Source: Phallusia mammillata
Taxonomy: Eukaryota
Reading direction: 5' to 3'
Assembly: GCA_965637545.1 (NCBI GenBank)
Contig: OZ281494.1
Location: 6,262,001 to 6,326,000, forward strand
Length of the DNA stretch: 64,000 nucleotides
Both the position numbers and the translations under genes were made by a program. Shown one piece after another: positions 1-64,000 of this stretch. The notes beneath the pieces are model-generated. The model was not told the origin of the DNA. It ran no database searches and was given only the letters and a program-made list of their open reading frames with translations. The first letter of the stretch is position 1, and every line of letters begins with the position of its first letter.

Positions 1-2128
1 CGTGGTAGACACGTAACTACTAGTTAAATCATTTGACTCAATCGTTAAGTCTTACAAAGTTGGCTTAGTTACATAATCTTGATAAACTGATACTTGAAAA
101 ATACCAAAAGAGCAAAAAAGCTGTAATTTAAGTACTTACATTTGTCTACTCTTGGACTAACAATTCTAGTCTTTTCAACTTTAGTGTAAATTTCCATTTT
201 AAATCAAATTCAATTATTCAGGGACCTGCTTTTCGACTAAACAGTTTTATAACGCAGTGGCCGCGGCAATGTCTGCATATCTAAGCTTCCTACACTGCGA
301 AACACAATCTGTAAGTTTCGCTTTAAGCTTGATACAGTAACAAACACTAATGTACTCAGGTTAAGCAGATCAGTTACCCTTGTTACGTCATAATGCAACC
401 GCAGAAAACATGTCAATTACTCTGCTGTATACTACGAACTGCAAATTTGGGTTTAAATTACAACAAAATCGAAGACAACGAATTCCACACATCGCGTGTT
501 TAGTGAAGGGAAAAAAGTCGCGCTGCACCGTCATAAACAGCCATTGTTTCGTCATCAATGGGTGACAATAGTAACAGTTATAAGTGGCGTGGTTGAGGCC
601 ATTCAGTGATAAATACTGGAGGTCGGCACTCATCGCTACTTTCAACAACGCGACGACAAAAGAAAATAATTATCGACGCTCTAGACCCGCCAGAAGTCAA
701 AATCTCGCTTTTGCGGTCTCTCGCCTCAGTGACGTCATACTTGTTGTGGTTTGTGTTTCATGAATTCTTGCAAAACTAAAATTAATTAAATTGACTCCAA
801 CCTAATATCCACATACATAAATGTGTTCACCCCGTTCGGGTTTCATAGCTGATTGGACGATAACTGGCCCTCACGACTTCCTCGTTAACTTTTTGTTGAA
901 GATATCCTGTTTCTGCACACCTGATTTTGCCTTATAATATACGTCTTGTTTGATACCACTTCGAGCTTTGCATTCTAGCCATTTTACTTGATCTTTATCT
1001 GTTGCACCAAACTGCAAAACAATGTTGCGCAAAAAACTGATTTAAACCGTTTAATTGCTTGATGTCTTGACTCAGCTATGGACAAGACGTTTCCAAAACT
1101 AAATCTTTCTTGAGGCATTTGTACCCAATATGCTCATTATTATTGCTCGCAAGTCCAGGGTTTTTAATTGTCGTCTCACAAACCCTTAGCGAAATGCAAT
1201 AGACTTACCGTTTACAATCAGTTCCAAAGCTTTTCCAGATCTAGAGTATTCCGATACAAGATAATATCATTGTGTCAAGAAAATGTCGTAACAATGACAA
1301 AACAAAACATATGCTGCAAAAAAATTAGGAAATCTAAGATAACAAGCTTAGAGAAAACTTAACTAGAATATTGCTAACTATGACAAACACAGCTTCTATG
1401 CAAGTAATTAAAACATGAGCAAACCAAAAGTTTTTTTCCTTGTAAGAGAATAAGTCATTAAAATCTGGCTTCGGTTTACTGCACTAAGTTCGTTCGGTAC
1501 ATCTATTTCGGACGCGAACAGCTTCTCACATCAACTTTTGAAAAGAATACTAAAACACGACAATTAAAATCCAACAAAATTCAATAAAACAGAAAATACA
1601 CGTTTAAATATAACGGTCGCGCGTTAAGGTATTCCACTAAGCAGTAGGTAATCTACTATGAAAGTAATTGTATCTGATTCAATACTAATCACTGCTCGTG
1701 GTAAAGAATAGAAAAGTGTTGAGTTACCAGGCATGTCTGGTCAACACGACTAACTCGTGGGTTAAACTCACAACGGTCCAGGGTAATTGCTTGCACTTAT
1801 GCATGGGTGCGTGTGAGACGATGTATTGTGGTGTAAATGAGAGAATGATTGATCCGGATCAGACTAGTATTATCTTGTTTTGGATTCCTGCATAAAATAT
1901 ATCACTTAACAAGATAAAATTGCGTGAATTGTGAGTCATATTGCTGATATGGCCAAAAATGTAAGAAAACGTTATTTAATGCACATTCTTTTCACTTATA
2001 TATTTTGATTAAACAAGGTACTATTTGCGGTAACTTTGAGTCACTATCGCCTCCTAGTGTATAATCTACCCTACACTTTACTCTCTGAACATTTATCGCT
2101 GATTTTTATCTCAACCAAACTCCAGAGC

Positions 2129-2190
2129 AGCGTTTCTCAACCGAGGCCCTTCGCTCTGTAAAGGGGAACACGAGGTGTTTTTCAGTGGGC
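2129..2190. mobile_element. Truncated hAT-type MITE end
   Basis: CAGCGTTTCTCAACC resembles the termini of the complete elements at 27229 and 62954. No matching opposite end found nearby. Confidence 0.5.
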
Positions 2191-5100
2191 CACGACTGTA
2201 GGCGATCATTATTGACATCACTAAATAAAATAAACGCGTACTAACTTCAAATGATTAAAATATCGACATGGCAGAGCACGGGCCCAGGCAAAACTCCTCT
2301 CGTGGGTTCGGATCTCTCCGCATGCGAGATTTTTGTAGCTTATGTCTTATGCGAAAGCTTGGTGACCGGCTGATTCAGTACAATGCCTGTCATAGGCCTG
2401 GCAACACTGCAAACCTTCAAGGAAAAAGGAAGAAACATGCAGCACCAACCGGCAATGCATCTCATGTTCTCAGCTACTGTTTCTTCTTATCGCTAACAGG
2501 TATAGATAAATAAGTGAAGTGGATAAAGAATTTTTGGAACTTTAGCAGGCACATGTTCGGATAACGATCGACCCAGAATTTAATGCTTCATAAGACTGAG
2601 CTTTATGCAAAAGTTGAAAAAATATTTTCCTGTCTTTTTCATTACTACAAAGACAAACAATAAAACACAGTTAATGGGAAATAAATGTACTTTCGATCTT
2701 ACCTGAAAATCAGAACATTCAGAGCGATTTTAAGCTGATCCTTCGAGATCTTGTCAACTAACCCGTGTTTAAAACATCTTTACCTGTTCATGCGTTCTGT
2801 GTGACACATAAATAAGCAGCAACATACCACAGAGACATTCTCCTAACTCTAAACTGTAAAGTGGCATGATTTTGCCCGGTACCAGCGATTTAATGGCTCC
2901 CTTTCTCTGCTCTACTGCGATTAACCTGTTCTTATCTCGTCAAGTGCCTTTGCGTTTAAACGTTCGATACTTTACTTGCTTTGTATAGAGTTGGTCTAAT
3001 ATGTCATGATAAATATCAAGGCTTATATAATATGAGATCAATTTGATCTGGTTGTAATTGGGTAGTTTTTCTTCAAAATCGGTTGTGACGAGCCTAGCAG
3101 AAAGACAGATGCCAAGAAAGCAGGTGAATAGCGAAAATTTAGGTTTTTTGTAGCATAGCTCTCTTTAAGATTTGGTCAGGTTAAGATAAAATAGTACAAA
3201 ACTGAGGAAAAGAATGTAAAGGCTGATGAATGTACTTTTGTGGATTATTTTTGATCAGTGCTGTGTAAAATAGAATCTACTTTAAAAATGAATTTCCATA
3301 AATAATTTTCCAATTAGTTGTGCGAAAATTGTGCTAGGCAAATTGCAACTTACAAGGTATAACATGCACATGCAAGTGTGGGGGCTTTTAAATCAGTTTA
3401 ACCCCAAATGTTGAAACGTACGAACATATAGTTTAAGTATGTGAAAGGTAAATCGTAATAAACAATGTTCGAACGTGTTGATTGTGCAAAGAAGTATTTT
3501 CTAACAACCTACTTAAACTGTCTGCGCATTTAAAACAACGTTTTTACACGGTAAATACTTTGTTTGACAATGCGCCTGCACGAAAAAGGCTAGATATCCA
3601 AAAATGATATGCGTCAGAAACGTGGCAGGTAGCTGTGTATCGCATTTCGTCCGGAATGTCACCAGGCCGGTATTATGCAGCAACGAAAAATTTTAAATTC
3701 GTGTTTTTATTAAGCCTATACCAGCAGAATATCCTTGACTAAGAAAAACTGTGCAGTTCCAAAAAATGCATTTATTGTGTTTTATTAATAACTTCAACGC
3801 TTTACGGTGTATAACATTATAATTCGTTTTAGAAAACAGTCCAACATCTGATTCATTTTCATAGGATCAAGTAAAATGTATAAAAAATACGTTTATAGTG
3901 CGATTTCAGTTCGCTAAATGTTCGGAATCTTTGTTTTTATCGGTAGGCTACGTTTCTTTCCTAGGCGTGTCTGCCATTTTGTTTCAAACCGTTTCCTCAT
4001 TTTTATTCCTTTGTCATTTGTTTGGATATAAACGAGTGAATTTTATCAAATATGCATAATTATCAACGTACTATTTAACACATAACATACGAAATTGGAC
4101 AATCGACATTTTTTGCATATTTGTGCGATGCGAATTGTAGAACAAGTGTGGTAGTCCAGCAAAACAAATCATTTCTTTCTTATCTCTATGGCCCACTAGC
4201 GGAAGACATTTTATGTGGCAACGTTATTAACAATTCTATAGACATTGAAAGGTTAATCTCAATTTCAATGTTCCTATGGCGTAATTGTAAACCAAACAAA
4301 TAACAAATGTGGGTGTAGGTTTGCTTTGTTAATAAAATACCTCACTATAACAATTAAACGCGCTGCTGCATTGTTGTACAACTTCGCACAAATTACAGCC
4401 TGATTGAATAGGGCATAATGCAACCACAGGTAAAAAACTTAATTGCCTCTGACATGGTTGTCAAGTCATTAAGATAATGTTCATTTGGTACATTGTCTAT
4501 AATTTAGTCTCTAAACAGCCAAGCGACTATTGTTGAAAACAACAGAACAAACTATTTTGACGAATAGCTTTTTTCATTTTAAACCACCACAAACCAACCG
4601 ATTTTGTGAGCAACAGCTTTGAGGTCCACGCCATGTTTGAAAGGTTGAAGTTTTCTACCAACGTAGGTAGAACAGTGGGAAATTAAATGAGGTTAAATCG
4701 TAACCTATGTTACATACTGGATGATTTTATTTTCCTAAGATAAGTTAGATAAAATAATTGCTTGGTACATGATTTTTAACAAGTAGGCTAGCTGGTAGTA
4801 AAAACGATGAACTTTTGCACTTTTATTTTAAATCAGCAAGTTTAAAGTGTTTGAAAGTTTACGCAAACGACCTTTCCTTACCTATTGCTGTGATTCACTA
4901 TAATCTCGTGGCAATTCAAAGTGAAGGCATTCAAAGTATGAGTCACAGAAACCTAGAGTAAAAAAGCCACACGACAATAAGTTCAACGGAGGTTTACAGT
5001 AGGTTACCAGGTGCTTAAAACCACTTCCACAGTGGAATGCAGTCTTTTGTTAAACAGTTTATTCACTGCTCTTTGGTGATAAAAATTGTAAGGAGAAAAC

Positions 5101-5417
5101 ATTGTGAAAGTTGCTGTACGAATGTTTTCATTTATTGAAACTTTTATCCTATGTATCAAGTTTAATTTAAAATCGTTTTCTGAAACAATGATGTACATAC
5201 AGCTCTAAGCGATCCTGAACATGTATGCACCACAGCAGTCACAAGTGTACATAGGGATACACCAAAAATGTTGCATGCGTAATTAATTGTAGTAGATGTT
5301 GAATAAAATACGTACCACCACATTTGCGTTCACACTTTTATTTTACGTCTGTGCATCGGTTATAAAGGGTAAATCAGAGGAAAATGTTGGGCTAAACATC
5401 ATTGGTCTACTCTAAAC

Positions 5418-5969
5418 CAGTGTTACCTAACCGGGGGGAATTTACTTTAATTTGCACATTTTAAATGATCGTTGTATGGTTTAGCATCTACCATGTGGTA
5501 TATTAGGAAGAAATAAAATGTTTGGGACTGTTAACAGTGGCGTAGGAGCATATGCTGCCGCCCCTGGTTTTCGTTGAAAATGCCGCCCTACGTAGACTGC
5601 AGCAATTTTTGAAATAGTTTCATGTTCAAGCAATCTCTTCAATAAAAATAATTACAAATAATGTGCCGCGTCTCAGAAGTTCTACATTGCTCGTGAAAGA
5701 AGCCTCACTGTCTCAGCGTTAAGGCCAAAAATAAAAGACAAAAAATGGAGAACAAATGTATTAGGCAAATAAAAGATCAATAGCCGCCTCAAAATTGAAC
5801 TTTTCGAGCTTTCGTCGAAGCAAAATCAGGGACAACTTTTATCCAGAAGTGTCCCCTTAAGTCATTTTGCCGCCCCCTTGCAGCCTGCCGCAGAGCCAGA
5901 ACCGCCAAGTGGCTGCTACGCCACTGACTGTTAAGGGAGGATTTTGTCGAAAAAGGTTGGGAACTTCTG
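5418..5969. mobile_element. hAT-type MITE (outer element of a nested pair)
   Basis: Imperfect TIRs CAGTGTTACCTAACC / GGTTGGGAACTTCTG. Flanking 8-mers ctctaaac (5410-5417) and atctaaac (5970-5977) match 7/8. An 8-bp TSD with CAG...CTG ends is the hAT signature. Confidence 0.75.
5535..5926. mobile_element. hAT-type MITE (inner element)
   Basis: Perfect 11-bp TIR CAGTGGCGTAG / CTACGCCACTG. Perfect 8-bp TSD actgttaa (5527-5534, 5927-5934). Subterminal GCCGCCCC motifs. Confidence 0.9.
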
Positions 5970-8900
5970 ATCTAAACAACTGGATTTAAAAGATAAAAAG
6001 GCCTTTGTGTCAATTAACCACTTCGTCTACTTTCGATTGACTCAACCAATTTTTGTTTGTTTCTCCTAACCCTTCACTTGTCAGGGATTGATCCTTCCCA
6101 CATCAACAAAGATTTTTGGTGTAGATAAGCAAAACTGACTCACACTTGTTAGTTTCGATCTTTCACATTTGTCATCGAGCAAGTAACTTGAAAACCAAGC
6201 TAAAACGCTTACCTTCACGCCGTTTTAACAGAAGATTTTGAACACAGATTATGTGCTTTTGAACAGTTAGTATGACAACGCAATATTTTTTTGATTTGCG
6301 AGTATTGTACGACCGGTATATTGTTTATATTGTGTTGGCCGCGCAATCTTTAAAAGTTTGGTTTTGTTTAAGTCAGAATCTTTAGCAACGAATTTTCGAA
6401 TCTGTTTTTTATTAACTTTAAAACTATAAAACACAATGGAAATGTTGTCCCATTGCCAAATAAATAGACTTAGATAGTTATATGTACTGTACAGCAGCAA
6501 TATTTTAACGTCAAAACGTTGTGCAGTATGAAAAGTTAAAACGTTTGTAAAAACATATCCTACTTTAGAATGTTCAATATCGCCTATATAAACAGAACGA
6601 TTTTCCTAAAGTCATGACAAGTGAGTACAAGTCAAACTGTTTCACTAGAGTTCCTCTGCACATAAACATTTCCCGTAAAAACATACCACAACGTGCTAAG
6701 GTAATCTGGTTTCATAATCCCAAGCGGGTCGTCTGGTAAGAAGAAAGGTCTAAGCAAGATATCAAATTGCTTACAAAAAAAACTACCCGGTACCCTTGTG
6801 ATTATAAGTTTTTGTTGTTGTTATCTTTAAAGGCACTTTTGAAGTTTCAAGTAAGGTTTATAATTTCGTCTGTATTTGTGTTAGAAACGCATTGGAAAAT
6901 ATCTTTAAAATATTGTGTACATTTGCAACTTGCAATGTGTTTAGACTTGCATACCAATTTTTTGAACTTTATTAAAACTGACTCTAAAATGTATAAATGT
7001 CGTATTTTATCCTTGTAACGCGCGCCCATTACTAAAAATCGATAACAACATCCATATAATCCAAATTCCAACAATTATGAAAGGACGATGTCGTAACGGC
7101 GGAAAGGTCAAATATAGATTCGAAATCCATGCGTGTTTTGTTGTGCTGGTAACAAACAGCGTGAGCATTTCGGAAGACTGTAAAATGTGGACCTTATTAG
7201 TTAGCTTGTTTGTTTCATTTGAATAGTATATGAGGGCTTACTGGTTATTTTAAAAACTAATCTAAAAGTTCGTTGCCAATTGTGGCTTTGTGGGTAAAAT
7301 ACAACAAAGTTTTAGGACCGCTTTTGTAAGCTATAAGTAACCAAGAGTGAAAAAGAAACAAAAAGTTTGAGCAAACGTTTGCATTTTGCATGATATAAAC
7401 AGCAACTCTTGCGTAACAAGGGTCAATGGTAAAACCAGAAAAGTAAGAAACGAAGGTAATCGTATTAAAAACCGCTTACGCCAGGGGTTGAACCGTCAAC
7501 CCTCTTTCAACCCGGGAAATACCGCCAGTACTCGGAAATCTGCTGAAAATCATGAGCGGAACGAAAGGTGAAAGGTCAGGAGATGTTTACCGCAACGAGG
7601 TGAGATGATCGGAAGATAATTGGTCACAGAATCCAGCGTACACGGGAGAAAATACTTTGCTACAAAACCCGAATCGTTAGGGGCGAGATACACCAGCTTT
7701 GCGCTTAAGCGTCGACCCTGCGATTTGAGATCTTGCATGCAAATGATCAGGGCAAATCTTTAGCCAAACGAGCCGGAAAATTGTCAGATACGCCAGATTT
7801 GGGAGCAATAAGAGAAACTGGGTCATCGATATGTTTTATCAGTAACAGTTTCTTGATAGATTTCAACGGATTGTACTGTTATGCAATGAGTTCCATAATG
7901 AACTGAATAAAACATTCTCTGATGTTTTTCGCTTGATATAAAACGACACAGTCTGTGTGTCACACAGACCATGTTTAAACAATCATTGTTTATGGTCTTT
8001 TAACAGGCCAGTGTTTGTGCCAATGGCTTGTTTTAGCGAAAAGCGTAAAATACATGTGACTTTTTTTTGGCTGCATTGACTATAATTATTAAGATATACT
8101 TTGTAACTGTTTCTAACGTATACGCAGCATTGGTTTTAAAATGTGGTTTACAAGCTACCAAAGAATTCCTTTAAATCCAATAAAGAATATTGTATTCGTC
8201 TAACAATTACATCCTCGGGGAGTTTAAGTTCGACATGCTTTCGACATGAGCACCATTCTTGAAACAGAACAAACCTTGGCATCAACTTGCGCCCTGGATA
8301 ACATTATTAATATGCAATAGGATAAGGTATAGTTATTTATTTAAAGCTAAACCAACTCTGTATGAAGCGTAATGCAATTGCTGTGTTGTTAAATGCCACA
8401 ACCAAGCCGCGATTTTGCACAAAACCATGCTAACCGCTGCCACAAAGAGAAAGGTCTTTGCATCCGTATTTCATGACTTACATTGTGATCCCATTAAATA
8501 TCGTTGAAGCTTGTTTTAATACGTCAGGGACCGGTGTAATTTCATCGTCTAGGAAGGATTCGAATGTCCGTGTTTGGTTTAAAGTCACTCATTTTGGCTA
8601 ATTTACCGACAGGAATTCATTAGTGCGATGATATTCCTTTATGGGAAAGTAAAATGCTAAGCCAAACATTTTTAACATTTATTGTTGTCGTTCTTTCTGC
8701 TAATATCGACGTAATAATACTTTTAAGTCACATAACTTTTCAAGCTAAAAATGCTTGTTGCTTTCGTTTAGAAACAGAAGTTGCTGAAAAACAATCACAC
8801 TTCATTCATTTAAATAAACCTTGCTGCGTCGAAATATTTTTGTGCAAGATCTTTTTTGTCAGCTATGGAGTAAAAGCAACCGTCAAATCAGCTTGAAAAT

Positions 8901-11884
8901 GCGACGCCATTTTGTCGGCGATATGCATGACTGCACCATCACAATGGTGCCACAGACTTGTATCGAAATCGTTTCTAAAAATATAAAAATTTAGTAGAGA
9001 GAGACACAAGTATTTGAAAGATTTGCTAATTATATGAAATTATATTCTGTTTAATTTTGTTCCAAAATTTTGTGACCAAAATGCAAGTGAAGTTAAAAAA
9101 AACGGTTAAACTATTTCTTTTGATTTGATTCTTAAACCAAAGAGATTAATCGACGGTCCGTAAACAAAATAATAGATTATGTTTTTCTCCAAATATTTCA
9201 CTATTTTGCAATCAAATCGACAAGCAAACTATAATGGGATCATATTGTTTTATTTTGTGGCATAGAGTAGCGAATTCGTTTTAATCACATGCAATTACCA
9301 AAATTGAAGTAGGAAAACGCACTTTTGCTTGCGCGCACAGTACTGTATTGAGATACAAAAAAGATACTTGCTGAAGCATGTTTGCTTGTAAGGATGAATA
9401 ACGTGGGAAATTTTCGAAACAAAATTTCATAAGTTAAGGCCTGTTGCATTTGAAGACTCGTCACTACATTGATCAGTGGTGTTTTATTTGAAGTCAGACG
9501 TCAACAGCTATCTCCTCTTCTCGTCTTTGATGGTTTTATGAATATTTTTCGGTAAGGAGAAAGTATTTATTAAACAACCCTGGCGGTGGGATTGGAATTT
9601 AATGTTGCGCGACAGACTTCCGTTTAACAGACCAACATCGGTCCGTTCTGACGAAGAATTAACCTTTATCGCCCATACCTAATTTTAATGTCTGTCTCTT
9701 TTCATGCGTCACAATTTAGTTTTAAAAAGAAATTTTGCGTTCTTGATATTGAATTTAATCATTCCTCGACTCATCAGCCAACTGGCCATAAATTTATGAC
9801 AGCTTTGTGGTTTAAACAGATTTGAACTTTCGTTAGATATCGATAACCGTAAACAGATGGTTTGTTCAGTTAAACGAAAGTCGAAGTGCTTTAACATTTA
9901 TTTCTAACAGCTTACTATTGCCAAGCAATTACTAAAGTATTTGTAAAATGTGAAGCTTAATAAGGAATGGGTATAATGTTGTCAACCAAAAAGCTCTTGC
10001 AATTAAAGGTTAATCTCCGTTTGCAGCAAGGCCAAAGTGTCGTTTTAGACTGAAATATATTTTCGACCTTTTCACATGAAATGTCACCAACATTTTTGTT
10101 CTGTAGGGTCGCGGTTGACATTACCAATGCCTTTAATGTCTGTTACGCCGCCATTTCATTTCATGTGCCTGTTTTTCATTAGTTCTGTCGAAATGAACGA
10201 CCTCCCGTCCTAGATCGACAACTTCATATCGAGTAACCCGAACTGATGGTAATTTAAAGTAATTTCCTTTGAAATAGGACTTGGGCGCCATTCTCCACAC
10301 ATACTGACGGACAGCAACCTGTGTTACGCACATAACGTAAGGTTATAAGCAAGTAAACGTGCAATACAGAGTACCCTGGTATACTGTGACCGCATGGCAG
10401 GAAATGTAGTGACGTTGATACACTGTATGTGAACATGTGATGACCCAGTTCTCTTATAAACCTTGTTCCCTCTATGACACAATACGATAGTTGTGCCATA
10501 AATTGCGTCATTCGCAGGATACCAGACTTAGATACCCTAAATGATTTAAATCGTTGTGTTGTACTCTAGGCATAGCCATTAATAAAACTGTGGACATATT
10601 GCCTTTAAAGAACGGCAACAACCAAAAGTTAAATTTCTGTTGATGTCTGTTACCAACAAGGGTTTCACCTGTCAGTGCATGTTAACTGTTTGAAAATAAT
10701 TTCATAAACTAATAAAGTAAAATGAACCCAACAATTTGGAGCAACATTGGGTTGAACCGCTGAGGTGATTTTTGTAACCCAACATAGTAAAAAGGGAAAC
10801 GAAAATCTGTGGTGAAATTAGACTGAAAATTTACATACCCCGTTTTATTTAGTTATTGAATCATAATTTCAAACAACTCCATTTGTTTGCTTTTTTCGTC
10901 TTTTTAAAATTTGTGTTTGTTTTATTCCTATCGAAAGAAATGAGTAGCAATTGAAATTTTCGTGTATCTTGGCCCACATAACTCAAAAGAAAACCACGTT
11001 AGGCCAACTTAAGGTTAATCGAGGAACACACATGAGTATGCCCTCTATGATTACATAACTACGTAACATCAACAATGAATAAACGGGTACATAAAAAGCA
11101 TAAACAAGGAAGTTCTCATATGGCTTACGTCATCTGGTATTGCGTCACAATATTGTGTATTCTTGTAATAACGATAGGCGCGGCGTCTGTTAGGGCGTTA
11201 CTGAATTGATAAAGAATGTTTAAGATTGTCTCTGTGAGTTTGTCAGTAACCGCACTAGGGGCCTTAGTAATGTTGTTTGGTTAAGAGGAAAGGCTTTCAG
11301 TGTCTAGTTGAGTCCTGTGTTGTTGTCCGCACTCCTTTAGTCTGATTGGTAATAGGGTTTAGGTGGTTTTATTTGCCAATGTTGATTAATTTCACCGTGG
11401 CAACGGGATTTTTTAGCGGTCGGTGTGAAATGATAGTTGGTGTCAGTTTTGTTGCTAGACTTTTGTGTAACATGAAAACAGAATATGTGCTTGTGTGCGA
11501 AAACGCAGCGACAGTACGAGGGACTTTTTTGTTGTGTTGATAGAAACAGGCGTAAACATAAAACCGTGTGAGCGAATGAGTTGAGATGGTCCAACAATAC
11601 TTGACTTGGTTTCAGATCATCTTCAAACCAAACAATACTTAAACAGATGTTACGTTACGAAACAATGAACACAACTGTCTCAAAATTTAACTGGATTGAT
11701 AAAACACTGTTCAATGTAGCCTTTTGGTGCCTATATTTGAAGTTAAACACCACGGCCAAAATTACGTCTGCGTAACAAATATACGTTTGCCACAACTAAA
11801 CGAAACTTTGCCACCCCTAACCGATTACGACGTAACACCTGGCAGTGTTGCGCAATCATCGCGCAGCCACTATGACGTCAGGTG

Positions 11885-11978
11885 ATGAAACGTACCACAT
11901 ACCTGGAAAGTTTGCCTAGGACAATCGAACGGCGCGATTCTTCTCGTTCGAAAGCGAGTGTCGCGGCGTGGAATAAAG
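11885..11978 (+). CDS. Putative first coding exon of the PH(-PDZ) gene
   Basis: ATG at 11885 gives MKRTTYLESLPRTIERRDSSRSKASVAAWNK, ending in a phase-1 donor AAG|gttgag. The phase matches the acceptor at 12441. No homology evidence. Confidence 0.45.
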
Positions 11979-12441
11979 GTTGAGTCAACACGGGGCCGGT
12001 GTGGCTCAATTGGTGGAACCTTTCTAAGCCTTGACTCACTTTGAGGGATTTTTATTGGCAAAGAGAAAGTGACTGTTGGTTATCCTGGGCCTCGCGTAAC
12101 TGCCGTTTGTCTACAGTGGTTCCGCGTTCCATTCCAACAAAGCCTAGCGCTACCACGCCGCGATCAACCTGTCGCGCTGCCCATTGTGACGAAACGTTTT
12201 ATGAATAGCGTCGATCGGTGTGCGTGGGAATGACGTTGTTTTTTTTCTTGTTAATAAGTGACATTCTTCATAAGTTTGTTAGTTAGTTATTGTAACGCAA
12301 CGTAAGAGCTCGGTATTAGCAATTTTGCGTTGCTATTAAAAAAGAGGGTAAAAGTCATGCATATCTGAAAGCACTTTTTACATTGAAATTAAACATGCAT
12401 CAGCTGCTGTTTGAAACAATATTTATGATGATATCTTGCAG

Positions 12442-12591
12442 ATATTGAGGACAGGTCGTTAAGAGTTCCGCCATTACGCCAACAGTTCCCATTGAAAACT
12501 CGAAAATGAGTCAAAAGCTTTAGTAGACCAAAAAGAGGAACCAATTACTGATGGTGAAATCGCATTAAAGAGAATAGAACAACTAGTTTCT
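12442..12591 (+). CDS. Putative exon 2 of the PH(-PDZ) gene, needs a 1-nt correction
   Basis: Acceptor tcttgcag, strong donor TCT|gtaagt. Reads DIEDRSLRVPPLRQQFPLK, then LENESKALVDQKEEPITDGEIALKRIEQLVS in a shifted frame. The phase-0 end matches the acceptor at 16341. Confidence 0.45.
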
Positions 12592-15500
12592 GTAAGTTTT
12601 TATAAAATTTAGGTCATGTTTGAAAACGGTGCTTGACTCCCAACTGACTTTCATGACGAAACGCAGATTTGAGTAGATTGTGTCTAAACAATGTTTATTT
12701 TTAGAAAGGTTTTACTGAAACGAGTAAGCTTAATACAGATTATATGCTACTGGCGGTTAGTTGTTTTCTTTTTTGATCTTTAATGAAATTTGACTTCCCA
12801 TGCTTAAAGAAAAAAAAAAGTTAAAACTTCACACTCTTTGGAAACGTATGGGAAACAAAAATCAACACAATTCAAATTTGCGCCGGTGGATGGCTAACAG
12901 TGAAATACCGACTTTAGAGTACAAATCAACAGTTTAAACGTCCATCACGAATAAACAACACAGATTTTTTTGTTTCCCAGGTGACAAAATACTGTCTGAC
13001 GTGACAGTGGTTTGAATAATGCAGTTATGAAATCAAAGTAAAGTCATATCGATTCTATAACACAGGTTGTTCTTCATCTGAATTTTATCTGTCATTTCGA
13101 GCGTCGGTTACGTTAGATTACTGTGTTTTTTCTGGCCTTTCGAACACAGGAACAAAGATTCTCTTAAAATAACTATGATAGTGACTGAAGAGTAAAGGTG
13201 ACTCATCGAGTAGTCGGTTCGCTTTTGTGCTGATAAGATCAAAGTCAACAAGTTGTTGAAAGTCGAAACGTACGTGAAGTTTAATGAGTTTCCAGTTTTT
13301 AGTTGGTTTAGTCAACAGATATGTAGCAAATTTCCAAGGCGGTATACGTCTGTGCGTGGGATTTAAGACCTAGGCAAGGGTTTATTCCCAACCTTCGAGT
13401 AATAGTTTATTGTGCGTTGTTGTAAAAATCACTTAAAATAAATAAGCAGTAGTGTATGAAAAATACACTCGTTTGATTCTTTGGTTTCATCATACTGTTA
13501 GGGGTTTTGTACTTGTTTAATCTATCCCTTTATCTTACTTCTCATTGGCTTTAACGTAACAAACAGTTCCAGTGCATAAGTTAGTAGACCTGGTAAAACA
13601 GTCAGTAGCTGTATAGGACTTAGCTTTATTGTGGCCATACGGTTAAGGCCTTGCCCTGTAGTGCATATGAGCCAACTGTTTTAGAACGGATAAAATTTAC
13701 AAGTAATGAACTACCCTTGAAGGAGCAGAAAATTTGCATATCACTGTCGGTATATGCAAATTAACCTTACCATACAAGGTGTAACCTGGTGATAATCCCA
13801 GCATGCCAAGGCGAGAAATCAAGTAAATTAGTTTATGTGTATTTACTTCAATGAAGATATAACATCTTTTGTTCTAGTGAAAGAAGTATATAATGAGGAA
13901 GCTCGACAGCCTACTAATCGTTTGAGCAGCTCAGTAATCAAAAATATCTTTGTGAAAAACCCTGACTTTAATTATTTCTGACTGGATCGGTTTAGTTCAG
14001 TAACTTAGCAAAGTATGTTTGATCTATATTATTGGTTAACTTGATTTGTTATGGCGTTTGGAAGATTGAAGAACTTTACAAAGTAAAACGGTGTTTACAA
14101 CCGATCTATAGGCAGTAAATGGTTTGTTGCTTTAAAAATTCAGCCTTGTTGTCAGATAATAACGCACCAGAATGGTCGCTAGGTGACGATACGGAGACCT
14201 GAGCTACGCGAAACCAGGAACACATTGGTCAATTGGGAAAAAAGGGCAAAGGGCCATTACGAAACCTTTTTCTCTCACCGCGCGCTGGATTCATGAATGG
14301 CTGACGTGCGGTCGCGCGGCGGTTGAAGGCTTCTCTGCCACGCGGAGTGTTTGAGGTGTAGGGAGAATTTCATTCACAAAAAAGGGGCAGCGCAGTTAGC
14401 TTATGAAATTCCGCGTTCATTTACGGGCAGAGCCGGGCACGGGCACAGGGCTTGTTGTACAGTCTCTAACTTATGTAAGCTAAGTGCTTGTAGGGCCTGG
14501 ATTATGTTCTGTAGTTGACATGTTGGGGAAAGATTATCTATGGCGGAGTTGGGAAGAAGTTAAACAAAATGACGTGGGTATCTGGTATTGCGCCATACTT
14601 TAACGGTGATGGGAATGTGGTCGGAGAAAATGTTGAGGAAAGTTTGTGAAAGATTAGAAACGATAAGATGTGTTGGTTTAGAGTTGGGAGGTTGGCACAA
14701 GGGTCGTGTGGTTGAGGCTTCATGAGAAGTTAGTATTTAGTAACCGTTTCTATTAAGTTTTGGTACAACTGGTTAACGCAATTAGAGGAAAAACGTTGCC
14801 TAGACAGAAATGGCGCAAAGTTTTTTAGGTTGATCTTTCGAGTCCATGTAACATAAATTGATTCCAGTTGCTTCTTGAGAACCTAGTTACATCCATTATA
14901 CTTTTAGTGGTACCAAAAATTACCGGTTGGCACACTTTCGGTATACGTTAATGCATAAAAAGCGCTGTTGTTCAGCTTAGATAGTATTGGTGCCTTTATG
15001 TTAATTTTTTAAATCAAGGTGTAAAGGAAGATGTTAATGCCTGTGCATGTTGATGTAAAAAACGATGATTTATGATTTAACTGTACAGTGAGGAAAACAA
15101 AAAAAAACAGGTAACAAATGCATCGTGTTACCAACAAAATGATCAAATCAACAGAAGACCTATGCAGTTGGCTTAGTTTGAAACTGTTCGGTTGTAGGTT
15201 TAAGCTATTTGCATTCGTTTAAGTCGGTAAAATGTAACCTACCCTCCAACGAGTACCACGGATTTCTTTGTGAGTGGGTATTGGCAGTTTAGCAGGGAAG
15301 CGGCCTGTTAGCTGTGTGTAGAATGCCGCAAAGCAGGCGAATTAAAACCACACAAAACGCATGAATGAAAAGTGGAAGTTTCAGATTACACCACCCAGAG
15401 GAAACAGCCAGCACGCCGCAAATGTTGATGTACTTCTTGTTGTGATCTCGATACACATTAATCAACTGAATGCGACAACCGACAATGTGCATGATACGTC

Positions 15501-16341
15501 GCTTGTTAAAGGAGTGTGCATGGCCAGTTGTCAATCCAATTATGAAAAAGCTTGCAGTTTTTTTAATTAGAACTAGGCTTTGAATGGCCCATTTTTAAAC
15601 CCATTTTTTCGAACGAATTTGAACAACGAATACATTTGGTAATATTTAACTTCAGAACGTGTTTTATGGTGGTGGGAACAGATAAGTTAGTTGATCGCCA
15701 GATCAGCAAACATTTAGATTCGTTGCTGATATTTTTTTACTTTATCCAAGAACACAATCGACTTTTTTGCAGGTTTTCAATTGACAAAAACAGTCACAAA
15801 AGTAAATACGAAACGCCCTTGTAGCCAGCGGGTTAACAAAATATAAAGGCCAAACGATCCAACATCTGAATTACTGGAATGCTTGCGCAAATATCAAGAA
15901 GACATTAACAAAGCGATAAAAACTGTTTGTCTTTTTCGGTTTAGTGAAACGCCCGCGAGTTTCATGAGTCAATACAAAGTTTATTGATAACGTAACTAAA
16001 CGCAAAATGACTGCTTCACGAATTGAAAGTGAATCATCAGCGACGTGTAAACTGGTTTCTATCATGATAAATCGGTAGTATCGGATGCTGGCGATTTGGG
16101 CGTGTTATATTAAAATGGTGATTTTTTCACTGTCGCAAAATGGCAAAACACTAAACCGTAAGGGATTGATCTTGGTTTGACAGCTTTCGCTAAACTAATC
16201 AAAATATGTTTTCAGACAAAAGAAATCAATAATAAAAGTGAACTAATGCGACAGGTGGGAATAAAATAAATAGAAACTGAATGTTGAACTGGGATCCTAG
16301 CTGCATTCGAATGAACAGATGTTAATCGCGGTTTGAAACAG

Positions 16342-16872
16342 TACACGGGGTCTATGGTTGTCGAGGCCGAGTGCTTTGCAGGGGAAGAAGGCACCGCGCT
16401 TGCACAAAACCTCTCATCACCGCCAGCCACCCTACGCACTGCGCAGACCGACGGATTCGCAACTATACTACCCTGCTGTAGAGGGCTGGACCGAAACAGT
16501 TGGTCCAGCGAAGCGAGTTGGTCGGCAAAAATGGGTGCAGAAGAAGTCACTGTGATATGTGAAGGATTTCTGGACAAGAAAGTCGATCATAGGCGCTTGC
16601 CTATTGGACCAGCATGGAAGCGAAAGTACTGTGTGTTAAGTTCGGATGGTTTGAGGATGTACAGGAGTAAAGCGAAGAAAGAAAGTGGTGGATCAGCACT
16701 GCGGACAGTTCCCTTGTGTCACATAAAGAGCGTGAGTCGGCTTAATGAAGAAGATGGCACCCAGGTTCGATATTTTGTACTGGAAACCGAACAAGGTGAA
16801 GCTATGACGTTTCGTTGCCGTGGTGACCTGGGATGGGTCGCTCAGATTCAGATTCAACTGATACATTATAAG
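16342..16872 (+). CDS. Exon encoding a pleckstrin homology (PH) domain
   Basis: Long open frame with PH hallmarks: ICEGFLDKK, WKRKYCVLSSDGLRMY, RTVPLCHIKSV, YFVLET, C-terminal helix GWVAQIQ. Acceptor aaacag at 16341, donor AAG|gtgagt. Confidence 0.9.
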
Positions 16873-17248
16873 GTGAGTTGGAATGTGCAAGTTGCATGCA
16901 AGTACGATATAGTAATGCAGAATATATGCTGCAATATGTTACCATGAAAATGCAGCAAACCTAGTACATTCATAAAAAACAAACAACTGCTAATATGTAC
17001 AAGGCGACATCAATCCTGCACTAACATTAGTTGAACTATGTTAGTTATAAAGAAAATAACTTTTCGTTTGGGATGTTGTTTTGTTAAAAAGCTACCCTCC
17101 GTTTGTTGCGCGACGGTTTTACCTGATCAGACCACCATATAAGAACCTGTCTGGACTGTTTAGCTAAAACATGGATTTACAAACTTATACTTGACTTGAG
17201 TCAAAACATGTGCGTATTAGTAACACACACCGGTAGTTGTAGCAACAG

Positions 17249-17407
17249 AGGTCTCGTTCGAAAAGCAATAAAGCGAGTATGACGTCACAAAGCGTGATAG
17301 AGGTCATACTGTCCCTAGAACGGAAGGAAGGGGGGTCGATCAATTGCAGCATATCACCTCGCATGAAACGCTGCAAAGCAGTTGACTTGAAAAGCGATCA
17401 CTTATTG
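17249..17407 (+). CDS. Exon following the PH domain
   Basis: Phase 0 to phase 0 open exon RSRSKSNKASMTSQSVIEVILSLERKEGGSINCSISPRMKRCKAVDLKSDHLL. Acceptor caacag, donor TTG|gtaaac. In phase with the PH exon. Confidence 0.7.
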
Positions 17408-18655
17408 GTAAACTTCACTTTCGAATTTGTCAACAATGCATTTAGAATTAATAACACGCAGATACAAAAAACACCTATTGCATTATCCGGCTTTGAGTTA
17501 AGGATTGTATAAATCGGTAAAAAAACGCTGTGAGGTGTGTTCAATTTCCACACTAAATATGCCTAAGTTATCTTCACAACTAAACCTTGCAATACACAAA
17601 ACGTGTATAGGATTCACATTACGTATATGCACTTCGGAGCAAATCGTGTAACAAATGGTGTGCTGTCGTTTAAAATGTATGGATATTTTTTTGTAAGGTG
17701 TACTTTTTATCAAGCCAATTATAAGTCCTTGTCCTGTGTTTCAAGGTTATTCAGTACGATCCCGTTCATTCCAAACATGTTTGCACGTATTTTTGGCTCT
17801 TATTTATGTTCACAAACCGGATCGAAAAAATAAATCTCATTAATTTTTCACAAGTCTTTTCCCGGGCGATTTTCAATCTAGGTGGGGAGAATTACTTATG
17901 GCTTACCTGATTGTTTGCAAAGCAAGCAGTGCGCTTAACACCATAGCTAATTTGTAAGCACCCAGCTAGCTAGCTCATACTTTATATGATGCAACGAAGG
18001 AATTGACCCATCATCCCATGTAGGATGGTTATGTCACCTTTGATGCCATAACAACTGTTTAAACAGCATTGGTTAGTTTTGCATGTGATGTGCAAACAAT
18101 CACCCGATGAAAAATGTGAGAAAATGACTGATTAAGAAAAAGGAACCAAATTTTTGTGAAGTATATATGGCAATCAAAAGAGGTGTATGATCGTTTTTTG
18201 TCAACATGCAGTAAATTTTCTTTGAACATTGTTGTTTCAAAGCTGTTGCAGCGAGCTGCAGCACATTCAAGGGCAACGTGAAATAAACCGTTATATATTT
18301 TACATCAATTTCTGTCTTTGGCGCCTTTGCTGCAAAACAATCGATGTATAATTGGATTAAGCTCAACCTGACCTGTTTGATGTCGGAACGAGATAGGGCA
18401 TTCGAATTTGCAACAAATATAAATCGAATTTGCATGCGTGGGTGGAAGGAAAGAATAATAGAAAAGTGCATACGCAATAATATTGATTGTTACATCTGAA
18501 ATGTCGCGTCCTTTTATTTTGATTTCTCTCGTTTTGTCGTGCCTGAATGTTCTTAAAATCCATCAACAATTTGGTCTTTATTTCATAACACCTTAAGTTG
18601 CCCAACAGCGTACTGTACATTTGAGTTTATTATTGACATAGTAAATTTATTCAGT

Positions 18656-18696
18656 CAGCCTATAATCCGAAGATTTTCAGCCTATAATCCGAAGAT
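18656..18696. repeat. Short tandem duplication (22-bp period, 2 copies)
   Basis: cagcctataatccgaagat occurs twice in tandem. Confidence 0.85.
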
Positions 18697-18883
18697 GAAA
18701 TCTTGTTTTTTTGTTATTCTTGCTATGACCCGTTGAGACAAATTGAGCGCCACGTAAACTAGTAAAACTTGAACACAGGATACTGAAACCACGCTTTCGT
18801 TGTCAACAGGCGGAAGAGCAAAACACTGGGTGTATAACAAATGACGAGACCACACGACAGTGTTTAATACCTTCTGTTTACGG

Positions 18884-19213
18884 CAGGGGTGTCCAAACTT
18901 TTTTTAATGGAGGCCAATTTTTACCAGGTGAAGACGACCGCGGGCCAACGTTTTTTAGAATTAGAACACAAACATACGACATTTAAAGGAAATTGTGGAA
19001 TTTTATTGCGTCAGCACCATGTACACTTCCTTTTTACCGGTAAATAAAGTTCCATGAAAAGCTTTTGCGTGAATCACAAGTCGCCATAACCCAAAAACTT
19101 AATCAAACTATGGTAGGTCATGCGTAACACAATTTGTAAAAAACAGCCGCGGGCCACGTGAAATGCCGCCGGGGGCCGCATTTGGCCCGCGGGCCGCACT
19201 TTGGACACCCCTG
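18884..19213. mobile_element. hAT-type MITE
   Basis: Perfect 14-bp TIR CAGGGGTGTCCAAA / TTTGGACACCCCTG. Perfect 8-bp TSD gtttacgg (18876-18883, 19214-19221). Subterminal GCGGGCC motifs. Confidence 0.95.
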
Positions 19214-22200
19214 GTTTACGGTTAGCAAGACAAAACTCCTGTGTTAAATATCCATCTTGTTCATTGTCACTTAATCAATATTACTGATGGGCCATCTCGC
19301 AAATTGCTGAGGTTCAGGTATTGAGAAGCGCACCGAGTAATTGAGAGGATTAGTTCAAGCTCAGCCATTTCTCTCGCTTGCGGAGTTTCGTGTTGTTATG
19401 GTGACAATAAACCACGTAACCACCGCGTGCTAGTTGGACCGTAACAATCACGTGATTTGCACCGAGACGTTGGGGAATGTGTATTTTGTGATGATCTTTG
19501 TGACGTGTGCAAACTCAGCAATTTTTACAAAGGTTGTCACGAAAGTTTAAATTTAGTACGAGTGCTGTTTGTAAACATGGCATTTGCTTCAACTTTTTTT
19601 TGTCTAAGAACTGATTGTTGTTTTAAACTTGGTAAAGTTCTATCTCTGTGGTAAAACGCAGGGGCTCAGCTTCTCTCCTAAAATTGGCGAAATATTTTTT
19701 TGTAATGCTGTACCCGGTTCAAATTTACATCTGGGGTCATTTTTTGCGCTTAAAGTGTTAAATGGATCAATTTTGCCACTTTCGAAATCTGATCGGCCAT
19801 TTTGCGTTGTTTCACCTTAAAACCGACTGAGAATTTCGGCGAAAAGTTACTTTGAGCCCCGATGCCATGCAAAACCCAAACGAGGCGAAAACCGCTTGAC
19901 GTGCTGGTGATGAGAAAGCGCACATTTGGGCCCCCGAGGCTTTATGTACGCATTTCAACGACTTGAAGTGCTACGGGAGTGTTTTAACGCAGCAGCTTTG
20001 AAGCAATTGAACAAAGTCCTTCCATCCCTTTTTCTTAAATATATGACGTCGATTATGCGGGCTGTCGTCAATGGAACGATAGTGTTTACAGCGTTTTGAA
20101 TAAAAAACAAACAAACGAAACGAATAAAACGAAAAGTTAAAGTTACAAATATGCTTGTAAGTTATACCTTGACTACACCTTAGTTAGGTATTGGTGGAAT
20201 GTAAAACGCCCCCAAAACATCATTTCTTTATTTCATTACTTCGCAGTTTATCCTTTAGCAAAAAGTGTTGGTGTCTTTAAGAATACAAACACCACACACA
20301 TGCAACAAGCCAACCAAAGGACTGAATTCGAAAAAACATGTACATTAAAAACATAGTAATCGCTCAGCAGAAACGCACAACCGATAAAACCATCCTAACC
20401 CGCGCATGGCATTATGTTCAAAAACCTTAAAGGCAGCACCTGTCCATACACTATACTTTTGGCGTCGCTAGGGGCTTAACTGTTGTCAGATCGTGATGTG
20501 GGAGGGCAAGAAGGTTGTACTGAACGTGACAGGGAGACGGCTTGACACCAGATATTAGGGTTTGGGGGGAATTGAGAAACGCTTTCGGAGTTTTATGAAA
20601 ACATTAAAGCGTGAAAGCATATCGATTTACCTCGTGTGTGCTGAGATGGATATGAACAGATAATGAATACGATTCCCCGGGGTGGGTTATATTTCTTCCA
20701 ACCGTATTTAAAGAGTCAAAAAATAACGTTTTGCAGATCTAATTTGGTGAGTTTTTTTTTTAAGTAAAGTCAGAAAAAAATGTTATTTTTTGACCCGTAT
20801 AAGATGCATAACGTGTAAAATATTAAAATTTGTTTGAATTAAATGTTTTTGAAATGTTGTAGTTTTCGTGGCAATTTATACATACATTCATAAAGTGACT
20901 TGTCACCCACACCATAGGTTGTGAAGGTGGTCAGCTGTTGCCTACACAAAACAAGCCGTGGGAGTTAAATATATCTTTTGGTTAGTGTATGTTGGGATAA
21001 AATGCCTTCAATGCGGTCAGATATTTTTGGAAATGCCAACAAACTAAATCACACCTTTGCGTAGAAGTCACCAATACGATAGACTACTATATTCCCCTAA
21101 TCTTCGGAAATTTCCGAGCATACGAAGCTAAAAATCATGTTTAATAACTTTCCACATAAATAGACGCAGACATCAAAATGTGTTTTATGATCAAAACCAT
21201 AAAGCAAGTTTTAAAACAAGAAATAATTTATTTCAAAGTTGTTTGTAACACTTAACAGTACAGTTCCTTTAAAACAACAAGGCAATTTGCAATAAGCTTT
21301 TATGTATTAAACACTTTCACATGGCTGATTGAATAATCAATTTTGGTGCTGTTTTTTGCCACAGACACGACATGCAGAATTAATCTTCCATAGCGAAATC
21401 TTAGCGAGCACCCAATATATCACACGTGCAACTGGACACCATCACTTTATGTGCCGATAATTAATTCATCACCTACTTTCCCTATACTGGAGATGGGCAG
21501 TCACTGAGTTAACAAAAATCTAAGTAACCTGGTTGATGTTTTTTTTTTATCATGATATACAAGTACGCAAAGTTGTGCGCTAAAATGAGTCCTTTATCCA
21601 ACTTTAAGCATCAAATAAAATAAAGAGTTAGCAGAAAGAATACAGGTAAAAATCTATTAGCAATTGAAACCGTATAGTTTCTTAAAAAGGCGTGTTGATT
21701 TGTTTTAGGCGCCACAAATTCAAATCCTAAGAACAGGCGTGTTTCCATTTCAGCCAAAGTTCTTCAGTGCGTTCCCAACAACCAAAAATCGCGTACCTTA
21801 TACTGTAGTGTTACTTGTAAACACATGTACTCTGGCGTTAGGGTTTAATGATTGATAGGCTTGTGTGGCGCAGCATACGAAACATGTTCGCTGTTTCCGA
21901 ACCATGTAAACGCGGTTTTTACATTCCGCAAGGCTATAGGGGCAACGGTGGTCCCAACCTAAACTGCTCAGCCTTTTTACCTTTTTTTATTTATGTGAAG
22001 ACCATCGTTTGACTAAATGAAAACATTTATGGAAAAAATATTAGTTGCGTTATACAGTGTGTGAACGTTGATAAACAACTACAGAACATTTGTCAATTTC
22101 CCACAATTGTTGATAAATTGTCTGTGGGATCGTGGAAGTTGTTGTATCATTTATCATTAAAATCTACTGAGAAGACATAGTAACAATCCTTTTATCCATT

Positions 22201-25200
22201 TTGTGCTCAACTTATGCAAGGCCACCCAAGAGCACCATGAATTTGGTCCGCTAACCTTGTAAAGCAAATTGTAGGCCTTAAAAGGAAAACCAAGTGTCAG
22301 TACAACGTTGTCTGAGATCAAGGGTTTTCTGATGTGCATTGAGCTGTTGTTTTTCATAAGTCATGCCAAACACTTTGATTCGAAAATAGTGATTCGAAAA
22401 TAAGTTCCTATAGGCAACGCAGACCAGTTTTAATTTTAAAGCCTTGGAAGGCTTTTCGTGACGGTCGTTGACCATATTACAAGACTGCCACAGTTGTCAA
22501 AACAGCTGAAAACAGCTACTCTAGTAATTTGAAGTGCGGTGAAAGTCTTCGTTATGTTAAGTTTTCCGTAAATGCCTTAAGTTTTCCGTAAAAGGCCACT
22601 TTTTAGCCTCTCTGCGTACTGTTTCTTCGGTTATTCGTCAACGACATTTGGTGCGTCATATAGCAAACACTCACAGCCTCAGAAGTTATTTATAAAAATC
22701 CCCCTGGTGTTTGATCGCACCTTTCCACCAAGAAGGCCGTTACGTCTGAGTGACTTTGTTTGACTTTGCTGTAGCCGCCCCTGTGCCTCTTGTTGCGTAA
22801 TAATGCCCCAAGCCTCGTGGTTTATATCGTCACTAAACTGGCTTTGTTTTAAGCGCTTTTCTCTTAGTTGGAACAAACAGTCGTTGTTTTAAACCCCGAA
22901 TTTCTTTTGGGAATCATAAATTACACATTTTAACAAAGGCAAGGTTAAGCAAGAAACATTAACGTTTTGACAATGGTATATGAGTAATCACGTAAGGGTA
23001 AAAAAGTCTTCCATTAGCCCGTGATGAAAAAGCCCTGTAGTCTTGAAGCATATGTAAAAGTGTAGGCCTGGTCATCAACAAAGACACACACGCTACCAAA
23101 AAGCAACGACGATTTAACTGAGCTTAAAATAAGCAACTTTTCGGTAATCAACAAACGTGACAGACGTTACGCCACATCCAAGCCATCTCACAGTACAAGT
23201 AACACACGCCTAAACTTCGTGAACAACCAAAACCGGAAGTCTAATTGACGCGCTCTGTTCAAACGTGACGTATCTAGCAATTTCAAGGTTGCAATCAAAA
23301 CGCGCCCAGACAACGATGACGTCATTGGTATGGCGTCACAGGCTGGACATGCGAAAATAGAAAAGTTGTTTTTGTGAAACTTGTCAATCAAGTGTGTATT
23401 GATCATTGACTGTTTAAGGGAAGAAATAACATGGCCAATAAACGCTGTAATAGACTAGTTAAAAATGCCTGTTGTTTAATTTTGACTGTTCTACAACACT
23501 GCTTGGCGTTTAGTTTAGTGGACCATCAATTTTAAACATATAAGTACGATGGAGTAAATGGAATCGCAATTGTAGTGAGGGTTTGTAAAGACTTGCTACT
23601 GTATTTGCTTATCTTACCTCTAACATTCATTTGTTGTTTCTTTACCCAATCAACAACAAAATGTTTTCATAGCAAAGTAGCAAAATGTATACATCGGAAA
23701 TATGATATTTTCAATGGATAAGAAAGATTCAAATTAAATCTTGTGAAATTAAAATGTCCTGACCTCAAATCCTCATTAGCGTATTAAGCTGCAAATCTAC
23801 AAGGCTAACGTTGGTAATTATTGCTAGGAGAAACGATTTATCCCCAAGACACAAATGTTCCAGAAATATAATTGGATCTTTCCAATAAGCAGCTTCCTAC
23901 AATCACCTTAACTGTTTCGCTCATCGCAATTTTCTGCTGTTAAATTCTCATTAGTTTTAACACATCGTGAACAAAAAATCGCTCATATCATGATTTATAT
24001 CTGCTCTGTGGTTTGTCGGCCACACCCCGCTGTCACGGAACAAGGATAGTTGGGATGACGTCGTTCATTGAAATTAAACTAAAGTAGTTGAACTTTCATG
24101 GTTTCTAGAATTTTGTCAGGCAAAGGTTAAGTTTTGTTTTTGTCGTTTTTTTCCTGGAATGTGTATTTTTCTGAAGAAGTTTTTAGATCCTGTTAGATGT
24201 ATCCAGTTGTACAGTAGCTTTACACTTTCAATGCAAACAAGACATTGTCCAATGTTTGACCTTGAAATAATACCTAAACTGACCTTGAAACCAAATCGCT
24301 TAAATTGGATCAAATCCCTGAAGGATGGTTTACCGCTTTTGGTAAGCAAATTTACATGTAAACAGATAAACTACCTCGACTGGTCTCAACTATACTTAGA
24401 AACTAAAGTGTAAGTTCAGCATCGTAATAATGCAAAAACCCCAGCCATGATTTCGTGCGGGTAAAAAAGCATCGAATTACAGTTATCGCTTGCAAAAGCG
24501 GTTTTACGTTCCCAGGCATTGCAGCACGACGCAAAATTTCCCCTAAAATGGATTGGACGTTCTGATCATGGAATTTCTAAACGAAAAAATAGTCCAAAAC
24601 TTTGCGGGAATTTTTGCGTCGTTTGGTGTGTGAAATTCCGTAATACGGTGGGCGTTTTGTAGGTGCTTTTGATTGGTTGTTGCAAACACCTTTGCAGCAA
24701 ACTTAACGTGGAATATCGCAATTTCTGAATGAAGTTTAAAGACATTTTGCGCTGGTTTAACTCATAAATTCGGAACAAACCCACACATTCGCAAAGTCAA
24801 GTAGATGCAAAACCCACATACGAAATTAAACGACCTTCGAGAAGAAAAAAATGACCTTCAAGCGTTCATCAGAGAATATTTTGCGTACATGACAATCCCG
24901 CTTCGGTGAATGGTGGGAGCACACCTATTGGTCATCGCAGTAATCACTAGAACAACAGCCGCTGGCATGAACCAAGCTTAGTAAGGTTTGCTCGATGTTG
25001 ACGCTAAAGGTTTCTCCTGCCCTTCACTGTCCGCGGTTAGAGATGGGCCGATACGTCGGACCGGGTTAAAATGATGACTAACATCACTTTTTGCGAGCTT
25101 TCCCTTCTATGCGAGGTGTTTGCGCCCGTCTTTGCGGCTGGATTTGACATTTGAAAATGACAAAACTGTTGGATTTAGATTTAAAATGACGCATTGGACT

Positions 25201-27228
25201 GAGTCAAAACGCATAACGTATTTGTTTTTTTCGTGATACGTGCAACCAGAACTATTTGTTCCAGGTAACAACAGGAAACATATTTTACTTTCCATTCCGA
25301 CTTCTTAAACAAGTAGTGTGACGCGGCTTTAAGTTTGCGGATGTACTTTTGACGATTTCAGTTTGCGTCATGCAAAGTTATCAGCAGCTCACGTCATGCA
25401 AGATTATCATAAACATAATATATTCCATCGGTCAGCAAGCAAATTTGAATTGATTTCCGTGCGTTTAACATTTTGTCACAAACCAGATGAAACATTAAGT
25501 TAGTTATAATTTACGTCACCTGGGTAAAGATTATGACGTCAGCGACCTTTGTGACGTCTACGACCGCCGGAAAATTGCTTAGCCCTTGCAAAAATATTAC
25601 GCAAGCGTATATTTGCATATCGCGAGTCAGAAAACGTATTGACAGCTTTACGACGACTTGACATCGCGGAAGCCCAGGGCGATAGTTCATGACGTTGATA
25701 AAACATGAAGCGGTGTGAAAGAGGTCAAATATAGAAGATGCAGTCCCCTTCAATGTTTAGAATCGAAAAACGTGTTGTTATTCTGACAAGGTCGTGAAAG
25801 TATAAGTGAGTTTATGTTGAGGGTGCCATTTCAAAAATTACTTTTCGAACCAGTTTTACAAACAACGTATCAATTTCTAATTGAATTGCTGCGGTTTTTG
25901 GCACGTGCCCAAAGAGAAAATTGATTGAAACATAAATACCTTTTAGGTACAAAAGGACATTCGTTTTTTAAGAATAAGAGCATAACTGGTTTTGCGCCAA
26001 AAGGTTGATGTTAAATAGTAACATCAAATTCATAATTGTCCCGCTGCCAAGAACGTTGATGTTTTTGTTACATCGGATTAAGCTTCGTGATAACGACAAC
26101 AGTTAACGAAACTTCGGTCAAAATTACTTGGTGTGATACGATCAAGTATTTCACTGAAAACGAAGCAGAAACGCTTTGAACTGCACTTGGCTCGAACCAC
26201 GCCCCCCATGAGATTTAATACTCTCCAGAGGCAGAACCTTTTGCTGGTAGCGGCCCACGAATGCTAAGATTCACCACACAGCACACGGGGGACCGTGGCC
26301 CTCCGAGCGCACGCACAATAGATTTCGAACATTTTGTGAGCTTCTCCCCACCTTGACAAGCTTGCAATCTTGTCGTATCATCTACAGTGATCGCAATCGC
26401 ACCTATTTTATCGCCCTGTGTGCTCCATTAGTCAAAGTTAGATTCTCCTTCGCTGGATAAACCACCGCCCAAGCAGCGAGACATGAATTCTACAGAGTGT
26501 CTTAAGAGTTATCTGCCAGAAACCCGTAATTTGCGCACTTATGTGGTTAGGTTTACTGACGTTACAGCCATTGGCTTGTCAGTCCGTTGGAGCTAAACCT
26601 TTCTTTGCTGGCTTGTTTATTGTTGCTCAGCGGAGACGCATGAAAATGGCGGAGAGCGTTTTTGCCGCAAAACTCTTGTTGACATTGTGTTCGGTTTAAG
26701 TGGTTCGTGTAAGTTGAAGGGTCATGGGTTCAAAGCTCACTCACTCCGAGACCACAAAACATTTACTATGCGAAATTATGTCTTGCATAATATTACCTCT
26801 AATTCGAAAAAAAGAAAATATATAGCAGCGCTTAATGCAGTCTTGTCTGCTTAATGCAGCATCCTTTTCCCCATTCATAACAATTTTACAACGTTGGCAA
26901 CTTTAGGCGCCTATTGTTATTTTCCCTTCCTTAACTGCCTTCCCCCCAACAGATATCCGTAGCTATAGCAACCCTCCCCCAATAGGTAGATGACTCACTT
27001 GCTTGCTTCCTATGGTGTCTTCCTTCAGATACGAAAGGTTTTGACGTAAATTGTACGCTGTGCTCTTGATGAACATTATGTTGTAAAAGTCCTGTGTAGA
27101 CATAAGAAACAAAAACGTCTATTTAGTAACTGCGAAAAAAAAACTTTTTCAATTTAAGTTTTTGAGTACAATCACTTTGGGCGCAATGCAAATCGATGAG
27201 ATTTTTGTTATTGCATATCCTTCTAAGC

Positions 27229-27651
27229 CAGCGGTTCTCAACCAGTGGGCCATGGAAGCATTTTGATTGGGCCACAGACCAAAAAAATTGAAAAGGAATG
27301 TAGATGAATTTAAATTAATCAATTTTCGGTATAAAGTTACTTTGAGTTTCTGCAACCCTGTATGTTTATGTGGTAATAAACTACTTTGTGATTACAATAA
27401 AGCCAGCAGCATATCCATTGTTCAATTACTCAGTCATAACTGAACGTGCTCGAATAAAGTAGGGAAAGTGCTGTTTTATGATTTTTTAATTAAGTTATTT
27501 TGAACTTATAATCTGTTTGAAATATGTTCTGCAGTTTTTTATGCTGAACCTATTTTGTAGTTGTTTTCCTTCATTCATAAAAATTTACTGGGCCACAGAA
27601 TTTTCGTGCAATGAAAGTAGGCCACGAAGGAAAAAAGGTTGAGAACCACTG
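27229..27651. mobile_element. hAT-type MITE
   Basis: TIR CAGCGGTTCTCAACC / GGTTGAGAACCACTG (14/15). Perfect TSD ttctaagc (27221-27228, 27652-27659). Confidence 0.95.
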
Positions 27652-39317: not shown

Positions 39318-40326
39318 ATGCGTTACGTGGCTGCGTACCTTCTGGCTGCCCTTGGAGGCAATGAAAGCCCTTCTTCAAGTGATATCAAAAACATTCTTGG
39401 AAGTGTCGGCATTGACTGTGATGATGACAAACTTGACAGAGTTATGTCAGAACTGAAGGGAAAGAATTTGGAAGAAGTCATTGCTGCAGGTAATTAAGGC
39501 TATTAAAACAAAGCAGAAATTCACATTTCACAAAATGTCACTGACATCTGTGAATACAGTAACAGTGCTTCCCAAAATATTTTGTGAAGATTTTACTTAC
39601 CTCTTGTGGAACTATGTCCTAACCAAATATTATTAGAGAATAAGGTATTAAAAAAACATTTGGAAATCCTGCTACATGGGTTACAGCGAGGCCACATTGA
39701 AATGGCTTAGGTGTACAGTCACCACAAACACTAGTTTTCTGGTGCCACACATGGTCATTGCTTTCCAACCTGCTATTTACATGCCAATGATGAAAAAAAT
39801 TCACCATCTTTCGACTGATTGATTGTGATGTTTCTTCACTTTGACCTGAGGCATGTCATGCATTTTAACATTATCAAGCAACACAAGATTCTTTGCTTTA
39901 ACATAATAATCAAACATTTGTTTTTTGTCTATTAAGGTAATGAAAAGCTTGCCAGTGTGCCCTCTGGTGGTGGTGCAGTTGCGGCCAGCGGTGGCGGAGG
40001 AGAAGCCAAAGCTGAAGGTTTGTGTTGTTTGTTGATCACTGTTTGACTTTACCCTCCTTGATTCTTACCCAGTGACTGTTTAAATTCACTCTCACTCACT
40101 GTATTTACCTGGAGGAAAATTAATGCTGCTTTTGTGATTCTTTTCACTGTGTAGTGAAAATGTCACAACTGCCACATGTTTTTTGTTGTAATAGTTTGTA
40201 AATATATTGCAATTGTAAATTACCTAAAACTGTATTGTTGGTGTTTGAGCAGAAAAGAAAGAAGAGGTTAAAGAAGAATCTGAGGAAGAGTCTGATGATG
40301 ACATGGGTTTCGGATTGTTCGATTAA
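39318..40326 (+). CDS. RPLP2: 60S acidic ribosomal protein P2 (108 aa)
   Basis: Exons 39318-39489, 39937-40017, 40253-40326. MRYVAAYLLAALGGNESPS... and the universal P-protein tail EESDDDMGFGLFD*. AATAAA at 40354. Confidence 0.98.
39782..39853 (+). ncRNA. Intronic box C/D snoRNA with two rRNA guides
   Basis: C box ATGATGA 39787-39793, D' CTGA 39815-39818, C'-like GTGATGT 39825-39831, D box CTGA 39846-39849. Terminal stem catgcc/ggcatg. Guides TTCACCATCTTTCG (14 nt) and TTTCTTCACTTTGAC (15 nt) are complementary to conserved 28S segments CGAAAGAUGGUGAA and GUCAAAGUGAAGAAA (recalled). Confidence 0.92.
40052..40179 (+). ncRNA. Probable intronic box H/ACA snoRNA
   Basis: Hairpin 1: cctcc/ggagg base, cagtga/tcactg upper stem, internal pocket. 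H box AAATTA 40117-40122, 15 nt from the upper stem. Hairpin 2: ttgtga/tcacaa and ttttcac/gtgaaaa. ACA at 40174-40176 plus 3 nt. About 128 nt long, ending 73 nt before the 3' splice site. Confidence 0.6.
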
Positions 40327-41211
40327 ACCTCATCACAAGATCTTGCGCAATTTTAATAAATGCAAATGGTCTACAAATGTTGTAGTTCAATACAAATCAG
40401 CATGGTATAATGTTAGTATTAAAATAGTTTTTGTAACAAGCAGTGAGTGTTACAGATCCATGTTCACAAAATAGAAAGTTAGCTACAGAAATACTGCCTT
40501 GATCGGGGCAATACACACTGGTTAGTGAGCACATTTTATCAGAGTACTGCTCCTGAGCATCCAGCCTGTTAGTACCAATGCATTTAGTTTGGATTCAATT
40601 ACATATTATGAGAAGTGAGGAACCTATAGTACAGCGGCCTGCATGAATTCAACAACCTTAATGAGCCTAAACAAATTTTCATAAATACCCAATATGTAGG
40701 CAAGATTTATATAATACAGTTTAACATAAATCACGAATAATGACAATATCATGTAAGAAGAATACATCAACATGTAAGGATTTGGTGTATACTTGACTGG
40801 TCAAATTAAATCAGTTAAGTATGCAGCATTTGCAGTTTTCAAACCTAGAACAGAAATGGAAACCTGCAGCCAATAGGCTTTATACTTTTTTGTGGACCAA
40901 AATGTAAATACTGAAATTTAGCTGAATGTTAACTTACATGTAGCACCCTGGAGACAACATGGCAAAAAAAACTTGCCAACAGCCAGGATCGATTACTGTT
41001 AGGTGATCTTCACAAACAAAGTTTTCCTGGTCTAGAAGCATACACCCTCCAAAAGGCATAGCTACTGACCATAAGGAGTCCACTGTCTACTTCCACAAAT
41101 GAACAGAATTTGACCTTGGCAAATAGATTGTATTTTGACAATTGAACCGGGGTGAGTTGGAACATAACACAGAGAAAAATAAGTTCACAAGCACTACATT
41201 AGTGGAAGTCT

Positions 41212-43228
41212 TTAATATTCAGAAACTTCATGTAGACCATAACCCTCCACAGTCTTCAAACCCAGATCATCCAAAGTTGGTTGCAATTCTTGCATGAGAT
41301 AGTCGTAAATGTCTTGCCTTGATTCACATTTTATCTGCAAACACATTGTTGGGAATTATACGAACAGCATTCATTATAATTTATTAGTGTTTTTTTTAAA
41401 TAGAATTGAGTTTTTTTTAAATAGAAATAGAATTGAGTTTTTTAAATAGAAGTCTTAGGTTGTGATAAGCTGCATTAGGAGTCTTCTCTACAGTTGTGGT
41501 CAATACCTGAAAATACACAGCCAAAATTTATGTCTACTAAGTCAATACGCACCCTTTATACAGAAACATGGTAAAAATATTTTAATCACAAGTTTATTCA
41601 GCAGATCCTAACCCACAACGCAATAAACCAGGTTTTTTCAGTTTTGCAGTTTCACAAAAAGAATATATTATAACATTGAAAACACATTATTCTGAATAAA
41701 AATTCAATTTTACAGTTTTATGTTTTTATCTTAAATATGAAAAGGTGAGTGGATGATTTTTCTTGACATTGATTCTATTGTGACATGGTAGGATATGGGT
41801 TTATCCATCAAAGCCTCAGTATTGGATTTTATATATATATCTGTTTTGTGATGCATTGAACTTGCCCAACTAAATTCAGACAAAAACCAAATATTTGGCA
41901 GTTTTACCCAAACTACTGAACAAATACACACCACTTTTATTAAGATCAAAAGGTTTAAAAAAGTGTATTTGCACACAAAGAATGAATAAATCCATTTACC
42001 CTGACAAGCTCGAGCACCCTTATGGCAAACGGCAAATGGTTAAGTCTCCTGCAAGCATACAGTGCAGCTTGGATAACAGCAGGCTCAGGTACAGCATCAT
42101 GGCTGTGAAGATTCATGTAAGCAATTTTGAAGTCAAAGGCGTCCATATCCTGAAAAATATATATTTCTAAAAAAATGAACTTTTACTTCATACCAATTCA
42201 GTGAAAAAAATATATAATATAAATGATATTTTTAAAACTAAAGTGGCAAACACATTGCCAAGAGAACCCTAAATGTTATAGTAAATGTCAAAACATTTCA
42301 GGATCTTTGCATGCAAAAATATGCTGGCCATTTAGGTTTCACTCTTAAACTGAAAAGCCTTGACAAAACATTGTTAAAGAATTGTAATGCCACTTCCTAT
42401 TTACAAGCTATTTCCCCATGACCTAACTTATTGTCACCTTGTTTTCGAAGGCAGCAATAAATGCAGCATTTTCTTCCTCTGGTGTTATTAACGCAGAATC
42501 ACTAAACTTTCTCACCACTGGAACAGCTAAAATGAAGGAAGTTTAGTTTAAACCAAACGATACAAATATGGATCAAAACAAAGTTATATATATATATTGT
42601 TTTTCGTTATCATGTTTCACTTCTACTTGCCTAGAATCAAAATTGTATTTTTAAAATGCCAGATTGTTGAAATTCAACACAAAGTGCAGATAATACTCCT
42701 GAACTTAATAAAACAAATGTTTGTGTGGCAAAAACTTGAAGCAACTAAACAAATAAAAACACTGAAGAGTTGTTCAAAATGGGCTACTCTAAAACACGCA
42801 ATCTACACAATCTATATGAAATCTACAAATAAAAATGTTGACAGTTGGAATTAATATAGTTGCAAGCGTTAACGTGTGATACAATGCAGTGTTTAGTACC
42901 ATCCTAAACATATATGAGAATATCAAGACCCAAAGGGTTATCTGAAATGTAATTATAGCGTGAGTTTACAAACCTTCACCCCAGCCCAAGAAACCCTAAT
43001 CATTAACATTTTTATATGTTTTATTAGTAGATTGCGGATAGATTGCCACTGATTATGTAGATTGTGCATTTTAGAGCAGGGCTACTCAAATTGTGTTGCT
43101 CGGCGACCCCATTTTGAAACGGAAATTTCTATGTGACATTGTGACCCCTAGATTGGTATGTGCACAACTTTTTCGCGATGATTGCCTGCTTGCTTGTATT
43201 TTAAAATTACTGATGGAAAGAAATACCT

Positions 43229-43260
<32 letters not shown>

Positions 43261-43865
43261 CCATCTAATGTTGCCTAAAAAGCCAAATTTAATTTCTAAC
43301 TTGATACACATATTGACAGTCTTAGCTTTTACGACGTCATAATCTATATTGTGAGTGTGACGCTTGCAGTATCTGCTTTTTCGCATTGTTTGCACATAAT
43401 AGGCATAAAAAAGTTTGGGGTCGCGACCACAGTTTGAGAAGCACTGTTTTAGAGGACCCCTTCAAAATGGATGCCATCTAAAACTGCTCCAACTCTTAGC
43501 CCGCTTACCTAACACTGAAGCCACTTGGCCCACATAACAGGCTTAGTCAACTACAGGCCTTTGGAGTGGTTCAAACTGCCAAGCGCTCAACTAACCCCTG
43601 TTATGGCATGGGCTAATTGGGCTACTTTGGCTTTGGCATAGTGGGCTAAGCAGGATCGCAGTTTTAGATGTTACCACTTTAAAATGGTCACTCATTGGTC
43701 ACCAATGCATTCAATACACCAGGTTTACTGCAAACCTGAAATCTGCATTCCAAAAAGTGTTGAAAACTTAATTTTACACTCACCAAATGGTTTGATCTGA
43801 GAGCGTGAAGCTACTTGAACAGTTCTAGCAGTTGTTTGAACCAAACGAAATGCAGATCGAAACAT
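41212..43865 (-). CDS. COX5A: Cytochrome c oxidase subunit 5A, mitochondrial precursor (147 aa)
   Basis: Exons 43865-43784, 42526-42438, 42149-42000, 41334-41212, all in phase. Arg-rich presequence MFRSAFRLVQ..., then VPEPAVIQAALYACRRLN and IYDYLMQELQPTLDDLGL. Confidence 0.95.
41388..41451. repeat. Low-complexity tandem repeat (T-tract + aaatagaattgag)
   Basis: About three copies of tttttttaaatagaa(ttgag), in the last COX5A intron. Confidence 0.8.
43077..43446. mobile_element. hAT-type MITE in COX5A intron 1, containing a (TA)n tract
   Basis: Imperfect TIR CAGGGCTACTCAAATTGTG / CACAGTTTGAGAAGCACTG. Perfect TSD ttttagag (43069-43076, 43447-43454). Subterminal GCGACCCC motifs. Confidence 0.92.
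43455..43689. mobile_element. Unclassified MITE with about 48-bp imperfect TIRs
   Basis: Left gaccccttcaaaatggatgccatctaaaactgctccaactcttagccc versus reverse-complemented right gaccattttaaagtggtaacatctaaaactgcgatcctgcttagccc. No clear TSD. Confidence 0.7.
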
Positions 43866-44711
43866 ATTTATGATTATAAGTGTTTATCTCGCAACTGAAA
43901 AATCCTAAACGATAACACAAAGATAAATTAACATAAACTTTGAAATTATGGTTAAACAAGTAAAACAAAAGTTTTAACTGACATTCACATTTTTTCAAGG
44001 TCATTGTTTCCTAAACAAACTCCTTTAAAGGTGATATTCAAATTTTTTAACTAGCATTTCTTGAATAGTTTGGTTTTACATCAAAACTACTTTTTGAATA
44101 CCTTTACCTTGCAACATTTTCAAAGAAATGAAATTTACAAATTCGCATTTTGCACACGGAAGAAACTCAAACTACCTAGAAGTATTTTCGAAATTTTTAT
44201 TTGTCAAAATAAAGTACAAACACATGAAAATATTTTTAGTAAGTTTTTGTGTGCAAATAACCATCAATATCATTAATGTATCTGCAGAACAAATCACTGC
44301 TTAAGTACTAAACATAATCATAAACTATGTACAACTATTTAAAAATTGTTGTGCTGAAAAAATATTATTTTTCAGTAAAAAAATGTGAATATTTTTAAAT
44401 TGTACCTTAATAATATGGTAAACGGTTTGTGCAAAAAAAGTCATGTACGTGACTTCGAAAGATGACGTTTGTCTATTCATGCGTGAAAAAAATGAAAACA
44501 AAAAAGTGAATTGTTTCCAGCTAAATTATTCAGTTTAGCATAATTTATGATTGTTTGCTTGTGGTTAGCTGTGTTAATTATAATACTTAGTTATCATAAA
44601 TTGTTTTAATGATGCCTCATGCCATAGTTTAACCTGGAGGTGCAATTTATTTTTGTAGCCACGACTTTATTGTTTTAAAATGCATTTTATATTACATGTT
44701 TGTTGTATAGA

Positions 44712-46628
44712 ATGAAGCATATAATTTATATTTGTGTGTTATGCTTTTTGTTGAACTTTATTATACCCACAACAGAAACATTTTGTGATGATGGGCAGGT
44801 ATGATGACCTTTTTCGTATTTTTAATTTTTCAAAGGTAAGATGATGTATTGTGTTTTTACAGACTAACATTGAAATTGATCTTCATGGGGAATCAGATTG
44901 GAAGTGTTTGAAAACTTCATGGTCACTAAACAACATCACTAAGTCACCACCCTCCAAAAAATGTTATCCTCTCCAAGGGGTAAGAAAAAAGAACGTCTAA
45001 GATTTTGTGGTTTCCTAACTACCTTAATTAATTGGTTGTGGCGTTGTGAGTTAAAATACATGATATGTTTTGCTATGCAGGGTTCACATGTGTGCATTGA
45101 CAATGTCATTGATTCACTTTACCCAAAGGATGTTATTCCAAACAGGTAACAATTTAGTATTGTTTAGTGTTTACCGTCGTAACAAACTTTATTTTGTTGT
45201 GGTATATTTTTAGTGGGCCGCACCGAACAGTTTGGGCAGTATATGGTGAACATAAATACGTTCCACCTGGAAGATTTGTACACAATTTGGAGGTGTGTTT
45301 TCTTGCATCATTACATTTTGTTTCTGTAAGCACCACAATAAATTTTGTTTTAATGTTTTTCCAGCATGGTGGGGTAGTGTTTTTATATCATCCCTGTGCA
45401 CCTGTTCATTTAATTGAAACTCTTCGAAATGTTGCGAAAACATGCACATGGAAACATGTTTTTGCCGCTTATCGTAATCTCACTCAAGAATTTGTAAGTG
45501 TTTTTTTTAGTATGAATTAACTCGACACATTTAGTTTCCCTAAACAAGTATTGCTTTTACTTCTAGCCTCTTGCAGTATTGATGTATGGGTGTGTGTACA
45601 AAATGAACAGAATTAATTCTACTGACATCTCAAACTGGATTAGAGCGAGGGCTAAAAAGAGTCCTGAAGATGACAACAGACAAGGAGGTTACAATCACAG
45701 TTTAATTGAACTCTCATTACCACCAGTTATCCATGAGAAGCAAGAATTTTGCCCAGCAATTCCTGAACCAACACCCACACCAACCCCGACACCTCGGTTT
45801 GTTGGTTTAGTTTTTCTGTTGAATATGCAGTGTATGTAAAAAAGCTATTGCTGCCAGGCATAGTAAGCTCTTCTGGCGAGCTCTATAAACATGATGCAGT
45901 ATATGTGTTTTCAATTAATTAAACAAGGTTCTGTTAGTACTTGGAAATCCTAATTTGTCAATAATGTTTTCCAATTGTTTCATTTTCTATTTACAGAAAA
46001 TTTTATTATTACTTTGTCTTGTGTTAATGGAACATTTTCTAAACCTAAAGAATCAAAAAAGCTGGTTGAAAACAGATCAGACTTGCTTATTTCATTAAAA
46101 TATATCATATGCTTTCTTTTGTAGTACTGATGAAGCAATCTGGGCAGTAGGGTCTCTAGTATTTATTTGTGCAATTCTTATTGCTGCTGTGTGTTACACT
46201 AAACTATGGAGAAGCAAACCAGGATATGACAATTCCGGTGCAAAACTGTGGCATGATGGCAATGCTGGTGGTTCAATGAGTGTAGCAGGTACAATATTAA
46301 ACCTTACATGAACTTAATGTGTGAATCTGTTTTTGTGTTTGAAATGAACTTTAAATCTTATGTGCAACAAACTTTTGTCTTTGTGAATGGTAACATGGTC
46401 CTACAAATTGTTGTTGGGTATTATATATCCTGACGTTATCTGCCTTTTTGCATTGGAATTGTATGTCTACATTCCCCATTTCATAAATTAAACATATCAT
46501 TTAAAGCTGTTGTCCGCAAACTGCCACACATGATGAAATCAAAAATGAAAAATACACGCTCTGCTGCATCATCAAGTTTTTACACACGGATTGAAGACAA
46601 TTTATCATCATCTGAAGAAGAGTTGTAA
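44712..46628 (+). CDS. TP53I13: TP53I13-like / DUF3105 type I membrane protein (330 aa)
   Basis: Eight in-phase exons: 44712-44798, 44863-44979, 45081-45145, 45214-45292, 45365-45493, 45567-45796, 46125-46288, 46507-46628. Signal peptide, SGPHR...YGE...VHNLEHGGVVFLYHPC, PTPR-T-EA-W before the transmembrane segment, acidic C-terminus. Confidence 0.88.
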
Positions 46629-49355
46629 ATGCCTTCAGGGTTTTGAGCTGCTATGCTGTTCACCATATATTGATATGTTTAGAACATTACATAAGGCTTA
46701 TGTCACCTTCAAATGTCATGGTGAAGTTGTGGTTATAAGCATGTAGTGGATTTGTGTCTGTGCCTAAATCAGCTTTAAAATAAAAATGTAATGAAGAGAA
46801 ATCTGCTAAAAACAAAGTTTGTAGCCAATTTACCTATGGTTTAAACTGTTTTGAAGCTGTTTGGTTACTCATTACGGTCACTATCCTGTTACATACGTCC
46901 ATTTAGATATAGGGCTGTATAAATGTACTTGTTTGAAGCTGCTTTTTGTAATGAAGTTCCATGCAATATAGTTTCGAATGAGTTTATTAGAAGTATTGAA
47001 GCTTGTGGGGCTGTACAATAGTTTGGTTATTGTTGTCCAGACATTTTTGTTCCACGTACTTAAATCGCACCTTTTTTGTATGCAGTGTTAATTTATAATG
47101 GTCCGCAATTTGTTCTTTTTTCTGTTTTGGTACTTAACTTGCCGAATTGAAACAATTTCAGGGCTTTCATAATTGACAAGAACAACAAAGTAAGATTACA
47201 TTGATAATTGTGTCGATTACGTGTTGATGTTTACAGCATATAAATGTGAACCAAGTCTTTGTACTTAATTTTGTAGGCAATATTACACTAGCTGTGTTTT
47301 TATCTTCATGTTTTGATAGCAGTTTATAAGTTTAATTTGAAGCAAAACTAAATTTTGCTGATCAATTACTGAAGAAAGCTAAAAATCATAACTTTAGGAA
47401 ACGTTTTTTGTGTGATTTATGTGGTTGTCTGCAATTGTTTTTGTTTTGTACCACACACACACAATTGATATCTTTTTGTTGCTACATATGGTATGATTAA
47501 TGTTTATAAACAGTATGTGAGTCACATGTTTTGTACACATTGTGTCAATGTGGTAAAACATTCATTGAAAAAGATGCATATTTGTTAAATTTACAACAAA
47601 ATATTGTGATAAAGTATAACAATTTTTGGGCAAAAATGAATTACTTATACTCTGTCACATGTCACATTGACATTTTATAGTTTATAATTTTCAAATTGAC
47701 CTTGTAGCTCACAAACCCCCTAACTAGAAAATACCATTGTTTGTATTACATGTAAAATGCCTATAATGCTTGAAGTCGTAATTCCTTTTTTGGGGAAAAG
47801 AAACAAGTGATTAAGAACCTCTGGTTTGTAGCAATAACAACTAATCAATCCAATTGGCACTTATCTTTTGTTAATTTTTTTGTTGTTGTGAAACCAAAAC
47901 TTTGTACTCTTTAGTGTGTGAACTACAAAATGTTACCTGACGAAATAACAAACAATTGTTGTTTGTCTTTTGGACAGAGCTGTATGTTGCTGCCACCACA
48001 TTTGCGACTTTGTTGAGCACTTTCACATTAATAAAATCTTGCAATGTTGTGTTTTCAATTTGTTCATTTATAGCGTAGGAATAAATTTGTTCGTGTTCAT
48101 TCAAAAAAATACAGAAAAAAATTCTAAAATTCTATTTGAGCTATTCATTTTTAATCAGATATTTCAGTCTAGGCTTTCAGCTAGGCCTAGATTTTGAAGA
48201 GTTCACCCTAAAACATTTTAACTCATACTCAAGACACATTATATTGTGTTAAATATGGTAAAGTCAACAAGTACATAATAACCTGGAAATCAAGTCCATG
48301 AAGCACCGGTAAGTCATTCCAACTTAAAGGGTTTAATTTTAATTTAACCGCATAATCAGTAATGGTGACGATCAAGCGTAAAAAAAATGGTATGACTTAA
48401 TTATCATCATGCACGTTGCCTAAATTATTCTGACTTGATTTAATTGTAAGATTGTAGCTTGGAGATTGCAACATTTCATCATGTTTATGCTTAATATCAC
48501 GTCTGACATTCAGATTTGGCACCTGACTGAGCGTGACCTGCTTTGCACCAGATACTATTGTTTTATTTCAAACCAAGAGTCATATAACAGGTACAAAAAT
48601 TCGTTGAAAGACTTTAAGGGTGTCCAATAAAAACGCACGACAAAAAAAACGAACATTCAAAAAACTATTTTGGGGGTAGTCAAACTATGTACATGGGTGA
48701 CTTGTTGTCGACTAGAATAAAATCGGAATGAATCACTGTATCTCACAAATAAGTGCAATCATTGACTTACAACTTTATACACGTGGATATCGGTAAAACA
48801 CAAACAAATGTACAGCGCAAACTAGTGTAAAGATGTCAGCGCACTGATACAACGTAATCGCTTAATGCCCTTGGCTTTTATTACATCAGGGCGTCGCAGC
48901 TCCGAAATAAATCGTTGCCTAAAAAGATCGTATTTCGCAGATTTCCGGCAGATGATTGACAGAAAAACAGAATTATTTTGCCTCACATACTTTCGATTAT
49001 AAAATAAAAAGTAATGGAGGGGTAAACGTTCGGAAATAGATTAGAGGACTTCAACTTAAGGCAAGTTAAAGTACGTAATTACACGTATCACGTAATAATA
49101 TGGTTCAAATAAAGCCATACGTGCGCGAAAAGATACTACCTTCTAATTGTTTGACCTGGCACTCTGCATGCTTATTGCAAATCGTGTCTTCTAGCCATCT
49201 CCCTAGAGCGGCATTTGGATTTTCCCATTCGACGTTTGGCTTTGGTTTGCACTTACATTTCAAACTGCACGATTTAACCGACTTATAATTCTGTTTAAAA
49301 GCATACCCGAAATTAAAAGATGCAAACCAAACAGTGACGTCATAACTAGGACTGA

Positions 49356-52300
49356 CTATGACGTGGTAAAGGCAGGACACGGGCCAACAACAGCAGCAGT
49401 TGTTGCTTGTGGCAAAGTATCTGATTTTGCCCAATCCGGAAATACGTTTAAACCCCAGAATGCAATCCCGTAGGTGTTGATGAAAACGGTGATGACCAAA
49501 ACGGCAACTATATTGAGAAGCCATCCAGTTTTAATCTGCAAAACAAGTGTTATTGTTTGGTAGAAACCACGAAAGCTACATGTTGCCTGTTATTGTATTG
49601 GGATGAAAGCAGTAGTGGGATTCAGCCGGTCGCACGCGGTTCTATAGAACCGTCTCACGAAATTTTATGAGATCAACGAACCGGTTACCATTACTGGTTA
49701 CTGTCAAAGGACTTTTTGCAATAGATCCGGCCGAAAAATATGACTTTTGTGATAGAACTGACTGACACAAAATTGGAATACCACCACTGGATGAAAGTTT
49801 AAGGTCCACGATACCGAAATTTGCGCTTAAACATCTTGCTAATTCGTAAAAAAACAGAGACAAAATAGTTCCTTTTCCGATGTATAGACGTTAAAAATGA
49901 ATGACTAAGCGAGACTTTTCAGACTGTTTTCCCTGTTTAAAATGACCAAAATGCGAGATGAAAATTGGACCAATTAGAAATTGCTAGATTTTAGTATTGT
50001 GCTTTACACTCACCAAGTCTATGACTTTTAGATGTCCATAGGAGAAGGCTATAGCGTTAGATGGTGTTGCTACCGGCAACATGAAGGCCATGGATGACAC
50101 AATCACGGGAGGAAGCATCAGATAAAGAGGATGGATTTCAAGAGTTATTGCCTGTGATATAAGAGAGAATAGTTAGGTACCGAAAGGTTCGTTATTAGTT
50201 GCCTGTTTGCTTGTTCCAAAGTTTCTGTATTTACTTGTATTTTACTTGATTTGATAGTTTAGGAAACCTTAAACATCCAAAGCAAATCACCATAAGTCTA
50301 ATGACACAACGCGAGTTCAACTGAAAGAAGTTATGCCGCATCAATCCAACCTAGTTTAAGTCTAAAGCATTCCCACACGACAGGACATAGAAAAAATAAA
50401 TATCTAGCCTGCAATTGCATTTCGACTACACAGGCTTAGTGGTAAACCCATCGGAAGTTGAATCACAGGCACCGTTGCTTGCTGTGCATGCTGCACATAA
50501 CTTCTTATTAGGGGACCACCTGTTCAACTGTATGGTGCAGTGATTCTCAAACGCGGCTCTCAGGGCCGCATGCGACTTCCAACTATCTATTTTGCGGCTC
50601 GCACCAGGCCCCAGAAAACCACCAAAGATTGATATTTTAGCTTTCAAGGAAATAATCTTAAGTGATTTTCTGATGTCTCGTTTTTCTGAAAACCCATAGC
50701 GCCTTCAATTGGCTGACGCACTATCATATACAAATAATTATGATGCGAGCGTTGATATGCATGAAGATTTTCAGGGCTCATTCCATGCAATAATGTATGT
50801 TTATCTTACCTAGGCTAAATGATAGTTTATCAATCAATAGGTTACGAAATGATGGGCATTAAAACTTACAAGTTGAGCTAGAATGGGGGTGAATATAGAC
50901 GAGGTTGCAGTGTTGTTTGAAACTTGTGTGAAGAGACAAACCAAGATCGTACAAACGAGACATATCACCCAATCATCAATACTATCATCAAAGGCTAGCA
51001 ATTCACCCACCCACACAGAAAAGCCCGATTCCTGTAGACAAGATGACACTTGTCGGTATATTGCGGGTACGTAAGTTCAAGGTATATTTTGAAACAAATG
51101 CTACACACAAGATATAAAAAACCTTTTACAAACGTTAATGAGAAAAGAACTCCTATAAGGTACTCTGTGTTTTTTATTTGGCATCATTTATTTCTAACCT
51201 AAATCAAATAACACATGGCACAAAAACGTATTGCACAGTCAGTAGGAACAGTACTTGGTTATTTATGTTAAAACAAGTTGAATGAGACAAATCTTACAGT
51301 GGCGCCGTCTGCAAGGGCATATCCACCAGCAAATAAAAACAAGATATCCCATGGAAACATTCGGTGAACGGTTCGCCAATCAAGGATCGAAGGAACGGGT
51401 TTCTTGATTTCTACATATAAGTTCAAGAATATCGATAAAATGTTTTCAAACACTTTACCAAGAAATCTCTGTGTCTGAGGTTAAGTTGTTTGAAAGCAAC
51501 AGTTTAAATTACAATACTGAACAGCAAAATTTAACAATGAACAATAGATAAAAATGGAAATCATATACTTTTGGAACAAACTACAATATAAGACACAATC
51601 TCTAGTTTCTGCAATCACCCATTTTTTCGAACATTTTAAATCGACTTACTAGATTGATCTTGGCCATCGAAAATACTCGGTTTTCTATTGGGAAGAATGA
51701 ACAAAATAAAGGACATTGTGACGGCCACTGTGCCATCTGTGACGTAACCATCAGGAAATATGGTGGCCCATCCAGGCATGAAACCTGGTTCACGGAAAAA
51801 CCAGAGCAAGGTCGTGATCAGAAAGATGATCAATACGGTCACCTCACCCCACCTAAGCATTAAATATTAAATTTGTTATTGCGTCTCACCACTTTTCGTT
51901 CAGCCTACGCTTATTGACATACGAAAATGTTTTTCAACTCTATACTGTTTATGTTTTTTACATTTTAGCGAATGGTCATTTGAAAATATGGCACCAAACC
52001 AAATCGTATTTTCGAAGATTAAAAAAGGTTTTCAGGTATTCAGGTTTGTGTTATTTTAGTTTTAAGCAGATAATTTAACCAAAGTCTCACCTGATAGGTC
52101 CGAGACTATTGTATTCATTTCTTATCACTTGCATCGCAGCTTTTTCACCAGCAGTTGATTCACTTGGTCTCCAAAACCTCGTAATATCTCTCCAACTATA
52201 GCAAAATACGTACACATGTTCAATTATGTTTTAGAGCAGTGGTTCCCAAACTTTTTTCTTTTAAGGCGCATTTTAGAAAAAACTGTTGTGTTTTTTAAAC

Positions 52301-55300
52301 CTTTTATTTAAATCGTCACAAAAAATACTTACTTGAACCCGAAGAAGTACCAGCAAAGCCAAATGTAGGCTAGGATTAGAGTCACAAATGCACCAGGCAA
52401 TGCGTACATGATCCAGTTTCCAAATGACAACTTCACATCAGCGTCAGGAAAAGTTCTAATCAGAAAAATAAATTTAGTTAATGTGCTGCCTAAATAGTTT
52501 GAATCTCACTTAACCGATTTAGTAATAGCAATAAATATTAAACGCTTATTTGCAAAAGTCATCAAAAATTAAAATACACTGCATACGTAGAAACAAAAAC
52601 TGCTCAAAGAGTACTATTTGAGTTCGAAAACTTGTTTTAGACCCCACAAAACCTGCAAGATGACAGATTGCACATTTGGAAAAAAACTTGGTATATCGTT
52701 CTTACGACAAAGCAATTCGTGGAACAAGTTCATTGTTTAAAAAAAATTGCCTAGTATTAATGTTTGTAGACATTACTATGGAGACTTACTGTTCGTATAT
52801 CGCGGCCAGTACCAGATTAGGGGCCGTTCCTGTTAACGTAGCCGTTCCACCGATTGATGACGCAAAAGGGACACAGATTGTTACCCCAGTAATCAGAAGC
52901 TCCATTCGTTTTCGCTCAGTCTGTTCGCAAAGTTCCAACTCCTGAAACGTGTAAGATAGGAAACGGTTGTAGTTTGAATCTAATAGAGCTGGTGATACGA
53001 AATCGCATGCGAAAATACACGACTGTTAACACAATGTATCGCAAAGACAGAAAAGCTACAGTTGAGTGAGGGTTTTTCTATCTTCGAAAAGCCTTTTCAC
53101 AGTTTTTAGTGTAAAACTGTTTTAAGTTTGGTTGAACGAAAACTGGTTAACGATTTAACAGAAATATGAAAGAAATAAGTGAATGCGGTAACAAGAACAA
53201 AAATTAAGTTTGAGTTGTGAAAGAAAAATAATTGGATTTTTTAATGTACTTTTGAACTCACGTCTATAGTTTCCGCTTCCGAAACGTCTTTATCGGAACT
53301 TTTGTCACTGAAATCATCAACTTCTGAAAACGAACTTTCATCCAAATCAACCTGTGCAATATAAAGGCTTTAAGTAAGCTCTATATCTTGTACCTAATAA
53401 ATACAGAAAATGTAACAACTGCCCCGCTGGTTTGCCCTACCTTAACTTTACAACGGTGGGATTCGAACGCACAAAACCTTTACATTGCTGAGTGTCTTAT
53501 AATGGTTAGCAAGCACGAAAATTAAGCGACCAGGTAATGTTCTGCTTGATTTTTTTGTGATTGTAGACAAAGGTAATGTTTCAATCAATCAAATTAGCTT
53601 GTTTACTCACGCAATATTCTGGTGCGGATGATGCGAAAAACAAATTTTATGTAGATTTAAAAAGAATGGGTAACAATACATACCGTGAACATCGTATTAT
53701 CGTAGAATGACGTAGATTGGGAAATCCCCGTTGGCAATTCTTTCTTTATAGAATTCTGGTCGGATTTTTTGCCGAAGTTGTTTCTTTTCTTTATCAACAA
53801 AAACCTCAGTTATTACGTCGCGTCTTACGTTGTCTTATCGAGGTTAAAAAATATGCTTTATTGTCCAAAAACTTTAACTTAAAACAGATATCACTTTTCA
53901 GCATTTTATCTGTCCCATTTATCCTGAGATTTATACAAACAGGTCTGTCTTTGGTATTTGACCGTTTTTTCACGACCTTCGAAATTCTACTGTAAGTTTC
54001 TCATGGTAACTCGGTTTCTTTGACCTGAAATCGCGTGAAAACACAATAAAGTATTCGGCTCAGTAACTATGTCTGATCTCACCTTTTCAAAATTTCTCTC
54101 AGCATCAGCCTTGAGTTCGTTAAAAACAGCTTCAACGATGGGAAGCATCATGGCTGTGGTGGCGGTTGAGCTGATCCACATTGAGAGAAAGAATGTGATC
54201 GCCATGAAACCGAACATCAAGCTGCAAGTGCAATTATGGTCACAAGATTATTCCGACAATAGATAAAAACGGATTCTGTCCGTGCCCAATGTATTTCAAG
54301 CCAAAATCTCGAATGTATTATTTTTCTTAATAAATCAGAATTACCGGCAATGATCAAAAGTTTTTACCTTGGTAAAACACAAATGTGGCGTAGTGTGAAG
54401 TCAAGCCTGATTCAAGCAGATTTTATTGACACTGATGCTCAAACTTAAACCGGAACGTTACCCCAAACTCAAAGCTGTGAAGACGAAGTGTGAAGACCGA
54501 ACGTAACTTCGGGCAAAAAGTTGATAAACGCTCTGGCTTCAAACTATTTCAGAAATTATTTAGAACTTACGATCTTGGTTTTGCTCCGACAAGCATCAAA
54601 ATCCTAAGTGCGGTTCTTTTGTGTAGTCCAGTGACTTCCACAGCAATAGCAATGAGCAAGCCTCCGACGAACAACCAGCTGCTGTCGCGGAAGAAGGCAG
54701 CGCTAACTTCAGCTCCCGTCATGATTCCAGTCATTGGGAAGATTATAAGAGGCAGAAATGACGTCACTGCCAGGGGAATCACCTCTGCGATCCAGTAAAT
54801 TGCCATGAGAAGAATCGTGTAGCCGCATGCTGCCTCCTGAGATAAAAGATAAAAATATTTGGATATTTGCTCTGAGTGGGATCTGAACCCGCGTTGAAAC
54901 ATTTCTGAGGTGGATTTACCGACACAAAGTCACTTGTAAAAGTTCAACTCAAAGTTGTTTTTGCCTCTGCGTTTGACACTGATGCTTGATAGGTGAATAA
55001 ATACTAACAAACTCAAAACAGAAGGTGTGCCCTATCTTATTACTAAAGTAAGTTCATTTGAAAGATATTTAGGTAATTTTGTCTGAATCGTCAGGGAGAT
55101 AAATAATTAATATAGTGTAAAATAATCAGTGATAAAATAGTTTGTTACATTGCTTAGCCTAAAATGAAATCAAACATACATTTTTCAGGGAGCCACAATG
55201 TTGGACTTAGGAAAACAATTAGGATACTAACTTAGTGTTAATCAAGAAGAGTTCACAAAGGTTTAAACAAACCTTACAGGAGAGATGAATGGTTTTGCTC

Positions 55301-56534
55301 AAGGCTTATGTATTGTTGGATATACTGACTTCACAGATGTATTTAAACGACAAATGCCCAACTCAATGTTATTAAACATGCGAATACAATCATTACGTGA
55401 TCGTTGACGGCAGCATTTTCGTGCACCATAACACAGACCCCACTGCACTACAACATCTCCCCTGCAGCGATTAATAACAACATTCCGGGAATGTTTTGAC
55501 ACGAAATTCATCGGTGGTAAATGAGTTCAGCGGTGGTTGGGGGTAAAAACCGCAGCATTCTTGATACACGGGTGGTGGTGAAAAGATGATAGCATTCCCT
55601 CCGACGCAGTGTCAGTCAACAAGCGGTTTGTACCAGTGAAAGCTTGTTGTACACTGGTTATGTGGCCTGTCAGCAGGTTATGCAACTATCTCGTCTGTTT
55701 AACCTCGTTTCATCATTGAATTCGATGTGCGGAATGTTATTCGGCAAATTTAATTGCAAGCAAGGCGTTGTTTTTGCCAAATACCTTACGCGACATTTTA
55801 TGCAAAACTTGGTGTGCAAACAATTTGGTTTCGTTTAAATTTACAGAATTGGTCTGGTGGTTGCAAAAACTTCCAAAAGTTAAATTAGCGATTAAAAAAA
55901 CAAAACAGAAGGACTGATGCTATTACATAGCAAATGCAACTTTTCTTTGTAAATGCTAACACCAGCTGTGTATCACTTGTTTGAAGATTTTGTGGTCAAA
56001 ACATTGTCAATGAAATGTCGTACCAACACCGATGTTTTTGTTTTTTTGCGACTGAGTTTTGCAACGTTGAGTTGTCGTGATTTGAACCTCGCTTGTCTGA
56101 ACTGAGATGCTCCTTGCCGACAACCCCGCTATATGACGTCACGCTATGGGTAAATATTTGTTTGTGTCGCCGGACTTACGTTAAGTTGTAGGATTGGTTA
56201 CAACGACAAGTACGGAAGTAAACATTTATGTAGGAGAAGCCGACTGGATTCGAATACGAAAGTTTTTCTATTTGTTTGTTTTTTATATTTTTGCTTCGCT
56301 CTGCACAGCAGGCTGTTTTGCAAAACAAATTTTACAGCTTAAATGCTGTTAAAATGAACCAGTAAAGAATTTTGATGTTTTCTCAGAAGTTTTATTTTAT
56401 AAAATGGAAAATATAAATCAACTTACCGTGGTTGGGATAACAATGGGAATCGGGAGGAGTAACACAGGAGGAAGAATGACTGAGAGTGTACCACGGAAAG
56501 CCCAAATCTTCCTGAGCAGAAGAGGAACAGTCAT
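49356..56534 (-). CDS. SLC13: SLC13 family Na+/dicarboxylate-sulfate cotransporter (DASS family)
   Basis: Exons 56534-56427, 54836-54571, 54221-54083, [unresolved loop exon(s)], 53351-53262, 52941-52790, 52455-52333, 52195-52091, 51852-51650, 51410-51298, 51031-50870, 50151-50014, 49535-49356. Motifs: LLMAIYWIAEVIPLAVTSFLP, GLHKRTAL, SIGGTATLTGTAPN, FPWDILFLFAGGYALA, MAFMLPVATPSNAIAF. Paralog not assignable. Confidence 0.95.
49610..49789. mobile_element. hAT-type MITE in the last SLC13 intron
   Basis: TIR CAGTAGTGGGATTC / GAATACCACCACTG. Perfect TSD gatgaaag (49602-49609, 49790-49797). A second copy lies inverted at 62285. Confidence 0.92.
50538..50610. mobile_element. Truncated hAT-type MITE end
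   Basis: CAGTGATTCTCAAAC followed by GCGGCTC/GGCCGC subterminal motifs. No opposite end found. Confidence 0.55.
52237..52290. mobile_element. Truncated hAT-type MITE end
   Basis: CAGTGGTTCCCAAACTTTT, the same terminus type as the other elements. Confidence 0.55.
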
Positions 56535-57185
56535 AATGAACCACACGTTTCATAAGATGTATAAATTTGTGGTTTTATCAACAACTGCTCAAACAAAATA
56601 AAAACCAGGTCAAGCTGTAAGACTACTTGTTTTCGTCATGACTGCATATGAGCAATTTTGTCAGAAAATGCTTACTTAAGGTAAAAGTGCTGCACATTAT
56701 GTAGGCTAACTAAATATTAGAAATATTATTAGTAGTTTCAAAAGCGTCTAATTGCTGAAAAACCGCCTATTTGATTTCAATATTTTGATATCAATCAATC
56801 TCGCCTAAACATAATTGTTTCGCAAATAGCTGAACTTCGGCATTTTTTTCCTTTTACAACTTTAAGCACAGATTGAAAACTTTTGTCCCACTTTCCTCGC
56901 CTCTGCCTTCTATATTGTTTTAGCAACGTTATTTAGGGCAAAGCAACGCATGAAAACCACCTCATCAAAATTTTACAAACGTTTTGTGGTTTACAAGAGT
57001 CATTGCTGCCGTGTACGTTATTGTGGCTACTGGACAAGGCTAGAAAGATTACTTCTTTCACAAAACGAAAGTTAATTAAAACGGTGTTCGGATTGAGATT
57101 CGTAATTTGAAGTCTGTTGCAACGGCAGTTACAGACACGGTTTAAGATATTGACTCGATCAGTGTATCGCAATATTCAACTTATG

Positions 57186-57218
57186 CTTATGTTGGACTTA
57201 TGTTGGACTTATGTCGGA
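57186..57218. repeat. 11-bp tandem repeat x3
   Basis: cttatgttgga cttatgttgga cttatgtcgga. Confidence 0.85.
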
Positions 57219-58071
57219 TATATTTACTATTTTGTTTTGTAATTTTACACTTGACATTCGTATTTCTTATATCACCACAAAACGGTTTCGTTTGACTTAA
57301 ACTTCAAATGTTATGAATCCAAAATAAATTCGACTTGTTTCGAGTGTCGTAGCTGCCAGAAATCGTTTTGTTTTTTCAGGCGTAACGAATAGCAATTACC
57401 TAAAATTTACTCCGACGCTACATACAACCTTTTTTACAACACAGTCATTTCTCCACTTAACAGAGAAAATTTACAGAAAAAATCCATAAAGCTTCTAACT
57501 ACTCAGTTTTCTCCAAAATAGGAATGACTTTCAACCAAGTTGCAGTTAAAACCGGACAACTTCGTTTAACGGCACGATTTATTTGTCACAACAAGCACCT
57601 GAACCTGATCTTATATATTCCGGTCGAAGCGAAGCAAATTCCATGTGTAGGATCTAACTTGTTTATTTGCTTGTTCGTTCACGTCACCAGGCCAGTGGTC
57701 TGACGTTGGACCCGCGCGGGATTTTGATGCCTTACAGACGTGAACTTTCCATCACTGTTTGTGCGTTGAATTCCCGGGAAGTTAACTTGCTGACTCATCA
57801 GTGACAGCGTAAATGTTGTTGATAGAAAATGTCAACGTTGGTTTGCGTAGAAAATGCTGCAAAGTTACGAATTCTCGTCAAAATTTGCTGCAACGTTGCA
57901 AAATCTTGGAAATATTTGGTGGCTGCTGGTTTCTATCAACGTTTTGCAGCAAACCGATTGTTCTTTCTTTTGTTTCGGCAAAATACATCAATGTATATTC
58001 AATTTATCAAGGAGATTTACTGTTATGAATCGGATCAACGCCGTTTTAGATTTTTACATTGGGGTTTGAAT

Positions 58072-58532
58072 TAGAGATGTATCGAATATTCGGTTTGCCG
58101 AATTTATTCGGCCGAATCGGGCACTTTTGCAAAGATTCGGTTTCGGCAGAATAATTTGTTGCGATTCGGCCGAAACCGAATCTTTTACGAACAATCATTT
58201 AAAGCGTTGAACGTATCTGTTCTGCATAGTACTAACGAAAAACGCGTCAATCATTATATTTTTTAACACATTGTAGCTTTTCCCACTGCAGGCAAAAAAT
58301 CAGTAATTCATTGTCGGGTTGGCAATCAATGTTAAACCCCACAGAACTAAAACAAGGTCGAAACACAACCATTCTGCACTTACTGCCTGGTAGATAAACT
58401 TATGTTTTTATGTCAAACGCACAGGGTAAGACTTCGCGTGACGTCATAAATGATTCGGCCGAATTTATTCGGCAAAACCGCCGAATATTGTTTTCGGTCG
58501 AATCGAAATTTCGCCGATTCGGTACATCACTG
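58072..58532. mobile_element. hAT-type non-autonomous element with CCGAAT subterminal arrays
   Basis: TIR TAGAGATGTATCGAAT / ATTCGGTACATCACTG. Flanks gtttgaat and gtttgatc (6/8). Many CCGAAT/ATTCGG motifs cluster at both ends. Confidence 0.85.
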
Positions 58533-58578
58533 GTTTGATCCATCAATGTTGCAAAAGATTGTTAGCAATTCCGTCCTC

Positions 58579-58827
58579 TTTTGCATAGTTGTGACTTCTA
58601 ACCCTGTCTCTGCCACTGGTATTTTGCTTAACGTTAAGCGGTCCTTCAAGCCAGACTTTTAACTTGAGCGGTGTACCTTTTTATTTGATTTATCCGATTT
58701 GGGCAGTTCTTCACTTTAATAAGTTCAACACATCAGATTCCACTGGGTTGAAGGTACATGGCTCATGTTAAAGCTAAGCAAAATACTAGTGGCAGAGACA
58801 GGGTTAGAAGTCACAACCATGCAAAAA
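58579..58827. repeat. Long inverted repeat (55-bp arms, 52/55 identical, 139-bp spacer)
   Basis: 58579-58633 is the reverse complement of 58773-58827 except at three positions. Confidence 0.92.
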
Positions 58828-59572
58828 AAGATACAAATATTTGCTACTTTACATAAAGTTTTGCGTGGTTTGGTATATTAGTGTATCTTTACAACCCAAA
58901 TTAACACACGGCAAGAATTTAGGATAAAAAAGCTTAACTTAAAAGATATGACAACATTTTATTTTCTTACAGAATGCATGTTTATTTTCTGTTTATAGTG
59001 CAAATGTAAAACTAGTAAATTGTACACAAAATGATAAAAAATCAAATCTTCAAAATTAAACACAAAAAGATCCACAATATTATGATACTACACTTGTGTG
59101 TAATATTTGCACATGCAGCTAAATCTGGATATGGGGCAGCTTGCAAATCGGCATACAACAAACACAATTTTGTAAAAGACACAATGCAGCAAAAATATTA
59201 TAATAAGACAGTGAGTTACAATGATTTGTTGTTGACTTTTTTGTTAATGGTCACTTACAATTTTGAAAAAGATCACTTTACCAATGATGCAGTTTTTTTT
59301 TTTAAGTACAAAACATAAGATGTATTTGTTTTTGACATGTAAAGAAATTCACTTTATGCAACATTTTGATCACAATGTAAATTATAGATAGAAAAACAGT
59401 CATTTTTATAAATACAGAATGAGTTTTTATTAAATACATTTTCTATAGTACCAAAAAGAATGGCTTTCAGTGGAAAATAAAACAATATTCAAATAATACA
59501 GTCAAGAATATAGTACCAAATACTTATTATGAGATGCTTGGATAAATAGCAAAAAAATCAACACTGATATAT

Positions 59573-59938
59573 TCAACAGATGTCCATGGCAATCCCATTT
59601 TGTTTGAACTTAAGCAATGTTTTCTCTTCCATTGAGTTGGATGGTGGTGAAAGCTTAAAGAAGGTGTACAGCAAACCATTTTCCATTGCTGCGAAAAACT
59701 TCTCAAAATCACCACAGTATTCATCCCCATTAAACACTTGTGGTGGCAAAACTTTTCCTTCTTTCTTGCTTTCAGGCATCTTTGCAAGCATTATTTCTCT
59801 TGCTTCAGTGTTAATAGTGAGGTCAACCACCTCAAATCCAATATTGTTTGCATTCAAAAAGTTGATAATCTTGTTCTGATTGTCTCGAATACATTTGTTC
59901 ATCAAAACAGATGTCACGTACACAGTAATTCCACCCAT
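59573..59938 (-). CDS. SH3BGRL: SH3-binding glutamate-rich-like thioredoxin-fold protein (121 aa), intronless CDS
   Basis: ITVYVTS, FLNANNIGFEVVDL, LPPQVFNGDEYCGDFEKFFAAME, LYTFFKL match the SH3BGR family. Acceptor ggtttag 8 nt upstream of the ATG. Confidence 0.93.
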   Translation of the reverse strand: MGGITVYVTSVLMNKCIRDNQNKIINFLNANNIGFEVVDLTINTEAREIMLAKMPESKKEGKVLPPQVFNGDEYCGDFEKFFAAMENGLLYTFFKLSPPSNSMEEKTLLKFKQNGIAMDIC

Positions 59939-61115
59939 ATTGTAACCTAAACCAGCATATATTTTGCAACAAAATAAAAATTACACAACAATACAACCGG
60001 CTGTTGGAACAAAAACAGTGTAAAACATATTCTGAAAACTTACAAATAAAATAGGCACCACTGACCACTGATCTCTTTTTAAATCATACACTTCTGTGAC
60101 AAAATAACACTTAACTCTAAATCTGTTTCAAGCAAACGGAGAAACGTTTCAGTTAACTTTGTCTTCCCCGCAAACAAAAATAAAGTAATAACAGACAAGC
60201 ATTTGTTCTCACTTCTGCAAAGTATCACCTTCATTTTATCAGCTGTTTGCCACTAGCCTTTGACAAAACACGCACAGGCACACGTATCTGGAAGTGAGCC
60301 TATACCTGCTGGTTTTAAATTTGTTACTTTCCAATAGATGTAAAATTTATTTTGTATTTTTTCGATTTTGTTCGATTAACGATGCAATGTTAAATAAGTT
60401 TTTAAGCAAAAGATACGCTCATATTAACCCACCTTATGAATATTATTATGCCCTCGCTCAAGTCAAAAAAGTTAACTATTTCTGTCAGTGTGCAAAGATT
60501 TCTTTTATTATTAACTTCTATTTATCGTTAGCAATCATTCGAAAATGTAATACTACAGCTACGGAACAATCGAAAGTCGTTAAATAATCTCATTGTTTGG
60601 TGAGTCACGGTTGAGTGAAAACGGCCGGCTTGATCAGTAAATAATACTCGCCAGGGAGGGTCAGTCATGTAAAGTTGTGCGGTTGGTCGTAACATTAGTA
60701 ACAGTGGCTCGCCGCCATAAAAGGTAGGACACGCCTCACGTATACCGCAATGATTCAGCAAAATGTGTAGCAACCAGTCGAAGGTGTAAGGTTAAAAATA
60801 GCAAGAATGAGGTACTGTTGTGTTGTAGTTGCAGTTTAGTGGACATGAATTTTGTACAAGACGAAATCGTACTTAGTATTGCTGCTTATATTTTGCCGGC
60901 ATAGAAGCTTTACCATGCTAAAATTACTCAGTAATGGTAGGGTAAGTTGCATCGAGAGTGATTGTAGTGTTTAGCGTTGTTCAGCGTAGAGTTTACATGT
61001 AGCTTTTGAAAACGTAGCGGTTCCATGCAATGTTCAAAGGTATAACCAACAGCCTTGTTATCTTTTATAGTGCACTGTTTAAGTAACAGTTTTGCTGCAT
61101 ATAAATAAAAGAAAT

Positions 61116-62553
61116 ATGGCTTCAAGAATGCCACCGCCCGAAATACCACTTCAGTAAGTTTGTGCTGGTTCTAAACGTAAATGCTTTGTGCAAAAATGCA
61201 TTGTTTGTGTTACTGTAGAACTAGTCCATGTCAGGAAGCGTTTATGACATCATACTAGCACAAGCAACAGTGCTAGCCATTGTAAAACGGACTTGCTATT
61301 AATGCGCTGTTTATTTTTAAAGTTTATATCAAAAACGACAAACAGGCTTTGATACTTTGGATTTAACACTAATCTTCTTGTTGGAATATAATTTCAATGT
61401 GCGCCTAAGTCACCTTTTAGTTTAAATTTGAACGCCAGAAGGGCGTAAATAGAAATTGCCTCGTCATAATCACTAACAAACGGAATATGTTAGCCGTTGA
61501 AGTCCTCTTCTGGTGACTGTTGTGTTTTTGTGTGAAATTGGTTTCAATAACGGTTCGCTCATCTTCCAGAGACGACCAATACATTGAAGTGGATGAGTTG
61601 AAACGACGAATTTCGGAAAATAGTGTCGTAATCATCGACGTGCGGGACGATTCGGAAATACAAGGCTCCGGAAAAATAGCCACCCAAAGGTGGATTAACA
61701 TTCCGTGGGATGAAATAGGTAAGCGCCTTAGTATCCACAATTTTTTTGAAATTGTAGCTTTTGGGTTGAATACTGTTGTTTGGACTGATTCATTTCGACA
61801 CTTTGCCAAGAGTATTAAAATGGAATTCGTAAATCTTGATCTTATAAATGTAGTGGAAAAGTATTTCATTTAAAATTATTCCAAGACCGTTATTAAATTG
61901 CAATGTTCGTCACGTAAAAAGTGGGTGTTTAAGTCGGTTGCAGTCACGGCATTAATTCCGTCAAAAATTTTAGGAGAAGTTTGTCTGTTAAGAAGTTTGA
62001 ACCTGTATTTTGTTGTATGAAACAATGTGAAATTTACTTCACAGCTAACGAGTTTGCAAAAACTGATGCGGAATTTGAAAAGAAGCACGGATTAAAGAAA
62101 CCAACCGTACCAGGCGCAGAAGTAGTAATGCAATGTAGAACTGGGCGCAAAGCATCGCATGCTTTCACAACCTTATTTAAAATGGGATTCGACCAGTAAG
62201 CAAAAGTATTCTTTATTTTTGTAGTTTAGCTATATTCACTCCAGCAATCATTGGTGTATGTAAGGATATATGTATACACCAAGGCAGGGGTGGGATTCAA
62301 ATATTTTGTCAGCGGGTTCTATCACAAAAGTCGTATTTTTCAGCCGGTTCTGTTACAAAAAGTCCATTGACAGTAACCAGTAATGCTAACCGGTTCGTTG
62401 ATCTCATAAAACTTCGAGAAACGGTTCTATAGAACCAGTGCGTAAACGTATTTTCAACATTGCTATTCACTTGCTAATTTTATTACTGCGGTTTCATTTC
62501 ACAGAATGAAGAATTTGAAAGGTGGATACAACAAATGGATGGAATCAGCCTAA
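61116..62553 (+). CDS. Single-domain rhodanese/thiosulfate sulfurtransferase (TSTD1/TSTD3-like, 128 aa)
   Basis: Exons 61116-61153, 61570-61718, 62045-62195, 62505-62553, in phase. IIDVRDDSE, INIP, active-site loop CRTGRK, NLKGGYNKW. Confidence 0.9.
62285..62442. mobile_element. Second, 3'-truncated copy of the 49610 MITE family (inverted), in rhodanese intron 3
   Basis: Aligns by eye over about 155 bp to the reverse complement of 49610-49789 (e.g. GACAGTAACCAGTAATG, CCGGTTCGTTGATCTCATAAAA, CGGTTCTATAGAACC). Confidence 0.9.
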
Positions 62554-62953
62554 CAAGGAGCCCAATCTTGCCTAAAATAAAAAGAAGCAAATTAGTTTAA
62601 AAACCGATGTAACTTATTGTATCTGTTTTATGTGGATCCGTTTGTACCAAAATTGTAATTGTTCGCATATGCAATGAATGTAGTTTCAACTGTAGGGTAC
62701 TGACTCATATTACACTTTGCATAGTATAATTTTGATGTTGCACAAGTTTGTTGTATCTTCATTTTAGTTCATTACACTCTTTTGAGGTAATTTGCGTGTT
62801 TAGACGGAATAGGAAGAAATATCAATTAATCGGTGAACAGACATTGAACAGACAAGCTTTTCGACAACTATAACCACTTTATTTTGTCAACACATTACCG
62901 TCGTATTTTTGAAATTTTCACACACCTCAATACGCCATTACAACCTTATAATG

Positions 62954-63401
62954 CAGCGCTTCCCAACAGGTGGTTCGCGGCCCACCAGTGGGCCGCGAAA
63001 CTTGTCAAACTATTATCATACCAAAATAGAAGTTATACAGTTCGTGTGAACATACTTTCAAGTTTAACTATATTATCAAAAAAACAAACATATTACTCAC
63101 TATAAAAGCCACATAAGGTTTCACGTTAAACAAAGCTTTTATTCACACCCAAACTGCGATTGTCGCGTCACAACAGTAAATAAACTGCAATGGTCGCTTC
63201 ACAACAGTACTTGTATTAGTTGTAAAATGTTTGTCAGAACTCTCTTTGTTAGCTTCATTTGGACCCAGAATGAAACAAATACGGTTTCATAAAGGCAGGA
63301 AGTAAATTTGAGGCAAAAGTACAATGTGTTAAAACAGTGGTCCGCCAAAAATTTTTTTTTAAAAAAGTGGGCCGTGGGCTGGAAAAGGTTGGGAAGCACT
63401 G
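62954..63401. mobile_element. hAT-type MITE
   Basis: TIR CAGCGCTTCCCAAC / GTTGGGAAGCACTG. Perfect TSD ttataatg (62946-62953, 63402-63409). Confidence 0.95.
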
Positions 63402-64000
63402 TTATAATGCATTACTCTGCCTGTTCCAATACATGAATGTGAAAAATAAATGTGTGCTATTTGGCGTACCATTGCGTCTTATCTTTTGAAGGCACAACAC
63501 CATAAAAGAGTAGTCCTGGTAAACTTTTTGCGTGCCGCAGGTTCACTGGAAAGTAAGCATGACAGCTTAGCTCCGAATTTGCCCTCAACTTAGATACTAG
63601 ATTTTCTGAAATTGGTTTGAATGAAAAAAGGTAACCTACATTGTTTACCAGGGCGCAGAAGAAAGTATATTCTGGTTGGTGATGGTTTGATTTACGCGTA
63701 ATCAATACAGGAAGCACAAAAAAAACTAGTTGATCAGAAATTTTAGAAAACAAAGTTTCTTCACTTTTCCTCATAAGAAACTTCGAATATTATTTATGCT
63801 GAGGGCCTTGACCCTGATTGCAATAACATAGGCTTAGTTTGGCGAAACAATGCGCTTTTGTTTCTTTGGCAGGAACAATAGATCGTATATCGCAGAAAAG
63901 AGAGTTCGCATTTTGTCTCAATAGAACAAAAAACATACCCAGCAGCAATTGTTCAGTCACATACATAACAAGGTCATGTCAATGCTTTCTAAAACTTTTT

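What the first reader, a model, noticed from the sequence alone, without database searches (positions are those of the whole stretch)
39782..39853. Double-guide C/D snoRNA in an RPLP2 intron combining two 28S targets that vertebrates and yeast split between different snoRNAs
Seen: complete C, D', C', D boxes, a terminal stem and two long antisense elements, with the D box 87 nt from the 3' splice site. Knowledge (recalled): the D' guide pairs with 28S CGAAAGAUGGUGAA, and the fifth-nucleotide rule selects the second A after G, equivalent to yeast 25S Am807 (snR39/snR59) and human Am1511 (SNORD32/SNORD51). The D guide pairs with GUCAAAGUGAAGAAA and selects the equivalent of yeast Am2220 (snR47) and human Am3703 (SNORD36C). 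Inference: I know of no snoRNA carrying this guide pair, and vertebrates host those guides in other genes, so this may be a lineage-specific chimeric snoRNA in a new host.
Basis: partly seen in the sequence, partly recalled or inferred. Interest (0 to 1): 0.72.

Follow-up and report, generated by a model that had tools for sequence, protein, structure and literature searches.

The report
Ascidian double-guide snoRNA in RPLP2 intron

Summary
Window 39779-39856 (+) is a canonical box C/D snoRNA in intron 2 of RPLP2, with C, D', C' and D boxes and a 7-bp terminal stem. The genome is Phallusia mammillata: the exons are 100% identical to its P2 protein.

- **D' guide:** pairs 14 nt with the species' own 28S rRNA and selects A1024.
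- **D guide:** pairs 15-16 nt and selects A2495. This is the vertebrate U37 (SNORD37) site, human A3697. It is not the U36C/snR47 site (A3703/A2220), which lies 6 nt downstream and has its own SNORD36 homologue in RPL7A in this genome.
- **Conservation:** Ciona intestinalis has one copy and Clavelina lepadiformis two, all in RPLP2 introns and all with both guides unchanged. Only the snoRNA is conserved within the intron.
- **Host age:** a starfish carries a snoRNA with the same D' guide in the orthologous intron, but with an orphan D guide. The host is therefore old, and only the second guide is ascidian-specific so far.
- **Databases:** no Rfam family holds both guides.

Verdict: a new member of a known kind, of modest interest. 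Expression and methylation are untested.

The parts
39779..39856 (+). Whole box C/D snoRNA including the 7-bp terminal stem (core 39782-39853, about 72-78 nt)
   Evidence: Sequence. Full-length sub-threshold matches to many C/D families. Covariance model R1 scores 105.6 bits and finds a single copy in the genome.
39779..39785 (+). 5' arm of the terminal stem (ACAUGCC)
   Evidence: Pairs with 39850-39856. Across 7 homologues all 7 pairs show compensatory changes, 95.9% of cells are paired, and 0 of 500 shuffles reach this.
39787..39793 (+). C box AUGAUGA
   Evidence: UGAUGA is invariant in all 7 homologues; the first box base is A or G.
39800..39814 (+). D' antisense element. 39800-39813 form 14 Watson-Crick bp with own 28S; position 5 upstream of D' lies opposite 28S A1024.
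   Evidence: Invariant in the four ascidian copies. The CACCAUCUUUCG core is invariant in all seven homologues, including the starfish and a Logan contig of unknown taxon.
39815..39818 (+). D' box CUGA
39825..39831 (+). C' box GUGAUGU
   Evidence: GUGAUG is invariant in the four ascidian copies.
39830..39845 (+). D antisense element. 39831-39845 form 15 Watson-Crick bp and 39830 a G-U pair with own 28S; position 5 upstream of D lies opposite 28S A2495.
   Evidence: Identical to the Rfam SNORD37 consensus guide in the same box register. Conserved in Ciona and Clavelina.
39846..39849 (+). D box CUGA
   Evidence: Invariant in all homologues.
39850..39856 (+). 3' arm of the terminal stem (GGCAUGU)
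39490..39936 (+). Host intron 2 of RPLP2 (447 nt, GT...AG). The D box ends 87 nt before the 3' splice site.
   Evidence: Exon borders from tblastn of the P. mammillata P2 protein and the sequence. Only intron positions 279-367 align to the Ciona and Clavelina loci.
39317..39489 (+). RPLP2 exon 2 (ATG at 39318; codons 1-57 plus the first base of codon 58)
   Evidence: 100% identity to P. mammillata P2 residues 1-57.
39937..40017 (+). RPLP2 exon 3
   Evidence: tblastn gives 100% over residues 58-73. The remainder and the borders are read from the sequence.
40253..40326 (+). RPLP2 exon 4 coding part, ending MGFGLFD and a stop codon

Best explanation
This is an intron-encoded box C/D snoRNA of Phallusia mammillata, single copy, in intron 2 of the ribosomal protein gene RPLP2.

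**How it most likely works.** After splicing, the intron is debranched and trimmed by exonucleases down to the RNA protected by the core box C/D proteins (Snu13/15.5K, Nop56, Nop58, fibrillarin). These assemble on the C/D motif, clamped by the terminal stem, and on the internal C'/D' motif. Fibrillarin then methylates the 2'-OH of the rRNA nucleotide opposite the fifth guide position upstream of each D-type box.
- The D' guide directs methylation of 28S A1024, the site served by U51/U32A in vertebrates and snR39/snR59 in yeast.
- The D guide directs methylation of 28S A2495, the site served by U37/SNORD37 in vertebrates (human A3697).

**Shown:** the anatomy, perfect pairing with the species' own 28S, uniqueness in the genome, conservation of boxes and guides but not spacers or intron in three ascidian genera, and covariation of the terminal stem.

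**Inferred:** expression, processing, protein binding and the two methylations.

**Evolutionary reading (inferred).** A snoRNA carrying the A1024-type D' guide already sat in RPLP2 intron 2 in an early deuterostome. The U37-type guide occupies its 3' guide slot in Phlebobranchia and Aplousobranchia, the two ascidian orders sampled here. Vertebrates carry that guide in the 5' slot of a separate snoRNA in EEF2.
For: - **Anatomy:** boxes, stem and spacing. More than 50 C/D families give full-length sub-threshold matches, the best being RF00535 snoMe28S-Am982 at 36.5 bits with the D' guide aligned.
- **Own rDNA:** 28S is at L009 3212-6897. The D' target CGAAAGAUGGUGAA is at L009 4232-4245. The D target is at L009 5702-5716, and this 15-mer occurs 289 times in the genome, 288 in the rDNA arrays and once as the snoRNA itself.
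- **Target scan:** 14 Watson-Crick bp to A1024 and 15 Watson-Crick bp plus G-U to A2495.
- **Target identities:** SNORD37 consensus and SNORD37 to A3697. Chicken table: U37 at A3207, U36C/snR47 at A3213, U32A/B/U51/snR39/snR59 at A1459. U32A D' guide to A1511.
- **Redundancy:** no second locus in the genome carries either guide next to a D-type box with a C box upstream.
- **Orthologues:** Ciona intestinalis RPLP2 intron 2 and Clavelina lepadiformis introns 1 and 2, all with both guides. Only the snoRNA part of the intron is alignable.
- **Stem:** compensatory change at 7 of 7 pairs.
- **Position:** the D box is 87 nt from the 3' splice site, in the range I recall as typical for intronic C/D snoRNAs (Hirose and Steitz 2001, from memory).
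Against:
- The C' box departs from consensus at its last base (U for A).
- Position 1 of the D' guide is mismatched, which is common and tolerated.
- In Ciona and the starfish the snoRNA lies about 280-355 nt from the 3' splice site, so the distance in Phallusia is not conserved.
- Five other RPLP2 contigs of unknown taxa have intron 2 covered and no such snoRNA, so the location is not universal.
- The uniqueness searches needed near-exact guides and an NTGA-type box. A redundant guide with a more degenerate box could have been missed.
Confidence: 0.85

Rival explanations
1. One reading: the D guide is the SNORD36C/snR47 guide and selects the equivalent of human Am3703 and yeast Am2220.
For: The D guide duplex (28S GUCAAAGUGAAGAAA) physically covers the U36C/snR47 nucleotide, which lies 6 nt downstream of the selected A within the same duplex.
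Against: The fifth-nucleotide rule puts the target at the second A of GUCAAAG (A2495), not the second A of GUGAAG (A2501). The guide and box register equal the SNORD37 consensus, not the SNORD36 consensus. Chicken U37 and U36C sites are 6 nt apart. This genome has its own SNORD36 homologue, whose D' guide selects A2501, in an RPL7A intron.
Confidence: 0.02
2. The RNA is real, but only one of the two guides directs methylation. The other is conserved for a different reason, for example a chaperone-like base pairing with pre-rRNA or a non-rRNA target.
For: Many C/D snoRNAs use only one guide. The starfish and the SRR25569784 homologues have no rRNA match for their D guide. An internal hairpin between the two guide regions is predicted, with a weak z-score of -2.1.
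Against: Both guides are perfect 14-15-nt matches in the correct register to sites that are methylated in vertebrates. Both are invariant in four ascidian copies while the spacers vary. Both adjoin good boxes, and no other guide for either site was found in the genome.
Confidence: 0.1
3. It is a decaying or chance snoRNA-like sequence with no function.
For: It scores below every Rfam gathering threshold, and no expression data exist.
Against: It is conserved at 86-91% identity over the snoRNA alone, within otherwise unalignable introns, across three ascidian genera. The stem shows compensatory changes. Boxes and guides are perfect. The sub-threshold Rfam scores follow from the unusual guide combination, since each half matches a different family.
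Confidence: 0.02

Closest known systems
snoMe28S-Am982 (Rfam RF00535), clan CL00054; functional counterparts are vertebrate SNORD51/SNORD32A, yeast snR39/snR59 and plant U51
   Same: It has the same D' (5') antisense element in the same register, and so the same target adenosine (human A1511, yeast A807, chicken A1459). It has the same overall C-D'-C'-D layout and is intronic in a translation-related host gene. It is the best full-length Rfam match (36.5 bits here, 38-40 bits in the orthologues).
   Different: It scores below the gathering threshold of 49 bits. Its 3' guide differs from all of them: U32A pairs the A1511 guide with an 18S G1328 guide. The host differs too: RPLP2 here, against EEF1B2 for chicken U51. 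That human U32A sits in RPL13A is recalled from memory.
SNORD37 / U37 (Rfam RF00440), in an EEF2 intron in vertebrates
   Same: The antisense element UUCUUCACUUUGAC directly abuts CUGA, identically, and so selects the same target (human 28S A3697, chicken A3207).
   Different: In SNORD37 the guide sits in the 5' half, upstream of D'. Here it sits in the 3' half, upstream of D. The rest of the RNA does not align (19 bits against a gathering score of 45). The host gene is different. The chicken table lists no yeast or plant homologue for U37.
   Same: It targets the same 28S helix region, and its duplex overlaps that of the candidate.
   Different: The selected nucleotide is 6 nt downstream, with a different guide sequence and register. 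This genome has a separate SNORD36 homologue next to a SNORD24 homologue in RPL7A.
Asterias rubens RPLP2 intron snoRNAs (found here; best Rfam match SNORD96 at 34.5-35.6 bits, below threshold)
   Same: They lie in the orthologous host intron (after the codon for ...IAxG). They have the same D' guide core CACCAUCUUUCG in the same register, and a terminal stem with compensatory changes.
   Different: The D' box is AUGA. The D guide has no rRNA match longer than 9-10 bp. There are two copies.

Membership tests
Box C/D snoRNA (2'-O-methylation guide class) | C box RUGAUGA near the 5' end and D box CUGA near the 3' end, brought together by a short terminal stem | tested here: met
   AUGAUGA at 39787-39793, CUGA at 39846-39849, and a 7-bp stem 39779-85/39850-56. 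The stem covaries in 7 homologues.
Box C/D snoRNA (2'-O-methylation guide class) | Internal D' and C' boxes separated by a short loop | tested here: met
   CUGA at 39815-18 and GUGAUGU at 39825-31, with a 6-nt spacer. Both are conserved in the four ascidian copies, with spacers of 6-9 nt.
Box C/D snoRNA (2'-O-methylation guide class) | An antisense element of at least 10 nt abutting D or D' and complementary to rRNA, with the fifth position opposite a known methylated nucleotide | tested here: met
   14 bp to 28S A1024 and 15-16 bp to A2495 of the species' own rDNA. Both sites are guided in vertebrates.
Box C/D snoRNA (2'-O-methylation guide class) | A stable small RNA bound by fibrillarin, Nop56, Nop58 and Snu13, with the target actually methylated | not testable with these tools
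   No small-RNA, IP or RiboMeth data were available.
Rfam RF00535 snoMe28S-Am982 (clan CL00054) | Score at or above the family gathering threshold (49 bits) | tested here: not met
   36.5 bits in Phallusia, 38.6 in Ciona and 38.1 in Clavelina. Only the 5' half with the D' guide aligns well.
Rfam RF00535 snoMe28S-Am982 (clan CL00054) | D' guide to the Am982/Am1511/Am807 site | tested here: met
   UUCACCAUCUUUCGA followed by CUGA aligns to the family consensus and selects the second A after G.
Rfam RF00440 SNORD37 | Score at or above the gathering threshold (45 bits), with the guide in the 5' (D') position | tested here: not met
   19 bits. Only the guide plus box aligns, and here it lies upstream of the D box, not D'. 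No SNORD37 hit over threshold anywhere in the genome.
   The candidate's guide selects the A 6 nt upstream. SNORD36 did not appear among the Rfam matches to the candidate at E up to 10, although 11 lower-scoring same-clan matches were left out of that list.

The most novel reading that the evidence does not exclude
2'-O-methylation of the U37 site (human 28S A3697), which the chicken comparative table lists without a yeast or plant counterpart, would predate vertebrates. Its guide would have changed carrier during chordate evolution. In ascidians it fills the 3' slot of an ancient RPLP2-intron snoRNA whose 5' guide serves the A1511 site. In vertebrates it fills the 5' slot of a separate EEF2-intron snoRNA. 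This would be a clean, datable case of one guide function being re-housed, or re-invented, in a different snoRNA backbone and host gene while the rRNA modification stays put.
Probability: 0.35. Interest if true: 0.4.

Novelty: new member of a known kind. Interest (0 to 1): 0.3.

Why it matters
Tunicate snoRNAs have hardly been catalogued. One survey found only 12-24 families per species and asked whether the rest were lost or had diverged beyond recognition (PMC5006418). This locus is a concrete example of the second answer: a perfectly good, conserved snoRNA that fails every Rfam threshold only because its two guides belong to two different families.

It also predicts two specific methylated adenosines in ascidian 28S rRNA. 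It suggests that the U37-site modification is older than vertebrates. And it shows that RPLP2 intron 2 is an old deuterostome host for the A1511-site guide, whereas in chicken that intron is listed as hosting an H/ACA snoRNA, ACA52.

Reshuffling of guide functions between snoRNAs is already a recognised phenomenon (PMC2653536). The result therefore refines annotation and evolutionary history rather than revealing a new mechanism.

Tried and rejected
- **Rfam at gathering thresholds over the whole window:** no match. This is not evidence against a snoRNA, because each half matches a different family below threshold.
- **Exact search for the full 15-nt D' target in the genome:** found only the snoRNA itself. 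The reason is that position 1 of the guide is mismatched; the 14-nt target is present in 28S.
- **First rDNA unit fetched (L008):** it lacked the D' target because it is a truncated unit at the edge of the array. Full units were used instead.
- **Metagenome scan for the guide pair:** 0 hits. This is uninformative, because few animal genomes are in that collection.
- **Second genomic matches to the D guide plus box:** one exact and six with one mismatch. None has a C box upstream, and their number equals the reversed-pattern control, so they are chance.
- **SNORD37 and RF00535 family searches over the genome:** no other convincing locus. The weak RF00535 and R1 hits on contig 3 proved to be snR39B-type snoRNAs for the neighbouring G1022.
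- **Other RPLP2 introns of the window:** no further snoRNA at E up to 1. A weak mir-802 match at 39888-39953 is taken as chance.
- **Literature searches for tunicate SNORD37 or for this guide pair:** nothing found.
- **Taxa of the anonymous contigs** (ENA, JGI, Logan SRR25569784): could not be determined.
- **Spliced protein:** Exon 2 was searched by reference as its natural open frame, and the database protein was compared with the window exon by exon.
- **Human sequence:** no fetched contig looked human.

Full report
**1. Observation**

The + strand of window 39779-39856 carries every element of a box C/D snoRNA:
- 5' stem arm ACAUGCC, 39779-85
- C box AUGAUGA, 39787-93
- a 15-nt antisense element, 39800-14, abutting a D' box CUGA, 39815-18
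- a 6-nt loop
- C' box GUGAUGU, 39825-31
- a second antisense element, 39830-45, abutting the D box CUGA, 39846-49
- 3' stem arm GGCAUGU, 39850-56

RNAfold pairs the two arms. Rfam gives no match at gathering thresholds. In E-value mode more than 50 C/D families align end to end over exactly these coordinates. The best is snoMe28S-Am982 at 36.5 bits against a threshold of 49, with its D' guide aligned letter for letter.

**2. Host gene and organism**

The flanking exons encode ribosomal protein P2. The natural open frame over exon 2 (window:39306-39494) is 100% identical to UniRef 'Large ribosomal subunit protein P2, Phallusia mammillata' (P0001). tblastn of that protein finds exons 2, 3 and 4 at 100% in the window.

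Intron 2 runs 39490-39936 (447 nt). A YNYURAY match (CUUUAAC, 39896-39902) lies about 50 nt downstream of the D box. Reading it as the branch site is inference only.

**3. Targets in the species' own rRNA**

The rDNA array is on contig 6, with 288 copies of the D-target 15-mer there. A complete unit, L009, has 18S at 614-2437, 5.8S at 2739-2892 and 28S at 3212-6897.

| Guide | Pairing with own 28S | Position in L009 | Selected nucleotide |
|---|---|---|---|
| D' | 14 Watson-Crick bp (guide positions 2-15) with CGAAAGAUGGUGAA | 4232-4245 | A4235 = 28S A1024, the second A after the G |
| D | 15 Watson-Crick bp plus one G-U with GUCAAAGUGAAGAAA | 5702-5716 | A5706 = 28S A2495 |

A scan of both guides against all three rRNAs found next-best matches of only 9-10 Watson-Crick bp.

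**4. Which known sites are these?**

*D' target.* In the comparative table of the chicken snoRNA paper (PMC2653536), Gm at 28S-1457 (snR39b) and Am at 28S-1459 (snR39/snR59, plant U51, human U32A/B/U51) are the G and the second A of this motif. Human U32A uses its D' guide for 28S A1511.

- The Rfam SNORD37 consensus reads UUCUUCACUUUGAC followed directly by CUGA. That is the same sequence in the same register as the candidate's D guide.
- SNORD37/U37, hosted in EEF2, targets human 28S A3697.
- The SNORD36 consensus guide, GAAUUUCUUCAC followed by CUGA, selects the second A of GUGAAG, 6 nt downstream.
- In chicken the two sites are A3207 (U37) and A3213 (U36C/snR47), also 6 nt apart.
- The same table lists no yeast or plant homologue for U37.

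This genome also has its own SNORD36 homologue, whose D' guide selects A2501. It lies beside a SNORD24 homologue in introns of RPL7A, the vertebrate host of both. A group of snR39B-type snoRNAs on contig 3 serves G1022.

**5. Uniqueness in the genome**

I searched 240 Mb for each guide next to a D-type box, exact and with one mismatch, and with a relaxed NTGA box.
- The D' guide matched only this locus.
- The D guide gave a handful of extra matches, no more than the reversed-pattern control. None has a C box within 110 nt upstream.
- A covariance model of the snoRNA finds one strong copy at 105.6 bits.

As far as these searches can see, this RNA is the only guide for both sites.

**6. Conservation**

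Using the P2 hits I fetched RPLP2 loci from other genomes.

| Source | Position of snoRNA | D' guide | D guide |
|---|---|---|---|
| Ciona intestinalis (L033) | intron 2, 3635-3712 | same | same (U37 type) |
| Clavelina lepadiformis (L034) | intron 1, 2851-2930 | same | same (U37 type); position 1 is A, mismatched to the target |
| Clavelina lepadiformis (L034) | intron 2, 3349-3428 | same | same (U37 type) |
| Asterias rubens (L042) | orthologous intron 2, 3486-3575 | same core and register, D' box AUGA | no rRNA match beyond 9-10 bp |
| Asterias rubens (L042) | upstream of the ATG, 2055-2144 | same core and register, D' box AUGA | no rRNA match beyond 9-10 bp |
| Logan contig SRR25569784 (L043, unknown taxon) | intron 2, 2240-2321 | same | different, no rRNA match |

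- In the four ascidian copies the boxes and both guides are invariant, apart from position 1 of the D guide in the Clavelina intron-1 copy, while the linker after the C box and the D'-C' loop differ.
- blastn of the whole Phallusia intron against these loci aligns only intron positions 279-367, which is the snoRNA.
- Five further anonymous contigs have intron 2 covered but no such snoRNA.
- Over the seven homologues, all 7 pairs of the terminal stem show compensatory changes. 95.9% of cells are paired, 0 of 500 shuffles reach this, and the slid controls give 24-55%.

**7. Mechanism**

This is inferred from the established box C/D paradigm. The RNA is released from the spliced RPLP2 intron, trimmed to the stem, and packaged with Snu13, Nop56, Nop58 and fibrillarin. 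It base-pairs with pre-28S rRNA through either guide. Fibrillarin methylates the nucleotide opposite guide position 5, giving Am1024 and Am2495. Hosting in a ribosomal protein gene with a pyrimidine-rich 5' exon would couple its supply to ribosome production. None of these steps was observed here.

**8. Comparison and novelty**

Functionally, the RNA is the U51/U32A/snR39/snR59 guide and the U37 guide in one molecule. It fails the Rfam thresholds of both families, and no Rfam family holds both guides.

A survey of tunicate non-coding RNAs lists a 'snoMe28S-Am982' family in Ciona. It also remarks that tunicate snoRNAs have not been studied systematically (PMC5006418). That annotation may be this locus; I could not check.

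Guide recombination between lineages is a known phenomenon (PMC2653536), and the A1511 guide already has different partners in different lineages. I therefore rate this a new member of a known kind. The useful points are three:
- the corrected target identity;
- the evidence that the U37 site is guided outside vertebrates;
- the old age of RPLP2 intron 2 as host of the A1511-site guide.

**9. Limits**

- There are no expression or methylation data.
- The taxa of several comparison contigs are unknown.
- No amphioxus, hemichordate or identified stolidobranch genome could be examined, so the time of origin of the guide pair is open.
The chicken numbers, A3697 and A3703 are from the cited papers.

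Noticed in passing
L020 1244-1318 and 1501-1566 (G000:C6, about 11,280,157-11,280,479): SNORD24 (56 bits) and SNORD36 (33 bits) homologues lie in neighbouring introns of a gene whose ORF fragments read as RPL7A. This is the same host and pairing as in vertebrates. The SNORD36 D' guide selects 28S A2501, the U36C/snR47 site.
   Followed up: partly
L017, L019 and L047 (G000:C3, about 805.9 kb, 845.1 kb and 846.7 kb, minus strand): Three C/D snoRNAs carry the D' guide UUACCAUCUUUCGGG. In two near-identical copies it is followed by A and CUGA and pairs 15-16 nt with 28S to select G1022, the snR39B-type site 2 nt 5' of the candidate's A1024. In the third it is followed by G and a CAGA box, and no target was computed for that copy. 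The two near-identical copies are about 39 kb apart.
   Followed up: partly
L021 1501-1567, minus strand (G000:C5:3929594-3929660): A second SNORD36-family match (31 bits, just over threshold). Its 3' guide region resembles the family's 18S-directed guide. Its target was not worked out.
   Followed up: no
L008 (G000:C6:21624500-21634499); rDNA array on C6 from about 21.63 Mb to beyond 22.68 Mb: The rDNA array has units of 7.5-7.9 kb in blocks of both orientations. The unit at its edge is truncated: 28S sequence begins near L008 5270 (Rfam places the match from model position 665), preceded by AT-rich non-ribosomal DNA.
   Followed up: partly
L042 2055-2144 and 3486-3575 (Asterias rubens RPLP2 locus): Two copies of a C/D snoRNA carry the A1511-site D' guide, a variant D' box AUGA, and a D guide with no rRNA complementarity beyond 9-10 bp. 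The best Rfam match is SNORD96 at 34.5-35.6 bits, below its threshold of 43.
   Followed up: partly
L034 2851-2930 (Clavelina lepadiformis, upstream of the RPLP2 start codon): A second copy of the double-guide snoRNA lies about 77 nt before exon 2, presumably in the 5'-UTR intron. Position 1 of its D guide has changed and its stem has one G-U pair. This points to a duplication within the host gene in this lineage.
   Followed up: partly
window 38200-38330, minus strand, against 38520-38606, plus strand: A divergently oriented gene start seems to lie roughly 200-300 bp upstream of the presumed pyrimidine-rich first exon of RPLP2, suggesting a shared bidirectional promoter region. It was not examined.
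   Followed up: no
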